A DNA stretch of 64,000 bases, taken from positions 64,001 through 128,000 of the forward strand of contig CAWCYI010000006.1 of assembly GCA_963799845.1 (NCBI GenBank). Direction: 5' to 3'. The position numbers were made by a program, and so were the translations under genes. The stretch comes from an uncultured Nitrososphaerota archaeon. GTDB lineage: Archaea; Thermoproteota; Nitrososphaeria; Nitrososphaerales; CADDZS01. This document shows, one piece after another, positions 1 through 64,000 of the stretch; within the stretch, counting starts at the first letter, position 1, and each line of letters opens with the position of its first letter. The notes beneath the pieces were generated by a model. That model ran no database searches and was not told the origin of the DNA. It saw only the letters and a program-made list of their open reading frames with translations.

Positions 1-399
1 AGGAAGCGATCAGGGAACATGGCAGACCAGCATCAATCCTCTCAGACAGAGGTACATCCTTCTATGCGGTCGAAGCTGAAACAAAAACGAAAGGTCTCAC
101 TGAATTCGAGCTCTATCTGATGAGGAATCACATCAAACATATTCTTTCAAGAGTGAGACATCCCCAAACCAATGGAAAATTGGAGAAGCTCTTTGATACG
201 GTTGAAAGAGGACTCGCGAAGGGATTCTCTCCGATTGAGGAGTGCGTACGCTGGTACAACTGCATCAAGCCCCACGGAGCCCTTGATCTGGAGAGAGCTG
301 AAACTCCACTGGAAGCCTACTACAGGAAGATGGAAATAAAAGAGGAACTCATAGATCCTTCAATCATGTGGGAGAGCGAAATGATTCTTTGATAGAACA
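1..399 (+). mobile_element. 3' part of an IS481-family (ISA0963-like) insertion sequence; transposase C-terminus runs from the window edge to 392
   Basis: Open frame from position 3: ILSDRGTSF...HPQTNGKLEKLF...WYNCIKPHGAL (rve core, second D and the E). The sequence ends ...GATAGAACA at 399, matching the TGT...ACA termini of IS481. Confidence 0.8.
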
Positions 400-451
400 C
401 TGATCGGAAAAATTCGTAAAACCTAATAGATAGCCGATCGAGAAACTCTTC

Positions 452-742
452 ATGCCGTTATATGTAACCCTCTTCAAATTCACCGAGCAAGGAAGAAAGA
501 CGATCAAGGATTCTCCAAAGCGCGTCCGCGAAGCCTCTGCCGCGATTGAAAAAATGGGAGGCAAAGTCTTGCGAGTCGTGTATACTACAGGGCAGTATGA
601 TCTAGTCGCATTTGTAGAGGGAAGCGAGGAGTTGGCTCTTACATTTGCCGCAGGAACGGCTTCGTTAGGGAACGTCGTCGGTGAAACCCTCCACGCATAT
701 TCGATCGAAGAGTTTGAAAAGGCGCTGAGCAAAATCTCCTAG
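452..742 (+). CDS. GYD domain protein
   Basis: MPLYVTLFKFTEQG...TTGQYDLV pattern, 96 aa. Confidence 0.8.
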   Translation: MPLYVTLFKFTEQGRKTIKDSPKRVREASAAIEKMGGKVLRVVYTTGQYDLVAFVEGSEELALTFAAGTASLGNVVGETLHAYSIEEFEKALSKIS

Positions 743-864
743 CGCAACGAGAGTACCAATTTTCGATCCCTGACCACATCAATATTTCATTCCCGATCGA
801 ATCCGGTAGAAAACAATTCTTTCCTGATGTCTAATTCCGGAGAATGCGCGGGATAAGTTAGTAG

Positions 865-1254
865 TTGAAAGCAAGTCGAGTTTTGCTCTCAATCCTTTTC
901 GTATATATTTTCGCAGAAGTTTTTTTGAACTTCTCGCTCCTGGGAAGTGTGTTTGATATCGTCCATCAAGCCCCATTTTTTCAGGGAGTAATTCTAAATT
1001 TCTTTTACTGGAATCTAGGAAATGTTATCCTTGTCGTGATTACGGTATCTGTAATGTTTGTCGAGAAAGAACAGACCCTCTGGCGGAAAAAGACGATTTC
1101 ATCAGTCGAAAACTGGCCACGGAGAAGTACTACCGCGGAGCAGAGAATCTCTCTTTTATTAGATCATCTCGGTGAAGTCATTTTTTCTCCTCGTGAATGT
1201 TCATTCACCCTTCGAGAAATTTTCAATGATGGTAGTTTTGATGCTTATTCCTAG
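865..1254 (+). CDS. Hypothetical membrane protein (3' end uncertain, overlaps next gene)
   Basis: Two hydrophobic segments in the N-terminal half, TTG start. Confidence 0.35.
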   Translation: MKASRVLLSILFVYIFAEVFLNFSLLGSVFDIVHQAPFFQGVILNFFYWNLGNVILVVITVSVMFVEKEQTLWRKKTISSVENWPRRSTTAEQRISLLLDHLGEVIFSPRECSFTLREIFNDGSFDAYS

Positions 1255-1959
1255 AACAATTTCTGACCTGTGGATCCGCATCTTGACCAGATCCCTATAT
1301 TTTTCCATGATTCTCCTTTCATTTTCGTTCTGGATCAAGAAAAATATCTCGATCACCCCAAGCTCGCTCACCGCGATCTCTATGTCGTCGAGCAATTCAA
1401 CGCTGTATCCCAAAATCGCGTAGGTCGAATATCGTTCTGTCCCGGCTCGGTCAAAGAAAGATTTGTAGCCACCGAAGACGGGCTTCGAAACGATCAGGTA
1501 ATACCCTGCTTTCCGCTGCTCCATCATCATTGGGAGTATCCCAAGAGTGCGCAGTTTGAGCATTTCAGAGTAAACCTTCGTTCCTTTGGCCATCCCCTCC
1601 ATCCTTTCCTTCTCGAGTTTCTCATTTACAGAGTCGAGCTCGACGGCAGTCTGTACTCTATTTTCAAATTGCCTTACAAGATGGACGTAGATGTTTGGGG
1701 CGACTCTTTTCATTTCAAATAAATGATCGGTGACCAGTTTCATTGCCCCGCAATTGTCATGAGTGATAATTCTAATTTCTGCAAAATTATTCTCAAGCAA
1801 CAATCTGTCAATTGTGTTTTTCAATCCGAACACGTTCGCGCCGGCGTTAGAAATGATGACGGTTTCTACATTGTCGAATTCCTTCAGCTTCTCCACTAGG
1901 CGTCTATCCATACAAGTTACGATCAACCTTTTCGACAAACAGTTAGCTTGCTCTTTCAT
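1201..1959 (-). CDS. Beta-class carbonic anhydrase-like protein with C-terminal extension
   Basis: Zn ligand motifs TCMDRR, NAG and HDNCGA. Confidence 0.7.
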   Translation of the reverse strand: MKEQANCLSKRLIVTCMDRRLVEKLKEFDNVETVIISNAGANVFGLKNTIDRLLLENNFAEIRIITHDNCGAMKLVTDHLFEMKRVAPNIYVHLVRQFENRVQTAVELDSVNEKLEKERMEGMAKGTKVYSEMLKLRTLGILPMMMEQRKAGYYLIVSKPVFGGYKSFFDRAGTERYSTYAILGYSVELLDDIEIAVSELGVIEIFFLIQNENERRIMEKYRDLVKMRIHRSEIVLGISIKTTIIENFSKGE

Positions 1960-2043
1960 CGTCCTTGTAAAATCTGCGATAGAATAGGCTTGAGTTGAAA
2001 AGTTCTGAAAAGTTGCTTCCTTCGGAAGCTAATGAGATTATCA

Positions 2044-2313
2044 TTATTGAGCAGGAATTTGAGGTGTTCCGCACTCGGGGCAGTAGCCAGCAAAACGTGG
2101 CATACTCGTCCCGCATCTCGCGCAGGATTTTGATTGAGTATTCTGAGTTCCAGCTTGAACAGGAATAGCCGCTTGATTCTGAATCTTGCTCTTTGGGGCT
2201 TTCCTTCTTTCAAGAAACTGAAGACTGCCGTAAATTAGCAGGAAAAAGACCGAAAAGAATAGAACGAACAGAATCAGGATAGTTACAATGGGATGAGTCC
2301 CTATTACAGCCAT
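2044..2313 (-). CDS. Membrane-anchored zinc-ribbon protein
   Basis: N-terminal TM helix, then CARCG...YCPECG. Confidence 0.7.
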   Translation of the reverse strand: MAVIGTHPIVTILILFVLFFSVFFLLIYGSLQFLERRKAPKSKIQNQAAIPVQAGTQNTQSKSCARCGTSMPRFAGYCPECGTPQIPAQ

Positions 2314-2387
2314 GGGGAAATGTCAATAGACGAATTTGCGATTTAAGTTTTCATCGCGTACGACGAACAAGTTCGTAATTTTGGAGC

Positions 2388-3161
2388 TTACGCCATCGGG
2401 ATTGGCTCGGGCTCCTCGTCCGCGCCCTGAATCCAGCTGTAACCCAGCTCCTCAAGTTTGCTGGCCAGTTCCGGTCCACCAGATACAGCAATCTTTCCCT
2501 TTACGAGGACGTGCACAAACTGGGGCTTTACGTATCGCAAAATCCTCTGGTAGTGAGTAATCAAAAGGATTCCAATGTCGGAACTCTTGACCGAGTTTAT
2601 TCCATCGGAGACGAGCTTTAGGGCGTCGATGTCAAGCCCTGAGTCGGTTTCATCCAGAACCGCAAACTTGGGTCTCAGAACTGACAGCTGCACTACTTCC
2701 GCTTTCTTCTTTTCTCCGCCCGAAAATCCTTCATTGAGATATCTGGTGGCAAAGCTCCTCTCCATTCCGACGACCTCGAACTTGTCCTCTAAGAGTTTCC
2801 TGAAATCGCGGACGAGCATCGGTTCGTCCTTCCTCACCGCGTTGTAAGAAATTCTAAGAAAATTGGAAAGGCTGACCCCTGGTATCTCAAGGGGATACTG
2901 GAAGCCGAGAAACAGACCGTCTAGAGCCCTCTTGTTGGGAGGCAGGTCCTTGATGCTCTTTCCGTCGATTCTGATGTCTCCGGAAATCAACTTGTACTTC
3001 GGATGACCCATCAGAGTGTAGGCAAGCGTGCTCTTGCCAGATCCGTTCGGTCCCATGAAGGCGTGAATTTCGCCTGTCTTGACAGTCAGTGAGACTCCCT
3101 TCAGAATCTCCTTGTCCGCAATTCCCGCGTGAAGGTCGATAATTTCTAAACTGTGAACCAT
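2388..3161 (-). CDS. sufC: Fe-S cluster assembly ATPase SufC
   Basis: GPNGSGKSTL, FQYPLEIPGV, NEGFSGGEKK, DETDSGLDIDAL, ITHYQR. Confidence 0.95.
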   Translation of the reverse strand: MVHSLEIIDLHAGIADKEILKGVSLTVKTGEIHAFMGPNGSGKSTLAYTLMGHPKYKLISGDIRIDGKSIKDLPPNKRALDGLFLGFQYPLEIPGVSLSNFLRISYNAVRKDEPMLVRDFRKLLEDKFEVVGMERSFATRYLNEGFSGGEKKKAEVVQLSVLRPKFAVLDETDSGLDIDALKLVSDGINSVKSSDIGILLITHYQRILRYVKPQFVHVLVKGKIAVSGGPELASKLEELGYSWIQGADEEPEPIPMA

Positions 3162-3277
3162 TTTCTAAGACCAAAATCCGTGAAACCCCGCCGGTCTCAA
3201 AGGGAAAGATTATGACGTATGTTATAAAGCCTTTTTGGGTCGCAACGGGCGAAAGTCTTCTTTCCTGAGAACCGGGA

Positions 3278-4135
3278 CTAGATGAATTCTTGGAATAGTT
3301 GCTGCGGATTCGCGACGCCGAGCTGTGCCTTGACGGGGTTTCCAAACTTCAGCGCTGGATCCTGTTCCTCGTATGTGGGCTTTTGGATCTCGTAAAACAG
3401 GCCAAGCGGAATCTTCGGATCCCACTCCCTCGACTTCGCAATCGCCAAGTCCATGCTAGAAGTGTTGTAATCAGGTCCGTTAAACTTGTAGCATTTCTGC
3501 CTGAAATAGTCGTAAGTGTCTAACTTATTCCATGTTACGCAGGGGCTAAAAACATCGACCAGGGAAAAGCCCTTGTGCTTTATCCCGTTCTCGATGAGTT
3601 CCGTCAGATGCTTCGGATCTCCCGAGAAACCGCGGGACACGTAAGAGGCACCAGCCGCCAGTGCCAGAGCGATAGGATTGATTGGCTCCTCGATAGTACC
3701 TTGAGGCGAGGATTTCGTCACGAAACCCCTCTGGCTCGTCGGCGAAGCCTGTCCCGTAGTCAGTCCATAGGTCTGGTTGTCCATCACGATGTAAGTAATG
3801 TCGAGATTTCTGCGCATCGCGTGTATGAAATGCCCCAAGCCGATTCCATAACCGTCGCCGTCCCCTCCGGTCACAACGACGTTCAAATCGGGATTGGCGA
3901 GTCTCGCTCCCGTCGCGATCGGCATTGCACGACCGTGAAGGCTGTGAAAACCGTACGCGTGGATGAATCCCGGAAGATTGCTCGAGCAACCGATTCCGGA
4001 AACGACGAAAAGATCCTTAGGATCGATGTTCAGGTTTGCAACGGCTTGGATGAGCGCGTTAAGCACTCCAAAGTCTCCACAACCCGGACACCAGTCAGGC
4101 CTCGTCTCACTCTTGTACTTTGATAATTCCATCAT
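3278..4135 (-). CDS. korB: 2-oxoacid:ferredoxin oxidoreductase beta subunit
   Basis: WCPGCGDFG, SGIGCSS, GGDGDG TPP motif, YGLTTGQASPT. Confidence 0.9.
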   Translation of the reverse strand: MMELSKYKSETRPDWCPGCGDFGVLNALIQAVANLNIDPKDLFVVSGIGCSSNLPGFIHAYGFHSLHGRAMPIATGARLANPDLNVVVTGGDGDGYGIGLGHFIHAMRRNLDITYIVMDNQTYGLTTGQASPTSQRGFVTKSSPQGTIEEPINPIALALAAGASYVSRGFSGDPKHLTELIENGIKHKGFSLVDVFSPCVTWNKLDTYDYFRQKCYKFNGPDYNTSSMDLAIAKSREWDPKIPLGLFYEIQKPTYEEQDPALKFGNPVKAQLGVANPQQLFQEFI

Positions 4136-5886
4136 TTTTTACCAACAACCGCTTTTGCTTTGTTCACAATTTCATAGACGTAAATCGGCTCGCCGTCATA
4201 CTTTACGAATTTGTCCTTTATTTCAAATCCGGTTTCAGCTCGGATCATCCTCGCCATCTGCGAGGTGTAGTTACACTCCACGTTAAGCAGCTTCTTTGCG
4301 CTTTTCAGTGTTGCCAATACTTCATCTGATTTGAACGGCATGATGTTACGGATAGCGAATACATTAGTCGGGATTCCCTCTTTCGTGAGTGTATCAGCTG
4401 CTTCGAGAGCCACGCCGAAGGTAGATCCCCAGCAGACGAGTGTTAACTCGGCATCAGGCGCGCCGTAAATCTTGGGGGCAGCAATTTCGTTTCTCGCGAC
4501 TTCCATCTTTTTCATCCTCTTCTCCATCTGTCTTTCTCTCTCCTTCACGTACTTTGGAAGACCGGATAGAACGTCGCTCACCACCACTCCGCTTTCCATG
4601 TGTTCGTCGCTAGCGGCGACAAAGACTGTACCTGCCATGCCAGGGATCGCCCTGGGAGAGACTCCGGTTTCAGTAATTTTGAATCGCTGGTACGGCTCGG
4701 ATGGTGCAGTAGTAAGAAGGTCTCCTCGATCAATTACGATGTTGGGATTGAGGTCGTCAACTGTCTCAATGTGCTCCGATAGCAGCAGATCGCTCGCAAC
4801 TATTACCGGGCACTGGAATCTTTCGGCGAGATTGAACGCCTCGATCATGGCGTAATACGCGTCTTCCACGTTAAACGGAGCAAGCACTATCCTCGGAAAA
4901 TCTCCCTGTGATGCGCCCGTGATCATGTTGAGGTCCCCCTGCTCAGTTTTCGTCGGAAGACCGGTAGAAGGTCCGGCTCTTTGCGATTCGATGATAACGA
5001 TTGGCGTCTCCGTCATTCCCGCCAATCCAAGAGCCTCGACCATCAGCGAAAAGCCCCCGCCTGAAGTTCCGACCATCGACCTGACTCCAGCGTGTGCAGC
5101 CCCGATGCCCATATTGATAACAGCGAGTTCATCCTCCGCCTGCTTAACGACCACTTTTTGCGATGCCGCGTGTGCTGCCATCCAGTGAAGAATTCCTGAA
5201 GCCGGAGTCATGGGGTACGCCGCGTAAAACTTGCATCCGGCCATAACTGCTCCGAGAGAGATTGCCTGATTGCCGGTCATCAAAAGTTTGGGACGCGGGT
5301 TTGCAGGAAGAACAAGCTTGACGTCGAGCTGGCCGTAGTTTGCTTTCGCAAAATCGAGCCCCGAACTAGCAGCCTTCGTATTGGCATCTATCACCGCCTG
5401 CTTTTTCTTGCCGAAAACGTCGGCAAGCACCTGCGAAAATACTTCAAAATTCAGGTCAAGCAGGAAAATGGTCGCCCCCAGCGCGACGGTGTTTTGCATG
5501 ATGGGATTCTTGTCGAACTTGCGCGCCATGTCGGCGAGAGGCATCGCCAGAAGTTTGACGCCTTCGGGCACGAGATTTGCATTAAACTTCACCTTGTCCT
5601 TATCGTAGATGATAACTCCTCCCTTCGTAACAAACGGGGCGTGGACCTCTGCGGTCTCGGAATTCAGCGCGATAAGAACGTCCAGATTGTCTCCCTGGCT
5701 TGTGACTTTATCCAGACTTGCACGAACCTGAAACCAGACGTGCCCCCCGCGGATCGCGGACTGGTAGCTATTCATACCGTAAACATGGAGACCGCTCCTT
5801 GAGCAGGTCCTAGCGAAGATTTCGCCGGTGGATGAGATACCGTCTCCCGCGGCGCCACCGATTCTAACGTTAAAGTCATTCCTCAA
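4132..5886 (-). CDS. korA: 2-oxoacid:ferredoxin oxidoreductase alpha subunit (gamma-alpha fusion)
   Basis: GGAAGDG, YPMTPAS, QAEDELA, RAGPSTGLPT. Confidence 0.9.
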   Translation of the reverse strand: MRNDFNVRIGGAAGDGISSTGEIFARTCSRSGLHVYGMNSYQSAIRGGHVWFQVRASLDKVTSQGDNLDVLIALNSETAEVHAPFVTKGGVIIYDKDKVKFNANLVPEGVKLLAMPLADMARKFDKNPIMQNTVALGATIFLLDLNFEVFSQVLADVFGKKKQAVIDANTKAASSGLDFAKANYGQLDVKLVLPANPRPKLLMTGNQAISLGAVMAGCKFYAAYPMTPASGILHWMAAHAASQKVVVKQAEDELAVINMGIGAAHAGVRSMVGTSGGGFSLMVEALGLAGMTETPIVIIESQRAGPSTGLPTKTEQGDLNMITGASQGDFPRIVLAPFNVEDAYYAMIEAFNLAERFQCPVIVASDLLLSEHIETVDDLNPNIVIDRGDLLTTAPSEPYQRFKITETGVSPRAIPGMAGTVFVAASDEHMESGVVVSDVLSGLPKYVKERERQMEKRMKKMEVARNEIAAPKIYGAPDAELTLVCWGSTFGVALEAADTLTKEGIPTNVFAIRNIMPFKSDEVLATLKSAKKLLNVECNYTSQMARMIRAETGFEIKDKFVKYDGEPIYVYEIVNKAKAVVGKK

Positions 5887-6293
5887 AATCGAATTTCTCC
5901 TCGGTTCGATACTATCGGAAAATTTCTCGCCTATAATCCTAACTGCATGATTTGGAGTTTATTGAAAAGAGAAAGAAAGATGACGTTTCGGAGAAGCACT
6001 GTCCTTGACTGGAAACCCATCGGAGCTATCCCAGATCAAACTATCCCCTTGTTGAAATCCGAGACTCGATAAAACACTCCTGGCGCTGCAATTTTTTTTC
6101 GAAGTCAATAGCTGTTGTCTTACGGAAAACTACGCTCTATAATATTGCAAATCGGAAAAATTCCATAAATGAAATCTCTGACAACGGCTAACTCGTCGTT
6201 CGCAACTCCCAGAGGAATTTAGCCGAAATGATATTCAGCTCAAAGACCAAAACTTCGTCTCAGGATAGCCAGTACGTTCCGAACAGACTTGGC

Positions 6294-7143
6294 ATGCCAA
6301 GAAACTCTACTATTCATAACGTTAGCGAATTTTTCGTTTACGGATCGAGAAGAGGGGATGATGACAATCCAGAGAGGATCTTGCAGATCTTCCGGGCTCA
6401 CAGAGCTAAGCTGCTATCCGCGTCGATCTATCCAGGGAACGACCCCGCATCCGAGTTTGTCGTCGATTGTGTTGTCGATACTTCAAAGATTGACTGTCAG
6501 CTCGACGATCAGAAAACACAGATTTGTAAAGAGGGCAGATAAGGTAAAGATGAGCGGAAGGACTTTTAGTAGCTTCCTCTTCCCTCTCCTTGTTTCAAAT
6601 AGCAGGCGCGCGGTAATCCTTGATGCAGATAGTCTTTTGGCAATGGAAATTTCCTTGACCATTATTGACGGTTCCCAGGCGAAGTCAGTCCAATCGATTC
6701 TTTTCGAACAGGGTCGCACGCAGGGACACAAAATAACTGAGGACCTGAAATCCGACGCGGTTCCGAAGGAAAAGCAAAACGAGTACATGACAGAGGCGAT
6801 AAAGGCGTACATGCGTGCATCGGGCTGGGGTATCTTTGGTTCAAACCTAGACAGAGACGTCTACCAAGTAAACGTGACCGAGCCACCGTTCATAGAGACA
6901 AAAGGCTCATATTACGCAGGAGGAATCTATCTTAAGGGGTTGATTGCAGGATTGTTAGAATCAAAATCCGACACCGGATTCAGACTGGCAGTCAATCACG
7001 AATCATACAGCAAGGAAAAAAAGATTCTCTCGCTTTACTTCGCAAAAGAATCAGCTGTAAGCGAGTCAGTTTCTGCGAAAGCAGTTGAATCTGAAGAGAT
7101 GCAGTTGCGGGAGACGAATGAAGCAATTCTCGCGGAAGGCTAG
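6294..7143 (+). pseudogene. ACT-like plus V4R-like domain protein, frameshifted near 6510
   Basis: N-terminal part in the frame of ORF 6228 continues in the frame of ORF 6289 (EQGRTQG...ASGWG...GLIAG, V4R-like). Confidence 0.5.
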
Positions 7144-7405
7144 TTGCAGGACGAGCTTACTGATTCAAAGCCGTTCACGATTACGGGAGTAAATCACTAG
7201 AGAATCAGCCACTTGTCTCAAAACTCTCTACAAAATTTAAGAAAGCATCAGATGGAGACACTCTAAGTCTCTTGAGTTCGCCTCCTTGCTTCAGGTCTGA
7301 TCCAAGATGTCCTTCAGCGATGGAAATTTGTAAAACGATTGAACCCGAGTTCGTTGGCGTCGGCAATGTCCTACTAGCCAACGGCCTTTTTGGAAAAGGA
7401 GACAA

Positions 7406-7861
7406 ATGAGCGAATTAGAGTTGGTCGTAAGACCAACGGTCCAAAAATCACTAGTCAAGGGGCTCACTGCAATAGGGATCTTTTCTCTTTTCTTGCAAGT
7501 TAATATTTCCAACCTCGGAAATTATTTCATTTTTGTCGCAATCTCGTTGACTCTGGTCCTCGGATACATGGGAATGAAACGGTCAACGCGGTACATGATA
7601 AACGATAAGGGGGTTTCAATTATTCCATTTTTTCGGGCAGAGAAAACCATCTCCTACACCGATATCGTTGAAATGTCAGTTTCACAAGGAATCCTCGCGA
7701 AAAGATTTGGATGCGGAACAATTTTCTTACAGTTAGGTCAAAAGAAGGGTAGCTACATCGCAATTGGTCGTGGGATGGCAGAGGTATTGAAGGACGTCAA
7801 GAATCCAACGGGGATATACGACCGCATCACGTCCGCGATGAGTCCGTACTATATGTCTTGA
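7406..7861 (+). CDS. Membrane protein with bacterial PH (bPH_2-like) domain
   Basis: Two TM helices, then Y.I...I.Y.DI....VSQGILAKRFGCGTI. Confidence 0.7.
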   Translation: MSELELVVRPTVQKSLVKGLTAIGIFSLFLQVNISNLGNYFIFVAISLTLVLGYMGMKRSTRYMINDKGVSIIPFFRAEKTISYTDIVEMSVSQGILAKRFGCGTIFLQLGQKKGSYIAIGRGMAEVLKDVKNPTGIYDRITSAMSPYYMS

Positions 7862-7956
7862 AAGAAGCGTCTGTTCCCTGCGGTTGAGGAAAAAATGGAA
7901 AAGGATATTAGTCGTGCGAACCCTCCGTTCAAATTCAAAGTAGTCATCATGTCCCC

Positions 7957-9021
7957 TTGCGTTCCCGTTCGTCCCTACTTAGATTCATAATAAAGCGGAT
8001 ACTCCTCAGCATTCCCGTTCTGCTGGGAGTAGTTTTACTTACTTTCATAATTTCGAGAGTCGTTGTGCCAAATCCTGCTCGCACTTGGGCGGGGATCAAG
8101 GCATCTCAAAGTTACGTGAACGAGCTTACCATAAGATACCATTTCAATGATCCTCTCTGGGTCCAGTTCTATTACTATGTTCGTGGTTACCTCTCCGGAG
8201 ACTGGGGCATCTCTCCCACCTCCCAGCAGCCCGTGCTTCCGCAAATAGAGGCTTTCCTTCCAGCGACAATTGAGCTAACGCTCGTCGCGATAGTACTCAT
8301 CATCATATTTGGAATAACTCTCGGAGTGGTTGCTGCGATCAAGAAGGACAAATGGCCGGATCAGTTATCTAGACTCAGTGCTCTCGCCGGTGTATCCTCT
8401 CCACCGTTTTTAGGGGCGATCATTATTCTTCTGATTTTCTTTTTTTATCTTCACTGGTTTCCAGACGGGAGCAGACTCGATCCTGGATTGAGTCCTCCTT
8501 CCGGGATATCGTTTGCTCTCTTTGGCGCACATGTTTCACTTCCGCCTACCGGACTGTACGTTTTCGACAGCCTAGTGACCGGTAACTGGGTAGATCTTGT
8601 GAGCGCGATCCACCACATAATCCTGCCCGCTTTTGCGCTTGCAGTCACTTATTTCGGAATCACGACCAGGCTCGTGCGATCCGATATGCTTCGGGTACTG
8701 GGGGAGGACTACGTGAGGACAGCGAAGAGTAAAGGGTTGAGTCAGTCCGTTGTGATTTTCAAACACGCTCTTCGCAACGCGCTAATCCCCGCCACGACCA
8801 TCATTGCCCTGAACTTCGCAACTCTCCTAGGTGGAACCGTCGTGATTGAAGACATATTCAACTGGCCCGGAATAGGCAGGTTCACCGTCCAGGCTCTTGA
8901 GAATCTCGATTATCCGACAATAATCGGAACCACGCTCGTGTTCGCCGTCGGAGTCGTCGCGGTGAATCTCATTGCGGACGTACTGTATGCGGTCTTTGAC
9001 CCGAGAATAGAACCGGAGTAG
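7957..9021 (+). CDS. Opp/Dpp-family ABC transporter permease (B subunit)
   Basis: PATIEL, EDYVRTAKSKGL (EAA loop), IFNWPGIG. Confidence 0.9.
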   Translation: MRSRSSLLRFIIKRILLSIPVLLGVVLLTFIISRVVVPNPARTWAGIKASQSYVNELTIRYHFNDPLWVQFYYYVRGYLSGDWGISPTSQQPVLPQIEAFLPATIELTLVAIVLIIIFGITLGVVAAIKKDKWPDQLSRLSALAGVSSPPFLGAIIILLIFFFYLHWFPDGSRLDPGLSPPSGISFALFGAHVSLPPTGLYVFDSLVTGNWVDLVSAIHHIILPAFALAVTYFGITTRLVRSDMLRVLGEDYVRTAKSKGLSQSVVIFKHALRNALIPATTIIALNFATLLGGTVVIEDIFNWPGIGRFTVQALENLDYPTIIGTTLVFAVGVVAVNLIADVLYAVFDPRIEPE

Positions 9022-9028
9022 TGAACCC

Positions 9029-10055
9029 ATGGAAAAAAATGACGATGCTTCGAAGCTAAGCACTAGACTAGGGAAGTTGATTCCCTATGCGGTACGTCAG
9101 TGGTTATCGACGATGGCTCTCATTCGCAAGCGGAAGCTCTCTCTTATCGGAGCTTTGCTCGTATCTGGTTTTCTGATACTCGCACTTCTAGAAGGAATCT
9201 TCAAGAACGCCATTCTCCCGTATTCTCTGAAAGCACGGACAACTCCGAACCTTCCACCGAGCATCATTGCTTGGCCTCCTAATTTTTCTCACATTTTCGG
9301 GACTGATCCGTTGGGACGCGATCTTTTCTCCCAGATTATCGCTGCGCTTCCTCTTGACGCAGAGGTTGCCCTCCTCGTGATTATATCAGTCTGTGGCCAT
9401 CGGTGTAGCGTTGGGGATTCTTGCAGGGTTCTTAGGCGGAAAAACAAATCAGCTCATAATGAGGATCACTGACGTATTCATTGCATTCCCAGGTCTCATA
9501 CTGGCAATTGCGATCGCTGCTTCTCTTGGACCAGGTCTCATACATGCGATGGAGGCTCTTATCGTGATCTGGTGGCCTACTTACACTAGACTCGCCAGGG
9601 GAGAGTCCCTCGCGTTGAAAGATAGGCTCTACATCGATGCGGCTAGAGCGGCGGGACTTTCAAATTTGAAAATTATGATCAAACACATCGCGCCCAACAT
9701 CGTTTCTCCCTTGATAGTATACGCCACACTCGACATTGGTAACGTAATCCTTCAGACCTCTGTGCTCGCCTACGTGGGCTTGGGGGCGCAACCTCCCACA
9801 CCGGAATTGGGAAGGTTTGTTTTCGATTATCAGGTATACCTTTTCGTATACCCGTGGCTTTCACTCATACCAGGGGCGACAATCTTCTTTATCGTGCTTG
9901 GATTCAATCTCTTAGGAGATGGCCTCAGGGATGTGTTGGATCCTCGTCTGCGACGGATGATAGCACTCAGTCCGCGTAAGAAGAAGGAATCCGAACAGGC
10001 TTCGAAGGTTTCAATCCCTCAGATATCAAGCTCTACCGAGAAAACTGTCAGTTAG
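9029..10055 (+). CDS. Opp/Dpp-family ABC transporter permease (C subunit), 1-nt frameshift near 9390
   Basis: HIFGTDPLGRD in the first frame; MRITDVFIAFP, YIDAARAAG and GDGLRDVLDPR in the second. Confidence 0.8.
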
Positions 10056-10104
10056 AGACGGTCTCATAAGAGTATTTCAATTATGGCATTGTTGAAAGGG
10101 TCAA

Positions 10105-10167
10105 AAGATGATGATTCAGTGTATTCACCCCGGACAGGGATCAGAATCCGGCGATAGGTCCAGAAAC
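10105..10167 (+). ncRNA. Candidate C/D box sRNA
   Basis: Box C ATGATGA (10108-10114), guide GTATTCACC complementary to the conserved 16S GGUGAAUAC, degenerate D' (CGGA) and D (CAGA, 10161-10164), ~57 nt from C to D. Confidence 0.35.
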
Positions 10168-10192
10168 GGAGAATATTAGTCGAAACAATCAA

Positions 10193-11311
10193 ATGGATAA
10201 CTCTCTCGTCACGATAAGAAATCTCAGGCTTTCCTTCGACACTCAAGAGGGATTGGTTAGGGCACTTAACGGTGTTGATCTTGAAATCCGCAGAGAAGAA
10301 ATTCTCGGAATCGTAGGCGAGTCTGGATCTGGGAAGACCGTACTCGGGCTTTCAATGCTTGGTCTCGTACCCACTCCTCCGGGAAAGTATTCCAGTGGCA
10401 GTGAGATAATTTTTCAAGGCGAAAACATTCTGAAGATCGGTGGTAGGAGCCTCGAACTGATCAGAGGAACTGGAATCGCGATGATCTTCCAGGAACCCAT
10501 GAGCTCCCTCAACCCGGTATTCAAAATAGGAGATCAGATTGCGGAGGCAGTGAGAACGAGGATAATTAGGAAGGAACTGGGAAGAAACAAATCACTCTCG
10601 CTCGCTGAGTCGATTCGAGGGGTAAGAGGGGTTGACGAAAAGAGAGTGCAGGAGGAGGTCGTCGAATCATTGAAAAAAGTTAGAATCTCAGACCCGGTCG
10701 AAACAAGTCAAAGGTACCCACATGAGCTGTCTGGAGGTATGAGGCAAAGAGTCATGATTGCGATGGCTCTTGCTGCCAGGCCTTCGTTGTTGATTGCTGA
10801 CGAGCCGACGACAGCGCTCGATGTTTCGATTCAGGCACAGATTCTAGACTTGATTAAGGACCTTGTGAAAGAATTCGGAATGTCGGTGATGTTCATCACC
10901 CACGATCTGAGCGTAGTTGCAGAGATTGCAGACCGGATCGGTGTAATGTATGCCGGTGGCATAGTAGAACAAGCTTCAACTGATTTACTTTTTGAATCTC
11001 CAAAGCACCCCTATACTCAGGGACTTCTCAAGGCTCAGCCTAAGCTTGGCGAGAAAAGAGAGCAGCTCGAATCTTTGAAGGGAAGTGTTCCCAGCCTGAT
11101 TAGTCTCCCTTCGGGCTGTACCTTTCATCCAAGATGTCCTTTCGTTTTCAACCGATGCCTGATCGAAGTTCCCAAGTTGACTTCGCTTTCAGGACAGGAC
11201 GAACGAGAGAGATTGGTCGCTTGCTATCTGTATAGCGGGAAAACTGTTTCGAATCGTCCTGATCTCCCTAGCTCTAGCGGGGATTCTTCAGGTGAGAGGA
11301 AAGAAGATTGA
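10193..11311 (+). CDS. Opp/Dpp ABC ATPase (D subunit)
   Basis: [21 protein letters not shown]-terminal GCTFHPRCP. Confidence 0.9.
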
Positions 11312-12374
11312 CAGAATTCACAGACAGTGGTGAAAGTCTGTCGAGTCTTGGCAACAACTTCTCTGAGCTAGTCCAAATTAGTCATCTCATCAAGTACTAT
11401 GATGTCGGGAGCTCGTTTTCATTTCGTGGTTTGTTTAGCGGAAAAAAGGGAAAACAGAGATTCGTCCACGCGGTCGATGATGTCAATCTGAACATTAGCC
11501 GAAGAGAGACTTTGGGACTCGTGGGGGAAAGCGGATCGGGTAAGAGTACGCTCGGGCGGTGCATCCTCCGACTGGTTCAGCCCACGTCGGGAACCGTGTT
11601 ATTCGACGGAGAGGATTTGCTAACTCTAAGGGGTAGTGCAATGCGAAAGATGAGGAGCAGAATGCAGGTAGTGTTCCAAGACCCTTATTCTTCGCTCGAC
11701 CCCTCAATGAGGGTGGGTGACATCATCGCCGAACCGCTATCCGCGAGAGGGGGCACCTCAAGGCAAGAGACGGAGAAGCTGTTCAACAGATTATGGAGGT
11801 AGTTGGACTGAACGAAGAATACTCGAAAAGATTTCCTCACGAATTTTCTGGAGGCCAGAGACAAAGAATCGGAATTGCCAGAGCCATCGTCACCTCGCCC
11901 GAATTCGTAGTGTTCGATGAGCCAACAAGTGCATTGGATGCCTCGATTCAGGCTCAGGTTCTTAATCTTCTGAAACAGCTTAAGAAACAATTCAATCTAA
12001 CAAGTCTGTTCATTACTCACAACATGAAAGTGGTAAGTTTCATGAGTGATAGAATCGCTGTGATGTATGTAGGTAAGATAGTAGAGGTCGGAACGTCCGA
12101 CGAAATAATCCAGGACCCTCTCCATCCCTATACCAAAATGCTGATCTCTTCAATACCGAAGGATTACGGGCCAGGATCGGTCCAGTTAAAGGAGAAAGCG
12201 GGGGAACCTTCAAGATCAGCCGGCGAGATACCCAGTCCCGTCGATCCTCCGTCTGGATGCAGGTTCCACCCCAGGTGTCCTTACGCGATGGAAAAGTGTG
12301 CCAATCAAGAGCCAGGTGATGTGAGAGTTTCATCCACAAGGACAGTTGCATGTTTTCTGTATGGTGAAGGGTGA
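11308..12374 (+). CDS. Opp/Dpp ABC ATPase (F subunit), 1-nt frameshift near 11775
   Basis: GESGSGKST in the first frame; FPHEFSGGQRQR and GCRFHPRCP in the second. Confidence 0.8.
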
Positions 12375-12408
12375 TTTCTCGAAAGGGAAGAAATTCCTCT
12401 AGACATTG

Positions 12409-13851
12409 TCACAGTACAATTGCGATCGATGAAAAGTATTCCAGTTTTTTCACTGTTCGTTTTGTCTTCTTAGTGACACCATAGGCGACAACTTTCTCGT
12501 CTCTTTTCGCAAGCTCTCCAAGGCAGATATAAACCGTCACACTGTCTGTCTCTTGTTTTAGGGCGAACCAGGAATACGGTTTAAGCTGCTCTATTCTGTC
12601 TACTCTTTCCAAGTCAACCAATCTGTTTTCGTTCGTTCGTTCATCCGAGGCTAGTGAGATCTTACTTGGAATTGAATCCATCTCCAAGCTGAAAGTGAAA
12701 TCCTTGCATCCAAACGGGCTCGAGATATCTATGATAAAATGTTCTTTCTTATCTTGGTTTAGAGCAAAACGATTCCGGAAAAATACGCTTGAAGTACAAG
12801 CGATATAATCTGCGATTTCGCTGCACTTCATCCAGAGGATTTTGTCTTGCAATTGAAGATTTATTCTCGAAACGAGCTCGTCTAACCCCTTTAGTCCATA
12901 CCGCGACCCATTCGAGTAAAGTGACTGCCAGTGGGTGACGACTGTGACGTAGCTGCCACTGAGCACCTGGCTGACAATTCTGCCGCTCTTCCCGTCTTTT
13001 GCTAGCATCGGGTCTATCCTCTCTTTAATCCAAGACTCATAATCGAGATCGGTTAGCTGTGACGTCCAGAGGGGATCGTTCATCGAACCGATGAGACTGA
13101 TGACGGCATCGCTGCCCTCTCTGTTGAGGTACATCAGCCTGTGATCGACATTGTTCGATTCTGAGTCTACATTCAGAAAATACCAGACAACCTTAAGGCC
13201 GAGAACTTTTTTCGAAGCCTCGAGTATGGCCTTCACGTATTCTTCTTCAACGTAAATTCCGAAGTTACAAGGCGAGGTGACTCCGGTCGGGTTCAACCCG
13301 GCGTTCTTGAGTATCTCGAGTGCGAAACCAATATACTTTGCAAGTTTCTTGGAATTCTGTTTTTGCGACCAGTCATGCTCACTGATTCCATTCATCAGTT
13401 TCCCGGTCTTGAGATTGAGAGCTCTTGTGTGTGTCAGGAGTTCGGGACCGACGTCGAATTTTGGCGTAATTTTGCTCCTGACAGTCGTTAGAAAGTCATT
13501 GACCATTTCGTTGGAGTATCCCGTCAGGCTCCGATCCACCCGGCCGAGACCGGCTGGGTATGGAACCACGGAAATTTTTCCCTTTACCTCAGCCGAATTG
13601 ACCCAATTGGCAAACTGGTGAACGAATTCCTGATCGACGGTTTCTGATAGCGGATGCTTGAACTCAGATTCCGAATCAAAGTACCACTTTCCATCTCTCA
13701 TAGTATAATGGTAATCAACGGCATCCTTCGGGACCTGACTTGCGAAGTAATAGATGGGATTTATGCAGGGCGATGGGTCGTCTACCAAAAGGACGATCGG
13801 ACATCGTTTCCTAGGTTTTTCGGTTCTGATATTCCGGACATAGGTTTGCAA
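12409..13851 (-). CDS. Hypothetical protein, possibly glycoside hydrolase/deacetylase-barrel fold
   Basis: 480-aa ORF with LLVDD, ELLTHT, GVTSP and THWQSL motifs, located inside a sugar-uptake locus. Confidence 0.55.
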   Translation of the reverse strand: MQTYVRNIRTEKPRKRCPIVLLVDDPSPCINPIYYFASQVPKDAVDYHYTMRDGKWYFDSESEFKHPLSETVDQEFVHQFANWVNSAEVKGKISVVPYPAGLGRVDRSLTGYSNEMVNDFLTTVRSKITPKFDVGPELLTHTRALNLKTGKLMNGISEHDWSQKQNSKKLAKYIGFALEILKNAGLNPTGVTSPCNFGIYVEEEYVKAILEASKKVLGLKVVWYFLNVDSESNNVDHRLMYLNREGSDAVISLIGSMNDPLWTSQLTDLDYESWIKERIDPMLAKDGKSGRIVSQVLSGSYVTVVTHWQSLYSNGSRYGLKGLDELVSRINLQLQDKILWMKCSEIADYIACTSSVFFRNRFALNQDKKEHFIIDISSPFGCKDFTFSLEMDSIPSKISLASDERTNENRLVDLERVDRIEQLKPYSWFALKQETDSVTVYICLGELAKRDEKVVAYGVTKKTKRTVKKLEYFSSIAIVL

Positions 13852-14019
13852 AATCGTGTCTAAACTTGGAGAAGTCTAGTCACATATTTCAGATTTGCAA
13901 AAAGGTAGTACATGGACAGTCAAGAGAGGAAAGAATGCAATGTAGTAGGGAAACGATTCTCAGAGATATTCGCTGTCTTCCTCAATATGGTTTTAACAAC
14001 AACTAAACAAAAGTGGGGC

Positions 14020-15385
14020 ATGGTTAAGATATGTTTCATCGGAGCAGGTAGCGCGGCCTTCTCGATGAACGTCATGAAAGACATCTGCCTAACTGAAGGG
14101 CTTTCAGGGAGCCTTGTCATGTTGATGGATCTGAACGACGATCGGCTCAACGCGGTCTACTCGATGGCGAAAACATATGCCACCGGAATCCACGCAAATC
14201 TCCGATTAGAGAGAAGCACGAATAGAAAAGATGCTTTGAGAGATGCTGATTTTGTAATAGACACTGTCCTCGCCGGCGGACACGAGCAGCAGGAAATAGT
14301 TAGGCGCGTTGGGGAAAAGCACGGGTATTACAGAGGAGTTGAATCTGCGGAATTCAACATGATATCGGACTATTCAACGACTTTCCAAGGCTATTATCAA
14401 TTGAAATTCTTTTTGGACCTTGCCCGAGATATGGAGGAAGTTTGTCCGGACGCCTTGCTGATCGATGTTGCAAATCCCGAGTGCGAAGCAGGAACGCTCC
14501 TGACTAGGGAGACCAAGATCAAGGTTGCTGGTTACTGTCACGGCTACCTTGGCTATGCTGATATCGCTACTGAATTGGGCATTGATCCGGAAGATGTAGA
14601 TTTTGACATGGCTGGATTTAACCACAACATCTGGCTCACGAGGTTTCGCAACAATGAGCAGGATGGTTATCCATTGATAGACGACTGGATTGAAAATAAG
14701 TCTCAAGATTACTGGAGTAACCACAAGCAGAGAAATGAATTCGATATTGACATGAGCAGAGCTGCGGTGGACATGTATCAGCTCTACGGACTCTACCCCG
14801 TGGGCGATACAATCAGAAGTGGTAGTTGGAAATATCACTACAATCTGAAAACAAAGCAGTACCTGGTACGGTGAATTTGGTGGGCCAGACAGCGAGATAG
14901 GCTGGCTGATGTATCTAAAAAAGGTCGAAGAAAGGACTCAAAAGATCTTCAAACTCGGTCGGGATCAAGGCCCACTTCTCTTCGCTGAGTTCCCACCCGT
15001 CAAGAGTCGAGAAAAAATAGTACCTCTTATCGACTCAATCGTTAACGACAGAAATGATCGATTTGTCCTAGACGTGAGGAATGACGGGGCGATACGGAAT
15101 TTACCTGACGACGTGGCGGTTGAGATTCCCGCGCGCGCGGACAGCAGGGGTATCCATCAAGATAAATTTGGAAGTTTGACAGATGCAGTTGTAAAAATGG
15201 TTCTTGTACCAAGGCTTGCAAGACTCGAAATAGCCCTAGAAGCTTTCCTTTCTGGTGACAGATCGTTGCTACTTGAATTATTGTATAGAGATCCGAGGAC
15301 ACGGTCAGACGAGCAGGCCAGAGAAGTACTCGATGAAATACTTGCTCTGCCTTTTAACGAAGGCATGAGAAATCACTACAAATGA
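14020..15385 (+). CDS. GH4 NAD-dependent alpha-glucosidase/galactosidase, 1-nt frameshift near 14862
   Basis: KICFIGAGS, ANP, GYCHG, AGFNHNIW; removing one C restores QYWYGEFGGPDSEIGW and joins ORF 14909. Confidence 0.85.
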
Positions 15386-15548
15386 ATCTGCACATGCATT
15401 CCGATCTTAGTTTATTCTGCGTTATGGGGTCACAGTGTAAAGCTTTCGGAAAAACCTATACTTATCGCATTTCAGGAATCAAGTCAATCGCTTCGGAAAT
15501 TGACACACAATTAAAATAGTGGCAACTCGGCCTGTCTGTTTGTTTGCT

Positions 15549-17430
15549 TTGAAACAAATTTCGAAAAGCAGAGTTGCCGTCTCGACTACTATCGTTGCAG
15601 TAATCGTAGTTATAATAATAATAGTAGCTGCTGCCGGAGCGTACCTTGCTCTGGCAAAACCCTCTTCCTCTTCTACTTCCACTTCCACATCTTCTTCCTC
15701 GTCTTCGGTGTCCTCTTCATCTTCTACGTCTTCGCCGTCAAGCTCTTCATCTAGTACTTCATCAAGTGCTAGTGTTTCCTCCACTAGTCAGCTCTTCCAG
15801 CTCGACCTCTCCTCCGACTAGTACCAGCTCGAGTACGTCGACCTCGACGTCCACCACACCCACCTCCACTTCTCCTGTCTATGGTGGAACTCTCCTCGCA
15901 GACGAGTATTTCGAGCCCGCCAATATCGACCCCGCGACCACCAATACGGTGTCAGGACTAGCAATCGACGCCAATGTCATGGACACTCTTCTCACCTACA
16001 ACTTGACTACAAACCAGATAATTCCCGATCTCGCTACGAACTGGACCGCTTCTTCCGATGGTCTGATGTACACTTTCTCGTTGCGACAGGGTGTTTACTA
16101 CGTCGATCCGACCACTAACGCGACACTGAACGAATTCAACGCAACCGACGTCCAGTATTCTTGGCAGCGGGTTACTTACATGATGAACGGCTACGTGTTT
16201 GATGGTGCTGGTTTGAACATGTCCACCTTCAAGATAATTAACCCGTACGAATTTTCAGTTAATCTGACTGCTCCGTACTCAGCATTTCCGTCATGTGTTG
16301 CCGATTTCTATAACGGTATCATTGATCCGAACGTTGATCTCGCCCACGGAGGATATAATGGGACCGCCGCAACGATCAACTCGTTCATGGCGAACAATCT
16401 AGTCGGCACCGGGCCCTACATGCTGACCCAATGGGTAAAGGGAGATCACATGACCCTCGTCAGGAACCCGTACTACTGGGGACCAAAGCCATACTTGAAT
16501 GAGATAATCATCAACTACAAGGAGGATGTCAGCACTCGCTTTTTGGACATAAAGAGCCAATCAGTTCAGGTCGCCAACATTGATCCCGATCTCCTCTCGC
16601 AACTCCAGGGGACTCCTGGCATCGTCGTGAAGACCATCGGTCTCTCGCTGAACGTCGGCCCGATTGGATTGGACACCCAGTTATTCCCGACGAATATCAC
16701 GGATGTGCGGCTTGCTATCGCGCACGCGATCAACTACAGCTTCATAGACAATAGCATATTCGACGGGTACGCCGCCTCTTTCGCCGGGCCGATTCCTATG
16801 GGGATGTTCGGTTACAACAGCAGCATTCCGCCATACCAGACAAATATAACGCTCGCGAATCAGGAAATGACCGCTGCCGGCTTTCACAAAGATTCCAGCG
16901 GGAATCTTGCATTCTCGAACGGAACGGAGCTGCCTTCCTACAACTTCGTCTATCCTGAGGATTGGCCCTCCGCTGGGCTTTTAGCTACGGCGATTCAGAG
17001 CGATCTCGCAACTATCGGACTTCAGATAAACCTCATAGGGGCTTCTGATGCGGCATACGGAACATACGTGGGCAATGGAGTATCCGGTTTCAATTCGACC
17101 TCACATCCGACGATGCTAGCCTACTACTGGACTCCGGACTTCAACGACCCTGTAGACTACACTGCTGCGCCTTTTCCCTATACATTCACGGATGGTTATG
17201 TCAACGCGACGATAACTGCACTTTACAATGAGGCTGCCAGCTCAAACAACCAGACTCTTAGGGCACATCTTTACAGCGAGATAACCGTAGACACGATGCA
17301 AGCTGCGATTGAAATTTGGACGTTCCAATCGGTAGGATATGCGGTCTATACGTCAAGTGTGCACGGACTGCTGTACAGTTCGTTGCTCGACGGGTACGGA
17401 TTTATCTGGAACACCGTCTGGCTGAGTTAG
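15549..17430 (+). CDS. ABC substrate-binding protein (family 5) with class III-like signal peptide and Ser/Thr linker, frameshift in the linker near 15790
   Basis: KSRVAVSTTIVAVIVVIII leader, poly-S/T tract, PDLATNW, GTGPYML, RNPYYWG. Confidence 0.8.
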
Positions 17431-17827
17431 ATTTTCCGTAAGCTGATTGAACTTTCTGACGAGTTTGCGTTATCGTAAGATCAGCGCGCTAACTCATACT
17501 GGATCAAAGGAAGGCCTTTGCGTCCACGTACTTTAGCCGCAATCAGAAAAACTATCGGAGAAGGCAAGATGTTGGTCGGTAGACTCTCTGCTTTAATCTA
17601 AGATCCATTTCACAAATAACGAAATTACTTTGATCGAGATTTCTGGACGCGAGTAATTATTCGCGCACTTTGAAAAGTGAAAATCTGACTCTCTAGCTTC
17701 TTATCAGTCCTTGAACTCACTTATCGGAGTACCTCGCAATAGGAGATCGATTGAGTCAGTCTTATTAGTTGAGCAAAATCGGATTTAGGATTCACGCTGA
17801 AGAGACGATCTTCAGTCTTACTGACCT

Positions 17828-17923
17828 GCCGCCGTAGCTCAGCCTGGTAGAAGCGTGATCTTGAACGCCAATAGCAGCGGACTGTTAATCCGTTGGTCGA
17901 AGGTCCAAGTCCTTCCGGCGGCG
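17828..17923 (+). tRNA. tRNA-Asn(GTT) with 22-nt intron (17851-17872) at position 22/23
   Basis: Acceptor GCCGCCG/CGGCGGC, anticodon loop CTGTTAA. Removing AAGCGTGATCTTGAACGCCAAT restores D-stem GCTC/GAGC, with central helix UGGU/GCCA. No encoded CCA. Confidence 0.9.
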
Positions 17924-18025
17924 CATTTTTTCTTTAGGGAGTGATTCTCCGACTTTCTTCAAATAGAAGTTTTCATTGATTCATAAAGAAAAACTGCGTT
18001 TCACACACGTGAGCACTTTTTGGCC

Positions 18026-18294
18026 GAAGAGCTACGTTCAAGCTCTGTAAACTCAGAAGAGCTCGTTTCAAGCTGAACGGAGCTTAGAGAGCTCAGAACG
18101 AATTGAATGGACGCGTTCTCAACAATCGTCGAGTTGCTCATTTCGTACCGGATTTTCGAGTTTTCGAGGATGTTCGGGAAATTTCAACTGGATATACCAG
18201 ATCTTTGCTCGAGAGCTTTAACCCGCAGATCTGAATTTTCTCTTTGTGTTTCGCACGCGCGCGCGTGTTTTGACGGAAGAGCTCGTTTCAAGCT
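18026..18294. repeat. Three copies of a 19-bp direct repeat GAAGAGCTCGTTTCAAGCT (18026 degenerate, 18056, 18276) plus a 14-bp palindrome CACGCGCGCGCGTG (18254-18267)
   Basis: Read directly from the sequence. Confidence 0.7.
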
Positions 18295-18445
18295 ATTATA
18301 CAGAGAGGGGCCCCCTAGAGGAGTTCTGCAACCGTATGTAAACAAACCGGATCATCTAATTTGGTTGCGAGAAGTTGATCGTTAGGAATCCCCGATCTTG
18401 CCGAGATTAGTTTTTTAGCCGAGGACCTTTCCCGTTTCCGATCAA

Positions 18446-19583
18446 ATGAGCCGCGAGGAAAAATCTTCACGCGTGAATTTCAAGTACTTTGAGAGCAAGG
18501 CGAGCGAGATCGACCTCTCAGAGGAGGTCGAGGCCGAGAGGAAGGAGGTCCTCTCGACCCCCGTGAATCAACTGGACCTGAGCAGAGCGACGAGCATCCG
18601 TGCGCTTGTGGATGCGTGGTCGAGGACGAGCATCCAGAGCCGTTCGGTTTCGGAGTGCGCGCACGTTTACGAAAACATGATCTCGGACGAGGATCGGCCG
18701 ACGATTTTTCTCGGGCTCTCCGGCGCGCTGATCGCCGGCGGCCTGCGCAAAGTTATCAGAGATCTGGTCGAGGCGGGATTCGTGGACGTAATCGTCTCGA
18801 CCGGCGCGATAGTTTACCAGGACGTGTATCAGGCGCAGGGGTACAAGCACTACATGGGTACGCCGAAAGCCGACGACGCGGTTTTGCACGATCTCTACAT
18901 CGATAGAATCTACGATGCTTACGTTGACGAGGTGGGATTTGTTAAGACGGACGACGTGATCGCCCAGATCGCGGCCTCCCTGCCGCCGAGAAAATACTCC
19001 ACGAGGGAGTTCATGCGTGAGATCGGCACGCTCGCAGACTTCCGACCCCGATTCAATTGTCGGAACTGCTGCAAAAAGGGGAGTGCCGATTTTCGTCCCG
19101 GCGATTGCAGATTCTTCTATCGGGATCGGACTTGCGGGACTCTACCGCGCGGCGAAAAAGGCAGACGAGAAACTGATGCAACTCGACACGATCCAGGACA
19201 ATTATGAAATCGCTCAGATCGTGCTGAAATCCAAGAAGACCGGCACCATTTACATCGGTGGGGGAGTTCCCAAAAACTACATCAACGATGCTGCCGTGAT
19301 GCTGGACTATACTCCGGGCCACACTTACGTTTTCCAGATAACCACGGATGCACCCCACTGGGGCGGCCTGACCGGAAGCACTCTCGACGAGGCGAAATCG
19401 TGGGGGAAGGTTTCTAAAAAAGCGACGCGTGCGACTGCTTACGTCGAAGCTACAATCGGATTACCGCTGGTTGCGGGATACGTTCTCGAGTCGAGTGAAT
19501 TAACGAAAAATCGCAGGCGTCTCGAATTTGTCTGGGACGCAGACGAGCTGAAGCAAATCAAACAAATCGAAATGAAAAGCTGA
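18446..19583 (+). CDS. dys: Deoxyhypusine synthase family protein, 1-nt frameshift near 19030
   Basis: FLGLSGALIAGGLR, VSTGA, PAIADSSIG, GGGVPKNY, WGGLTGSTLDEAKSWGK. Confidence 0.85.
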
Positions 19584-19683
19584 TCCTGGCAAATTCTGGA
19601 AAGTTGCTCTAACCCTTTCAACCGAACGTCGCTTGAAAAGCTAAAACAAATAAAGCCCGGTTGGGAAGGGGCGGTGCTGGTAA

Positions 19684-20352
19684 ATGTCTGAAGCTACGCT
19701 GGCACAGAAGGCTTCGATTGAAGCGGTCGGAACTTTCATCCTCACATTCATCGGGGCGGGTTCAATTATCGCAACACAAGGAAATACTCTGATAGTCATC
19801 GCGTTCGCGCACGGTATTGCGCTTGCGATTGCGGTATCTGCGGCGATGAACATCTCCGGCGGCCACATCAACCCCGCTGTGACTCTGGGAATGCTTGCGA
19901 CCAAAAGAATTTCCGTAAGGCACGCGATCGTCTACATCGTCTTCCAGCTTATCGGTGCGACTATTGGCGGATACCTGTTGTTCAGCGTTTACCCAAACTC
20001 ACTCGGAAATAACGTTCACTGGGGAGCTCCTGGTTTGAGCCAGGTGAACGTCGGACAGGGCATTTTGTTCGAAGCGATAATGACATTCATTCTAGTCTTT
20101 GCGGTGTTCGGCACTGCTGTTGACTCCAGAGCTCCCAAGATCGGTGGCTTCGGAATAGGACTCGCGATCGCGATCGACATCATGGCGGGCGGTCCGTTTA
20201 CGGGGGCGGCTATGAACCCCGCGAGAGCGATGGGCCCGATGATAGCTTCTCTCTACTTCACCAACTGGTACGTCTACTGGATAGGTCCGGTTGCCGGCGC
20301 CATCATCGCAGCGCTTCTCTACCATCACGTGATATTGAAGAACCAGAATTAG
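19684..20352 (+). CDS. MIP family aquaporin
   Basis: Two NPA motifs (SGGHINPAVT, AMNPARA). Confidence 0.95.
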   Translation: MSEATLAQKASIEAVGTFILTFIGAGSIIATQGNTLIVIAFAHGIALAIAVSAAMNISGGHINPAVTLGMLATKRISVRHAIVYIVFQLIGATIGGYLLFSVYPNSLGNNVHWGAPGLSQVNVGQGILFEAIMTFILVFAVFGTAVDSRAPKIGGFGIGLAIAIDIMAGGPFTGAAMNPARAMGPMIASLYFTNWYVYWIGPVAGAIIAALLYHHVILKNQN

Positions 20353-21059
20353 TGGCTGTGAGCGTCAGATCCTATCAGAGGGACGAACATGCAATCCACG
20401 AGCTTTCTTTGATCGAATTCGTCCTTCGAACTCTTTCTCAGAATCATCAGTTTCTGGTAAGAGCTACCGCCGACGGGGACCTCCAGAATGCCTCCGGGCC
20501 TCAGCTGTTTTTTCAAGAATACTGGAATATGCGGAGCTCCGGCGGTAACCATTATCCGGTCGTACAGTTCGTCGCTTGATTCCTGTGGATAACCGAGCGA
20601 GCCGTCGCCTTCAACCACCTTGCAGAATTCCGAAAGTTTGGCTCGCTCGATATTTTGTCTCGCAAAAGCTACGAGAGATGGATCTCGCTCAACCGATACG
20701 ACAAGGGGCTCGACACTCTTCGGGACGCCGCGCGAGACAATGTGTGAAATCAGTGCGGCGTTGTATCCGCTGCCGCATCCTATCTCGAGAACCTTCAGCC
20801 CGGTGGAAAGATCAAACTCTTCGAGCATCATCACTATCATGTGCGGCGCCGATATGGTCTGACCGGTCTCGTCGAGCAAAATCGGTTCATCTTGATAGGC
20901 GATTGAAGCGGGAGTTCCGGGCCAGATGAATTCCTCTCTGGGAACGGCGAGGAGCGCTTCTTCGACAGATTTTGATTTCAGAATCCCTTCGTCTCTCAGC
21001 GACTCGATCAGCATCAGCTTGGATTCTTTCAGAAATTCACCAAGATTGTCTGAAGACAT
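20349..21059 (-). CDS. pcm: Protein-L-isoaspartate O-methyltransferase
   Basis: VPREEF, QTISAPHM, VLEIGCGSGY, YDRIMVTAGA, FVPL. Confidence 0.93.
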   Translation of the reverse strand: MSSDNLGEFLKESKLMLIESLRDEGILKSKSVEEALLAVPREEFIWPGTPASIAYQDEPILLDETGQTISAPHMIVMMLEEFDLSTGLKVLEIGCGSGYNAALISHIVSRGVPKSVEPLVVSVERDPSLVAFARQNIERAKLSEFCKVVEGDGSLGYPQESSDELYDRIMVTAGAPHIPVFLKKQLRPGGILEVPVGGSSYQKLMILRKSSKDEFDQRKLVDCMFVPLIGSDAHSH

Positions 21060-21089
21060 GTAAGAAGAACTTGATTTTGGTGCGGAATA

Positions 21090-22118
21090 TTACTTGAACC
21101 ACTGCTCGAGAGACTGGCTCTCGACCCTCTTTCTTGTGTCGAGCCTCAGGAGGGCCGCGTCGATCCTCTCCTTAGAAAAATCGTGCTCAGAGACGAGAAA
21201 GCTTCGCAACCCCTCGTAATCTGCTGGTTTTTGTTCGAGATCAAGGTCATCGCGAGTCGAGACCTGAGGGCGCAGGAAGATCTCGCGGATCTCGTTCGGG
21301 TCGAAGTTAACCTTTCCCTTCAATTCGGGCATGTTTTCGATCCTTGAATATTTCTTGATGAGTTTTAGAGCAGTAGCCGGGCCGATGCCCTCGAACCCGT
21401 CGGGATTAAAGTCCGTCCCGAGAAGTATCCCGATATCTATCAACTGCTCCCGGGTAATTCTGTTCTTAGACAAGACTTCTGAGAGGGAAACCGTTTCAGG
21501 AATGACGTCAACCCGCGTATTGCGGTTCGGCAGTTTTCGCTTGCCGGATATCGTTAAGTTTCGGACAAGTCTGGTAGCGCCAAAAAGCAGACTGTCATAG
21601 TCCTGGCTGCCCGCGAAATCCGCCTTTCCTACGACTGTGAGGTATGCGGCGGTCGCCTCTCCCTCGGAAACGGCCTGAATCCACGGAATTCCCATGAGGT
21701 CGAGGAGCCTCTTTGATTCTTCCACCATCTGGTTGTCGAGATACGCCGTGGCGGATGCGTACTTTTTTGCTGCTTCGAAGTCCTTTCGCTCGAGCGCTTC
21801 CTTGTACATCTCGCCTGCGACTTCTTTCACCTCGCGCCGCCGCTGGATTTCAAGGCTCTTCAACTTGGGCGGTATGCCGTCAAAAACGTAGATCAGTTTC
21901 AAGCCGGTCTCGAGGAGATTCATGTTCCTGTAAAATAGTCCGCTGAGATGGCTGGTGACGCGGCCCTTGCTGTCCCTGAGAAGCTCGCCTGTCATCCCCC
22001 GAATTATGGACAAAAACTGGTATAACGTGTTGAAAGCGTCGATCGCGACGGTCTTTCCGCCGAGGTCTTCGAGTTCGATCTTCTTGGGATCGGCGATGTT
22101 GCGAAGGTTTACTCCCAT
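21090..22118 (-). CDS. fen: Flap endonuclease 1
   Basis: MGV start, AIDAFNTLYQFL, TSHLSG, EGEA, SQDYDSLLFG, C-terminal PIP box QSLEQWF. Confidence 0.97.
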   Translation of the reverse strand: MGVNLRNIADPKKIELEDLGGKTVAIDAFNTLYQFLSIIRGMTGELLRDSKGRVTSHLSGLFYRNMNLLETGLKLIYVFDGIPPKLKSLEIQRRREVKEVAGEMYKEALERKDFEAAKKYASATAYLDNQMVEESKRLLDLMGIPWIQAVSEGEATAAYLTVVGKADFAGSQDYDSLLFGATRLVRNLTISGKRKLPNRNTRVDVIPETVSLSEVLSKNRITREQLIDIGILLGTDFNPDGFEGIGPATALKLIKKYSRIENMPELKGKVNFDPNEIREIFLRPQVSTRDDLDLEQKPADYEGLRSFLVSEHDFSKERIDAALLRLDTRKRVESQSLEQWFK

Positions 22119-22169
22119 GATGTGACTGTTGAGACATACAGCGGCGCGTATAATTCAGCGTTTTGCAAT

Positions 22170-22412
22170 TTATTCTCCAGGCATTCTCTGGAGCTGGGAC
22201 TGGGCCTTGACCGTCTCGATTCTTCGAGTGTCCTTGGTCTGCCAGCGTAACGTGATGAGTCCGAGAATCTCAAGTTGCATCAACACTTTGTTAAGATCTC
22301 TCATTGAGACATCCTCGCCGTCCCGTTGAAGCTCGGCCAAAAGCTCCTTGTCGGTCATGTTGTCGTGAGCTTTCATTTTTTCATTGACGATGTTTCGCAG
22401 TGGATATTTCAT
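22170..22412 (-). CDS. Small conserved winged-helix-like protein
   Basis: TDKELL...DLNKVLMQLEILGLI; co-oriented between cdc48 and fen. Confidence 0.65.
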   Translation of the reverse strand: MKYPLRNIVNEKMKAHDNMTDKELLAELQRDGEDVSMRDLNKVLMQLEILGLITLRWQTKDTRRIETVKAQSQLQRMPGE

Positions 22413-22441
22413 TCTAGGAAGATCACAAAAACCGGAAAAAA

Positions 22442-24626
22442 TTAACCGATGAAACCTTCAGGCGCGGAAGCCCCTTTTAACTTCTTTTGTACGCCTGAAA
22501 ACCAGCTCTCGATGTCGGCTGGGAGTGCGGGTTTTATCCTTAATAGCGCGAGCGTAAAATCATCCTGCGTTATGAGCGGTGATTGAGAGTTCCTTCTTAT
22601 TGCCTCTATCGCCGCCTCTCTGGCGAGTGACTGCAAATCGGCTCCGGTGTAGCCCTTTGTCTTTGATGCAATCGAGGAAAACGAGATCTCGGGAGAGAGC
22701 GGCATCGCTTGGGTCTGAATTTTGAGGATTTCCTCCCTGGCCTCGTCATCAGGCTGGGTTACATATACCAGGAGTTCGAGCCTACCCGGTCTCATAAGCG
22801 AAACATCGATCAGGTCTGGGCGGTTTGTCGCACCGACCACAAAGACGTCACCGACCGAGCTGATCGTGTCGATTTCTGTGAGAAGCTGACTCAAGACCCT
22901 GTCAGTGTGCTGGATAGACCCAGATCTGGGCACTGCGATCGAGTCGAACTCATCAAGAAATATTATGCATGGTGACGATGTCTTCGCTTTCTTGAAAATT
23001 TCCCTGATAGCCTTCTCGGATTCGCCGAGCCACTTTGAAAGAACTTCGGGCCCCCTGACAGTGATCAGATTGGCTCCGCTCTCGGTTGCTAGCGCTCTAA
23101 CCAGCATCGATTTTCCGCAACCCGGCGGGCCGTAGAGCATTATCCCTCTCGCGGGAGAAATACCTGCTTTCTGAAATCTCGACGGATCTTTGATCGCCCA
23201 GACGATGTTCTCAACCAGGGTTTGTTTCACGTCCTGAAGGCCGCCGACCTCGTTCCAGTAGACCTTGGGAGTCTCGGTGAAAAACTCTCTCATCGCGGTC
23301 GGGACGATCTCCTTCGATGCCTCTTTGAAATCTTTGAAGGTCACCTGGATCTTTTCGATAAGATCAGAAGGAATCTGATCGCTTTCCACATCGATATCGG
23401 GAACGTACCTTCTGAGCGCCTTCAGGGCTGCTTCGCGGCACAACGCACGCAGATCTGCCCCGGTGTAACCGTACTGCTCCCGTGCCATCCTCTCAAGGTC
23501 CACGTCGGATGAGAGCGGCATACCGCGAGTATGAATTTGCAAAATCTCAAGCCTCGCTTCTGTGTTCGGCACTCCAATCTGAACCTCCCTGTCAAAGCGG
23601 CCGGGCCTTCTCAATGCCGGATCGATGCTCTCCGGGCGGTTCGTCGCGCCGATAACGACGACGTCTCCCCTCTCCGAGACGCCGTCCATCAGAGCGAGCA
23701 GTCTGTCCAACGACCCTTTTCTCCACGTCTCCAAAAGCTTCCTCGCGCCGAGGAGCCAGCGCGTCAATCTCGTCGATGAAAATGATGCTGGGAGAGTTTT
23801 CCCGGGCTTCCCGGAAGAGATCACGAAGCTTCGCTTCTGTTTCCCCGTAATACTTGTTCATTATTTCAGGCCCGTTCATCGTGAAAAAATTTGCCTCGCA
23901 CTCGTTCGCAAGAGCTCTCGCTAGAAGCGTTTTACCGCAGCCGGGTGGGCCGTAAAGTAGAATGCCGTTTGGCGGTTCGACTCCCAGCTTCTGGAATATT
24001 TCCGGGTGTCGCAGAGGCACTTCGATGATTTCTCGTAGTCCCCTGATTTCCTCCTCCAGGCCGCCAATTTCCTCGTAGGTCGCGGCCTGAATTTTCTTCC
24101 GGCTCGTTGCGGCTTCCGGAAGAATCGTTATCGCAGTTGAATGCTCGATCTTGACACAGCCTTTCGGCCGTACCTTCTGAACTTTGAAAGCGATCGGGTT
24201 TCCAAGTACAATTACGGAGAGCTCATCACCGACTATTAGTGGAGTTCCCGCCAGGCGGTTTCTGACAAACTCTGCAAACTCCTTGTCCATGGCTCCCTTA
24301 GTTCCGATGGGTGTCAGCGAAACAGATTTCGCAGTCGCGCATTCGATTTTTCTGATTATCGCGTTTTCGTTCGTGACCGCGCCGGCATTTTTTCTAGTCA
24401 GCCCATCGATCCGGACAACGCCAAGGAAACCCTCCTCCGGATCAATCGGCACTGCGACAGCAACTGTAGATTTCTTTGTCCCGCTTACCTCGATTATCTC
24501 GCCGGCAGAAATTTCAAGACTCTCGATCGTCTCGACATCAAGTCGAGCTCGAGACTTGCCGACATCCCTGAGCTTCGCTTCTGCGACACGAAGCTGGACC
24601 CCGGGATGCTTACGCGGCTTTGTCAT
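22442..24626 (-). CDS. cdc48: CDC48/VCP AAA ATPase, 1-nt frameshift near 23702
   Basis: N-domain and two Walker A motifs (GPPGCGK); deleting one A restores RVVGQLLALMDG. Confidence 0.9.
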
Positions 24627-24707
24627 TAGATCGCGCTGAAAGGAAATAATTTTAGATTATTTCTTCCTTTCCGGAAAAGAGAAATTCCAGCTCGAAGGTG
24701 AAAGCAG

Positions 24708-24989
24708 TTACTTTTTGACCTGAGCTGAGATTCTGCTTGCGCCGAGAACTTCGAACTCGCCCACGAGTTCAGACTTTCTTATCGACTCTTCAATTGAATC
24801 CATCGCACCGGCAATGTCATCCGTCAAAAAATCAGCGACTAGCGCAACCAGCCCGAACGCGATAGGTTCTTCTTTGGTAGATCGAATTTCAATCGAAGGA
24901 TTGAGTCTCTTAATGTCATCAACGATCTGCTGAGGTTTTATCTCGGCTTCCTTCGGCATTATCCTTAGTCGGACAAGTAAGTTCGAAAT
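24708..24989 (-). CDS. ef1b: Translation elongation factor 1-beta
   Basis: EEPIAFGLVAL motif; the frame extends upstream of ATG 24959 to ATT 24989 (ISNLLVRLRIMP). Confidence 0.85.
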   Translation of the reverse strand: MSNLLVRLRIMPKEAEIKPQQIVDDIKRLNPSIEIRSTKEEPIAFGLVALVADFLTDDIAGAMDSIEESIRKSELVGEFEVLGASRISAQVKK

Positions 24990-25008
24990 AACCCATCACC
25001 CAAAAAAA

Positions 25009-25194
25009 TCAAGGGCCTTCGTAGCTGCAATTGACGCATCTGTAAGGGCGGGAAAAACCGCGACACTTTTCATTTCTCCAGATCAAAACTTCACCGCATT
25101 GAGGGCAGAGGAACTTCACCGCTCGCTCGCCTGGCATAATCGGCCTATTGCAAGAGGTGCAAACCGGCAGCTGTATTTGTTTCTCGATCGACAT
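25009..25194 (-). CDS. Zn-ribbon RNA-binding protein (DUF1610/HVO_2753-like)
   Basis: CTSC...FLCPQCG...YRCVNCSYEGP, upstream of ef1b as usual in archaea. Confidence 0.85.
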   Translation of the reverse strand: MSIEKQIQLPVCTSCNRPIMPGERAVKFLCPQCGEVLIWRNEKCRGFSRPYRCVNCSYEGP

Positions 25195-25281
25195 TGTGTA
25201 AGGGAATGCATTGGTCGATTATTCGTAATATAGTTAACGGTCAGCATTTGGTTCTCCTTGAGAAATTCCGATATCAAATTG

Positions 25282-26424
25282 TCAGGATATCAAGTTCTTG
25301 ATCTCATTCGATATCACAATCCCGAGTGTAGAGAACAAGTTGCCTATCCCAAACGTCTTAACAATCGCAATCGAGTGCCTATCAAAATCTCCTTGCTCAG
25401 AGATCTTCTTCGCAATGCCGGATGAATTTATCATCTCCGCCAGCTGGTCTAGTTGTCGGGCGTTCATCTTGGCAAAGACATTCCGTGCATACAATTGAGT
25501 CCTGAATTCGTCACCGAATTTGGACCGCCATTCCGTTTCATATTCGCGAAGCTCATCCAAGTCATTTGAATTTAGAGCGCTGGAGATTGCCTTCGCAGCT
25601 AGCAGACCGCCGTATCCTCCAGTGTAAATTCCTCCGCCGGTGGTTGGTTTGGGCTGACCGCAGGAATCGCCGGCTTTTACGATTCTGCCGTCAACGAATT
25701 TTTTCGACGTGCCGGCACAGATGATCGGGGCAGCTGCTTTGCGAATCGGAACCGCGTTTTTTTCCTTCACAAAAGAGTCTAGTACCGAAAAAGTGTTTAT
25801 TCCCAGACCGGCTACGCCGATCTTGGCAACGTCCGAAGAGATGGGGATGACCCACTTGAAGAATCCGGGCGCCTCTACCGGATCGAGATAGACTTCAACG
25901 GTCGATTTCTCAAACCAGGTACCGTAGACGAGGTACTGCCCTGCTTGGAGGACCAGACCACCACCCCTGATGTATGACTCGTATCCAGAGCAGTCCAACA
26001 GTACATCGGAACTGACCCTACCGGAATCGATCTTGATGTGAGCAGCTTCTTTTGTTTGCGAATAATTTGAGACCCTGCTCCCCAGTTCAATCTTTGCCCC
26101 TTCCCTCGCCGCGTTTTCAGCAAGATACTTGTCAAATCTGGATCTATCGAGCACGATTACATTCTGTTTTCTCGCGTCGATCCTGACTTCCTTCATCGAG
26201 GGAGAAAAAAAGCGGGCCGCAATCAGCCGATTTTGAACAGTGTACGAAGGCGGAACTATACCAAGCTCGTGTATTCCACTGGCGCTTACAAGTCCATCGC
26301 ATTTTTCAGGAATGCCAATCTCGCGATGTTCCTCGTAAACGGTAGTATTGATCCCTCGCGAAGCAAGTTCCCTCGCCCCGATCAATCCTGCGATGCTGGC
26401 GCCGATGATGTTGACTCGCGACAT
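25282..26424 (-). CDS. Geranylgeranyl reductase-family FAD oxidoreductase
   Basis: IIGASIAG, EEHREIG.P.KCDG, GDSCGQPKPTTGGGI. Confidence 0.85.
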   Translation of the reverse strand: MSRVNIIGASIAGLIGARELASRGINTTVYEEHREIGIPEKCDGLVSASGIHELGIVPPSYTVQNRLIAARFFSPSMKEVRIDARKQNVIVLDRSRFDKYLAENAAREGAKIELGSRVSNYSQTKEAAHIKIDSGRVSSDVLLDCSGYESYIRGGGLVLQAGQYLVYGTWFEKSTVEVYLDPVEAPGFFKWVIPISSDVAKIGVAGLGINTFSVLDSFVKEKNAVPIRKAAAPIICAGTSKKFVDGRIVKAGDSCGQPKPTTGGGIYTGGYGGLLAAKAISSALNSNDLDELREYETEWRSKFGDEFRTQLYARNVFAKMNARQLDQLAEMINSSGIAKKISEQGDFDRHSIAIVKTFGIGNLFSTLGIVISNEIKNLIS

Positions 26425-26536
26425 TCTTGGCCTCTTTTGAAACCAATTTTCACTGAGAAACTAATAAGGTTGGGTCTAGATCATGTTTGAGAACCTCTTC
26501 TACCGAATCCCTAGAGTCAGGCGTGAGTAAACGAGA

Positions 26537-26893
26537 ATGAGCGAATACAAGCAGGTCATCGTAGTGAGAAATGACCTCAAGATGGGAAAGGGTAAACTCG
26601 CCGTCCAGGTCGCGCACGCTGCGGTTTCTTCAGCTGAACAGGCTAGAAAATACAAGAGGGAGTGGTACGATGCGTGGATCGCGGGAAATCAAGCAAAGAT
26701 CTGCGTAAAGGTCGACAGCGAAAAAGAGTTGCGGCTTTTGAAAGGAAGGGTCGACGAGGCCGGGATTCCAAACTCTCTCATCCAGGACGCAGGGCTGACT
26801 CAACTTGAACCCGGAACCACAACATGTCTCGGAATAGGTCCGCTTCCCTCTCAACTCGCTGACAGGTACACTGGAGAACTAAAACTGCTCTAG
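26537..26893 (+). CDS. pth2: Peptidyl-tRNA hydrolase Pth2
   Basis: KMGKGKLAVQVAHA, DAGLTQLEPGT. Confidence 0.95.
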   Translation: MSEYKQVIVVRNDLKMGKGKLAVQVAHAAVSSAEQARKYKREWYDAWIAGNQAKICVKVDSEKELRLLKGRVDEAGIPNSLIQDAGLTQLEPGTTTCLGIGPLPSQLADRYTGELKLL

Positions 26894-26944
26894 ACTACTC
26901 ATATTTTATATCCGATAAAAAACCAAATTTTTCCTTACAGGGAC

Positions 26945-27979
26945 GTGGTTTTCATGTCGCAGGCAATTGTTCAGGAATCACCCGAGACTACTGTTTTTGA
27001 TCTTGCTATAATCGGCGCCGGTCCTGCCGGATTGTTTGCAGCATATTATGCGGGATTCAGGGAAATGAAAACTGTGGTGCTGGATGCCCTGCCGGAAGCC
27101 GGAGGTCAGCTCGCGGTCCTCTATCCGGAGAAGACGATATTTGATGTTCCTGGTTTTCCCCAGATTCTCGCGCGCGATCTTGTCACGTCTCTCGTCGAGC
27201 AAGCAAAGCGCTACGATCCACTTATGCTTCTCGGGGAAAGAGCAACCGACCTAAAGAAGGGAGATGACAGCCTGTTTACTCTTACGACAGATAAACGGCA
27301 AGTAAAAACAAGATCGATCATCATCACCGCCGGCGTGGGGTCATTTTCACCAAACAAGCTGAACATCATCAATCAGGAAAAATACGAAGGGAACGGCATT
27401 TACTATTTTGTAAAGCAAAAAGAGTTTTTCAGAAACAAGAACCTCCTGATTGTTGGGGGAGGTGATTCGGCGGTCGACTGGGCGCTGAACCTGAAGGAGG
27501 TCACAAAGTCAATCATGCTGATTCACAGGCGCGATCAATTTAGAGCGCACGAACAGAGCGTGACCGAACTTTACAGCAGCCCGGGCGTCACGGTCAGAAC
27601 GTGCACCGAACTAAAGTCAGTCGACGGCGAGCCAAACACTCTGAAGAGCGCGATCATCTTTGAGAACAGAACCGGAAAGGAAGAGACCCTCCCGGTCGAT
27701 TGCATCCTGATCAATATCGGGTTCAAGGCAAACTTGGGGCCGATAGCTAACTGGGGATTGACGATGGAGAACAGGGCGATCAAGATCAACGGCAAAATGG
27801 AAACAAACATTCCCGGCGTCTACGCGGCGGGCGACATTGCTTCTCCGACCGACTCTGTCAAACTCAACCTCATTACGACGGCATTCGCGCAATCGGCCCT
27901 CGCGGTGAACGTCGCGAAGAAGTACGTGGATCCGAAGGCCCAGTTGTTCCCCGGACACAGCAGCGAAAAATCTGCTTAG
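26945..27979 (+). CDS. TrxB-type ferredoxin--NADP(+) reductase (YumC-like)
   Basis: GAGPAG, LYPEKTIFDVPGF, GGGDSAVDWA, HRRDQFRAH, C-terminal PGHSS; no CxxC. Confidence 0.85.
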   Translation: MVFMSQAIVQESPETTVFDLAIIGAGPAGLFAAYYAGFREMKTVVLDALPEAGGQLAVLYPEKTIFDVPGFPQILARDLVTSLVEQAKRYDPLMLLGERATDLKKGDDSLFTLTTDKRQVKTRSIIITAGVGSFSPNKLNIINQEKYEGNGIYYFVKQKEFFRNKNLLIVGGGDSAVDWALNLKEVTKSIMLIHRRDQFRAHEQSVTELYSSPGVTVRTCTELKSVDGEPNTLKSAIIFENRTGKEETLPVDCILINIGFKANLGPIANWGLTMENRAIKINGKMETNIPGVYAAGDIASPTDSVKLNLITTAFAQSALAVNVAKKYVDPKAQLFPGHSSEKSA

Positions 27980-28440
27980 CTCGCTGCTCTAGCTTCGGGA
28001 TAGCGTTTTCTGATATCGTAAGATCCGGAGAGAACCGGGTGGTGGACATCCGCGAGAACGACTTCAAACCAGAAGAAGCGCCCGTCCTGATAGACAGGGT
28101 ACGAACCTACGAGTTCGGTGTTCGGGAATTTCTCCAGAACTCTCCTCTCGGCAGTATCCTGCGAGGAAAAGTGCCCCTTTATCTTCAACACACCCATGTG
28201 CTTCGGCCGTCTACCCGAAGTCGGCCTTTTCTGCCTCATGCCGCCTCTGGTAATCTTTATTCTAACAATAACATAGCCCTGCTTTGCCTTGTAACCCAGC
28301 GAACGAGCTCGATCCAGTCTAGTCGGCCTTTCCAATCTCACGAGCGTCGGACCACGCCTCCAAAGAATGGCCCTCTTTTTTATCTCGGGCGAACCTGTCT
28401 TTACGAGCGTTCGCCAGGCCTTAGAAATCTCCCTGTACAT
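27976..28440 (-). CDS. rpl15e: 50S ribosomal protein L15e
   Basis: RPTRLDRARSLGYKAKQG. Confidence 0.95.
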   Translation of the reverse strand: MYREISKAWRTLVKTGSPEIKKRAILWRRGPTLVRLERPTRLDRARSLGYKAKQGYVIVRIKITRGGMRQKRPTSGRRPKHMGVLKIKGHFSSQDTAERRVLEKFPNTELVGSYPVYQDGRFFWFEVVLADVHHPVLSGSYDIRKRYPEARAAS

Positions 28441-28545
28441 ACGTAGCAGCTTCACGACTTGCCTTTCCAAAGCCAAATAAGACTTGTGGTAGCAGCGATC
28501 GGACTCTCCTTTATTTCGCGTTCTTGAACTTCGAGTAAAATGATT

Positions 28546-29463
28546 TTAGGGCGAAGCCAGAGCTTTCAAAACGAGCTCAACTATCTGCACGCCCGCCATC
28601 GACTGAGCCTCGGCGGTCTGGCCGGCAATGTGCGGGGTTGCTATCACATTGTCGAGTTTCAGTAGACCAAAAGAAGTCGGCGGTTCCACATCGAACACGT
28701 CCAGCGCTGCACCCGCAATTAACTTCTCGTTGAGAGCTCGGAGAAGGTCTTTTTCGTTAACGACCCTTCCTCTCGATGTATTAATCAGAAAAGCAGTCTT
28801 TTTCATGGTTTTGAGTTTGTCATAGTTTGCGAGGTTTTCAGTTTCAGGAGTGAGCGGAACGTGGATATCGACAAAATCAGAAATGGAGAAGACTTCCTCC
28901 TGAGTCGAAACTTGAATTCCGAGCCTCTTCACAAGTTCCCCGGGGATCGGGATGACGTCGTTTGCAACGATTTTCATGCCAAAGGCGGAGGCAAGTTCTG
29001 CGACGCGCTGACCAATTTTCCCGATGCCGATCGTGCCGTACGTTTTGCCCTTCAGCTCAATTCCCTGGAATTTTGATTTTTCCCATCTTCCACTTTTGGT
29101 TGACGCGTCGGCTGAAGGAATTTTCCTCGCCAGCCCGATCATGAGACCAAGGGTAAATTCCGCTACCGCGTTTGTTAGAGCATTTGGAGTATTCAGTATC
29201 ATAATATTTCTTGCCTTCGCGGCTTCCAGATCGATGTTGTCAACACCGACACCCGCCCGTCCGATCACTTTCAAGAGGGGCGCTGATGAGATAACTTCTC
29301 TTGTCACTTTTGTTCTACTTCTGACGATCAGCGCATCAAAAGATCCGATGGCTGAAAGCAGTACTTGAGAAGAAATGTCGGGCTTGTATTCGAACTCAAC
29401 TCCCGAAGAATCGAGCAGTTTTATTGCGTCCCCTGAAACGGCATCGCTGACAAGTATGCGCAA
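28546..29463 (-). CDS. serA: D-3-phosphoglycerate dehydrogenase-like 2-hydroxyacid dehydrogenase
   Basis: IVRSRTKVT, RAGVGVDNID, GIGKIG, INTSRG, TPHIAG; likely TTG start at 29463. Confidence 0.8.
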   Translation of the reverse strand: MRILVSDAVSGDAIKLLDSSGVEFEYKPDISSQVLLSAIGSFDALIVRSRTKVTREVISSAPLLKVIGRAGVGVDNIDLEAAKARNIMILNTPNALTNAVAEFTLGLMIGLARKIPSADASTKSGRWEKSKFQGIELKGKTYGTIGIGKIGQRVAELASAFGMKIVANDVIPIPGELVKRLGIQVSTQEEVFSISDFVDIHVPLTPETENLANYDKLKTMKKTAFLINTSRGRVVNEKDLLRALNEKLIAGAALDVFDVEPPTSFGLLKLDNVIATPHIAGQTAEAQSMAGVQIVELVLKALASP

Positions 29464-29810
29464 GATTTCTCGAAGCTCCGATTTTGGAAATTGCGCTTTA
29501 TTGTTTACAGAAGGTCTGTAAAGATTCGTCATTTCTAAGGACTCTTGTACACGTTCAGCTTGTTTTGAGCTCTTCTGAGCTAACAGAGCTGGAAACGAGC
29601 TGTCCGAATTGAACAGAGCTTGAACGTAGCTCTTCGGCCAAAAAGTGCTCACGTGTGTAGAAACGCAGAAAATTTTTTTCTTAATGAATCAATGGCAACT
29701 TCAATATAAAGACCGAGAAACGAGTAGGGAGCATCAAGTCAAAAGAGAGCATTTCGTAATATGTGTGAGTTTTCCAATTTCGGCTATATTCACGGAACAA
29801 AGGAGGATCA

Positions 29811-31037
29811 GTGACGATGCTCACAGGGATTATCGGGAAGCCTAACGTCGGCAAGTCCACTTTTTTCAATTCTGCAACTTTGCTGAACGTCGCCGTTGCA
29901 AACTATCCTTTTACCACGATAAATCCCAACATGGGGAACGCGTACATCAGAGTAAAATGCATTCATGAAGAGCTCGGCGTAAAGGACAATCCTGTAAACT
30001 CTGCTTGCGTCGATGGTACGCGGTTAATCCCGGTCAGACTGGTTGATGTTGCAGGTCTCGTCCCGGGAGCTTCTTCTGGAAGAGGGCTCGGAAACAAATT
30101 CCTGGACGACCTTAGACAGGCCGATGCCCTAATTCATGTAATCGATGCTTCAGGATCTACCGACGAAGAAGGTAGAGTTGTAAAAGTCGGTACCCGCGAT
30201 CCAGCGGAGGATGTTGAATTCATCCGAAGGGAGGTCGTTCTCTGGGTAAAATCTCTCCTAGACAAAGATTGGCCAAAGATTACGAGAGCAGTAGAATCCG
30301 GCGCGGCAAATCCTGTGAAACTCCCCTTCGCGCTCATGGATAAGTTGTCAGGCCTCTCAATCGATGAGGAAGCAATTGAGGTGGCAATTCACAAACGGGG
30401 TCTAAAGATCGACAAACCGTCCGGGTGGAGCGATTCGGATCTCTGCGGTTTTTGCGAGACGCTGCTAGAAATTTCGAAGCCAATTCTGATCGCGGCAAAC
30501 AAGTGCGATCTACCGACCGCCAAAGAAACGATCAATAGGCTATCAAGGGAGCTCAGCGAATATGTGATGGTTCCCTGCGCGGCGGAAGCTGAACTGTTGC
30601 TCCGCAGAGCGTCACAGGCAAATCTGATTTTATATCTGCCAGGAGATGTGAGCTTCAAAATAAAAGATGAATCAAAAATTTCTCCGGCGCAGAGAAAAGC
30701 TCTTGATCTGGTCAAAAGCCACGTACTTGATGTCTGGCATGGGACGGGCGTTCAAAACGCGATCAACGATGCATATCTTCGCCTCTTGAAGGGAATTGTA
30801 GTCTATCCCGTCGAAGACGAGACAAAGTATTCCGACAAGAAAGGCAATGTGCTTCCTGACGCGAGAATAATGCATCGGGGGGATACCGCACGAGATCTTG
30901 CGTTCAAGGTCCATACTGACCTGGGAAATACATTCCTTTACGCGATCGATGCAAGAAGCGGACTTCGAGTCGGGGCGGATTACCAGCTTAAGGACAACGA
31001 CGTTCTGAAGATAGTCTCTTCTGCCAGAAAAGGCTAG
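29811..31037 (+). CDS. ychF: Obg-family ATPase YchF
   Basis: GKPNVGKST, NYPFTTI, DVAGLVPGA, C-terminal TGS domain. Confidence 0.93.
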   Translation: MTMLTGIIGKPNVGKSTFFNSATLLNVAVANYPFTTINPNMGNAYIRVKCIHEELGVKDNPVNSACVDGTRLIPVRLVDVAGLVPGASSGRGLGNKFLDDLRQADALIHVIDASGSTDEEGRVVKVGTRDPAEDVEFIRREVVLWVKSLLDKDWPKITRAVESGAANPVKLPFALMDKLSGLSIDEEAIEVAIHKRGLKIDKPSGWSDSDLCGFCETLLEISKPILIAANKCDLPTAKETINRLSRELSEYVMVPCAAEAELLLRRASQANLILYLPGDVSFKIKDESKISPAQRKALDLVKSHVLDVWHGTGVQNAINDAYLRLLKGIVVYPVEDETKYSDKKGNVLPDARIMHRGDTARDLAFKVHTDLGNTFLYAIDARSGLRVGADYQLKDNDVLKIVSSARKG

Positions 31038-31729
31038 GCAGCAGCAGCGATTGGCTTTTCGATCTCTTCGTCCATTTCCGCGAGATCTCCCTCCTCTTCT
31101 TCCTCAGTCGTCGGAGTTGGGACATAGGGCATTCCGTCTCCAGCCTTGATCAATTTGATCTTGCGAATTCCGAGGTGTCTGATTTTTGCGATCTCCTTCG
31201 TGTTGTCGTACAGTTCCCTTGCAAGGTTTTGCTTCACAGCTTCCTGGGCAAACTGCTCATAGAACATTGAAAGAGCACGTTCCTTGAGAATCTTGTCCGC
31301 CGCCAACCTAATTTCGTGCTTTCTGGACGAGTTTATTCTGCCAATGGTGAAAGCGACGACGTAAACTCTCACGATTGCGTTGTCTTTGGTCTTGTAGTCT
31401 CTGATGAAATTAACCATTGACGCGCCCCGCCTGACGAGGCTTCTCAGGTACTCTCTAGAGTACTCGTGTCCCTTCAGCACCGTCGTGGCGGTATTACCTT
31501 CAATACCCGTAATCTGAAAGTGAAGCTTGATCAACATGTTTTGCTGGGGATCCTGCTTAATAATATCAAAAAGCGTCGTTTCAATTACCCGTCCCATCGC
31601 AATTTCGTTGCTCGTAATCGGGACGTAGGCAATCGGAGCCCGGTCAAATCCGGGCGAAGCAAGGACAGTGACCCATTTTTTCTCGCGCCACTTGTCTTTG
31701 ACCTTTCCAGCTCTCTTCGGCTTTGGCAT
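31034..31729 (-). CDS. rps3ae: 30S ribosomal protein S3Ae
   Basis: KDKWREKKW, GRVIETTL, EYLRSLVRRG. Confidence 0.93.
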   Translation of the reverse strand: MPKPKRAGKVKDKWREKKWVTVLASPGFDRAPIAYVPITSNEIAMGRVIETTLFDIIKQDPQQNMLIKLHFQITGIEGNTATTVLKGHEYSREYLRSLVRRGASMVNFIRDYKTKDNAIVRVYVVAFTIGRINSSRKHEIRLAADKILKERALSMFYEQFAQEAVKQNLARELYDNTKEIAKIRHLGIRKIKLIKAGDGMPYVPTPTTEEEEEGDLAEMDEEIEKPIAAAA

Positions 31730-31791
31730 ACTACGCAGACGGCCTTTCAGTTTTTAAGCGAATATAAGCTAAGCTGTGAAATCGGTTTGGT

Positions 31792-33069
31792 TCACTTCTC
31801 CACAGGAGTAATCTCGGTCTGCGAATTCATGTACGGGACTAGCAGTTTGGGTACCTCAATAACTCTCGCATCCTGTCTGTAATAGTTCTCAATCATTGCG
31901 GCCATAGTTCTTTCAGTTGCGACAAGCGTACTGTTTAGAGTATGCAGAAATCGAGATTCCTCGTGAGCTTTTTCCCGATATTTGATACCGAGAGCTCTTG
32001 ACTGAAAATCGGTGCAGTTGCTGCAAGATATCAGCTCTCTGTACTTTCCCTGGCTTGGAAACCAGCCCTCAATGTCGAAGGTTTTGGCAGAAACTTTCCC
32101 CATGTCTCCGGAGCTCAACAGCATGACCCTGTACGGAATGCCTAGCTCCCGCATGAAACCTTCAGCATTTCGAAGCAACATTCTGTGTTCGCTTTCAGAG
32201 TCTGATGGTTTGCAGTACACGAATTGCTCGACCTTTTCAAACTGGTGGACCCGTATGATACCCTTTGTGTCCCGTCCGTGCGCCCCCGCTTCTTTTCTAA
32301 AGCAAGGACTGACCCCCGCGTATCTGATAGGGAGGTCTGTACCATTGAAAATCTCATCCATGTGCATGGCGGCTATCGCATGTTCTGACGTTCCAATTAG
32401 GTAGAGATCCTCGTTTTCAATCTTGTAGATTACTTCTTCAAAATCTCCGAGGATGACCGCCCCGCCGATTGCTTCGCGCTTTAGCATGTACGGCGGCTGA
32501 ATCAGAATAAAGTCTCGCGATCTGAGATAATCAAGAGCAGCGCAAATTAGAGCGTAATTCAATCGAGTCAAATCTCTTCTAAGAAAATAAAATCTTGCCC
32601 CGGAAGTTTTGGCCGCCCTTTCTACATCGATCAGGTCAAATTCGGCAGAAATGTCAATGTGATCAATTGTGCCCGGTCTTGTCTCACCCCACCTGCTAAC
32701 CTCCAGATTCGCTGTTTCGTCCGTACCAATGGGTACCGAAGGGTCAACGAAGTTGGGAATAGTTACCAATAGGCCGTTTAATTTTGCATTCGTCGATTCA
32801 ATCCGCTTGTCATTTTCAGTGATTTCATCTGACGCAAGCTTCATCTTTGAGATGGTCTCCTGCACGTCCTTTCCGGAACTTTTCGCTTTTGAGACCTCGA
32901 GGGAAATCCTGTTTTTTTCCTCCTTCAGTTTCTGGTTTTTTGCGATTAGCTCTCTTCTCTTCTTATCCAGGTCCAGGAGCTCTTCGAACGGAAAATTGGT
33001 AATATTCCGCTTCTCCAAATTCTCCCTGATCCTTTCGGGAGAGTCTCTGAGGATTCGAATGTCGATCAA
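31792..33069 (-). CDS. serS: Serine--tRNA ligase
   Basis: GTSEH, CFRKEAGAHGRDTKGIIRVHQFEKVE, SCSNCTDFQ, TLNST. Confidence 0.97.
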   Translation of the reverse strand: MIDIRILRDSPERIRENLEKRNITNFPFEELLDLDKKRRELIAKNQKLKEEKNRISLEVSKAKSSGKDVQETISKMKLASDEITENDKRIESTNAKLNGLLVTIPNFVDPSVPIGTDETANLEVSRWGETRPGTIDHIDISAEFDLIDVERAAKTSGARFYFLRRDLTRLNYALICAALDYLRSRDFILIQPPYMLKREAIGGAVILGDFEEVIYKIENEDLYLIGTSEHAIAAMHMDEIFNGTDLPIRYAGVSPCFRKEAGAHGRDTKGIIRVHQFEKVEQFVYCKPSDSESEHRMLLRNAEGFMRELGIPYRVMLLSSGDMGKVSAKTFDIEGWFPSQGKYRELISCSNCTDFQSRALGIKYREKAHEESRFLHTLNSTLVATERTMAAMIENYYRQDARVIEVPKLLVPYMNSQTEITPVEK

Positions 33070-33320
33070 ATAATCTCGGCCTTCTCAATAACGTTAGAAG
33101 CAGAGTAAATGTGCGACACGATCTCGTCCAAAGTCGAGATTAACGTTTCAATCTTGGCATTCCGTTGATCGATGTCTATTGATATTTTGAGAGTCCGTCC
33201 CCGCTTTCTCTGGGAGAATTTCATTCCCCGCGGGAAATTTATATTGTCGGGAGCCAGAGAATTATCGACTGCGTCCAAAACATGCCTGTCCGAAAATCCG
33301 ACTTCCAGACGCGCGCTCAG
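33066..33320 (-). CDS. pcc1: KEOPS subunit Pcc1-like
   Basis: SLAPDNINFP motif; lies between the DHH gene and serS; frame extends to a CTG overlapping the upstream stop. Confidence 0.65.
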   Translation of the reverse strand: MSARLEVGFSDRHVLDAVDNSLAPDNINFPRGMKFSQRKRGRTLKISIDIDQRNAKIETLISTLDEIVSHIYSASNVIEKAEII

Positions 33321-34717
33321 TTTCTTCTTTTTTGCTGGAATATTGAATCCACCGCCTGTTGAAATTCATGTTGCTTTGCGATTGAAAACCTTGCACCCGC
33401 GGCGTTTTTGTGCCCCCCACCCACTCCTGAAGTTCCCGCGGCAATTTGCGAAAGAATCGCTCCCAAATCATAGCTCGTCATGTCTTTGCCAGACCTCGCG
33501 GAAATCTTCACATCGCCGTCGGCGGTTGTCGTTCTCACGAATACGACCTTGGTTCGAAATCGCGAATGAGAAGCGACAAACTGACAGATTGCCCCCGTCA
33601 TCTTTTCGCTGACGACCCCGTCGCCCACTATCATGGCATAGTCACCTTTCTCATTGATCCTGTCTTCACTCGAAAGTAAATTCTGAATAGATTTCACGAT
33701 CTCGACCCTGTAATCTGAGATCAACTGATCAGACTCGTTCGCAAGAACCTGCTCATCTCCCAGACATATTGAAAGGGCAATGCTCGGTTTTCCCATTCGG
33801 CTGCAAGCGTTGATCAATACGGCTAAGTCTCTTGCATCTCTTAGGGTGGAGTATTCATCCCTCGAGTTCAAACCATAGACACTTCCCACGAGATCTTCGA
33901 CCGTATAGGTTGTTCCTGAAAGATGTGGGACTATGGCTTCGAGCAGTTTCTGCTTCTCGTCTTCGCCGAACTCCGAAGCTGTCTTCCATCTGTTTCCTGC
34001 CCTAAGTTCGATCCCTGCTGCCCGTAGCGATGCAAGGCAGGCGTCCTTGTTGCCGGTCAGACCGGGAATAAAAATTGAAACAGTGTTTGCAATTGACTCG
34101 TGAACTGGTCTCGTTTCTCTACCCCATACCATTAGATCGTTTTTCGTGTCAATCCCACTTGAAAATTCTCCATCACCTTCGAGGATCTTTGCGTTCAGTC
34201 CTATCACGCTCCGGCGAGGCCCGACATCCTGCCTATCTCCAAGAGCACCCGTCAAAGCAAGAAATGAAAGACGGTCTGAGCGAGTCTTTGCGACTAGATA
34301 GCAGAGACCTGAAGAGCTGATGGAGGTATTCCCATCGATCCCAAACTGCCATGCATTTAGCTCATTTTCGATATCTAATTCGCTTTGTGGAATCTCATGG
34401 TGATCTATTATCAGCCATTTGTCACCAAATCTTTTGGATATTTCCTTCGAAAGACCGGAGCAGATGTCAACGAAGATGATGAGATCAAACTTCGAAGTAC
34501 CCAATCGATCCAAGAATCGAGAATTTGGCTCAGACACTGCCCTGAGCTGGCAGTGTCCCTTGTTCTTCTGAATGAACTCGCAGAGAATCGCCCCAGCGCA
34601 AATGCCATCGGCGTCGTGATGAGTAGCTATCAGAATATTTTCGTTGTTTTTTGCGCTAGTAATTATCCGATTTTCAAAAAGGCGAGCTTTTTCCAGAAGC
34701 GCTTGCTCGTCTGCCAT
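33317..34717 (-). CDS. DHH-family RecJ/Cdc45-like (GAN-type) phosphoesterase
   Basis: HHDADG, IDHH, GALGDRQD, GGGHKNAAGA; follows rps15. Confidence 0.85.
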   Translation of the reverse strand: MADEQALLEKARLFENRIITSAKNNENILIATHHDADGICAGAILCEFIQKNKGHCQLRAVSEPNSRFLDRLGTSKFDLIIFVDICSGLSKEISKRFGDKWLIIDHHEIPQSELDIENELNAWQFGIDGNTSISSSGLCYLVAKTRSDRLSFLALTGALGDRQDVGPRRSVIGLNAKILEGDGEFSSGIDTKNDLMVWGRETRPVHESIANTVSIFIPGLTGNKDACLASLRAAGIELRAGNRWKTASEFGEDEKQKLLEAIVPHLSGTTYTVEDLVGSVYGLNSRDEYSTLRDARDLAVLINACSRMGKPSIALSICLGDEQVLANESDQLISDYRVEIVKSIQNLLSSEDRINEKGDYAMIVGDGVVSEKMTGAICQFVASHSRFRTKVVFVRTTTADGDVKISARSGKDMTSYDLGAILSQIAAGTSGVGGGHKNAAGARFSIAKQHEFQQAVDSIFQQKRRN

Positions 34718-34746
34718 CGGCTATCCAGTTCTTGGGATCGCAATTA

Positions 34747-35196
34747 CTAGGCAAGTTGAGCAACAGCAGTTGCATATTTCCAAGAATTGGGCAATTTCTC
34801 GTGTTCTTTGTAATAACCCGAAAGACGGTGTATCTTCGCCTCAAGCAACTCGAGGGATCGGACATTTTTTCTATCGGCGTGATGATTTCCAAGATGGTCC
34901 TTTAATTTGGCGGCTCGTTCCACGAGTCGACCGAGATCCTCAGGAATTGTTTGTGGGTTCTTTCCCTCTTGAAGAACTTCGCTTATAGATTTTCCGAGGA
35001 AAGTCTTCGTGTTAGGAACTCCAAAATCGTCTCTTAGTCTCAGTCCAATCTGACTAGGTGCCAAACCCTCTTTTGCTAACTTCGAAATGTTCGCAACTAT
35101 CTCGTCCTGACTGTAATTCACCCAGCTCGGAGGACGCTTTGAGGATGGACGGGTTGATTGAGACTTGCCTCTTCGATGCGAATGTATTCGTGCCAA
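34747..35196 (-). CDS. rps15: 30S ribosomal protein S15
   Basis: ARIHSHRRGKS, SQIGLRLRD, PEDL, EAKIHRL; TTG start at 35196. Confidence 0.95.
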   Translation of the reverse strand: MARIHSHRRGKSQSTRPSSKRPPSWVNYSQDEIVANISKLAKEGLAPSQIGLRLRDDFGVPNTKTFLGKSISEVLQEGKNPQTIPEDLGRLVERAAKLKDHLGNHHADRKNVRSLELLEAKIHRLSGYYKEHEKLPNSWKYATAVAQLA

Positions 35197-35271
35197 TTGT
35201 TGAAGCAACAGAAACCGGAAATTATCCGAAATAAGCATTGCGCTGTTGAAAACGAGAAGAATCCTCCGGAG

Positions 35272-35901
35272 TCAAACAATTGCTTCCTTCGGTCTAAGAT
35301 CGGGATTCTTCTTCGATTCATTAAGGTACCATAAAGCAAGTTTTGAAATTGCCTTTGCCCGATGGGAGTAGATGGTTTTTTCCTTCATTTCCATCTCAGC
35401 AAAAGTTTTCGTGGTCCACATAGGAACGAAAATAGGATCAAAGCCGAATCCATTTTTTCCTCTGGGTTGAAGTTGAATTGTGCCTTCAGTTGCAGAAGAA
35501 AAATTCACAAACCACTTTCCATTTACACCGAAGGCGACGGAAGAGCGAAACTCTGCTTTTCTTGTCTTTGCCTCCTCTAGGAGTTTCAGAATGCCTTCGA
35601 AGCCCAGAGTCTCGAAAACAAATGAGCTATAAGGTCCTGGAAAGCCATTTAGTTGATGAATGAACAGCCCGGAATCTTCGACGAAAACCGGTTTGTCGGT
35701 TTTCGCAATGATGAGAGAAAGCGCAGTGGATGCGATCTCTTCAAGATCTGGGTGCTGGATTTCAATCTTCGAAAACTCTTCTAGTTTTTTTATTCCGATG
35801 CCGTATTGAGCCACAGCAGCTCTCGCCTCTTCGATCTTGTGATCGTTTCCCGTTGCAAAGAAGAATTCAATCAACTTGAGCGTATCTGCCCCTTCGCTCA
35901 A
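35272..35901 (-). CDS. rdgB: Non-canonical purine NTP pyrophosphatase (Ham1/RdgB)
   Basis: ATGNDHK, EDSGL, GFPGPYS, GFGFDPIF, SHR. Confidence 0.93.
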   Translation of the reverse strand: MSEGADTLKLIEFFFATGNDHKIEEARAAVAQYGIGIKKLEEFSKIEIQHPDLEEIASTALSLIIAKTDKPVFVEDSGLFIHQLNGFPGPYSSFVFETLGFEGILKLLEEAKTRKAEFRSSVAFGVNGKWFVNFSSATEGTIQLQPRGKNGFGFDPIFVPMWTTKTFAEMEMKEKTIYSHRAKAISKLALWYLNESKKNPDLRPKEAIV

Positions 35902-36517
35902 TTTTTGATATTTGCCCCTTAACTATCATGGTGATTTTCTCTCCGGCCTCCGATTCGTAACCTTTCATGACGTCTTCAAACTCACTGCTAGCATTTCTCG
36001 TCGAGTCCGAGCTCCTCAGGGCTTGCTTTAGGAGATGAAGGTCTTCTGCCCTATCTTCAATTCTATCCGAGATGAATGCAAGACCAAAATCGATTAGAAC
36101 CATTCCTTCTTCCGCGAGGATTACGTTCTTTGTGGTCAAATCCCCGTGAATGATTCCCTTCGCGTGAAGCTTGGCAGCGTACTGCCCGAGTCGCTGGTAT
36201 TTCTCCTTTTTCCGGAACTGCTTGTCATTTGTGGCGTCCTTCAACAAAACTCCCGTGACGTATTCCATTATGATCTCGCTTGATTCCGGATCTGCAAAAA
36301 ATATCTTAGGGCAGTCGACTCCAGCGAGTTTGGCCGCGTGAAGGATCTCGACTTCTTCTCTAGTTCTTCTTACCCTCAATTGCTTGTCCAATGCTTCAAT
36401 TCGATATGCTTTCGGAATCCTTGTCTTTCTAATGACAACTTGTCCGTACCAGTCGATGAGGTCGATTCGTGCTTCAGCACCAAGAACCGGAGTAAAATCA
36501 TGAAGATCGTCAAGCAA
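35867..36517 (-). CDS. bud32: KEOPS kinase Bud32
   Basis: GAEA, HGDLTTKN, IDFGL, RGRY. Confidence 0.93.
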   Translation of the reverse strand: MLDDLHDFTPVLGAEARIDLIDWYGQVVIRKTRIPKAYRIEALDKQLRVRRTREEVEILHAAKLAGVDCPKIFFADPESSEIIMEYVTGVLLKDATNDKQFRKKEKYQRLGQYAAKLHAKGIIHGDLTTKNVILAEEGMVLIDFGLAFISDRIEDRAEDLHLLKQALRSSDSTRNASSEFEDVMKGYESEAGEKITMIVKGQISKIERRGRYAQVD

Positions 36518-37556
36518 GAGCTTTTACTGTCCTTCTATTACCGCCATTCAATTCGACTCGATCAATTCTCCACGACTGCCTGACGAAGGCTTCTTTGACT
36601 GAAACTGCGCAGCCGTTTTCATAGAACAAGAATCCAGCGGCAGAAATCTGTGACCCACAATCTCCTGCAAATTGCTTCGGGATTACTCCAAGCTTTACTC
36701 CTCTCCCATCACACATGACTTGAAGCATCCTAGAGAGCCTCTGATTTGCAGCGACTCCTCCAGTGACAAGCAGTTCGGATTTGTCCGTGAATGCAAGAGC
36801 TCTTTCCGTCGCTTCTGTCAGTATGGCAAAAGCAGTCTCCTGCACTGCAAAGGAAACAGCTTCTTTGGATTCTCCCTTAGAAAAGGAATCCTTCGCTGCG
36901 GAGAGTAAACCGGAATAGGAAACGTCATTACCTTTAATCGTGTAAGGCAGGATCAGCAGTCGTTCTCCCTCAGGATCAAATTGTGAAGCTAGAGCCTCGA
37001 TTTTCGCGCCAGCAGGAGAACTCAAACCGAAATGTCGCCCTAATTGATCTAGAAGTTGTCCTAAAGTCAAATCGAGAGTTTCGCCGTAAATTTTCCAGCC
37101 CTCGGAGCTCCTAGCAGCAATCAGTGTATGACCTCCAGAAATGAGCAGAACAAGAGGGTCTCGTAGAACTGTAAGCCACCTTCCGAGCTCGATATGTCCT
37201 ATCGCATGATTTGTTGGTACTATCTCTTTTCCAAAATAAGACGCTAGCGATCTCGCTGCAACTGCACCAACTCTCAAACACGGTCCCAGGCCTGGACCAG
37301 CGGAATAAGCGATGAAATCAAGATCCTTCACGTTCATTTTCGCGTTCTCAAGTGCACTCCGTATGACGCTCGAACAAGTTTCGACATGGTGCCTTGAAGC
37401 CTCTCTTGGATGAATTCCCGATCCTTCAGGCGCTCGGTAAACATCTTTTGCATCGGACAGAATCCTAAACTCAGAATCTTCTAGTTCCGAGACTCCAGCT
37501 CCAAAAGTATGGGCGGTGCTCTCTATGCCAAGGCAGAACAATCGTTTTTGCCTCAA
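36510..37556 (-). CDS. kae1: t6A synthase Kae1
   Basis: GIESTAHT, GIHPREA, NHAIGHIE, GETLD, GGVAAN. Confidence 0.95.
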   Translation of the reverse strand: MRQKRLFCLGIESTAHTFGAGVSELEDSEFRILSDAKDVYRAPEGSGIHPREASRHHVETCSSVIRSALENAKMNVKDLDFIAYSAGPGLGPCLRVGAVAARSLASYFGKEIVPTNHAIGHIELGRWLTVLRDPLVLLISGGHTLIAARSSEGWKIYGETLDLTLGQLLDQLGRHFGLSSPAGAKIEALASQFDPEGERLLILPYTIKGNDVSYSGLLSAAKDSFSKGESKEAVSFAVQETAFAILTEATERALAFTDKSELLVTGGVAANQRLSRMLQVMCDGRGVKLGVIPKQFAGDCGSQISAAGFLFYENGCAVSVKEAFVRQSWRIDRVELNGGNRRTVKALA

Positions 37557-38122
37557 GGCTTGCGCGATTTGCGGTAAAGATTTCCTAGGATCTCGATGTA
37601 GGGCTTTACGTCGATTAGAAAATCATCGAATTTTGCCCTCTCGAACTTGGTCTGTGACTTGCCGTTTTTCATAGTCTTCTTTTCAACCAGAACAATTCCG
37701 GAGCTCCTTTCGGCATCCTTGCTCAGGTTAGGAAAATAGATCAGAACGCCGTAGCCAATTTTTTCTTGACCCTTCGAGAATACAAGATTATAATACATGT
37801 TCATCGTCTTGACGAACTGTCGAAGCTGCTTCTTTCTGCTTTCAGATCTCTTAACCGTGTCGAAATCCTGCTTTGCCAGGCGGTCTACCAGCTCCTTCAA
37901 AGAATCGAGCTCTGTTATTTTCTTCGCATATCCTTCGAGTTCGATCGGTAGTTCGTAAACTGAATGCATGATATCCTCCCATTCGCTGATCTGAGAAAAC
38001 CTCTGACTCATTCGTAACCTTCCAGTATGCGGGTCCTCCTCAACACCCATTTCCCTCCTCAACTCTTCATTCAGTATATCCTCGACTTTCAGGCCCTTCA
38101 GCTGGGATTTCCGGCTAGACAT
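37553..38122 (-). CDS. Conserved hypothetical protein
   Basis: Long charged ORF, 4-nt overlap with the kae1 start. Confidence 0.65.
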   Translation of the reverse strand: MSSRKSQLKGLKVEDILNEELRREMGVEEDPHTGRLRMSQRFSQISEWEDIMHSVYELPIELEGYAKKITELDSLKELVDRLAKQDFDTVKRSESRKKQLRQFVKTMNMYYNLVFSKGQEKIGYGVLIYFPNLSKDAERSSGIVLVEKKTMKNGKSQTKFERAKFDDFLIDVKPYIEILGNLYRKSRKP

Positions 38123-38185
38123 TCGGCTACGATCATTCAGAGATTTTTCCCTACAGATATGCATTTTTGAGCCGCCTGCCAAGCT

Positions 38186-38644
38186 TTGGCTTGCTCTATT
38201 AGAAACGTGAAGCTTTTGTTGGAATTCTCATCTGTAACTGTTTCCTTTTTCGTGCATTCCACTGAAGATGAACCTAGGCTCTTGGAAACTGTACAGGCAA
38301 GATTGGGTATTCAAGAAGAAGAGATGAAAAAAGAGAAAATTCTCGGGTATTTTGGCAACGAGATAGTTTCCGTTAGAGCGCATATTATAGGACAGAGGAC
38401 TCAGACAATCTCTGACTTGATCTTCAGCTCATTATCGAAAACTGCGAGGACCCTGCTGCTTTCTGAAATCGACAAATCGCTGGATGAACATGACTCGCTT
38501 TATCTTCGACTAGATAGACAGAGCTTGAGCGATCCGGAGATTTCCCTTTCCGACGATGAGCCCATCAGAGTGAAATTGAAACCGAAAAGCAGATTCGGTG
38601 GCAGATCGTCCATGAAAGAAGAGTATGAGGAGCTAATCAGATGA
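38186..38644 (+). CDS. RNA-binding protein DUF54 family
   Basis: HSTED, GYFGN.I, LYLRLDRQ. Confidence 0.8.
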   Translation: MACSIRNVKLLLEFSSVTVSFFVHSTEDEPRLLETVQARLGIQEEEMKKEKILGYFGNEIVSVRAHIIGQRTQTISDLIFSSLSKTARTLLLSEIDKSLDEHDSLYLRLDRQSLSDPEISLSDDEPIRVKLKPKSRFGGRSSMKEEYEELIR

Positions 38645-38847
38645 GAGACAAGAAAAGGTATGTCCTATTGAGGAACTATCCAAAGCAAATGCCCGAGAAT
38701 TCGAAGTTTCTCTTTCAGAATTCAAGAGGATTCATTATCAAAACAGATCTGAAGGGTGCGGAGCTCCTCAGAAAAGAAGCTATTCTGATTTCTGGATCCG
38801 TCTGGAAATTGAAGCAACCCAAACCTCTTTATCCGAAGAAGGAGTAG
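38641..38847 (+). CDS. Miniaturised Pop5/Rpp14-like RNase P protein
   Basis: RDKKRYV at the N-terminus, IIKT, ISGSV.KLK; only 68 aa. Confidence 0.5.
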   Translation: MRDKKRYVLLRNYPKQMPENSKFLFQNSRGFIIKTDLKGAELLRKEAILISGSVWKLKQPKPLYPKKE

Positions 38848-39038
38848 AAGGATGTGGGATGAAGTGAATCGCCGTCCCAGACTGATCCCAATCTAGAAAT
38901 AGCTCCTTTGGGAAAATGAAGAACTCGCGACGATACTGACCAGACATTTGACCAATTTTTTTCGGATTCTTGATCGCAGCTGTTTTTTGCGTAACAGGCT
39001 GAGGTCATCTTTAAATTGGGCTCAGAGAGCGTAGCTTT

Positions 39039-40082
39039 TTGAGCAGCTATTTGGCCGTTCTTGAGAAAACGAGACTACAGGAAATAGTATCCAATTTTGG
39101 TGGGAAATCCGTCCTTGTAGTCGGCGACCTGATGGTTGACAGGTATCAATCAATTATTGCTCGCAAGATTTCGCGTGAAGCTCCGGTTCCCGTCGGAGAT
39201 CTTCAGGGCGAACGATTGAGTCTTGGAGGAGCCGGCAATCTTGCGAATAATGTGTTGGCGCTTGGAGGGAAAGCACAAGTACTTGGATTTGTTGGTGAGG
39301 ACTCTCAGGGCGACTGGATTCGCAAGGCCTTATCAGATTCTGGAGTTGATGTGTCCGGAATCGAATCGTTCAAGCGTCCGACGACTTTGAAAACGAGATA
39401 CATAGTGAATGGCTTTCAGGTTCTAAGAGTAGACCGAGAAGTTAGGTCAGACATTGATATTGAGCTCAGCGACCGGCTTTTGAAGCACGCCGATGCTTTC
39501 ATTGCTAACTGCGACATTTTGGCGATCGCAGATTACGACAAGGGTACCATCACTTCATACCTGATCGACGCCTTGGTTGCTTCCGCGAAAAAGTCTGGAA
39601 AGAGAATAATTGCGCAGCCCAAAGTCAAGCACTACCTTGACTTCAGGGAAGTAGATTACGTAAAGTCAAATGAACGTGAAGCGAGCATTGCAACCGGGAT
39701 CTCCGTTCTGAATGAGACTGGCCTGAGGAACATCGCCACAAATCTCACGACCAGACTAAAGTGTAAAGCAATCGTATTAACGAGGTCGGAAAGGGGTATT
39801 ACAGTGTTTGAAGAGAATTATATGACAACAATTCCGCCGATGTTACCGCCAAATGAATTCGCAAGGCCAGTCGGTGTTCGAGATGCGATGACTTCTGTTC
39901 TTGCACTCTCTATAGCTTCAAGTGCTAACGCGGTCGAGGGAGCCGCCCTGAGCAATTTGGCAGCTGCCATTCGTGGAGAGCGGGCTGGCACAATTGTTGT
40001 CAGTTCAAAAGACATGATGCAAAATCTAGACAATGCTGAAAAGATACTCGACAAGATAGTCCGAGTCCCAATAAGACGTTAG
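39039..40082 (+). CDS. PfkB-family sugar kinase (HldE/RfaE domain I-like)
   Basis: GDLMVDRY, ISREAPVPV, GGAGN, DYDKG. Confidence 0.8.
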   Translation: MSSYLAVLEKTRLQEIVSNFGGKSVLVVGDLMVDRYQSIIARKISREAPVPVGDLQGERLSLGGAGNLANNVLALGGKAQVLGFVGEDSQGDWIRKALSDSGVDVSGIESFKRPTTLKTRYIVNGFQVLRVDREVRSDIDIELSDRLLKHADAFIANCDILAIADYDKGTITSYLIDALVASAKKSGKRIIAQPKVKHYLDFREVDYVKSNEREASIATGISVLNETGLRNIATNLTTRLKCKAIVLTRSERGITVFEENYMTTIPPMLPPNEFARPVGVRDAMTSVLALSIASSANAVEGAALSNLAAAIRGERAGTIVVSSKDMMQNLDNAEKILDKIVRVPIRR

Positions 40083-40131
40083 CTCTAAAAGCAATTAAGA
40101 GAGCGCATTTATTGGGGGGTCGCATCGAGTA

Positions 40132-40959
40132 GTGGAATTGCATGACGAAGCTTCGATCAGGCGTCTTGAGGAAATTTCGAGCAATACCAGAAAATTGATT
40201 TTGCAGACGCTCGCCGAAGCGAAATCCGGTCATCCTGGCGGGTCTCTTTCGGCGGTCGAGTTGCTTGTTGCCCTTTACTTCGGCGTAATGCATCACAACC
40301 CGAAGAATCCAAAATGGCCCGACAGAGATAGGTTCATTCTTTCAAAGGGACATGCGGCTCCACTACTTTATTCGATCCTGGCTCAGCAGGGATATTTTCC
40401 AATTGAGGAGCTAAAAACGCTGCGTAAAATCAACAGCATGCTACAGGGTCATCCCGATACTAAGAAGACTCCCGGAGTTGAAATGTGCGCTGGCTCGGAA
40501 GGTGTTGGGCTTTCAGTTGCAATCGGCGAAGCCCTCGCTGCGAGGATTGACAAGAAAGATTACCGAGTCTACGTGATGATGGGGGACGGCGAAATGGAAG
40601 AAGGCCAGATATGGGAAGCAGCCATGTGTGCATCCAAATACGGTTTGGACAACATTACAGCGATTGTAGATCGCAACGGAATCCAGCAGGATGGCTTGAC
40701 GGAGACGATAATGCCAATCGAACCGCTCAATTCCAAGTGGAAGGCGTTCAACTGGAATGTTCTGGAGGTGGACGGCTATGATTTCAACCAGATCCTTGGA
40801 GCCTTTGAGAGAGCAAAGCAGGTTCGCAATCGTCCAACCATAATAATTGCTCATACAACCAAAGGAAAGGGCGTAGAGTTCATGGAGTGGTCGCCGGAAT
40901 ATCACGGTAAAGTCCCGGATAAAGAAACGGTCAGCAAGATTATCAAAGAAATGAAGTGA
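40132..40959 (+). CDS. Transketolase N-terminal subunit
   Basis: SGHPGGSLS, DRFILSKGH, LQGHP, GDGE TPP motif. Confidence 0.93.
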   Translation: MELHDEASIRRLEEISSNTRKLILQTLAEAKSGHPGGSLSAVELLVALYFGVMHHNPKNPKWPDRDRFILSKGHAAPLLYSILAQQGYFPIEELKTLRKINSMLQGHPDTKKTPGVEMCAGSEGVGLSVAIGEALAARIDKKDYRVYVMMGDGEMEEGQIWEAAMCASKYGLDNITAIVDRNGIQQDGLTETIMPIEPLNSKWKAFNWNVLEVDGYDFNQILGAFERAKQVRNRPTIIIAHTTKGKGVEFMEWSPEYHGKVPDKETVSKIIKEMK

Positions 40960-40963
40960 CCAC

Positions 40964-41623
40964 ATGGCTAAGATAGCTCCTTCGATAGCTGCCGGCGACC
41001 AGGGAAATCTGTCCTCGGAAGCGGCTGATCTGCAGGATTGGGGAGCGGATTGGATCCACGTGGATATAATGGACGGGGTATTTGCTCCGAATCTGACCTT
41101 TGGCCCGGCAGCAGTCAAGGCGATCCGCAACTCATGTAAAATTCCATTAGATTGTCATCTTATGATCTCCAATCCTGAACTCTTTTGCGAACGATTCTTG
41201 CAGGCGGGCGGAGATATTATGACTGTTCACGCGGAGACTCTTACTCCGGAATCCCTCGTCAGAATAGAAAAAAAAGTAAAGGATTATAATGCAAAGTTAG
41301 GCGTCGCCTTCAAGCCAGCGACCGATCTATCTTCAATTGATCTCTCTGGGCGGGATATTTCTTTGATAACTGTCATGACAGTGAATCCAGGATTTTCAGG
41401 ACAAAAATTCATGCCGGAAGTTCTTCCCAAAGTCGAGAAAGCTCGTGAGCTATTCCCGAATAAGAGCGAAACGGAAATCGAAGTCGACGGAGGAGTGGAC
41501 ACGAGCAATGCGAAACTGATTGCGGAAAAGGGTGCCACAGTTCTAGTGGCAGGAAATTCCGTGTTTGGACAGAAAAATCCGGAGGCTGCACTAATGGAGT
41601 TGAAAATGCTAGTTGGAAGTTAG
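40964..41623 (+). CDS. rpe: Ribulose-phosphate 3-epimerase
   Basis: IAPS, HVDIMDG, DCHLM, MTVNPGFSGQ, VDGG. Confidence 0.95.
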   Translation: MAKIAPSIAAGDQGNLSSEAADLQDWGADWIHVDIMDGVFAPNLTFGPAAVKAIRNSCKIPLDCHLMISNPELFCERFLQAGGDIMTVHAETLTPESLVRIEKKVKDYNAKLGVAFKPATDLSSIDLSGRDISLITVMTVNPGFSGQKFMPEVLPKVEKARELFPNKSETEIEVDGGVDTSNAKLIAEKGATVLVAGNSVFGQKNPEAALMELKMLVGS

Positions 41624-42608
41624 TAACTTGGCAGAAGTCTTCAGTAGAATCGAAAAACCAAAGATGGGTTCGATGAGGGATTCGTACGGAGAAACTCTCA
41701 CAAGGCTAGGGTCTGAAAACGAGAGCATTGTCGTGGTCGGTGCCGATACTACGGGTTCGATAAAGACGTCTATTTTTGGGCAAAAATTTCCCGAGCGATT
41801 TTTCAATGTAGGAATTGCCGAGCAGAACATGATTTCAGTCGCCGCGGGGCTTGCTATGGCTGGAAAGGTCTCGTTTGCGAGTACTTACGCGGTATTTGCC
41901 CCTGGCAAGTGCGTCGATCAATTGAGAAACGCGATTGCCTATCCGGAAATTGATGTCAAACTAGTGGCTTCCCATGCAGGGATTAGCGTTGGCCCAGACG
42001 GAGCATCGCATCAAGAGCTGGAAGATATTGCAACAATGCGAGCCATCCCGCACATGAAAGTAATGGTCCCGTCGGACTCTATTTCCACCTCGAGGATTAT
42101 CGAGATCATTTCAAAGCATCCAGGCCCTTTCTACGTTAGAATTGCGAGACCCAATATCCCAACCGTCTATTCGCAAAAAGAAGGAGAGGAAATGAAGGTC
42201 GGTGGATCAACAGTCTTCAACGAAGGAAGCGATGCGACTATTTTTGCTTGCGGTCTAATGGTTTACGAAGCTTTGGTCGCTTCAAGAAAGCTCGCAAGCG
42301 AAAAGGGGCTGTCAGTGGGTGTCATCGATTTGTACTCTGTCAAACCGATTGATACCGAAGTTATCATAAAATATGCAAAGATGTCAGGCAATGTTGTCAC
42401 CGCAGAAGAACACAACATCATTGGAGGCCTCGGAGGAGCTGTTGCAGAGATACTCGGAGAAAATTATCCCACTCCGATGAAACGAGTTGGTACGATGGAC
42501 ACGTTTGGCGAATCCGGTGAGGATAAAGAACTCATGATCAAATATGGATTGACAGCAAATAATATAGCAAACAAGGTACTCGAAGTGCGTTCAATTTCAA
42601 GAAAGTGA
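41613..42608 (+). CDS. Transketolase C-terminal subunit
   Basis: GIAEQNM, GPDGASHQ, EEHNIIGGLG. Confidence 0.93.
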   Translation: MEVSNLAEVFSRIEKPKMGSMRDSYGETLTRLGSENESIVVVGADTTGSIKTSIFGQKFPERFFNVGIAEQNMISVAAGLAMAGKVSFASTYAVFAPGKCVDQLRNAIAYPEIDVKLVASHAGISVGPDGASHQELEDIATMRAIPHMKVMVPSDSISTSRIIEIISKHPGPFYVRIARPNIPTVYSQKEGEEMKVGGSTVFNEGSDATIFACGLMVYEALVASRKLASEKGLSVGVIDLYSVKPIDTEVIIKYAKMSGNVVTAEEHNIIGGLGGAVAEILGENYPTPMKRVGTMDTFGESGEDKELMIKYGLTANNIANKVLEVRSISRK

Positions 42609-43291
42609 GGGCGAAGTTTTTGAAAATATTTTTGGACACAGCAAACCTGGATCAGATTAAGAAATACTACGATCTTGGACTTGTTGATGGAGTAACGACG
42701 AACCCGACGCTTTTGTCAAAAGAGAATGTCGATCCTCAAGAAATCATGGCAGAAATCGTCAGATTCGTCCGAGGTCCTGTTAGTCTTGAAGTAATAAGCA
42801 CAGAATATGACGGCATGATGGAGGAAGGAAGAAATCTTTCTCACTATGGAAAAAATGTAGTAGTAAAAATCCCGATGACGGCACACGGCCTGAAAGCCGT
42901 CAAGCAGCTCAAAAGTGAAGGAATCCGAACCAACGTTACGCTGATCTTTTCTCCCAATCAAGCGCTGCTCGCCGCGAAGGCGGGTGCAAGTTACGTCAGC
43001 CCCTTCATCGGAAGACTAGATGATATCGGCGAGATTGGCATGGACGTTATCCGCGACACAGTCGAAATTTTCAAGAATTACAGCTATGACGCGGAAGTAC
43101 TCGTCGCGAGTGTCAGACATCCGCTCCACGTCATCGATGCCGCAAAATTAGGCGCTCATGTGGTCACACTTCCTCCAGATGTGCTGGGAAAAATGATTAA
43201 CCATCCGCTTACCGATATGGGGCTGGCAAAGTTCCTTGACGATTGGAAAAAACTAAAGCAGACTAATCCGAAGATTGCTTTGACTACCTGA
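42605..43291 (+). CDS. tal: Transaldolase / fructose-6-phosphate aldolase
   Basis: IFLDTAN, GVTTNP, VVKIP, SPFIGRLDD. Confidence 0.9.
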   Translation: MRAKFLKIFLDTANLDQIKKYYDLGLVDGVTTNPTLLSKENVDPQEIMAEIVRFVRGPVSLEVISTEYDGMMEEGRNLSHYGKNVVVKIPMTAHGLKAVKQLKSEGIRTNVTLIFSPNQALLAAKAGASYVSPFIGRLDDIGEIGMDVIRDTVEIFKNYSYDAEVLVASVRHPLHVIDAAKLGAHVVTLPPDVLGKMINHPLTDMGLAKFLDDWKKLKQTNPKIALTT

Positions 43292-43309
43292 ACTGTGGGA
43301 TAAATAGAA

Positions 43310-43492
43310 TTGAACAACTACTGCGACAATGAAAAAAAGGTCACTTCATTCATTTTGAGGCGGAGTAACGAGGGCACGGTTTGGGAGTGCGAAAGCTGCC
43401 AATTTATCGTGCACGATCTTGCTAAGTACAAGGATAATTACAATGGGCTGCCAGCTGCCGAAGAAAAGGCAAAACAGCCGAGCTTTCTTTAG
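43310..43492 (+). CDS. Small zinc-ribbon hypothetical protein
   Basis: YCDNE...WECESC. Confidence 0.45.
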   Translation: MNNYCDNEKKVTSFILRRSNEGTVWECESCQFIVHDLAKYKDNYNGLPAAEEKAKQPSFL

Positions 43493-43923
43493 GCGGCCTG
43501 GGGCCCCAATGTAAGCTCCAGGTTCTCGTTCAGATAGTTGTCGAGATTGTAGACTCTATGATACTTGTCCTTCTTGTCCTCAATCGAGTAATCTTTTGAA
43601 ATTTTTATCGGAGAGACCTTTTCAACACACTCGTGTTGAATTTCTTCTCCAGCTCGCATATTGTAGACATCAAACTTTGGATCTTCCTCTGCGTAGCAAG
43701 CGAAAACAATCCATCTGGTATCCGGGCCGTCTAGAACCGGGAAACCCGCTTCCGCTGAAAGATTGTTGAGTCCCTGAACTCTGAGCTCAGTTCCTTTTAC
43801 ATGACAAATCGAGCAGCGCCATACGTCGACGACGCCCACCGCCTCAGAACCCCTGAACAAATTTACGCATGCATAGTAACGAAACTCGTGTTCATGAGGG
43901 CCTGCTGGAATAGGTGTAGACAA
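43489..43923 (-). CDS. Hypothetical protein
   Basis: 144-aa ORF with HEHEF...WRCSIC. Confidence 0.6.
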   Translation of the reverse strand: MSTPIPAGPHEHEFRYYACVNLFRGSEAVGVVDVWRCSICHVKGTELRVQGLNNLSAEAGFPVLDGPDTRWIVFACYAEEDPKFDVYNMRAGEEIQHECVEKVSPIKISKDYSIEDKKDKYHRVYNLDNYLNENLELTLGPQAA

Positions 43924-43961
43924 ATTATCTCACTGTAGTTTACTGTGAACTGCTAATCGGG

Positions 43962-44288
43962 TTAAGCGGTCTCCATAAGCTTTGCGAATTTCATTACGTA
44001 GAGATCAAAAGCATCCGAGTTTCCTTCACAGGTCTTGCAAATGGTTCTGGCAGAACCAGCTCCCGAATCTTCTTCAAGGGCTCCGTCACAGATGAAACAT
44101 GCCTTTGCAAGCTCGACAGGTTCATCCAGAGCATTTGAAAGTACCGTCAGCGCCCTCGAAACATTTGTCTCCGAAGTAAATCGAAATCCCAGTCTTGAGT
44201 CGCGTTTCACCTTTGCCTTCATCAGCTCGGCGTAGACCTCTTTTCCAACAAACGGCAGCTGAAACCAGGAATTCAACACTATTTTCAT
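43962..44288 (-). CDS. Hypothetical Zn-finger protein
   Basis: CFIC...CKTC; follows rfcL. Confidence 0.65.
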   Translation of the reverse strand: MKIVLNSWFQLPFVGKEVYAELMKAKVKRDSRLGFRFTSETNVSRALTVLSNALDEPVELAKACFICDGALEEDSGAGSARTICKTCEGNSDAFDLYVMKFAKLMETA

Positions 44289-44292
44289 GGGC

Positions 44293-45474
44293 TTACTTCC
44301 TGACAGTCATTTTGGTAATTACTCGCCGCTCGCTGTCACCAAAATCATTTTCTTCAAGAAACCGATCGAGATCGGCTGGACGATTCTTAAAGTAAAACGC
44401 CATAAATGGAAGATAGAAACCTGCGATCTCACTCTTTCCGGCATGATAGGATTCTGTTAGGCTTTCAGACATCTGCTTCAAGACTTTTCCATCATTCCAT
44501 ATTGCAAGACGGAGGTTCCAAGGAATGCTCGAATCGTTCCTCTGGACTTTCTTTGAAAGTATTGCAAAAGCGAGAAAACGGTCAAAGTACCTTAGTAGTC
44601 TCCAAGAGTGTTGTTGCGAAATTTTTCCCATAATCATATCTGCCTTGGAGATCAGGTCGAGCGATTCGGCCTTTGACTCAATTGAAAGATTCTTCGCCGA
44701 TACTACAGAGTCGTAAATTGATCGGATCTTATCGTAAGGCTGCGCATCGTACTGATGAAGAAGGGAAAGAGTTTCGGACAGGCTGCCGGCTTTCAGGACT
44801 GCGTCGAGTGCGGAAGAATCGCTCATGAACTGTCGATCCGTCGAAGAGCTGACTATTGTAGTTCCGGAAAGGGTCTGGAGTGTGCTGATTGATTGTCGCA
44901 CGTCGCCCCTAGAATTCGCAGCAATTTTTGTCAGAATATCGTCAGGTACTTCCAGATTTTCCCGCAATGCGATCGAACGGAGATAGATGACCAGAACATC
45001 AGGAGATACTGACAAGAAGCGCAGGACAAGCGATTTTTGTTCAATCTTTTTCAACTTCTGAGTCTCTTCCAAGTTGGCCGCCATTGCAACCGGCATCGTC
45101 GCGTTTTCAATAAAATCCAAGACAAAGTCCATTCCTGCGTAATCTGATCTCCCTGACATCCCATCGATCTCGTCCAGAAAGATCAGCAGTTTTTCCTCAC
45201 CGTAGATCGAGGCATTTTCCAGAGTTGGAGTCAGAGCTTCCCGCAGGCTGTCTCTTGTACGAACATCGCTCGCGTTGTATTCGAGAACTGTGTAACCCAA
45301 CTCATTTGCAACCGCGTAAATCGATGTTGATTTTCCCACCCCTGGGGGACCGGTAAGCAAAAGAGGTTTCGATCCGGTTTTCCAGTGCCTCAGCCACCGG
45401 ACGATTTCGAGCCGTGCCCGTTCGTTTCCGATCATCGCGGCTATTTTTTTTGGTCTGACCCTTTCGGTTAGCAA
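44293..45474 (-). CDS. rfcL: Replication factor C large subunit
   Basis: ERVRP, GPPGVGKST, EYNASDVR, DEIDG, GDVR. Confidence 0.88.
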   Translation of the reverse strand: MLTERVRPKKIAAMIGNERARLEIVRWLRHWKTGSKPLLLTGPPGVGKSTSIYAVANELGYTVLEYNASDVRTRDSLREALTPTLENASIYGEEKLLIFLDEIDGMSGRSDYAGMDFVLDFIENATMPVAMAANLEETQKLKKIEQKSLVLRFLSVSPDVLVIYLRSIALRENLEVPDDILTKIAANSRGDVRQSISTLQTLSGTTIVSSSTDRQFMSDSSALDAVLKAGSLSETLSLLHQYDAQPYDKIRSIYDSVVSAKNLSIESKAESLDLISKADMIMGKISQQHSWRLLRYFDRFLAFAILSKKVQRNDSSIPWNLRLAIWNDGKVLKQMSESLTESYHAGKSEIAGFYLPFMAFYFKNRPADLDRFLEENDFGDSERRVITKMTVRK

Positions 45475-45522
45475 AGATAATAGTGGACATGGAGAACCTC
45501 AAATAATACCGTATCTGTAGGA

Positions 45523-46440
45523 CTAAGCAAGCAAGCCCGAAACAAGATAGACAATTAGACCGAGCATCATACCCTGCAATGCTGTGCTCTTCAGGCGAAG
45601 GCTGTCTTTTTCATTTTTCAACTTAAGGACTCGATAAGCAAGGAAAATGAAAACCGCGTCTGGAACCAAGATCAGCCCTGAGTAAACTAGAACAGCTTTC
45701 CCTAGGAGGCCGAGAAGCAAAGGAAGCGCACTCGAAGCTACTGCCAATAGGAAAAACAGTGCTGACAGTTCTTTTGCAGTCTCAGTCCCATAAGATACGG
45801 CGACGGTTCGCACATTTCGTACTTTATCTCCCTCCACATCCGCAACACCCTTGAGAATCTCCCTTCCCATACCAGCGAGAAACGAAGTAAGCGCGAGAAG
45901 ATAACCCAAATTTATAGTATAGCTCCCGAGAGCTATCGATCCGAAAATGTATGGTATGGCGAGCGAAAGAGCCACTAGAGAATTTCCAAAAAGTCCTGAT
46001 TTTTTTCCCCGATAGTTGTAATACCAGCCAATTAATGCAAAAAGCACTGCAATGCCAAAGGTAGCATATCCCAGACCGGCCGAGGCGACAAGCCCCAAGA
46101 CCAGAAGTACTATCGAAAATATCTTCGCTTGACCGACGGTGACCTTGCTGCTAGGAATTGGACGAGTCGGCTGGTTGACTCTATCTACTTCGAGGTCGTA
46201 GATGTCGTTTGAGACCATCGAAAAGGACGAGATGAAAAATCCAGTCAAGAATCCGAGAAGAGAAGTAAGGGTAAAAATTTCGTGGTAATTCTTGGAAGTT
46301 ACCGCGATTCCGACAATTACCGCGAATCCAACGAGGACTGAGTTCGCAGGCCTTATCAGAGATAACAGGGACGAGGCGGAGCTTTTCTTTTTGACTTCAC
46401 TTTTCATTTGAGAAACTGGAGCAGGGCACCTAACTTTCAC
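45523..46440 (-). CDS. Digeranylgeranylglyceryl phosphate synthase (UbiA family)
   Basis: LIRPAN, NDIYDLEVDRVNQPTRPIPS, REILKGVADVEGD. Confidence 0.85.
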   Translation of the reverse strand: MKVRCPAPVSQMKSEVKKKSSASSLLSLIRPANSVLVGFAVIVGIAVTSKNYHEIFTLTSLLGFLTGFFISSFSMVSNDIYDLEVDRVNQPTRPIPSSKVTVGQAKIFSIVLLVLGLVASAGLGYATFGIAVLFALIGWYYNYRGKKSGLFGNSLVALSLAIPYIFGSIALGSYTINLGYLLALTSFLAGMGREILKGVADVEGDKVRNVRTVAVSYGTETAKELSALFFLLAVASSALPLLLGLLGKAVLVYSGLILVPDAVFIFLAYRVLKLKNEKDSLRLKSTALQGMMLGLIVYLVSGLLA

Positions 46441-46462
46441 AGGTGCACTTTAAGTCAATTTC

Positions 46463-47182
46463 CTAATCCTTCTCTTCAGCAGCAGGCTCTTTACGCCTTG
46501 GAACGAGCTGCTCGAACTGCTTCTCGGCCTCTTCGATGTCCTTGTAAGTGTCAACTGATCTCCAGTTAACGTCGTCGTATTTTGTCACTCGAAGTTTGCC
46601 ATCCTTGGCAAGTTCAGGCATCGTTTTAGCTTCAATGTTGCCGTTATCCGGCAAAAGATCTAGTATCTTTGAAGATAGGCAGTATACTCCAGCATTAATC
46701 CAGTAGTCCCGAAGGACAGGTTTTTCGCGAAAACCTTTCGCGAATCCATTTTCAATTTGTATGATACCGTATGGGCTGTTCAGTGGCACGGCAGCGATCG
46801 AACCCATGCAACCCTCGTTCACGTCTTCAACCAGTTTCCAAGGATCTAGATCAGTCAAAATGTCTCCGTTCATTGCGAAGAACTTGTCACCACTCAGAAG
46901 CGAAGCAGCGTTTTTCAAAGCACCCCCCGTTCCAAGAGGTTCCTCTTCCACCGAGTAACCGACTTTGACCCCAAACCGTTTTCCGCTGCCGATATGTTTC
47001 AAAACTGCCTCTTTGAGATAGCCGACACAGATAACGAGTTCATTGATGTCGTGCCTATGAAGCCAATCCAATTGCCACTCTAGAATCGGGACCCCGAGAA
47101 CCTCAATCATTGGTTTTGGTCTGTCGTTGGTAAGCGGTTTGAGCCTTTTTCCAAAGCCGCCGGCGAGAATAACGGCTTTCAA
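46463..47182 (-). CDS. Sugar-phosphate nucleotidyltransferase
   Basis: ILAGGFGKRLKPLT..PKP, EPLGTGG. Confidence 0.9.
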   Translation of the reverse strand: MKAVILAGGFGKRLKPLTNDRPKPMIEVLGVPILEWQLDWLHRHDINELVICVGYLKEAVLKHIGSGKRFGVKVGYSVEEEPLGTGGALKNAASLLSGDKFFAMNGDILTDLDPWKLVEDVNEGCMGSIAAVPLNSPYGIIQIENGFAKGFREKPVLRDYWINAGVYCLSSKILDLLPDNGNIEAKTMPELAKDGKLRVTKYDDVNWRSVDTYKDIEEAEKQFEQLVPRRKEPAAEEKD

Positions 47183-47248
47183 TATCTTATCTTTTCCCCA
47201 GAATATCCTGTTGTAGATTTAAGGTATCGGTAGTCCGGATCCCTAATC

Positions 47249-47863
47249 TCAGAGGGGTTTAATCGGTCTCCACTTTGCAATCTTGTAATAGATTACTTCG
47301 CCCCGCCTCTCGACGACAGCGACGACCGCTTCCTTTCCCATGGTCGACATCTCATCCACATGTTTTTTCAATTCCGACAGGCTCATCGTTTTTCCCTCGT
47401 TCAGACCAAACACGATGTATTTTGCAGCCTTGTTACCGTAGTCACCTCGATCGTAGACTCTAAAGTCGATGGGAAATCCAAAGCCCTCCCGAACCACATA
47501 GCCGCGGCTTCTAAGATCTCTAAATATCAAAAATCTTGTCCAGGCGTTCTCGTCTCGCTCCATTGCGAAGCTGACATAGTCGGTGAAATTAACCTTCCCA
47601 AGTTTGGTCGATTTGCTGGATTTCTTTGCCTTATCTTTCAGCGCAAGTTTGTTGCTGTACATCAAGTAAAGCACTTCGTAATCTTTAAGGTAAAACTGAT
47701 CGTTGTCCCTGATCCCAAATCCCTTGGATTCAAGTAATTGAGCATCCTCGCTGCGAGATAGGACTACATGGTCAACCCTTTTTGAATAGAAAGCTTCGAT
47801 AATTACCTGTTGTAAATCCTCATCTTTGCCTGTCCTTTGCGAACCTGAATTTCGATCGGACAT
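47249..47863 (-). CDS. endA: tRNA-intron endonuclease, probably the structural (beta) subunit
   Basis: FRDLRSRGYVV..GFGF..DFRVY, VIYYK; the catalytic Tyr and His positions appear replaced; own TATA-like box at ~47893-47900. Confidence 0.8.
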   Translation of the reverse strand: MSDRNSGSQRTGKDEDLQQVIIEAFYSKRVDHVVLSRSEDAQLLESKGFGIRDNDQFYLKDYEVLYLMYSNKLALKDKAKKSSKSTKLGKVNFTDYVSFAMERDENAWTRFLIFRDLRSRGYVVREGFGFPIDFRVYDRGDYGNKAAKYIVFGLNEGKTMSLSELKKHVDEMSTMGKEAVVAVVERRGEVIYYKIAKWRPIKPL

Positions 47864-48006
47864 ATCCGAAGATTCAGAATTCTTTTGGAATCTATATACT
47901 GGATTTGGATTTTCAGGTTCAGCGGGTTCCGAAATTGTCAAGGTCAATCAGCGAACATTAAAAAAGAATCTTTCGTGACATCTCAGTTTCAAATCTAGTT
48001 TATAAA

Positions 48007-48114
48007 CCCCCCCCCACTCACGCGCCCGCGCGCCCCAGAGAGACCAAGAGACTCCAAGAGAGACTGAGAGAGTGCCAATATGCACACACACTTTCGCGTC
48101 TGCCCTAAAAGAAT
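48007..48114 (+). repeat. Left terminal inverted repeat (108 bp, C9 terminus)
   Basis: Reverse complement of 53457-53566 apart from homopolymer length. Confidence 0.97.
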
Positions 48115-48266
48115 TATAAACGTTCTATTGCCTTCTTAGCAGACTGTATCATATTCAATCTTTGTTGTCGTTTCTTTTCTTCTAGTTCTAATTTCTTGTT
48201 CCTCAGTCTTTGAGACTGAGTTTCTTCGTCTATAACTTCTTGCTTATTCTTGTCTGTCATAGTCAT
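48114..48266 (-). CDS. 50-aa coiled-coil protein (not in ORF track)
   Basis: MTMTDKNKQEVIDEETQSQRLRNKKLELEEKKRQQRLNMIQSAKKAIERL; ATGA overlap with the upstream gene; stop lies at the TIR edge. Confidence 0.55.
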   Translation of the reverse strand: MTMTDKNKQEVIDEETQSQRLRNKKLELEEKKRQQRLNMIQSAKKAIERL

Positions 48267-48439
48267 AATTTCTCTACCTGTTTTCTATTCTTGTTTAGAT
48301 GTTCTTGGAATTTCTTCATGTCTTTTATCTGATATACATCATGTCCTTGTTTCGCGTGAAGTTTAGCATCATGCTTTTCGAGGAATCCTTTGCACATAGG
48401 ACTTTTACAGAAATAGTATTTCTTCCCAAAGCCTAGCAA
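48263..48439 (-). CDS. 58-aa C2H2-like zinc-finger protein (not in ORF track)
   Basis: YYFCKSPMCKGFLEKHDAKLHAKQGHDV; TTG start overlaps the upstream stop. Confidence 0.6.
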   Translation of the reverse strand: MLGFGKKYYFCKSPMCKGFLEKHDAKLHAKQGHDVYQIKDMKKFQEHLNKNRKQVEKL

Positions 48440-48723
48440 TTTAATTTGTTTCTCCTTTTGTATTCATTCATGCACGCTTTAGAACAATAATCTTGTTTGT
48501 AATAAATTTCGTTCACTTGGTATCTTTTTCCGCATTGTTTGCATAATTGTTTGACTGCTCCATTCTTGCAGATTTTTCGGTTTGTATTTGATTCTCTCGA
48601 ATAGACGCTTGATGTTCTCTTTGTAGTCTCAAATTCTTGATTGCTAACTTCATATCCTGTAATCGCTTCCCTTTCACTTTCGTTAATTTCAAACACTTCC
48701 AATATTTTCTTTCTGAGATTCAT
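48433..48723 (-). CDS. Zinc-finger protein (CxxC...YCSxxC, phage-type)
   Basis: CKQCGKRY...YCSKACM. Confidence 0.7.
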   Translation of the reverse strand: MNLRKKILEVFEINESEREAITGYEVSNQEFETTKRTSSVYSRESNTNRKICKNGAVKQLCKQCGKRYQVNEIYYKQDYCSKACMNEYKRRNKLNC

Positions 48724-49049
48724 GATGAGAGTTTGTAAAACCTGAATGTTTTTGGACAGAGATAGTATATTGGAATCTTTTTCTTAATGGCGTAAACGAG
48801 TTCAGACGCTACTCCAATAAGGAATAATTCGTGATATGGATAGTAATAGGACTGTAAAGAAGTGAAAACAAAGATGTCTGAACGTCTGATTACTCGAAAG
48901 AACTCTCGCATGTCTTTATCCGAGTATTTGATTGTAGAAGGATTGAATATCGAGTAATTAGGAAATTCCTTCTTAATTACCTTCAAACAGTCTCTTTCCA
49001 ATGGACTGCCATACTGCTTTATGCTATGAGCAAAATAGACTCTTTTCAT
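48720..49049 (-). CDS. Nucleoside 2-deoxyribosyltransferase-like protein
   Basis: VYFAHS...IFNP...IRRSDIFVF...GVASELVYA.KKKIPIY. Confidence 0.65.
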   Translation of the reverse strand: MKRVYFAHSIKQYGSPLERDCLKVIKKEFPNYSIFNPSTIKYSDKDMREFFRVIRRSDIFVFTSLQSYYYPYHELFLIGVASELVYAIKKKIPIYYLCPKTFRFYKLSS

Positions 49050-49056
49050 TTTGATT

Positions 49057-49383
49057 TCACTTACTCGGAGTAGGATAAAGTTCTAATTTGCCGATTAGTC
49101 GTTTGTCTGTATGTTTCTTGTTAGGACAATGGCATAGGATTAGTTTAGGTTCGGGATTTACTACATTTCCTCTTTCATCAAACTTTGCACTAATCCGAAT
49201 TCGTTCAAAGCGATAATCAAAGGGTTGTTTCAAACGTGCGATTAGATGTATTCCGTCTTGAGTCTCGTATATGTCGAAGTTTTTAGTATCTAGATCGCAA
49301 TAGAATATACCCTTCTTTCCCTTCAGTCTAGAGGCTACTGCTTGATACCAGTTCTTTCGTTTTGGTAATCTTCGTTTCTTTAT
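49057..49383 (-). CDS. 108-aa protein with AEP-primase-like motifs, non-canonical (ATA) start (not in ORF track)
   Basis: Stop-free frame filling the gap exactly: IFYCDLD...YETQDGIHLI...RIRISAK. Confidence 0.55.
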   Translation of the reverse strand: MKKRRLPKRKNWYQAVASRLKGKKGIFYCDLDTKNFDIYETQDGIHLIARLKQPFDYRFERIRISAKFDERGNVVNPEPKLILCHCPNKKHTDKRLIGKLELYPTPSK

Positions 49384-49718
49384 CGTTTCTTCTTACCTCT
49401 TCCATAAACCGTTTTGAGATATTCAGGAATTGAAACGAATTTTCCACTTGGATTTCTTAGTCTCAGATTATGATTTTTGTCGAAAGTGAACTTAATTCTA
49501 GGATGCTTATTCCGATAACGGAAAGTTGCAACTTGTTTCTTGGTTAGTGGTCGTCTTTCTTGTTGTTTCTGTCTCTGTGAATAGTATTCATCTAGAATAC
49601 GCTGTTGACCTGAACTGAGCGGAGTTTTTATTTTACGTTCAACTTCAGCCGTATTGTTTGAACTCTCAACTAATTTACGGAAAGAACTCGAAAAGTCTGT
49701 AAGTTCGGTAATAATCAA
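49380..49718 (-). CDS. Basic hypothetical protein
   Basis: K/R-rich, RLRNPSGKFVS; AGGTGA SD-like motif just upstream. Confidence 0.65.
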   Translation of the reverse strand: MIITELTDFSSSFRKLVESSNNTAEVERKIKTPLSSGQQRILDEYYSQRQKQQERRPLTKKQVATFRYRNKHPRIKFTFDKNHNLRLRNPSGKFVSIPEYLKTVYGRGKKKR

Positions 49719-49830
49719 TTCACCTTTGTGAAATTCCTACTTCATTCATGTGGTGAGGACCCACGCACATTAGACACACCCCAATATGGAGAACCTTTTA
49801 CTGCAAGCAGTGGAGGTCCAAGATAGAAGC

Positions 49831-50124
49831 ATGCCAAGAAACTCGAGGTGGAGTCCTGATGACAAGATCAGGATAGTCCTTGAATCTTTGAACACCAACA
49901 TCTCCATGTCCGAGCTCTGCAGGAAGTACAACCTCACTCCAGGGACATTCTACCAGTGGAGGGAGAAATTCATTCACGGTGGAAAGCTTGCCCTCACTGG
50001 AGGTCTGAAGGATCCGGGGAAGGAGAAGGAGGCAGAGGTGGAGCGATTGAAGAAGCTCATTGGAGAACTAACAATCGCAAACGACGCAATGAAGCAGGTA
50101 CTGCAGGGATCGGGGAAAAAATGA
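49831..50124 (+). CDS. IS3 transposase OrfA (HTH)
   Basis: WSPDDKIRIVLE...SELCRKYNL...FYQWR, C-terminal leucine zipper. Confidence 0.88.
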   Translation: MPRNSRWSPDDKIRIVLESLNTNISMSELCRKYNLTPGTFYQWREKFIHGGKLALTGGLKDPGKEKEAEVERLKKLIGELTIANDAMKQVLQGSGKK

Positions 50125-50951
50125 GCGTCGCAATAATGGTTAACAAAGGATTGAGCTTGAGGAAAGCTCTCCGGTCCGTTGGGTCTTCGCAGGGAGCGTA
50201 TTACTACAAGCGTCACACAAGGCAGGATAAAGGAGCTCTCCGCGATCCGTCCATCATCTCGACAGTCAGGGACATTGCTCTAAAGAAGCCTATGTACGGA
50301 ACTAGGATGATGGCAGCTCTTCTATCAAAAGAACTTCGAAGACCCATCAATAGAAAGCAAGTGCAGCACGCCTACCGCATGATGGGCTGGATCACACCTC
50401 GATTGACGAGGAATGAGGTACTGAAATCTGTCTCGGATAAGATCCCGAAACCCAATGGAATAAATCAGTCATGGCAGACCGATCTCACATACATCCGCTG
50501 CGGAATAGATGGCTTTGGATATCTCTTCAACGTCATCGACGTGTTTTCAAGAGAATGGCTTGCGTATGTCTTTGATGGTTTTGCACGTAAGGAGAATGCA
50601 GTACAGGCTGTCGTAAAAGCTCTCGAGAAGCATCCCGAAGCTTCTGGAAAAGTGACTCTCTACAGCGACAACGGATCCCAGTACATCAGCGAGACATTCA
50701 AGCAGTCGATGAAAGCTTTAGGCATTAAGCAAAGATACATCGCCTACAACACTCCCGAGCAGAATGGATCAATTGAATCGTTCCACGGACGATTCAAGCG
50801 TGAATATGTTTGGCCGTACGATTTTAGATCCTTCCAGGAAGCTGATTCACACATAGCAGAAGCCTTCATAGATTACAACGAGAGGAGACCTCACTCGGCA
50901 CTCGGTTACATGAGTCCGTACGAATTCGTCTCCCAGATAGTAGTGAAATAG
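50121..50951 (+). CDS. IS3 transposase OrfB (DDE), in -1 frame via GGGAAAAAATGA
   Basis: WQTDLTY, IDVFSRE, YSDNGSQY, NGSIESFHG, YNERRPHSALG. Confidence 0.92.
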   Translation: MSVAIMVNKGLSLRKALRSVGSSQGAYYYKRHTRQDKGALRDPSIISTVRDIALKKPMYGTRMMAALLSKELRRPINRKQVQHAYRMMGWITPRLTRNEVLKSVSDKIPKPNGINQSWQTDLTYIRCGIDGFGYLFNVIDVFSREWLAYVFDGFARKENAVQAVVKALEKHPEASGKVTLYSDNGSQYISETFKQSMKALGIKQRYIAYNTPEQNGSIESFHGRFKREYVWPYDFRSFQEADSHIAEAFIDYNERRPHSALGYMSPYEFVSQIVVK

Positions 50952-51015
50952 AAGATGACACAAAATAATATGCAGTCAAACGAGTCAAAAGTGTGTCTAA
51001 AAGATGGGGTCCAGA

Positions 51016-51444
51016 TCACATGTCTTTGATTTCTTTTTTGCAGGATTTACAGAATCTTTTTCCTGCTAGACTATCCCAATACAAAACAGGATGAATGCAT
51101 TCTTTCGGTTCTTTATTTTCAGTTTGTTTAATCGGTATTGGAGTTTGAAATTTAGGCATTGATTGTTTTTCCGCACACTTTGCATGAGTTAGACCTTTAG
51201 CAAATATTCGTTCAATATCAATTGAATCTTTGCAAATTAAGCAAGTTATAGATTCAACTTTTTCTTTGAATGTTGTAAGAGTTTCATTCTCGGTTTCTAA
51301 TGCTGAATTCGCTTGCTCTAGTTTCTTAATGTAAGAACGCTGATGGAGTATTGTTAATTTCAAATCTCCAAAATCTTCATCTTTGTCTTCTGATTTGTTT
51401 TCATCTTCCTTTGGTTTCTTATCCCAAAATTTGTTTGCACTCAT
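51016..51444 (-). CDS. Coiled-coil and double zinc-finger protein, last 8 aa removed by the IS3 insertion
   Basis: CLIC...HAKC and CIH...CKSC; the stop codon comes from the IS end. Confidence 0.7.
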   Translation of the reverse strand: MSANKFWDKKPKEDENKSEDKDEDFGDLKLTILHQRSYIKKLEQANSALETENETLTTFKEKVESITCLICKDSIDIERIFAKGLTHAKCAEKQSMPKFQTPIPIKQTENKEPKECIHPVLYWDSLAGKRFCKSCKKEIKDM

Positions 51445-51872
51445 TGTAATTCCTCTTTCTTTAGAACATCTGACATTTCGATTATTGAACCGTCAGCGTT
51501 CACATGAGTCGATGGGTTCTCTTTGTTTGGAAGTTCTTTTCTCGGTTTAGGCAGTTTCTTTTTTTGCGGTGTGATGTTTTTTGCATTGGCAATCAAGTAT
51601 TCGCTAAATTCTTCAGGACTATTGCGTTTGATTTTTTCATACTGTAATCTTGCACTATCTACAAAGCGTTTAGCAGTTTCAGCCGTATAACTACTGGTTA
51701 GATCGTTCATTATTTCTAGTTCAGAATTACCTCTTAACATCGCTGAAACTATCGCTGAAATAATTGCGAAATTTGAATTTGCTCCGTCATGTCCTATAGG
51801 AGCAACGACAACACTATTTTCTCTCAAATAAGCCATGACTTCAGATATGAGTTCTTTCTGCTCTTGATTCAT
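51441..51872 (-). CDS. Hypothetical helical protein
   Basis: 143 aa, ATGA overlaps on both sides. Confidence 0.7.
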   Translation of the reverse strand: MNQEQKELISEVMAYLRENSVVVAPIGHDGANSNFAIISAIVSAMLRGNSELEIMNDLTSSYTAETAKRFVDSARLQYEKIKRNSPEEFSEYLIANAKNITPQKKKLPKPRKELPNKENPSTHVNADGSIIEMSDVLKKEELQ

Positions 51873-52063
51873 TGATTATCGACCTCAACGCCCACAATCT
51901 TCAATGAATCATGTCCATTATGCATAAAGGCAAGAGTGATTGTCTTGTAGTGATTATCTTTCATCCAATCTTTTATCTTTAGGGCAATCTTGTTATCATT
52001 CAATGGATTCTCAATTGCTGGAAAATTCTTTTCAAAGTATGCTTTCTGGTCGAAATTACTCAT
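51869..52063 (-). CDS. Hypothetical protein
   Basis: 64 aa within the operon. Confidence 0.6.
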   Translation of the reverse strand: MSNFDQKAYFEKNFPAIENPLNDNKIALKIKDWMKDNHYKTITLAFMHNGHDSLKIVGVEVDNQ

Positions 52064-52078
52064 ATTCTCACAATTGCC

Positions 52079-52354
52079 CTAGTTGATTGATTTCCGTTCT
52101 CTATTCCATAAACGGATACAAACCCTAGAATATTCTCTAGTTAGTCGTTCAGTCGTTGTAGGATACATTTCAAAAATTAATCGACTGACTTGTTTCAAAT
52201 CCTGTTTGTTATACTCGTTCAGAGATTTGAAACTCTGTTTTTTCATTTCTTCAACTATCGATTGAATAATTACAGATCGTCTTTTCGAGGTAGCAGGAAT
52301 GAAAGTTACTTCTAATTCCGATATATTTCCTTCGTAATTAACGCCTTTTTGCAT
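52079..52354 (-). CDS. Hypothetical protein, first gene of the leftward operon
   Basis: 91 aa, divergent from the wHTH gene. Confidence 0.6.
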   Translation of the reverse strand: MQKGVNYEGNISELEVTFIPATSKRRSVIIQSIVEEMKKQSFKSLNEYNKQDLKQVSRLIFEMYPTTTERLTREYSRVCIRLWNRERKSIN

Positions 52355-52417
52355 TACTTATCAGTAAACACAAATAGGTTTGAAATCCAATATCTGTTAA
52401 CCTGAGTCCGTTCTGAC

Positions 52418-52777
52418 ATGCGTAAATTTACAATGCGCCAACTTGACAATGGTCTTGAAGCAATTTTGATAGGCAGTCAAATATCGAACGCATTACAAAT
52501 AGAACCGCTTACTGTTCAGGAATTATCGGCATTAACTTATCATCCAGAATCCACCGTTTACAAACATCTTGCGAAACTGAATGAAGCGGGATATTTGGAA
52601 AAACATTTTGAAAATAGACAATGCTCTAATGGAGAAGGTCGAAAGTTTGCTGTTTATTCTTTGAAAGCGAAACCTATTGGATATATTCAGATAAACAAAT
52701 TCATGCTGAATAGACTAGAACGCAACTTGAGAAAAGAAGGTATCAATTGGAGTGTTCGAGAAACTAACTCAGGTTAA
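52418..52777 (+). CDS. Winged-HTH (ArsR/TrmB-like) protein, possibly the N-terminus of the integrase
   Basis: PLTVQELS...ESTVYKHLAKLNEAGYLE...GRKFAVYSL. Confidence 0.8.
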   Translation: MRKFTMRQLDNGLEAILIGSQISNALQIEPLTVQELSALTYHPESTVYKHLAKLNEAGYLEKHFENRQCSNGEGRKFAVYSLKAKPIGYIQINKFMLNRLERNLRKEGINWSVRETNSG

Positions 52778-53453
52778 TCAAGCGTGGCTTTGTGATTTCT
52801 CTTATCTTACTAGACGATTCGCCTATTCTGGAGTCTCTAACAGGAAATACAATCCTAATCCTTCTACGGAAGAATGGAGAGGACAATGGCATAAAACAGG
52901 TTCAAAGAAGAACCCTACATTTTATCCGAAATGGTCGAGATACAACTTTCGAGAGACTGAGAAATACGGTTCTCATAGAAATATTGCAATTTACGATAAA
53001 CCTATTCTCCTTTTTGCTATTCAGGATGCTTACAGTCGTTTCATTATCCATGCTCACTTAAGACAGTCTTCCAAAGAATTCGTAAACATGTCTCATACTT
53101 TCCCTAGATGGTTTGAGTTAGACGATTGTTTCAAAGAAGCGTTTGAATTTCAAAAACCATTGAAGAGACTAGGTAAACCGTTTGAGTTTCTTATGGATGG
53201 AATGATTCATAGATGGTATAGCAAAAAACTTGAAGGTAATTATTTCATTTCAAAAGCAGTAAAAGAAAAGAATCACTTTCTCTTATCTCCCTTAGACGCT
53301 TTCTTCGGAAGGATTCAAAACGAAATGAGAACCGAATTAACTAATAGAAATCTAACCAATTATGTTGATTACTACAATTACGAAAGACCTCATTCAGCAT
53401 TGAACGGAAAGACTCCAGCAGACTATTTCTTTTCGGGTAATGTCTTTTGGTAA
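52752..53453 (+). CDS. Divergent rve-superfamily integrase/transposase
   Basis: NQAWLCDF, IQDAYSRFII, FLMDG, PLDAFFGRIQNE, YYNYERPHSALNGKTP. Confidence 0.85.
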   Translation: MFEKLTQVNQAWLCDFSYLTRRFAYSGVSNRKYNPNPSTEEWRGQWHKTGSKKNPTFYPKWSRYNFRETEKYGSHRNIAIYDKPILLFAIQDAYSRFIIHAHLRQSSKEFVNMSHTFPRWFELDDCFKEAFEFQKPLKRLGKPFEFLMDGMIHRWYSKKLEGNYFISKAVKEKNHFLLSPLDAFFGRIQNEMRTELTNRNLTNYVDYYNYERPHSALNGKTPADYFFSGNVFW

Positions 53454-53456
53454 TCT

Positions 53457-53566
53457 ATTCTTTTAGGGCAGACGCGAAAGTGTGTGTGCATATTGGCACT
53501 CTCTCAGTCTCTCTTGGAGTCTCTTGGTCTCTCTGGGGCGCGCGGGCGCGTGAGTGGGGGGGGGGG
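53457..53566 (-). repeat. Right terminal inverted repeat (110 bp, G11 terminus)
   Basis: Reverse complement of 48007-48114. Confidence 0.97.
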
Positions 53567-53574
53567 TTTATAAA
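53567..53574 (+). promoter_or_regulatory. TATA box of mtnA and duplicated target site TTTATAAA (other copy at 47999-48006)
   Basis: Consensus archaeal TATA box 33 nt upstream of the ATG at 53608. Confidence 0.7.
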
Positions 53575-53607
53575 CCGAAGGCTGGTCTAACGAACCTGAG
53601 TTCGACA

Positions 53608-54751
53608 ATGGAAGGAAAACTGAACTTCTATGAACAAAGGACGATAAAATGGGATGAAAAGAAAAATTCTGTTGTAATGATAGATCAGACCTTACTGCCG
53701 GTAACGCTATCGTTTGTTGAATGTACCGACGTTTCACAAATAATTGATGCGATAAAAACCATGAAGGTCAGGGGTGCTCCTGCCATCGGTGTAACAGGGG
53801 CGATGGGAGTTGCACTGTCTGTTTTTGCTTCCGAATCTACAACCAAGAAAGATCTTCTTCGGGAGATTGAGCCCGATGTGATCGCTCTAAAGGCTGCAAG
53901 GCCAACCGCGATAAATCTCGCATGGGGAGTGGATAGGTCTGTCGATTATCTGAAAACTAAATTGCCGGAGCAGTTTGACCGGAATCTTCCCAGGCAAGAA
54001 CTGGTTGAATTTGTCAAAGATTTAGCAGATTATGACGTTGAAACCAACAAGAAACTATCTGATCTTGGTGCCAAGCTTTTCGTTCCGGCGACAGCGTACT
54101 GACTCACTGTAATTGAATTTCAGACGTTTCGAATGAAACCTTTGGATTCAGCAGATTGCAGGTGCGCTGGCAACAGTTGGATACGGAACTGCTCTGGGTG
54201 TTCTGAGATCAGTCGCAAACCAAGGTAAGACACTGAAAGTGTACGCGGCCGAGGCAAGGCCGGTACTTCAGGGAGCGAGATTAACAGCGTTTGAACTCAT
54301 TACTGACGGGTTCGACGTTACACTCATGCCCGACACTGCAATTGGGATCTCAATGCAAAGAGGAATGATAGACAGAGTAATCGTGGGAGCCGATCGCATA
54401 ACCAAGACTGGGCACGTCTTCAACAAAGTCGGGACATATCAGATTGCAGCCTTGGCGAAGAGACACAATGTCCCATTCTATGTCGCAGCTCCACTATCGA
54501 CTTTCGACTTTGAGACCAATTTGAAGGATGTAAAGATCGAGGAGCGCTCCCCGGACGAAGTGAGGAAAATGAGAGGTCAGCAGACGGCACCCGAAAACGT
54601 GCCAGTATTCAATCCAGCGTTCGACGTAACTCCTCCCGAGCTGATCACGGCGATCATTTGCGAAGAAGGAGTCCTAACAAAGCCATTCGCACCAAAAATT
54701 AATAGGTTAAAGAAAAAAGCGCTAAGACAGAAATTAGGGCCCGTAGCCTAG
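53608..54751 (+). CDS. mtnA: Methylthioribose-1-phosphate isomerase (eIF-2B-like), with a 44-nt intron and a probable 1-nt indel in the T-run at 54077-54080
   Basis: IDQTLLP, VRGAPAIG, ARPTAINL, LTHCN|AGALATVGYGTALG, EARPVLQGARLTAFEL, GADRI, NKVGT, NPAFDVTP; the joined product would be 366 aa. Confidence 0.88.
54113..54156 (+). other. Bulge-helix-bulge-type intron in mtnA mRNA
   Basis: Central helix CUGU/GCAG, bulges AAU and AUU, intron hairpin; canonical cuts restore the Asn codon AA|T. Confidence 0.8.
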
Positions 54752-54891
54752 CATGGAGCTAAGCGTAGACTCGCATCCGCGTGCATGAGATCCTGTTTTT
54801 GATCTGCATACATCAGGGCATCGTGTTTGCCTTCAACTAGCGTGCAAGCCTTCGGAGCCGGGGGTCGTGGGTTCGAATCCCACCGGGCCCG
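54737..54891 (+). tRNA. tRNA-Arg(TCG) with three introns (54757-54786 and 54787-54811 at 19/20; 54824-54847 at 29/30)
   Basis: Exons give GGGCCCGTAGCCTAGCATGG-ATCAGGGCATCG-GCCTTCGGAGCCGGGGGTCGTGGGTTCGAATCCCACCGGGCCCG (76 nt); each intron has a 4-bp helix with 3-nt bulges. Confidence 0.85.
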
Positions 54892-55040
54892 CTCATTTTG
54901 ACCAAGGTATCAACGGAGTTCTTTTCCTATCGTCTGGTATTGCCGTTTTCAATAATTGGTTATGCCCCGGAGTTGGGGAAATAGCATTCAGGGTTAAATC
55001 CCAAAAGCGATCTCATATTATGATTAGAGTTTAACCCATT

Positions 55041-55367
55041 ATGGAAACGTACAATCTGGTTCAATGTGTGGACTGGGGACTGAGCTCCTTCGGCGCAAAT
55101 ATGAAACAAGTCACATACTCGTTGTTCGCATCTCGGAAACGAATATCATCAAACGATATCTTATCTAATCCCGAGGAGTTTGTCAATGCTTTGAAAGATG
55201 TTTTCGGTCCTGGATACCCGCTAGCGGAACGCGCAATCGTGAAAGAAATAAAGAGCGAATTCGAGCTATTTTCTCCGTCCAAGTCAAACAGCCTTCTGGA
55301 CGTCCTGGAGAACGCGAAAAGCAAGATCGCCGAGATATCAGAGAACCCGAAGATCATCGTAAAATGA
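55041..55367 (+). CDS. Small helical protein (DUF3227-like), paralog 1
   Basis: VQCVDWGLSSFG...ILSNPEEFVNALKDVFGPG...ERAIVKEI. Confidence 0.7.
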   Translation: METYNLVQCVDWGLSSFGANMKQVTYSLFASRKRISSNDILSNPEEFVNALKDVFGPGYPLAERAIVKEIKSEFELFSPSKSNSLLDVLENAKSKIAEISENPKIIVK

Positions 55368-55909
55368 CATTTTGAATTTTATGAATCGTTCGCTCCATCA
55401 TAAACCTCTAAAATAAATTCATTCCTCCCTACGCTGAAAAGCTTCTTCTCACATTGTTGTCTCAGCAGTTACTATCATGATCTTAAGACTTTGGATGCAG
55501 TTCTTGGATATCCTGATAGTTTCGATTCCATCAAACGTGGGCGTTCGATACCGACACGATTTCAAAAGCCCCCTTTCTTTTCTTGCAAATTTGTCGATGA
55601 ATAAGGGACAAAGTCGGAGGATCGTCAGTCAAAAGCAGCTTATTGATCTACGATTATACTATCTGATCGCTCTCCAAAATTAGAACTTACCTGCAAATTT
55701 TAAAGTTAAGGAAGCAAAGTAGAGTAATAGACAAATGGCTTGATCATTCTCGGGTTTTTAACCAACCGAATGTATTCGAATTGCGATAGAGGGGTTTTTC
55801 GCGCTTTTCATTGCCGTTTTCAATAATTGATTGTACATCAAACTCGGGAAATATAACATTCAGGGTTAAATCCCACCATTGGCCTTGGCTAGGATTAGTC
55901 TAACCTCTC

Positions 55910-56347
55910 ATGGAAATGTCTGACCTAGTTCAATGCGTTGAGAAAGCGCTGAGTTCTTTCGGTATGAACATGAAGCAAGCCACATACTTCTCAATGGAAT
56001 CTCGAGAAGGAATGGGCTCAGACGAGATCTTATCGAATCCCGAAGCATTTATTCGCACGTTGAAAAATACATTTGGCCCAGGATATCAGCTTGCCGAACG
56101 CAGGATCGTAAAAGAAATAAACGCACTGTGCTCTCCATCCAAGTCATCCAATCTTCTTGACGCCTTGGAGATGGCGAAAGGCAAAATTACCGATTTCAGA
56201 GGCGATCGAGATTCTGCACAATTCATGAATTGGGCGGCAGCCAAGGGCCCAGAGCTGGACGCGGATGCTCAAGTGGCTCCAGTCGCTAATTTTGGTTCCG
56301 GGAACCTTACTGTAGCTTTTGTTCGACAGAAGAAAACTCAGAAATAA
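55910..56347 (+). CDS. Small helical protein (DUF3227-like), paralog 2
   Basis: Clearly similar to 55041-55367 over ~100 aa. Confidence 0.7.
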   Translation: MEMSDLVQCVEKALSSFGMNMKQATYFSMESREGMGSDEILSNPEAFIRTLKNTFGPGYQLAERRIVKEINALCSPSKSSNLLDALEMAKGKITDFRGDRDSAQFMNWAAAKGPELDADAQVAPVANFGSGNLTVAFVRQKKTQK

Positions 56348-56548
56348 GGAACTCAACTTTACATTAAACTGCTATTACTTCCTCGGCATTGATCCCGGAC
56401 CCCTAGTCGTGAGGCATCAACGGTGCTCACATAACAGGATCGAATGTGGCCTCATAGATATTCATCCAAGCCTTAACCGCTACGGCCGCTTTCATAGGTC
56501 TTATTCCCATAGTGCGAGTCCCGCAGGGCCCGCTCGACTTTATCCAAG

Positions 56549-57253
56549 TTAAATCAGCGACACTATTATGACTGCAATTATTCCAGTCAGAAAAACACCG
56601 TCAAAAGTGCCCGCTCCCCCAATACTAACGACGGGAGCTCCAAGATCTGTAATTGAACCTAGATTTGATAGATCGGCTCCAATCAACGCACCCATCGATC
56701 CAGAAACATACGCAATTACCGCCACTCCAGCACCTGGGTGGATCAACAGTGATATGATTGCAGCCGCCAAAGGAGGCAAGAACGCCGGTGTCTCTATTCC
56801 CTGGCCCTTCACTTTCCTTGCCATGAGATGCACGAGAATGGAAGTGACAACTACTCCGAGTAGAGCATAACCCGCAAGGGAGAAGTTTGTGATTAAAAGA
56901 TACGTCGAAACAAGTATTGGAACAACCGCGCCACCGACATTAACTGTAACCAAGGTAGAGATTCTAGCACACGCGGTTACCGGAACTCGGTAAGTGAGCC
57001 CATACATTCTGACTTCCCGATATCCGACGACCGGTGCGTCGCCCGACTCCCTTGTAACTGGAATATTGAGGAAGCTCCCAAAAAACGTCAAAATTAGAAT
57101 GATCCCGAACTCTGCTCTGCTGAACCCAATTTCTTCAAAAGCGGATTCAGTAACTCCTACAAACAGAAACACCAGGGTTAACACTAAGAGAGCCGCAAGC
57201 AGCATGAACAGAAAGCTCCCATGCTGCCTGTAGACTGGATAGTTTGATGACAA
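56549..57253 (-). CDS. DUF1614 family membrane protein
   Basis: GSFLNIPV, VNVGGAVVP, LIGADL, SIGGAGTFDGVFL. Confidence 0.85.
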   Translation of the reverse strand: MSSNYPVYRQHGSFLFMLLAALLVLTLVFLFVGVTESAFEEIGFSRAEFGIILILTFFGSFLNIPVTRESGDAPVVGYREVRMYGLTYRVPVTACARISTLVTVNVGGAVVPILVSTYLLITNFSLAGYALLGVVVTSILVHLMARKVKGQGIETPAFLPPLAAAIISLLIHPGAGVAVIAYVSGSMGALIGADLSNLGSITDLGAPVVSIGGAGTFDGVFLTGIIAVIIVSLI

Positions 57254-57489
57254 TCTGATCCCGTTCTCTTGAATTTCTAGAATTACAGGTAACGCATAGG
57301 ACGAACCAAGTCAAATTCCGGATCTGGCTAATTCATTTAAGATATTTGGATGAATGGTTGAATATTTCTGTAAGCTCGTCGGTGTCCCAAGTCATTTTTT
57401 TGATAAACAAAAGAAAGCTAATATTGTTTCAAGAAAGTCTCTTGGCAAATCCTCATATTTTATTTTGAACCGTCGAAGGAGTATACAAC

Positions 57490-58248
57490 TTGAACATGAA
57501 CAGATCAATTGAAATAATTCCTATCGGAGGCATTCGCGAGGTAGCCGACGGTCAGGACATTGGTCTGCTCATTCTGGATGCTTGCAAGAAAAATCACCTT
57601 TCAATCAAAGACGGGGATGTGATAGTTGTCACTCACAAGATCATTTCAAAGGCCGAGGGACGAGTCCTCGATCTTTCGAAAATAACTCCTAGCAGCTTCG
57701 CCAAGAAATCTGGGAAGCACATCGGTAAAGATCCGAGACAGGTCGAAGTCATACTGTCGGAGTCTCGCCGTCTAGTGAAAATGGTCAAGGGTTTGATCAT
57801 AGCCGAAACGCAGCAAGGATTTGTGTGCGCAAACGCCGGGGTAGACCAATCAAACGTTGACCTTGGTAAGATTGTTCTTCTTCCCGTAAAACCTGATGAA
57901 TCGGCTAGAAAAATCAGGGAGAAAGTAAATCAGTCGTTAAGAATCGATGTTGCCGTAATAATCTCCGACACCTTCGGCAGGCCTTGGAGAGAAGGACAGG
58001 TCGATGTAGCTATTGGTCTCTCGGGAATTGATCCCTTCGTTGACTACAGGGGAAAGACAGATCAGTACGGGTACAACCTGAAGGCCACGGTAATCTGTGT
58101 CGCCGACGAACTTGCTTCGGCTGCAGAACTTTGTATGAACAAGCTGGACAGAGTACCGGTTGCGATAATCCGGGGGTATCCATTTTCTCGAAAGGAAGTC
58201 TCAGCCAGGCTGATTGCGAGGAAACCAGCGCGAGATCTTTTCAGATAG
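57490..58248 (+). CDS. cofE: Coenzyme F420:L-glutamate ligase
   Basis: KIISKAEGR, CANAGVDQSN, SDTFGRPWREG, ADELASAA. Confidence 0.95.
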   Translation: MNMNRSIEIIPIGGIREVADGQDIGLLILDACKKNHLSIKDGDVIVVTHKIISKAEGRVLDLSKITPSSFAKKSGKHIGKDPRQVEVILSESRRLVKMVKGLIIAETQQGFVCANAGVDQSNVDLGKIVLLPVKPDESARKIREKVNQSLRIDVAVIISDTFGRPWREGQVDVAIGLSGIDPFVDYRGKTDQYGYNLKATVICVADELASAAELCMNKLDRVPVAIIRGYPFSRKEVSARLIARKPARDLFR

Positions 58249-59190
58249 TTGGGATTCTTGAGTAAGCGCATTGGGGTTCTTTGTGGAGGCTCCGGATCTT
58301 CGAAGTTTGCCTCCGCGATCGCGAAGCATTCAGGTGACAGCGTCGCTGTTGATTTGGGATTCATAGCCAATGTTGGAGACAATTTCTGGTATCATGGACT
58401 GCTCGTTTGTCCGGACATTGATATCATAACTTACGCCCTGTCCAATCAGCTGGACACAAAAAAAGGATGGGGAATGCAAAACGATGGATATCTTGCAAAA
58501 AATACGCTGTCCAAAACAGAAAGTCCCCCTGAGTGGTTCACCCTTGGAGATCGCGACCTTGCAATTTCTCTGAGAAGAACTGAGCTTCTCCGAAAGGGCT
58601 GGAGTCTGAGCTCCATAACGCGAAAATTGGTTACATCATTGGGTTCGAGTTTTCCCGTAATCCCCTCGACTGACGATCCCGTTCAAACATTTGTCAGGAC
58701 ACATGAAGGATCGATTCACCTGCAAGAATACTGGGTAAAAAACGGAGCTCGATTCGAAGCAGTCGGCGTCGAGTTTCTAGGCATCAAAAAAGCAAAGCCG
58801 ACCGATCAGTGTCTAGAATACTGCGATGGCCGAGCTCTAATCTGCCCAGGAAATCCGGTAACCAGCATTCTACCAACGTTAAGTTTGAAGGGAGTTGTCT
58901 CTCGTCTGAAAAAGTCGAAGGTGGTTGCCGTGAGTCCGTTTGTGGGGGACAAACCGTTCTCGGGCCCTGTAGGGAAAATGATGAGCGCCGTGGGTTTGGA
59001 GGCAAATAGCCTGGGAGTCGCAAAACTGTATTCTGAATTTCTAAACCTTCTTTTCGTGGATAGGAATGAAGATTCGGCCATCGTCTTGGAGATAAAGGGT
59101 CTGGGGATCGAATGTGTCAGAACAAACACCCGGATCGACAGCGAATCGGATGGGAAAACTATCGCGATGGAGTTAATGTCTGCACTTTGA
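58249..59190 (+). CDS. cofD: 2-phospho-L-lactate transferase
   Basis: GGSGSSKF, NVGD, CPDID, WFTLGDRD, HLQEYWV, PGNPVTSI. Confidence 0.93.
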   Translation: MGFLSKRIGVLCGGSGSSKFASAIAKHSGDSVAVDLGFIANVGDNFWYHGLLVCPDIDIITYALSNQLDTKKGWGMQNDGYLAKNTLSKTESPPEWFTLGDRDLAISLRRTELLRKGWSLSSITRKLVTSLGSSFPVIPSTDDPVQTFVRTHEGSIHLQEYWVKNGARFEAVGVEFLGIKKAKPTDQCLEYCDGRALICPGNPVTSILPTLSLKGVVSRLKKSKVVAVSPFVGDKPFSGPVGKMMSAVGLEANSLGVAKLYSEFLNLLFVDRNEDSAIVLEIKGLGIECVRTNTRIDSESDGKTIAMELMSAL

Positions 59191-59840
59191 CCGAGGCATA
59201 CTCGATCGTTCCGGTCAGAGAATTAGCCGATACCAAGATTCGATTGAGTTCTGTTCTTTCCCGGGATGAACGAGCCAGCCTAACCAAAGTCTTGCTGAAG
59301 CATGTCGTCTGTGCTTATCAGAAATCGGATGTAAAAGAAATTCTTGTTGTATCGCCGATTCCAGAGGAAATAACTCTATTCCTTCATGACTTCGGGAAGA
59401 TTAGGGCGGTCCGCGAATCTCGTCGCCGCGGAGGAGTAAACTCAGCGATGAATGACGGCATTGGAGAAATTCGCAAACTCCCAGGCGAATCGAAAATCCT
59501 GTTGATGCCGTCTGATCTGCCATTCCTATCAAGTGAAGTGATTAACAGGGGGATTCGCCTCTTAGATGAGTATGATTTGATTATCAACCCGTCTGAGAGG
59601 AAAGACGGAACAAATCTCCTGGCTTTCCGTCTATCGAAGATGATCCCTCTTCACTACGACGACGACAGTTTCTCAAAACACAAGAAGGAAGCGGAAAAAA
59701 GAAAACTGAAATTTCTCACAATCGACTGGAGAGAATTATCTTTCGATGTAGACGACCCAGATGACTTGATGTCTCTTATGCACGAACTAAACGCAACTTC
59801 CAACGAATCTTTGATCGATGTTCTCTCCAGATCTAGTTGA
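59187..59840 (+). CDS. cofC: 2-phospho-L-lactate guanylyltransferase
   Basis: IVPV...KIRLS, PSDLP, DGTN, FDVDDPDD. Confidence 0.88.
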   Translation: MTEAYSIVPVRELADTKIRLSSVLSRDERASLTKVLLKHVVCAYQKSDVKEILVVSPIPEEITLFLHDFGKIRAVRESRRRGGVNSAMNDGIGEIRKLPGESKILLMPSDLPFLSSEVINRGIRLLDEYDLIINPSERKDGTNLLAFRLSKMIPLHYDDDSFSKHKKEAEKRKLKFLTIDWRELSFDVDDPDDLMSLMHELNATSNESLIDVLSRSS

Positions 59841-60094
59841 TACGTCGAGTGCAAAAGAAATTTGCAGAGCAAAAGTCAAGCTGATATTAAGTGGCGAAAT
59901 CATTGCGAGGGATAAGCAGAAACTTGATCCTGAAAACGTAATTTCACGCAACTATTATTAACGAACTTTCGTGCATTTGACCTTACGCAACTTTTTGGAA
60001 GGGTCTCATTGCCTCTTTGTGGTGTTGATTTAGTGCCTGAACCTAGAGGATCAACTTTCTTTTGTGAGATCTCATAGGAGCAGACCTTTACTTC

Positions 60095-61009
60095 TTGACC
60101 AAAACTGACTCTATGGAAAGTTCGTCGAGCAAGCAGAGTGTCATTAGGGACTATTATTACGTTACAAAGCCGAACGTTATCACTCTGCTCGTTTTTACCG
60201 GAGCCGCTTCCTACGTTGCTTCTGCAGGATGGCATACCAGAATTCTTCAGCTCGTTCTAGTGTGCGCTGCCATCTGGCTGGGATCTGCTGCGGCGAACAC
60301 GGTCGGGAGTTACTTTGACCGGGACGTTGATGCCATTATGAAACGGACGAGAGACAGAGCAATACCCACTGGAAGGATTGCGCCCAAAAATGCCTTAAGA
60401 TACGGCTTGACATTGCTCGCGTTGAGCCTCGTCTTATCGTACTACCTGAACCCAGTTTGCGCTCTCCCCATGGTTGCTGGGTTCCTCGACTATACCGTTG
60501 TCTACAGTTACGGACTGAAGAGAAGAAGTTGGCTGAACATTATCCTCGGAGGGTTTTCCGGAGTGATGCCGGTTCTGATTGGGTTTTACGCAGCCTCAAG
60601 CCCAGTTATCCCGCTGGTTACCGCGGTATTCATGGGATTTCTTGTCTTCTTCTGGATTCCGGAGCACATCTGGTCTCTTGCGATTCGGTTCAGGCAGGAT
60701 TACACAGAAGCAAAGATTCCGATGCTGCCGGTCGTCATTTCAGAGAAACGATCGGTCCAGGTAATTGCTATCACGACGATAATAATGGTAATCTACAGCC
60801 TGGCGCCCCTTCTATTTCCCCAGTTGCATCTTCATCTAGTCTATTTGGGAGTAGCGGGCGGCTTTGGTGCGTTGATGCTAGCCATAAATGTCTGGCTTTT
60901 GAAAGACCCGTCTCCTTCGAAGGCGTGGACTGTCTTCAAGATATCCAGTCCGTATCTTTTCTTTGTTTTCATCGGAATCGTGATCGACGTTCTAGTCTAT
61001 TCACGCTAG
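60095..61009 (+). CDS. cyoE: Heme O synthase (protoheme IX farnesyltransferase)
   Basis: TKP, DRDVDAIMKRTRDR.IP.G, LKRR, FWIPEHIW, DY..A.IPMLPV. Confidence 0.92.
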   Translation: MTKTDSMESSSSKQSVIRDYYYVTKPNVITLLVFTGAASYVASAGWHTRILQLVLVCAAIWLGSAAANTVGSYFDRDVDAIMKRTRDRAIPTGRIAPKNALRYGLTLLALSLVLSYYLNPVCALPMVAGFLDYTVVYSYGLKRRSWLNIILGGFSGVMPVLIGFYAASSPVIPLVTAVFMGFLVFFWIPEHIWSLAIRFRQDYTEAKIPMLPVVISEKRSVQVIAITTIIMVIYSLAPLLFPQLHLHLVYLGVAGGFGALMLAINVWLLKDPSPSKAWTVFKISSPYLFFVFIGIVIDVLVYSR

Positions 61010-61162
61010 AATCCTTCAAGAGCCGAACGCGCCTCTTGTTTCTTGCGGCTCTTTCGTAAATCGACCATTCGAGTAGCATTATCCGAGAGACTCAGATTAT
61101 TCGAAAAGAGGAATTCTAACGTTCCACAAATTGTAAATCCCCACTCTTTTGAATGCCCGTCA

Positions 61163-61897
61163 ATGGCTTCAAAGAAATCATCCACCAATCCCAGGGCAGT
61201 GATATTAGCAGGAGGAATGGGGACAAGGCTGAGACCGTACACCTATTTTGTTCCGAAGCCGATGTTGCCTCTTGGAGACAGGCCTCTCCTTGAGCACCTT
61301 ATTTTGTGGTTAAAGGAGAACGGAGTTTCAGAGTTAGTCTTGTCGGTTAGCTATTTGCACAAGACAATAGAGTCGTACTTTGATTCCGGAAGAGAGTGGG
61401 GAGTTAAGATTTCGTATGTGAGATCCCGGAAACCGCTGGGAATTTCAGGGCAACTCCTCAACGCAAAAGATTTGATCAAATCCACCTTCTATCTGCTATA
61501 CGGCGACTCTGTGTTCGACTTTGATTTGCGAGAAATGTTGAAGCAACATGAAACTACTAAATCCGTTTTGACAATGGGTTTGATGAAGTATGCACAAAAG
61601 CTCCCGTACGGGTTGATTGAAAGGGACTCGGATGGGAATGTAACATCGTGGAGCGAGAAACCGGAGTTTGGTGGTTTGATAAACGTGGGTTGTTATGTTG
61701 TGGAGCCTCGAATCTTCGACTACATTCCACACGGGAAGATGTACGGCTTTGACACGGTTGTCAGAGACATGATCAAGGCCGGAGAAAAAGTATCTTCGTT
61801 TGTCATAGAGGGAAAAGAGTTTCTTGACATCGGAGACGAGAAATCATATCGACGAGTCGACGAAATTTTCATTGAAAAAATGGGTAAAGTACTTTGA
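61163..61897 (+). CDS. Sugar-phosphate nucleotidyltransferase
   Basis: ILAGGMGTRLRP...PKPMLP. Confidence 0.88.
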   Translation: MASKKSSTNPRAVILAGGMGTRLRPYTYFVPKPMLPLGDRPLLEHLILWLKENGVSELVLSVSYLHKTIESYFDSGREWGVKISYVRSRKPLGISGQLLNAKDLIKSTFYLLYGDSVFDFDLREMLKQHETTKSVLTMGLMKYAQKLPYGLIERDSDGNVTSWSEKPEFGGLINVGCYVVEPRIFDYIPHGKMYGFDTVVRDMIKAGEKVSSFVIEGKEFLDIGDEKSYRRVDEIFIEKMGKVL

Positions 61898-63171
61898 ATA
61901 CGAGCGACGCCAGACTAGTAGTTTTCGAGTCTGGCATAAGAGAGAATTTTTACCCGCTCACTTACACCAAGCTTGCATCGGATCTCTTTTTCGGTACCTG
62001 CACCATTCTCGAAGGTATCGAACGGAGGCTCTCAACAAAGTGCACTGATATTTATGCTCCAAAATATCTAGAGGCTTTTGCAAAGGAAGTTCATCCGAGT
62101 GTCGTCGTTAATGATCATAATTCTAGTACATGTATCATTGTAAGTTCGCTTGTCTCCCACAGGGACGAGTTCTGGGGATTTGCCCTGAATGCGATTGAAG
62201 AGCCTGGGCAAGTCATTTACATGGATCACCTCGGAAATCTCGTTTTCGGAAAACTGGACGAATCCAGCCCCTCTCTTCTGGAAAAGAATCTCAGAAAACA
62301 TTCGACGATAAAAAAAATAATACTTCCCGCGGAAATTAGCAATATCGCACTCATCAAATATCCATGGGAGCTCGTGAAAGAAAATCCTGGAAAAATCGCG
62401 TCAGATTTTTCATATCCCTCGAGATTTCAATTGAAATCCACTGATATCGAAGTCAGAGGCAGTAAAGTTTCAATTGCGGAAAATGCTGATGTAGAGCGAT
62501 TTGTGACGTTTGACTCGAGAAAAGGGCCAATAATTATCGACGAAGAAGCGGAAGTAGAAAGCTTCTCTCACCTGACCGGGCCCTGCTTTGTGGGAAAATG
62601 GACGAAGGTAAGATCTGCCAGATTGAGGGAAGGTACTTCGATAGCTTCGGGCTGCAAGGTCGCAGGCGAAATAGACGCATCCATCGTTTCCGAACGCACC
62701 AACAAGAGCCACGACGGCTATCTCGGCCATTCGGTCGTGGGAAGCTGGGTAAATCTCGGCGCCATGACCACGAATTCAGACTTGAAGAACACGTACGGCA
62801 AAATAAGCGTGAAAATGGGCCGGAAACCCATCGACACGGGAGAAATAAAGGTAGGAGTCTTCCTCGGTGACATGTCGAAGACTGCTATTGGTTCTCTTTT
62901 GAGCTCTGGTAGAAAGGTTGGCGTCGGTTCCCAGGTGTTTGGGATTGTATCTGAAGATGTACCCTCCTTCACAATGTATGGCAAATCTCTGGCTGCGCGA
63001 AGCGCGGAGATCTACATTGAAAGCGTTCTTTCGACCCAGAAGAGAATGATGGAAAGGAGGGGATTACACATGACCGATGCGATGGCGTCGCTGATAAGGT
63101 CAATTTATAAAATGACTAAAGGTGAAAGGGCTTTTCAACGGGTGGCAAAGACCCGATTCAAGCTCCCGTGA
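61894..63171 (+). CDS. GlmU-like protein (degenerate nucleotidyltransferase plus left-handed beta-helix)
   Basis: FYPLT, NKSHDGYLGHS.VG.WVNLGA.T.NSDLKNTY. Confidence 0.8.
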   Translation: MNTSDARLVVFESGIRENFYPLTYTKLASDLFFGTCTILEGIERRLSTKCTDIYAPKYLEAFAKEVHPSVVVNDHNSSTCIIVSSLVSHRDEFWGFALNAIEEPGQVIYMDHLGNLVFGKLDESSPSLLEKNLRKHSTIKKIILPAEISNIALIKYPWELVKENPGKIASDFSYPSRFQLKSTDIEVRGSKVSIAENADVERFVTFDSRKGPIIIDEEAEVESFSHLTGPCFVGKWTKVRSARLREGTSIASGCKVAGEIDASIVSERTNKSHDGYLGHSVVGSWVNLGAMTTNSDLKNTYGKISVKMGRKPIDTGEIKVGVFLGDMSKTAIGSLLSSGRKVGVGSQVFGIVSEDVPSFTMYGKSLAARSAEIYIESVLSTQKRMMERRGLHMTDAMASLIRSIYKMTKGERAFQRVAKTRFKLP

Positions 63172-63183
63172 GTTGAAGTTATA

Positions 63184-64000
63184 TTGAAACACGCGCACGT
63201 TTCCGCCAAGAAAATAGAGTCCATACTAGCCTCGGTCTCGAAAATAGACACCTCCGGACTGCGATCAGACTATGACTCCTGGCCAAGTTTCGCCAGGTCA
63301 AGCTGGACCGGTGCTCAAACACCCCAGTTAGAGCGTACATATTCATCAATCGTCTTCGCGGGAATGGGCGGCTCAGGCATAATCGGAGAAATAATTTCTG
63401 ATCTTTCGAACGAGTTAGATTCCCTGAGGGTTGATGTCTTGAAGGAATACCATCTTCCGCGACATTACTCGAATGAGACCCTCGTCGTTGGCGTGAGTGC
63501 GAGCGGAAACACGGAAGAAACCCTTTCTGTTCTGGCAGAGGCAAACAAGAGGGGATTTGATATCTGCACGTTCGGTTCTGGTGGATTGCTGGAAAAGTTT
63601 TCCCAATCAAACCCGAGAATTAGGTTTACGAAAACGTCGATGCTAAAAGTTCCGAGATCATCGTTCCCCGGCCTATTTTATGTCGTGTTGAAATTTATGA
63701 TTCAGAACGGGTATCTCCGTATCTCAGAAGAGCACGTTCAAGATTCGATTGACTGTCTGACCAGGGCTCGAGAGTTATGCCAAAAACCCTCCGCGAAACA
63801 AAACAGGGCTCTGGAGATCGCGGCAGCCCTTTCCCAAGGGAAGAATGCCGTCCCTCTGATTTATTCGTCGAGGAGAACCCGCGCGGTAGGCCTCCGGTTC
63901 AGGCAGTCGCTCAATGAAAACGCAAAGACGCATGGATTCGACGGTGTCGTTCCCGAGCTGTGCCACAACGAGATCGTCGCCTGGGACAGAAATTCAACCG
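63184..64000 (+). CDS. Bifunctional phosphoglucose/phosphomannose isomerase (partial, runs off the window; not in ORF track)
   Basis: IVFAGMGGSG, VSASGNTEET, LNENAK, PELCHNEIVAW. Confidence 0.88.
   Translation, partial: MKHAHVSAKKIESILASVSKIDTSGLRSDYDSWPSFARSSWTGAQTPQLERTYSSIVFAGMGGSGIIGEIISDLSNELDSLRVDVLKEYHLPRHYSNETLVVGVSASGNTEETLSVLAEANKRGFDICTFGSGGLLEKFSQSNPRIRFTKTSMLKVPRSSFPGLFYVVLKFMIQNGYLRISEEHVQDSIDCLTRARELCQKPSAKQNRALEIAAALSQGKNAVPLIYSSRRTRAVGLRFRQSLNENAKTHGFDGVVPELCHNEIVAWDRNST

Follow-up and report, generated by a model that had tools for sequence, protein, structure and literature searches.

A probable new and very rare family of cargo DNA transposons in an uncultured Nitrososphaerota archaeon

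The window, a 64,000-nucleotide stretch of the genome of an uncultured Nitrososphaerota archaeon, contains an AT-rich insert between the genes endA and mtnA, and the question raised by this locus is what kind of mobile element the insert (E1) represents. Among the three options of the initial annotation, a small integrating linear replicon, a satellite or a cargo transposon, the last is favoured by the terminal inverted repeats (TIRs), a 10-bp duplication, a DDE-type transposase and the differing cargo of related elements. E1 is therefore read, with a probability of about 0.7, as a non-composite cargo DNA transposon of a new, very rare family, moved by a DDE-type transposase of the rve superfamily. 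Its features are collected in Table 1.

Table 1. Features of E1 and its borders (window positions).
Feature	Position	Strand	Remarks
Left target-site duplication	47998..48007	.	10-bp GTTTATAAAC; palindromic TATA box of the endA/mtnA divergent promoter
Left TIR	48008..48114	.	C8 tip, GC-alternating stretch, three AGAGAC words, (CA)n run
50-aa charged protein	48114..48266	-	Probably coiled-coil; kept in E2/E3 (56% identity)
58-aa zinc-finger protein	48263..48439	-	C2H2-type; kept in E2/E3 (44-47% identity)
96-aa ORF	48433..48723	-	Cys-rich C-terminus; PHROG HNH-endonuclease-type match, 1.1e-4
109-aa protein	48720..49049	-	Possibly nucleoside 2-deoxyribosyltransferase (NDT)/DNPH1-like (flavodoxin-like fold)
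58-aa ORF	49057..49233	-	Cys/His cluster; no known family
112-aa ORF	49380..49718	-	Basic; no known family
Nested IS3-family insertion sequence	49751..51018	+	1,268 bp; not part of the original element
142-aa ORF	51016..51444	-	Coiled-coil and Cys cluster; 3' end cut by IS3
143-aa ORF	51441..51872	-	No known family
64-aa ORF	51869..52063	-	No known family
91-aa ORF	52079..52354	-	First gene of leftward unit
Divergent intergenic region	52355..52417	.	63 bp; presumed promoters of both units
119-aa winged-helix protein	52418..52777	+	ArsR/HTH_5-type
233-aa transposase	52752..53453	+	DDE-type (here D15/D149/D182, i.e. DDD); rve superfamily; catalytic core only
Right TIR	53457..53565	.	Ends in G10
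Right target-site duplication	53566..53575	.	10-bp GTTTATAAAC

E1 is 5.56 kb long (48008-53565) and its boundaries agree in most points with the initial annotation, which had described long perfect TIRs, an AT-rich interior and terminal stops abutting the TIRs. The 108-nt inverted repeat is 100% complementary (48007-48114 and 53457-53564), and GC content rises from 0.33-0.37 in the interior to 0.44-0.49 in the flanks. The final leftward ORF stops (48114) directly at the left repeat, and the integrase stop (53453) lies 3 nt short of the right one. The homopolymer runs at the ends comprise 9 C (left) and 11 G (right); within 48008-53565 the tips are C8 and G10, unequal in copy number. The AGAGAC words are found at positions 33, 41 and 53 of the left TIR (numbering from window 48007) and have no other copies in the genome. 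The GTTTATAAAC word, present on both sides of the insert, had been taken as the outer part of the repeat but belongs to the target. endA and mtnA are divergent neighbours in nine of the ten loci of relatives with endA (the sequence of the tenth, L040, ends too soon on the upstream side), and the empty site, proposed earlier as a check, was found in all nine with a single GTTTATAAAC-type TATA-box word, exact in six and with 1-2 changes in three. As the word is single there and double around E1, it represents a target-site duplication and not an artefact. The insertion site is the palindromic TATA box between the two genes, and as a result of its duplication endA and mtnA each retain a TATA box at the native distance. 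At the left junction, a short-read contig of a public run spans the flank and the left repeat (47400-48114) with 0 differences.

The earlier description of the interior as AT-rich was correct while overlooking the nested IS3, which accounts for the GC-rich middle of E1 (a block of 0.45-0.51). It encodes OrfA (49786-50124) and OrfB (50121-50951) in -1 frame, with matches to HTH_Tnp_1 (1.2e-13), rve_3 (2.2e-22) and rve (1e-16), and possesses TG..CA ends and a 4-bp CATG duplication on either side (49747-49750 and 51019-51022). Three copies with identical ORFs and one more diverged copy were found in the genome. The short-read contigs end at its borders (49751 and 51018/51019). Without this insertion the 142-aa ORF would comprise 150 aa, ending at the start of the next ORF.

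The genes form the two divergent units that had been recognised from the sequence, ten packed leftward ORFs and a rightward winged-helix gene (HTH_5, E 3.9e-8) with the rve-type ORF. Apart from the PHROG match of the 96-aa ORF, the small cargo ORFs are orphans in Pfam and PHROGs searches, and assigning them a part in transposition would be pure conjecture. In the C2H2-type protein C11, C16, H28 and H33 are invariant across E1 and E2/E3, and a search of 5.8 billion proteins returned only the protein itself, with no further homologue. The first 12 aa of the 96-aa ORF match a 56-aa protein of E2 and the remainder of the E2 protein aligns in another frame (48585-48710), suggesting a frameshift or overlapping genes in E1; a short-read contig over 48507-48841 confirms the sequence of this region. 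The proposed NDT-like nature of the 109-aa protein is a reasonable lead, given an Atlas score of 0.90 with PF05014 in 17 of 30 matches and a single-sequence model (pLDDT 71) weakly resembling NDT, DNPH1 and TIR domains in the PDB (best E 2.4e-3), but a lead only, with no Pfam match. The 'AEP-like' label found no support from any ORF in Pfam or PHROGs. A homologue of the 91-aa ORF (39% identity) is situated at the same position in metagenome contig L015, which also has the same 26-nt overlap of winged-helix gene and transposase start; in E1 the winged-helix stop falls inside the conserved V-N codons of the integrase. The winged-helix protein is presumed to be an end-binding or regulatory subunit.

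The transposase is divergent and possesses an intact acidic triad and an RNase-H-like fold without a DNA-binding domain; Pfam rve_3 and rve_2 cover just its C-terminus. None of D15, D92 and D149 varies in the alignment of 13 sequences, in which D/E182 is conserved; the start codon is also conserved, as 11 of the 13 begin there while the other two carry N-terminal extensions. The best PDB matches of its AF2 model (pLDDT 75, pTM 0.76) are TnsB at the top, IstA and retroviral integrases (E 2e-4 to 1e-2). Among 1.84 billion cluster representatives just 28 reach E<=1e-10, making the family very rare.

A second member of the family is present twice in the same genome, as E2 and E3 (99.96% identity), so that with E1 there are three. 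Aligned to each other, these copies show a single mismatch in 2,647 bp, and 2 mismatches with 1 gap in 799 bp. E2 is 3.4 kb long, and the flanks show exact 10-bp repeats at near-palindromic sites, GTTAGCTATC in E2 and GTTAGCTAAG in E3; taking this duplication, all four termini read AGACTAGAC. The transposases of E1 and E2 share 37% identity. Common to both elements are the 50-aa protein, the C2H2-type protein and the N-terminus of the third ORF. Only E1, E2, E3 and the metagenome element L014 were delimited at both ends, the last with TTACTAGTAA on both flanks and tips of (CCCAAA)2 at one end versus three units at the other. Where the initial annotation had suggested looking in homologues for long TIRs, poly-C ends and variable cargo, the inverted ends of E2/E3 are perfect over about 81 nt, poly-C ends are not conserved, and the cargo does vary: L006, of the same genus, carries an N6/N4 DNA methylase, and L014 a metallophosphoesterase, a P-loop ATPase, an AbrB/MazE-type protein and an RHH-like protein. 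Recent activity had earlier been suggested from the identity of the TIRs. Identical inverted ends are no clock for such a transposon, so recent activity rests on the E2/E3 pair, which has transposed recently. E1 itself is probably damaged: its leftward operon is interrupted by IS3, and in one of the conserved genes the reading frame departs from that of E2.

It is unlikely, though to be weighed first, that E1 is an integrated small plasmid, virus or virus satellite, replicated or packaged extrachromosomally, a prokaryotic counterpart of Polinton-like elements in which the rve enzyme serves only as integrase and the homopolymer or telomere-like tips are the ends of a linear form. Many tiny zinc-finger, winged-helix and coiled-coil ORFs in one operon, as seen in E1, are typical of archaeal viruses and plasmids. 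The unequal copy number of tip repeats within one element also fits this possibility, as does the L014 ATPase: most of the Atlas clusters closest to it are viral, and in one of the listed cluster sets 10% of members carry PF00910 RNA_helicase. The arms are perfect within each element yet unrelated between E1 and E2, suggesting that they co-evolve, which again points the same way. Against it, Pfam and PHROGs revealed no gene for a replicase, polymerase, capsid or packaging function among the ORFs of E1 and E2, and the transposase and 109-aa ORF have no match in 50,697 phage records, nor the transposase family in IMG/VR contigs. With these results and the missing AEP match, the 'virus-like cargo' claimed for E1 has no positive evidence. 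Within the genome nothing resembling a CRISPR spacer matched E1 or E2, and the two chromosomal copies of E2 at unrelated sites with target duplications represent the behaviour of a transposon. Assembled contigs of public runs yielded no transposition intermediate, excised form, empty-site read or joint, circular ones included, a weak point since contigs drop rare forms.

An improbable reading, placed just after, places E1 within the IS481 (or IS3) family, as a divergent form that has acquired passenger genes, an ordinary 'transporter IS'. These are the only named models matching, in 11 of 13 family members and over the C-terminal ~30 residues only; plasmid matches are IS3 transposases over residues 130-225, and the next full-length matches beyond the 28 representatives are IS481-like (E about 1e-6). 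With IS481 the family shares the rve superfamily fold, TIRs with target duplication and the conserved C-terminal motif (..RPHSAL..TP..), which is the matching part of the E1 transposase. IS481 prefers short palindromic targets, a further likeness. The 10-bp duplication is also inside the 2-15-bp range given for IS481, a family present in archaea (PMC10045372). However, the NCBIfam scores are 7- and 5-fold under the curated cut-offs (IS481, 33.6 bits vs 224; IS3, 29.5 vs 160), the N-terminal HTH domain is lacking (233 aa vs about 290-430 aa for IS481-like outgroups) and the termini do not read TGT..ACA. At 81-108 nt (E1/E2), the inverted ends also exceed those of IS481EU relatives, 'mostly shorter than 50 bp' (PMC10045372), and E1 and E2 carry 9-10 extra genes, three common to both. 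In the integrase phylogeny that had been called for (FastTree), 24 family rows and 13 IS481/IS3-like rows fall on opposite sides of one long branch (SH-like support 98). IS3 resembles E1 in the HTH gene upstream of and overlapping an rve-type catalytic gene, and in a DDE enzyme with the same C-terminal motif. It differs in joining its frames by -1 frameshift, whereas the downstream gene of E1 is in +1 frame with its own conserved start codon. IS3 duplications are 3-5 bp with TG..CA ends (PMC10045372), the type seen in the nested copy itself, against the 10-bp duplication and C-run ends of E1. Model scores, termini and gene layout thus agree with the earlier view that E1 fits neither family. 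An assembly artefact (read fold-back or chimera) can be dismissed, for although the assembly, with its 9 contigs, looks long-read based, has at least one probable indel error nearby (54076) and is the sole source of the right-hand G run, it is ruled out by the left-junction short-read contig, the flanks rejoining to the syntenic empty site of nine relatives with one copy of the duplicated word, the paralogous elements of the same architecture with their duplications at two other loci, and related transposases in other samples.

Returning to the cargo transposon, two further groups of described systems come close to it. Tn7-like elements, Tn552 and Mu, bacterial unit cargo transposons, are similarly multi-gene with an rve-fold enzyme, variable cargo and inverted ends containing several internal transposase-binding repeats (putative in E1). 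They generate 5-bp duplications. E1 and E2 differ in the 10-bp duplication, in an archaeal host, in a size of only 3.4-4.3 kb and in having no AAA+ regulator of the TnsC/MuB/IstB type. Casposons and Polintons/Mavericks, which are self-synthesising, also combine long TIRs, target duplication and multi-gene cargo, in Polintons with an rve integrase, but are far larger than E1/E2, and E1 lacks Cas1, protein-primed PolB and capsid genes. The duplication of casposons is about 14-15 bp. That of Polintons is 6 bp (PMC10045372). The earlier statement that E1 is neither a casposon nor a tyrosine-recombinase provirus was borne out.

Some observations count against the preferred reading, among them the lack of intermediates, excised forms and empty-site reads in the public contigs, the orphan status of the small ORFs and the total of just four elements with both ends defined. 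Neither the TG..CA nor the TGT..ACA of the nearest families is seen at the termini, and the tips differ between members (C8.. in E1, AGAC.. in E2, GCCC.. in L014/L006), so cleavage chemistry at the tips is only putative. The unequal tip repeats of E1 and L014 are odd if the transposase has to cut at a set distance from the sites it binds. Nor is the DNA-binding partner upstream a constant feature, E2 having an unrelated 153-aa ORF and L014 no small ORF there.

In the proposed mechanism, the small winged-helix protein and/or other zinc-finger proteins may bind the AGAGAC/AGAC words repeated within the long inverted ends and recruit the catalytic core. This core would then cut the 3' ends and join them to phosphates of the target that are spaced by 10 bp, a single helical turn, in a bendable AT-rich palindrome. 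The three left-end small genes, being common to E1 and E2 despite the low transposase identity, are probably not random passengers but serve the element itself (DNA binding or regulation), while the remaining ORFs would be variable cargo. The 'new class' of the initial annotation is too strong for such elements; as they use the classical DDE transposon machinery found in the rve superfamily, they would constitute a new family.

The element inserted between endA and mtnA (E1) is bounded by an inverted repeat whose two arms of 108 nt are 100% complementary, and GTTTATAAAC flanks this repeat on the left and on the right. Its terminal sequences read C8ACTC../..GAGTG10, with a C run of 9 bases at the left tip and a G run of 11 at the right, the right count coming from the assembly only. 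The interior has a GC content of 0.33-0.37 compared with 0.44-0.49 in the flanks, and holds a block of 0.45-0.51 at about 49600-51000. Ten tightly packed ORFs run leftward (91, 64, 143, 142, 112, 58, 109, 96, 58 and 50 aa) and two run rightward, encoding a winged-helix protein (wHTH, 119 aa) and the rve-type transposase (233 aa). The outermost stop codons lie 0-3 nt from the repeat on both sides. The perfect long ends, AT-rich interior, abutting stops and divergent gene sets described in the initial annotation were all confirmed. Search of the genome for MITE-like or solo copies of the element ends found none.

The GC-rich block is a nested element of the IS3 family, which was absent from that first account. 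Its OrfA matches HTH_Tnp_1 (1.2e-13). For OrfB, positioned in the -1 frame at a slippery A-rich site, the matches are rve_3 (2.2e-22) and rve (1e-16). Three copies in the genome have identical ORFs, and a fourth, more diverged one lies on C2. Short-read contigs from public runs stop exactly at its boundaries (49751 and 51018/51019), with unrelated sequence beyond. Without this insertion the 142-aa ORF becomes 150 aa and terminates on the start codon of its downstream neighbour; one leftward operon has thus been split by the IS. Before this insertion E1 measured about 4,286 bp.

The neighbours of E1, endA (tRNA_int_endo, 4.2e-22) and mtnA (IF-2B family), are adjacent and divergent in nine of the ten relatives' loci fetched with endA. 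Each of these nine intergenic regions holds one TATA-box word of the GTTTATAAAC type, exact in six and with one or two changes in three, about 30-100 nt upstream of mtnA. The empty endA-mtnA site, which the initial annotation had envisaged in relatives, is thus present in nine of them; L038, one of the nine, comes from an unpublished genome, and the insertion claim stands without it. Rejoining the window flanks gives the single-word arrangement of the relatives, and therefore the 10-bp word was duplicated on insertion. After insertion one copy of the TATA box stands at its native distance before each divergent gene, and the native bases upstream of it are replaced by the G run. A short-read contig spans endA through the left repeat (47400-48114) with 0 differences, which excludes a fold-back or chimera, the assembly artefact that had been considered at first. 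The endA gene and the TATA-box promoters indicate an archaeal host, and the runs holding the sequence are labelled soil metagenomes.

The mtnA frame is broken in two. Since short-read contigs of two runs carry one more T after 54076, a long-read indel error may account for part of the break; this T alone leaves the frame unrestored (169 vs 164 aa). Right after mtnA, a D-arm-like sequence followed by a perfect T-arm and acceptor 3' half looks like a tRNA gene with a long intron, and ARAGORN and Rfam (gathering score) report no tRNA at this position. The sole Rfam match in the window is another tRNA, of 96 nt against a 71-position model, which probably contains an intron. Two tandem paralogous small genes with similar N-termini also share a repeated upstream sequence.

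Coordinates of E1, its sister elements and other features (window positions unless a contig or locus is named)
Feature	Position	Remarks
E1	48008-53565	between endA and mtnA
E1 repeat arms	48007-48114 / 53457-53564
Nested IS3-family IS	49751-51018	TG..CA ends, 4-bp duplication CATG
E2	C4:1176121-1179541	3,421 bp
E2 insertion neighbourhood	G000:C4:1179536-1181266	3' end of ABC-transporter substrate-binding-protein gene, upstream of two permease genes
E3	C6:951061-955613	4,553 bp; E2 plus nested IS630-like element
IS630-like element in E3	L048 (G000:C6:951049-955625), about 2652-3775 in E3 orientation	between 153-aa ORF and transposase
mtnA frame fragments	53608-54102 and 54239-54751	IF-2B family
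tRNA-like sequence	about 54733-54893 (+)	T-arm and acceptor 3' half at 54868-54893
Rfam tRNA	17828-17923
Tandem small genes	55041-55367 / 55910-56347
Repeated upstream sequence	54939-55003 / 55810-55875	direct repeats D1/D4, 76-96% identical
L014 right flank	L014 6346-6370	after right-hand palindrome

The 233-aa protein has two paralogues in the same genome with 39% identity, each situated at one end of a long-inverted-repeat element. These elements (E2 and E3) are near-identical: one aligned stretch of 2,647 bp contains 1 mismatch, and another of 799 bp contains 2 mismatches and a (CA)n gap. Exact direct repeats are found around both, GTTAGCTATC for E2 and GTTAGCTAAG for E3. With a 10-bp duplication all four termini read AGACTAGAC; a duplication of 8 bp was rejected, as the E3 and E2 termini would then differ. 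The duplication is exactly 10 bp in E2 and E3, may be 10-15 bp in the metagenomic element L014, and may be 10-11 bp in E1, where both lengths fit equally because the word is a perfect palindrome beside C and G runs. At nucleotide level E1 and E2 show a single 36-nt match only. They have a common layout and four common proteins, namely the transposase (37% identity), the left-end 50-aa protein (56%), a zinc-finger protein of C2H2 type (44-47%) and the third ORF product, in its N-terminal part. The remainder of this E2 protein aligns with E1 in a different frame and a short-read contig confirms the E1 sequence; the third ORF of E1 therefore has a real frameshift or overlapping genes. At the wHTH position E2 possesses an unrelated 153-aa ORF. 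The perfect portion of the E2 arms is about 81 nt. The E2 arm contains AGAC at positions 2, 7 and 21, and the E1 arm contains AGAGAC words at 33, 41 and 53.

The IS630-like element nested in E3 occurs 18 times in the genome; 17 copies are identical over 1,100 bp, which makes it the most active IS seen there. The substrate-binding ORF at the E2 site now ends inside the duplication and E2 end, so that its C-terminus may be altered and the operon split.

Pfam analysis of the transposase matched its C-terminal 25-40 residues only (rve_3, 4.1e-7, 30.1 bits, residues 198-222; rve_2, 2.1e-5, 25 bits), and the rve core model PF00665 gave no match above cut-off. The NCBIfam match to IS481 covers residues 195-226 and recurs in 11 of 13 family members, every one far under the cut-off. 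In the alignment of these 13 members D15, D92 and D149 are invariant and position 182 is D or E; E is found in E2 and the L014 subgroup, and E1 is a DDD variant. An AF2 model from the same alignment (pLDDT 75, pTM 0.76) puts D15 in the first strand (11-18); D149 closes the fourth core strand (145-149), and D182 is in the long helix that follows (172-191). The predicted triad has the canonical D, D, ~35, E geometry, with a spacing of 33 residues from the second to the third member. The top PDB matches of the model in Foldseek were TnsB, IstA and retroviral integrases, six of them at E<=1e-3. Sequence search of PDB with the family profile gave only a chance match (E 0.015, a hemagglutinin). The protein thus shows the RNase-H-like catalytic fold and acidic triad of the rve superfamily.

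The transposase begins at the catalytic core and contains no HTH domain. The wHTH gene upstream of it encodes an ArsR-type protein (HTH_5, 3.9e-8), whose stop codon falls within the conserved V-N codons of the transposase, giving a 26-nt overlap in the +1 frame. The same overlap is found in L015, an independent metagenome contig with a 60% identical transposase, a 116-aa HTH-like ORF and an opposite-strand homologue of the 91-aa protein. From this arrangement, we read the wHTH and transposase as two probably separately translated, coupled proteins. A programmed frameshift fusion is unlikely, as 11 of the 13 members share the same start residues (M/L-F/L-E), the other two being extended at the N-terminus, and in L015 a GGAG word precedes the transposase start by about 7 nt. 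Complex prediction for the transposase family with wHTH scored 0.04 (mark 0.32), and the method gave no answer.

Direct reading of the E1 ORFs revealed Cys/His clusters in four of them (58, 96, 142 and 58 aa). None of the ten leftward ORFs reached any Pfam cut-off, and PHROGs matched only the 96-aa ORF, with an HNH-endonuclease-type family as best match (1.1e-4). A zinc-finger profile search recovered only the window's own protein. The 'NDT-like' label given earlier to the 109-aa ORF survives as a fair lead only; its Atlas features score 0.90, with 17 of 30 matches carrying PF05014, and a single-sequence model (pLDDT 71) gave weak matches with NDT, DNPH1 and TIR-domain proteins (best E 2.4e-3). 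The 'AEP-like' label found no support in any search of the E1 ORFs. The cargo had also been called virus-like, a description for which there was no positive evidence in E1: no replication, capsid or packaging gene was recognised in E1, and the transposase and 109-aa ORF had no match in 50,697 phage records. CRISPR-spacer-like matches to E1 or E2 were not found in the genome. A sigma-70 promoter and terminator scan gave counts at shuffle level, with a model unsuited to an archaeon.

Search of 5.8 billion proteins by word index with the transposase gave 12 matches. When 1.84 billion representatives were searched exhaustively with an HMM, 28 matched at E<=1e-10 and 20 at E<=1e-30, and the next full-length matches, at E about 1e-6, are IS481-like by NCBIfam. 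In a FastTree tree the 24 family rows are set apart from 13 outgroup rows by a long branch with SH-like support of 98, and E1 and E2 fall within one 12-row subclade; being a quick tree without ISfinder references, it shows distinctness and not placement. Among 61 relatives' genomes, own included, five matched the E1 protein at E<=0.001, and true family matches were restricted to the own genome, one of the same genus (G004) and fragments in one of the same family (G007). Class and phylum sets of 401 genomes each were also sampled. The class sample gave a full-length match only in the own genome and weak partial matches in four others (E 1e-7 to 1e-5, generic rve), and the phylum sample gave the own genome only at E<=1e-10. 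Scans of genome contigs and viral contigs with the family alignment yielded no confirmed relative.

Twelve metagenome loci were found, most of them shorter than needed to delimit an element, and only four elements are delimited at both ends. The transposase is frameshifted in L018, and L019-L022 are four 117-aa relics. One complete element, L014, measures about 5.8 kb; the palindrome TTACTAGTAA stands on either side of it, and its tips read GCCC(AAACCC)n, with n of 2 at the left end and 3 at the right end. Its cargo comprises a metallophosphoesterase, a 296-aa P-loop ATPase, an AbrB/MazE-type protein and an RHH-like protein. The flank after the right-hand TTACTAGTAA reads GCCCACACAC.. and resembles an element tip; it may have been left by an insertion that hit this site earlier. 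In the locus of G004 (L006) the tip GCCCAAACCC(GC)n.. is only about 34 nt from the transposase stop, the cargo is an N6/N4 DNA methylase, and an IS110 adjoins. PHROGs and Pfam searches of the E2 and L014 ORFs were mostly empty. Cargo and arm length therefore vary across the family, and C-rich repetitive tips and near-palindromic AT-rich targets recur in it.

In its mode of action E1 resembles the bacterial unit transposons that use an rve-type transposase. The family has inverted ends, an intact DDE/DDD enzyme of the rve fold, copies made recently (E2 and E3), and 10-bp duplications at near-palindromic sites (GTTTATAAAC, GTTAGCTATC, GTTAGCTAAG and TTACTAGTAA). In the proposed mechanism a small DNA-binding protein (wHTH in E1) would recognise the repeated AGAGAC words, and the core would then create 3'-OH ends and attack target phosphates separated by one helical turn. 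DNA binding or regulation of the element may be the role of the conserved left-end trio. Movement could occur by either cut-and-paste or copy-out/paste-in; no joints were seen in the assembled contigs of public runs, from which rare forms drop out.

The variable-repeat tips and perfect co-evolving arms lie outside the simple transposon model, and for this reason another reading is kept alive, at about one chance in eight. The family would then be an archaeal counterpart of Polinton-like or satellite elements, small replicons that exist as chromosomal inserts and also as free, perhaps linear, DNA. Lengthening or repair of the C-rich telomere-like tips (C8-10, (CCCAAA)n, (CA)n) would take place outside the chromosome, and the arms would stay identical because one end is copied from the other. 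The tiny DNA-binding trio would serve replication or helper-virus hijacking rather than transposition, and the P-loop ATPase module of L014 would be an ancestral replication module lost from E1 and E2.

The features of IS481, IS3 and Polinton were taken from PMC10045372. The IS481 family is given there TGT..ACA-type termini, short inverted ends and a target duplication of 2-15 bp, mostly 6. E1 differs from it by score (33.6 vs 224 bits needed) and by ends which are not TGT..ACA; its arms are 108 nt and the E2 ends read AGACTAGAC.., while the 10-bp duplication of E1, E2 and E3 is inside the range but not the common value. IS3 elements show an OrfA-OrfB -1 fusion, TG..CA ends and a 3-5-bp duplication, whereas E1 has a +1 frame with its own start, C-run ends and 10 bp, and its transposase scores 29.5 bits against the 160 needed. 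E1 is neither IS481 nor IS3 by score, termini, gene structure and arm length. Tn7/Mu/IS21-type systems use a partner AAA+ ATPase for target choice; no ATPase domain is present in the E1 and E2 ORFs, and a weak AAA match was seen only in the distant relative L014. Nor does E1 belong with the casposons, Polinton-like elements or tyrosine-recombinase proviruses. Its 12 ORFs have no Pfam or PHROGs match to the Cas1 integrase or family B polymerase of casposons. Proviruses and integrative plasmids of the tyrosine-recombinase type carry a tyrosine integrase and direct att repeats, frequently within a tRNA gene; E1 has no Phage_integrase match, and the repeat at its flanks is a TATA box between two genes, duplicated over 10 bp. 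The initial view that the element fits none of IS3, IS481, casposons and tyrosine-recombinase proviruses is upheld.

E1 matches none of the families compared here (IS481, IS3, Tn7/Mu/IS21, casposons, Polintons and tyrosine-recombinase proviruses), and main texts in the literature gave no description of its family; we therefore rate this family as new and rare, made up of archaeal DDE transposons that carry cargo. An 8-bp duplication is typical of the ISM1 group, which lies beyond this comparison. Table S2 of PMC6563490, a list of all elements, could include a similar one. This 2019 thaumarchaeal survey distinguished five classes of integrated elements and stated that passenger-gene transposons, common in bacteria, had not been detected in archaea (PMC6563490). 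The Aloposons of Asgard archaea, described in PMC8813620 as tRNA-site-specific giants, are unrelated to the E1 family. E1, E2/E3, L006 and L014 would be such passenger-carrying archaeal transposons, being multi-gene elements with inverted ends, target duplications and an rve-type enzyme. That the E<=1e-10 members number 28 in 1.84 billion representatives illustrates how rare transposase clades escape Pfam and IS-family models. The family combines unusual features: a catalytic core that lacks a DNA-binding domain and is paired with a winged helix encoded by its own small gene, palindromic target sites duplicated over 10 bp (one helical turn), one of them a TATA box that both promoters retain, and very long perfect ends with homopolymer or telomere-like tips.

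Follow-up and report, generated by a model that had tools for sequence, protein, structure and literature searches.

Known archaeal mRNA introns and the mtnA locus

Only two archaeal mRNAs with bulge-helix-bulge (BHB) introns, those of cbf5 and of HVO_1309 (in its leader), are named in the available sections of a paper from 2020 and a review from 2023, the latter of which expects more of them to be found (PMC7714728; PMC10485636). Here we describe an intron of this type, real and probably not reported before, in the mtnA gene of an uncultured Nitrososphaerota archaeon; it lies within a contiguous 64,000-nt stretch that was analysed as a whole (the window). No report of an mtnA intron was found in the literature searched, which comprised main texts and few subscription journals. 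The initial annotation of this DNA had presented the locus as a second mRNA-splicing target. A target in an mRNA it does appear to be, but not strictly the second, as both cbf5 and the 5' UTR of HVO_1309 are already named in the sections available of these two sources (PMC10485636; PMC7714728).

The cbf5 intron of Crenarchaeota (Desulfurococcales and Sulfolobales) resembles that of mtnA in having a relaxed motif, in lying inside or beside the codon of a catalytic residue, in its patchy distribution with secondary losses, and in occurring in hosts with a hetero-oligomeric EndA (available sections of PMC2738675 and PMC10485636). The intron sits inside an Asp codon in cbf5 and beside the Cys codon in mtnA. 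The two introns occur in different lineages and in genes for different kinds of protein (an RNA-modifying enzyme versus a metabolic isomerase), and splicing of cbf5 has been demonstrated experimentally whereas we infer that of mtnA. The HVO_1309 mRNA of Haloferax volcanii is, as we propose for mtnA, acted on by the tRNA splicing endonuclease although it is neither a tRNA nor an rRNA (available sections of PMC7714728 and PMC10485636), but there the intron is located in the 5' UTR, in a euryarchaeon with a homodimeric enzyme, whereas in mtnA a codon is interrupted within the reading frame. In TACK archaea, tRNA introns of non-canonical form (relaxed, HBh'/hBH) share the motif grammar and, presumably, the enzymes. 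In these the exon half of the motif is provided by tRNA stems, whereas in mtnA it is made of codons (His-Cys-Asn and Ala-Gly) and its bases are therefore fixed by the protein. In eukaryotes, the HAC1 and XBP1 mRNAs are spliced through cleavage by Ire1 and ligation by RtcB or Trl1. This system also combines a short, spliceosome-independent mRNA intron with a protein endonuclease and a tRNA ligase, and splicing changes the frame; the nuclease and the recognition structure are nevertheless different, and HAC1/XBP1 splicing is regulatory by design. Both XBP1 and RtcB are mentioned in the available part of PMC8718801.

The interrupted gene and its insert

The features of the locus are listed below by window position and strand.

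53567-53574, +: possible archaeal TATA box TTTATAAA, some 35 nt ahead of the mtnA start codon, suggested by reading of the sequence
53608-54112, +: mtnA exon 1, beginning with the ATG and ending with AA, the first two bases of an Asn codon (translation, NCBIfam MtnA models)
54076-54079, +: TTTT run, TTTTT in short-read contigs; assembly error that causes an apparent frameshift
54092-54100, +: 5' strand of the distal exon-exon helix, pairing with 54161-54169
54107-54110, +: CUGU, exon side of the central BHB helix (4 bp), consisting of the final base of the His codon and the whole Cys codon, pairing with 54151-54154
54111-54113, +: 5' bulge AAU, predicted cut after 54112
54113-54156, +: putative 44-nt BHB intron (sequence, relatives, cut register; present in the DNA of a contig from run X1)
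54114-54150, +: inner helix, in which 54114-54120 pairs with 54144-54150, and an apical hairpin at 54126-54139, from the fold and covariation
54151-54154, +: GCAG, intron strand of the central helix, invariant in 55/55 sequences
54155-54157, +: 3' bulge AUU, predicted cut after 54156, with U54157 completing the Asn codon
54157-54751, +: mtnA exon 2, from this T through AGALAT... to the stop at 54749-54751 (translation, NCBIfam MtnA models)

By profile comparison the gene is a member of the MtnA family (S-methyl-5-thioribose-1-phosphate isomerase, an eIF-2B-related family), with a match to the full-length model in which exon 1 corresponds to profile positions 2-145 and exon 2 to positions 157-334 of NCBIfam NF004700 (339 positions). 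Being no more than half of a protein, neither part reaches the equivalog cut-offs by itself; against TIGR00524, exon 2 alone scores 257.9 bits (cut-off 185.85). When an intron-less homologue from a related genome (G006) was used as the query, the nearest solved structures were the MtnA proteins 1t5o, 1t9k, 6a34 and 2yrf/2yvk. No second, intact mtnA was found in the window's own genome, which gave a single match with query P0002.

Translation on the 5' side of the insert ends as ...GDSVLTHCN followed by a stop, and on the 3' side it begins with AGALAT. As the initial annotation had described, the THCN|AGALAT motif is split by 44 nt (54113-54156) with an immediate in-frame TGA at 54114-54116. 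The insert is also present in the DNA of the X1 contig. The assembled gene occupies three frames, not two: its N-terminal part (53608-54099) is out of frame with GDSVLTHCN. This frame change, at 54076, was absent from the earlier account. An extra T behind 54076 is present in both of the Logan contigs that cover the site (1/1 from run X1 and 1/1 from run X2) and it unites the two parts in one frame, which points to a homopolymer error of assembly. The apparent frameshift upstream of the intron is thus an assembly error, on the evidence of two contigs of low depth (4.87 and 2.5) that come from the study to which the probable source sample also belongs; the related sequences L002 and L003 have a single frame across this region.

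Unconstrained folding of 54086-54175 gives the structure that had been claimed, with an MFE of -31 kcal/mol and z = -3.86; none of 200 shuffles was as good, although such controls are not probabilities. CTGT (54107-54110) pairs with GCAG (54151-54154) through three Watson-Crick pairs and one G-U pair, with the bulges AAT (54111-54113) and ATT (54155-54157). Within the intron, TGAATTT (54114-54120) faces GGATTCA (54144-54150) and GTTTC-GAAT-GAAAC forms a hairpin at 54126-54139, while the exons pair as CAGCGTACT (54092-54100) with GGTGCGCTG (54161-54169). The 3' side of the motif is relaxed, because no outer helix abuts the 3' bulge in the canonical register, in which the bases after this 3-nt bulge are unpaired. 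A shift by one base would allow the pairs A:U in 49/55 sequences (here U54157:A54106) and C:G in 54/55, together with up to two further pairs, leaving a 2-nt 3' bulge. The 3'-side exon pairs fall at codon positions and never covary, and they are therefore uninformative on the structure.

We propose, with a probability of about 0.88 given the sequences compared, that the mtnA pre-mRNA contains a BHB intron, the 44 nt at 54113-54156, which is spliced by EndA and RtcB. In the transcript, exon C-UGU (the end of the His codon and the Cys codon) would pair with intron GCAG, placing the AAU bulge and the covarying intron hairpin on one side of the central helix and the short AU-U bulge and the exon-exon pairing on the other. 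A two-subunit EndA, presumed to accept this motif, would cut after the second base of each bulge, and RtcB would ligate the exons and circularise the intron. The junction UGU AA|U GCA would then encode ...LTHC-N-AGALAT... within a full-length enzyme of about 350 aa; in unspliced RNA, translation would stop at the UGA one codon past the junction.

Comparative evidence and competing explanations

A survey of archaeal mtnA genes for a covarying BHB, which had been put forward as a check, returned a conserved insert in 55 distinct sequences from several classes, with covariation in the inner helix. We infer splicing from this comparison, in which the support is strong; among the sequencing runs listed for the stretch none was an RNA run. 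The counts are inflated by relatedness among the sequences, across which the central helix (columns 15-18 with 61-64) is paired in 220/220 cells; three of its pairs never vary (C:G, U:A and G:C), and the other is U:G in 34 sequences and C:G in 21. The inner helix is 96% paired, with two-sided changes at all five pairs (in 9, 12, 25, 16 and 19 sequences). Overall pairing falls from 83% to 32-46% when the partners are slid, and an anchor-based count of canonical pairs falls from 251/260 to 92, 51 and 74. RNAalifold recovers the same BHB core unaided. A 5' bulge of the form AAN lies between the central and inner helices in 55/55, with the inner helix directly next to it. The distal exon-exon helix is 72% paired in the same alignment and its informative covariation is scant.

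EndA is reported, in work of Xue, Calvin and Li from 2006, to cut after the second bulge base. Applied on each strand of the window copy, such a cut yields UGU AAU GCA, as the initial annotation had predicted, and in the full set it gives Cys-Asn-(Ala/Thr)-Gly in 55/55. No other register retains the conserved Asn throughout: the motif is restored in 23/55 by cuts after zero or one base and in 10/55 by cuts after three. The predicted splice regains the active-site motif ThCNAGaLAT in all 55 (TLCN in two sequences) with its Cys intact, a catalytic residue (Cys160 of the B. subtilis enzyme). Asn also occupies the junction codon in 16/16 intron-less relatives, and the intron-less G006 gene, which is nested within an intron-bearing clade (family f1), has exactly the predicted junction sequence. 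The third base of the codon before Cys, a synonymous position, is C in 55/55 intron-bearing genes; among the intron-less genes this codon is His in 11/16 (CAC in seven, CAT in four) and Gln in the other five. Intron lengths modulo 3 are distributed 19/24/12, which shows that the insert does not preserve the reading frame. Judged from substitution ratios, purifying selection acts on both exons: in the comparisons with unsaturated dS, dN/dS was 0.03-0.15 (exon 2) and 0.09-0.19 (exon 1) (saturation left 6/12 exon-2 and 2/11 exon-1 comparisons with no ratio).

These observations bear directly on other ways of explaining the insert. The frameshift and in-frame stop of the window copy might suggest a decaying or inactive gene, or an artefact of assembly. 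This is scarcely credible given that independent assemblies yield 55 distinct sequences with the insert, that neither exon has a dN/dS anywhere near 1 and that the frameshift is absent from short-read contigs and relatives. A self-splicing group I or group II intron is ruled out by size, as the inserts span 19-46 nt and a ribozyme core spans hundreds of nucleotides. Translational bypass like that of phage T4 gene 60, in which the ribosome would take off before the UGA, skip the hairpin and land before the GCN codon on uncut RNA, fits with a stop directly after the take-off codon (two codons past Cys in 33/55) and with a hairpin at the start of the gap. We consider it highly improbable, however: take-off and landing codons match in just 2/55, 45/55 have a Lys take-off codon (AAA or AAG) where all 16 intron-less relatives have Asn, and neither the invariant exon-complementary GCAG nor the fixed 3-nt spacing has a role in a hop.

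A split gene, whose halves would be translated separately and assemble into an active enzyme with the hairpin acting as a terminator or translational coupling element, would account for two open halves under purifying selection. We consider this, too, highly improbable, since exon 2 is preceded by an in-frame ATG, GTG or TTG in just 2/55, the break falls inside a single codon such that the conserved Asn would be lost or replaced, one cut register alone restores the motif, and the insert lengths are unconstrained to any frame. Finally, the RNA might be cut and rejoined at the same sites by a nuclease and ligase other than EndA and RtcB, or the element might function as an excised small RNA. The deviation of the 3' bulge from a canonical BHB is in keeping with other enzymes, but the geometry is that of an EndA substrate (a 4-bp helix, a 3-nt bulge and a cut after the second bulge base), and genes for both EndA and RtcB are present in the host genome. 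The intron loop has no conserved sequence in the 55-sequence alignment, which speaks against a role for the RNA once it is excised, and we regard this class of explanation as very unlikely.

Distribution, history and genomic setting

The insert, 19-46 nt in length and always at the identical phosphodiester, was found in 43 related genomes from ten families. Within the order it is carried by 31 of 349 mtnA-bearing genomes (families f1, f3, f11, f14, f18 and f19), in the rest of the class by 1/57, and in the rest of the phylum by 11/126 (f37, 7/7; f48, 2/2; f38, 2/6). A census of 185,579 species with a 3'-anchored pattern returned 51 loci, with the matching 5' half in 51/51. According to record titles the carriers are Nitrososphaerales/Thaumarchaeota, Bathyarchaeia, Caldarchaeum and Nezhaarchaeota, all uncultured. 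Some candidates were set aside during these searches. One of the 28 first-pattern matches (L038, on G011:C26) lies inside an open 297-aa ORF that is not mtnA and was taken as a chance match. In G528 the open frame of 227 aa ends at the contig end and contains THCNAGALAT with no insert, and the second copy in G456 has its stops elsewhere and likewise an uninterrupted THCNAGALAT.

A tree was built by a quick search over 176 columns, leaving out nine intron-less rows in which no motif anchor was detected (L144, L147, L149, L169-L173 and L190). Support was below 80 at 32/89 inner forks, and because its deep branches are weak the tree cannot decide between one ancient gain and several. If the insert is a BHB intron, it would be old, inherited mostly vertically within TACK archaea and precisely lost several times. 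A more far-reaching view, which we consider unlikely on present sequence evidence, is that the intron predates the split between Nitrososphaeria, Bathyarchaeia and Nezhaarchaeota-like lineages and has been kept by selection and not through inertia alone, that methionine salvage is gated by splicing, and that mRNA BHB introns survive only at catalytic codons. As MtnA could not be made without EndA and RtcB, methionine/SAM salvage would, if this were true, be gated by spare tRNA-splicing capacity. Under the main explanation, the earlier proposal that salvage is tied to tRNA-splicing activity holds as a dependence alone. The freezing of the exon half of the BHB by the protein at catalytic codons would likewise, if true, provide a predictive rule for further archaeal mRNA introns.

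With splicing as we propose it, mtnA would be one of very few known cases of archaeal mRNA splicing. It adds an intron in a gene of central metabolism, and lineages with no mRNA intron known before, among them soil and groundwater Nitrososphaerales and the Bathyarchaeia. With it there are two cases in which an intron adjoins a catalytic codon, so that ideas on how archaeal mRNA introns arise and are retained can be tested. The 55 natural variants already map the tolerance of the motif, and those of 19-25 nt offer minimal natural substrates for the study of relaxed-motif recognition by two-subunit EndA. The intron would explain the broken or split appearance of mtnA in these metagenome-assembled genomes, in which case methionine salvage may have been wrongly scored as missing in pathway reconstructions.

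The window's genome (G000) encodes RtcB (575 bits) and two PF01974 proteins (91.3 and 80.4 bits; cut-off 27) that match opposite halves of fused EndA models:

47249-47947, -: EndA paralogue resembling the structural (beta-like) subunit, from profile matches; 7 kb from the mtnA intron
G000:C6:28787-29023, outside the window: EndA paralogue, catalytic-like, from profile matches

The cbf5 gene of this genome is uninterrupted. A genome-wide scan for further mRNA introns, defined as a strict BHB core that fuses two open frames with a minimum of 100 codons, started from 37,107 structural hits; 286 of these passed against 285 expected from 199,992 random draws, and there was thus no enrichment. A codon-usage frame filter left 67 hits, most of which resemble ordinary gene junctions. 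The scan misses mtnA itself because of the assembly frameshift, and it therefore says little either way.

At the gathering score, Rfam returned nothing across the whole window but one tRNA (17828-17923). A probable intron-bearing tRNA gene lies directly downstream of mtnA, at 54737-54892, where Rfam gives partial, sub-threshold matches only, at a permissive threshold. Brute-force single deletions in this region produced 1,261 ARAGORN hits, which were uninformative because their identities conflict. Run with its intron option, ARAGORN reads 54737-54892 as tRNA-Thr(CGU) with a 64-nt intron, the removal of which leaves 92 nt.

The interrupted mtnA gene

The insert of 44 nt (54113-54156) previously noted in mtnA, the gene for S-methyl-5-thioribose-1-phosphate isomerase (MtnA), is confirmed. 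NCBIfam MtnA models match the N-terminal open frame over profile positions 2-145 and the C-terminal frame over positions 157-334 of 339, and Pfam IF-2B matches both. The approximately 11 profile positions between the two halves are represented by ...SGDSVLTHCN, which ends directly at a TGA (54114-54116), and the C-terminal part resumes as AGALATVGYGT... at 54158. The break falls beside the THC cysteine, the catalytic residue of MtnA. The elements of the gene and of the bulge-helix-bulge (BHB) motif, the substrate of the splicing endonuclease EndA, are as follows.

Elements of the mtnA locus (helices and bulges from sequence reading)
53608-54751, + strand: mtnA (NCBIfam models)
54107-54110 (CUGU) with 54151-54154 (GCAG), + strand: central helix
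54111-54113 (AAU) and 54155-54157 (AUU), + strand: bulges
54114-54120 with 54144-54150, + strand: inner helix
54126-54139, + strand: apical hairpin
54092-54100 with 54161-54169, + strand: exon-exon helix flanking the insert

Every BHB element named in the initial annotation was found where it had been placed, and an unconstrained fold of 54086-54175 returns the same structure (-31 kcal/mol, z = -3.86; none of 200 shuffles as stable).

As assembled, mtnA runs through three frames rather than two, one frame change having been overlooked initially: the N-terminal frame is closed by a stop at 54100-54102, GDSVLTHCN being read in another. Relatives (loci L002 and L003) have a single frame across the site matching 54076, and Logan contigs from two soil-metagenome runs, X1 and X2, carry one additional T behind 54076 (2/2 contigs covering the place), reading TTTTT for the TTTT of the assembly at 54076-54079. 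The extra T is the sole difference between the X1 contig (53569-54830) and the assembly; the X2 contig covers 53894-54126, and contig depths are low (4.87 and 2.5), with X1 probably being the source sample. Adding this base places ...KLFRSGDSVLTHCN in one frame with the N-terminal part of mtnA. On the evidence of the short-read contigs and the relatives, the frameshift is a homopolymer indel error of the 9-contig assembly, and other apparent frameshifts of this genome may share that cause. The 44-nt insert itself is retained in the X1 contig and so is present in the DNA.

Upstream, the stretch 52752-53566 contains a 233-aa ORF resembling a transposase or integrase, which ends ~150 nt before mtnA, and then low-complexity sequence (runs of GT, of CT and of G at about 53480-53566); a TTTATAAA box stands behind these at 53567-53574. 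Downstream, two small ORFs (55041-55367 and 55910-56347, both +) are alike at the N-terminus (M-E-.-.-.-L-V-Q-C-V-...-L-S-S-F-G-.-N-M-K-Q-.-T-Y), a repeated small gene.

Covariation and cut register of the insert

Pooled inserts gave 55 distinct sequences, which were aligned (A1) and their pairs counted on the stated structure. The central helix is paired in 100% of cells, three of its pairs being invariant and the fourth U:G in 34 sequences and C:G in 21. The inner helix is 96% paired, and all five of its pairs are changed on both sides (in 9, 12, 25, 16 and 19 sequences), with UGA.../...UCA, UAGCC/GGCUA, CAGCUC/GAGCUG and CGCGC/GCGCG all occurring at one place. The BHB covariation proposed as a check is evident in the inner helix. 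Overall pairing is 83%, falling to 32-46% with partners slid by 1-3 columns, and 0/500 shuffles equalled the observed covariation score, although the sequences are related and these shuffles are not probabilities. RNAalifold, unaided, returned the same core structure, and counting without an alignment, with the bulge and GCAG as anchors, found 251/260 canonical pairs (92, 51 and 74 when slid).

EndA cuts after the second base of each bulge. With the same cut position applied to both strands and scored for Cys-Asn-(Ala/Thr)-Gly, this motif is restored in 55/55 sequences by a cut after the second base 3' of the central helix, in 23/55 by a cut after 0 or 1 base and in 10/55 by a cut after 3 bases. 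The register given in the initial annotation is the single one that restores Cys-Asn throughout; as an internal test it is decisive. The unspliced codon after Cys is AAA or AAG (Lys) in 45/55, and Asn stands there in 16/16 intron-less relatives read. In the codon preceding Cys, the third position pairs with G of GCAG and is C in 55/55 carriers (genes with the insert); among the 16 non-carriers, 11 have His before Cys, with C as third base in 7 (CAC 7, CAT 4), and the other five have a Gln codon. The BHB structure is under selection, and the protein fixes the cut register.

These same sequences bear on whether the gap could be crossed or tolerated in other ways. Translational bypass of the gene 60 type does not hold up: the codons match in just 2/55, and Lys would stand at the conserved Asn. 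For separate translation of the C-terminal half, a start codon is available in just 2/55, and the split codon would be lost. Intron lengths range from 19 to 46 nt and divide 19/24/12 modulo 3, so the insert is not kept in frame; a stop lies within two codons of the Cys codon in 33/55. Recurrence of the insert across independently assembled genomes, together with dN/dS, rules out a decaying gene or an artefact. dN/dS is 0.03-0.15 for exon 2 (6 pairs) and 0.09-0.19 for exon 1 (9 pairs), dS being saturated in the remaining pairs; purifying selection acts on both exons. Taken as sequence evidence, the data support reading the insert as a BHB intron of mtnA mRNA.

The 3' side of this putative intron is non-canonical. 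In the strict register there is no helix behind the 3-nt 3' bulge; with a one-base shift, which leaves a 2-nt bulge, A:U is possible in 49/55 and C:G in 54/55, then G:C in 21/55 and C:G in 35/55. The bases concerned are codon positions (His, the third base of Asn, and Ala) and never covary, and they carry no evidence for or against a helix. The distal exon-exon helix is 72% paired across the set, and the motif belongs to the relaxed class of BHB. Relaxed motifs are cut only by (alpha-beta)2 and epsilon2 endonucleases, according to PMC5829648.

Distribution and history of the insert

At the order level, the exon-2 protein was searched in 40 relatives, and in many genes the open frame comprises the C-terminal half only. 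Junctions were read at 29/30 loci (L026 left out): the insert lies exactly between THC-AA and Y-GCN in 13/29, with none in the other 16, among them G006, from the genus of the source genome (G000). An insert pattern matched 27/401 genomes of the order (reversed control, 0), and four more carriers in family f14 have a shorter variant that it missed, giving 31 carriers in 349 genomes with an mtnA match.

Families with carriers of the mtnA insert
f1: 8/9 genomes with mtnA, plus G000
f3: 1/1 genome with mtnA
f11: 9/9 genomes with mtnA
f14: 6/6 genomes with mtnA
f18: 2/2 genomes with mtnA
f19: 4/4 genomes with mtnA
Other classes: f37, 7/7; f48, 2/2; f38, 2/6

The pattern had no match in f4, f5, f6, f7, f8, f9, f10, f12, f13, f15 and f16; with 150 of the 352 mtnA matches listed individually, absence from the large families (78, 101 and 110 genomes with mtnA in the three largest) is pattern-based. 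Beyond the order, the insert was found in 1/57 mtnA-bearing genomes of other orders of the class (G403) and in 11/126 of other classes of the phylum, all 12 being confirmed at sequence level. A census of 185,579 species (one genome each), anchored only on the last bases of the intron and exon 2, matched 51 loci, and the corresponding 5' half was present in 51/51. All but one (50/51) are in assemblies deposited as uncultured archaea, the exception being titled 'bacterium'; record titles include Nitrososphaerales/Thaumarchaeota/Nitrososphaerota, Candidatus Bathyarchaeia, Candidatus Caldarchaeum, Nezhaarchaeota, Candidatus Pelearchaeum, Methylarchaceae archaeon, Thermoprotei archaeon and five unclassified archaeal records. 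Across families and classes, the suggested survey of archaeal mtnA genes recovered the insert at a single, conserved phosphodiester of mtnA.

At the three Pelearchaeum-type loci that carry the intron (L085, L103 and L137), T-L-C-N replaces T-H-C-N (CTC for CAC), and the C that pairs with intron GCAG is retained. Genome G456 holds a second mtnA-like copy (L088, G456:C22:2440-2800) with 2 TGA and 2 TAA inside the match and an uninterrupted THCNAGALAT junction; this copy is possibly a paralogue in decay, possibly contamination.

In a quick-search tree of exon-2 proteins (92 rows, 176 columns; nine intron-less rows dropped), genes cluster by family, as vertical descent predicts. The tree needs at least 11 intron-state changes, at least 5 of them forced by well-supported branches (mean for shuffled labels, 29). 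The intron-less gene of G006 is nested (support 97) in the f1 clade of intron-bearing genes, and its junction is exactly the predicted spliced junction, which looks like precise secondary loss; such loss has been proposed for cbf5 (PMC2738675). The f38 genes without an intron group as one clade, which is nested among carriers. The weak deep branches would fit one ancient gain with many losses or several gains alike.

Splicing enzymes and known introns

In G000, the EndA catalytic-domain fold occurs in two genes.

EndA-like genes
47249-47947 of the window, - strand: beta-like subunit (matches fused EndA models over their first half, as well as beta-subunit models)
G000:C6:28787-29023: catalytic-like subunit (second, catalytic half of fused EndA models)

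The former lies 7 kb from the mtnA intron; its partner sits on the same contig at a distance of about 82 kb. Matching the two halves of fused models in this way, the pair has the layout expected of a two-subunit enzyme. The genome also has a gene for the RNA ligase RtcB. EndA would cut the mtnA insert and RtcB would join the exons; much less probably, an enzyme other than EndA would make the cut, and the intron might conceivably carry some regulatory meaning.

A full-text literature search covering few subscription journals returned no report of an mtnA intron. In PMC7714728 (2020), cbf5 is the one additional BHB intron reported, with the HVO_1309 leader added. The cbf5 intron is located inside the catalytic Asp codon, as described in PMC2738675. 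The mtnA intron would work alike and likewise sits at a catalytic codon, but it is not the same intron: gene and lineages differ, and cbf5 of G000 is uninterrupted.

Directly downstream of mtnA is a probable tRNA gene (54737-54892, +), missed by default ARAGORN and by Rfam. With introns allowed, ARAGORN reads it as tRNA-Thr(CGU) with a 64-nt intron; this leaves 92 nt, so a second intron is possible. In runs X1-X3, contigs from other organisms agree with it at the two ends alone (54737-54757 and about 54855-54892) and differ in the middle. A further tRNA of 97 nt (17828-17924, +; Rfam 53 bits), called tRNA-??? by ARAGORN with the four-base anticodon 'gaac', may be intron-bearing or unusual.
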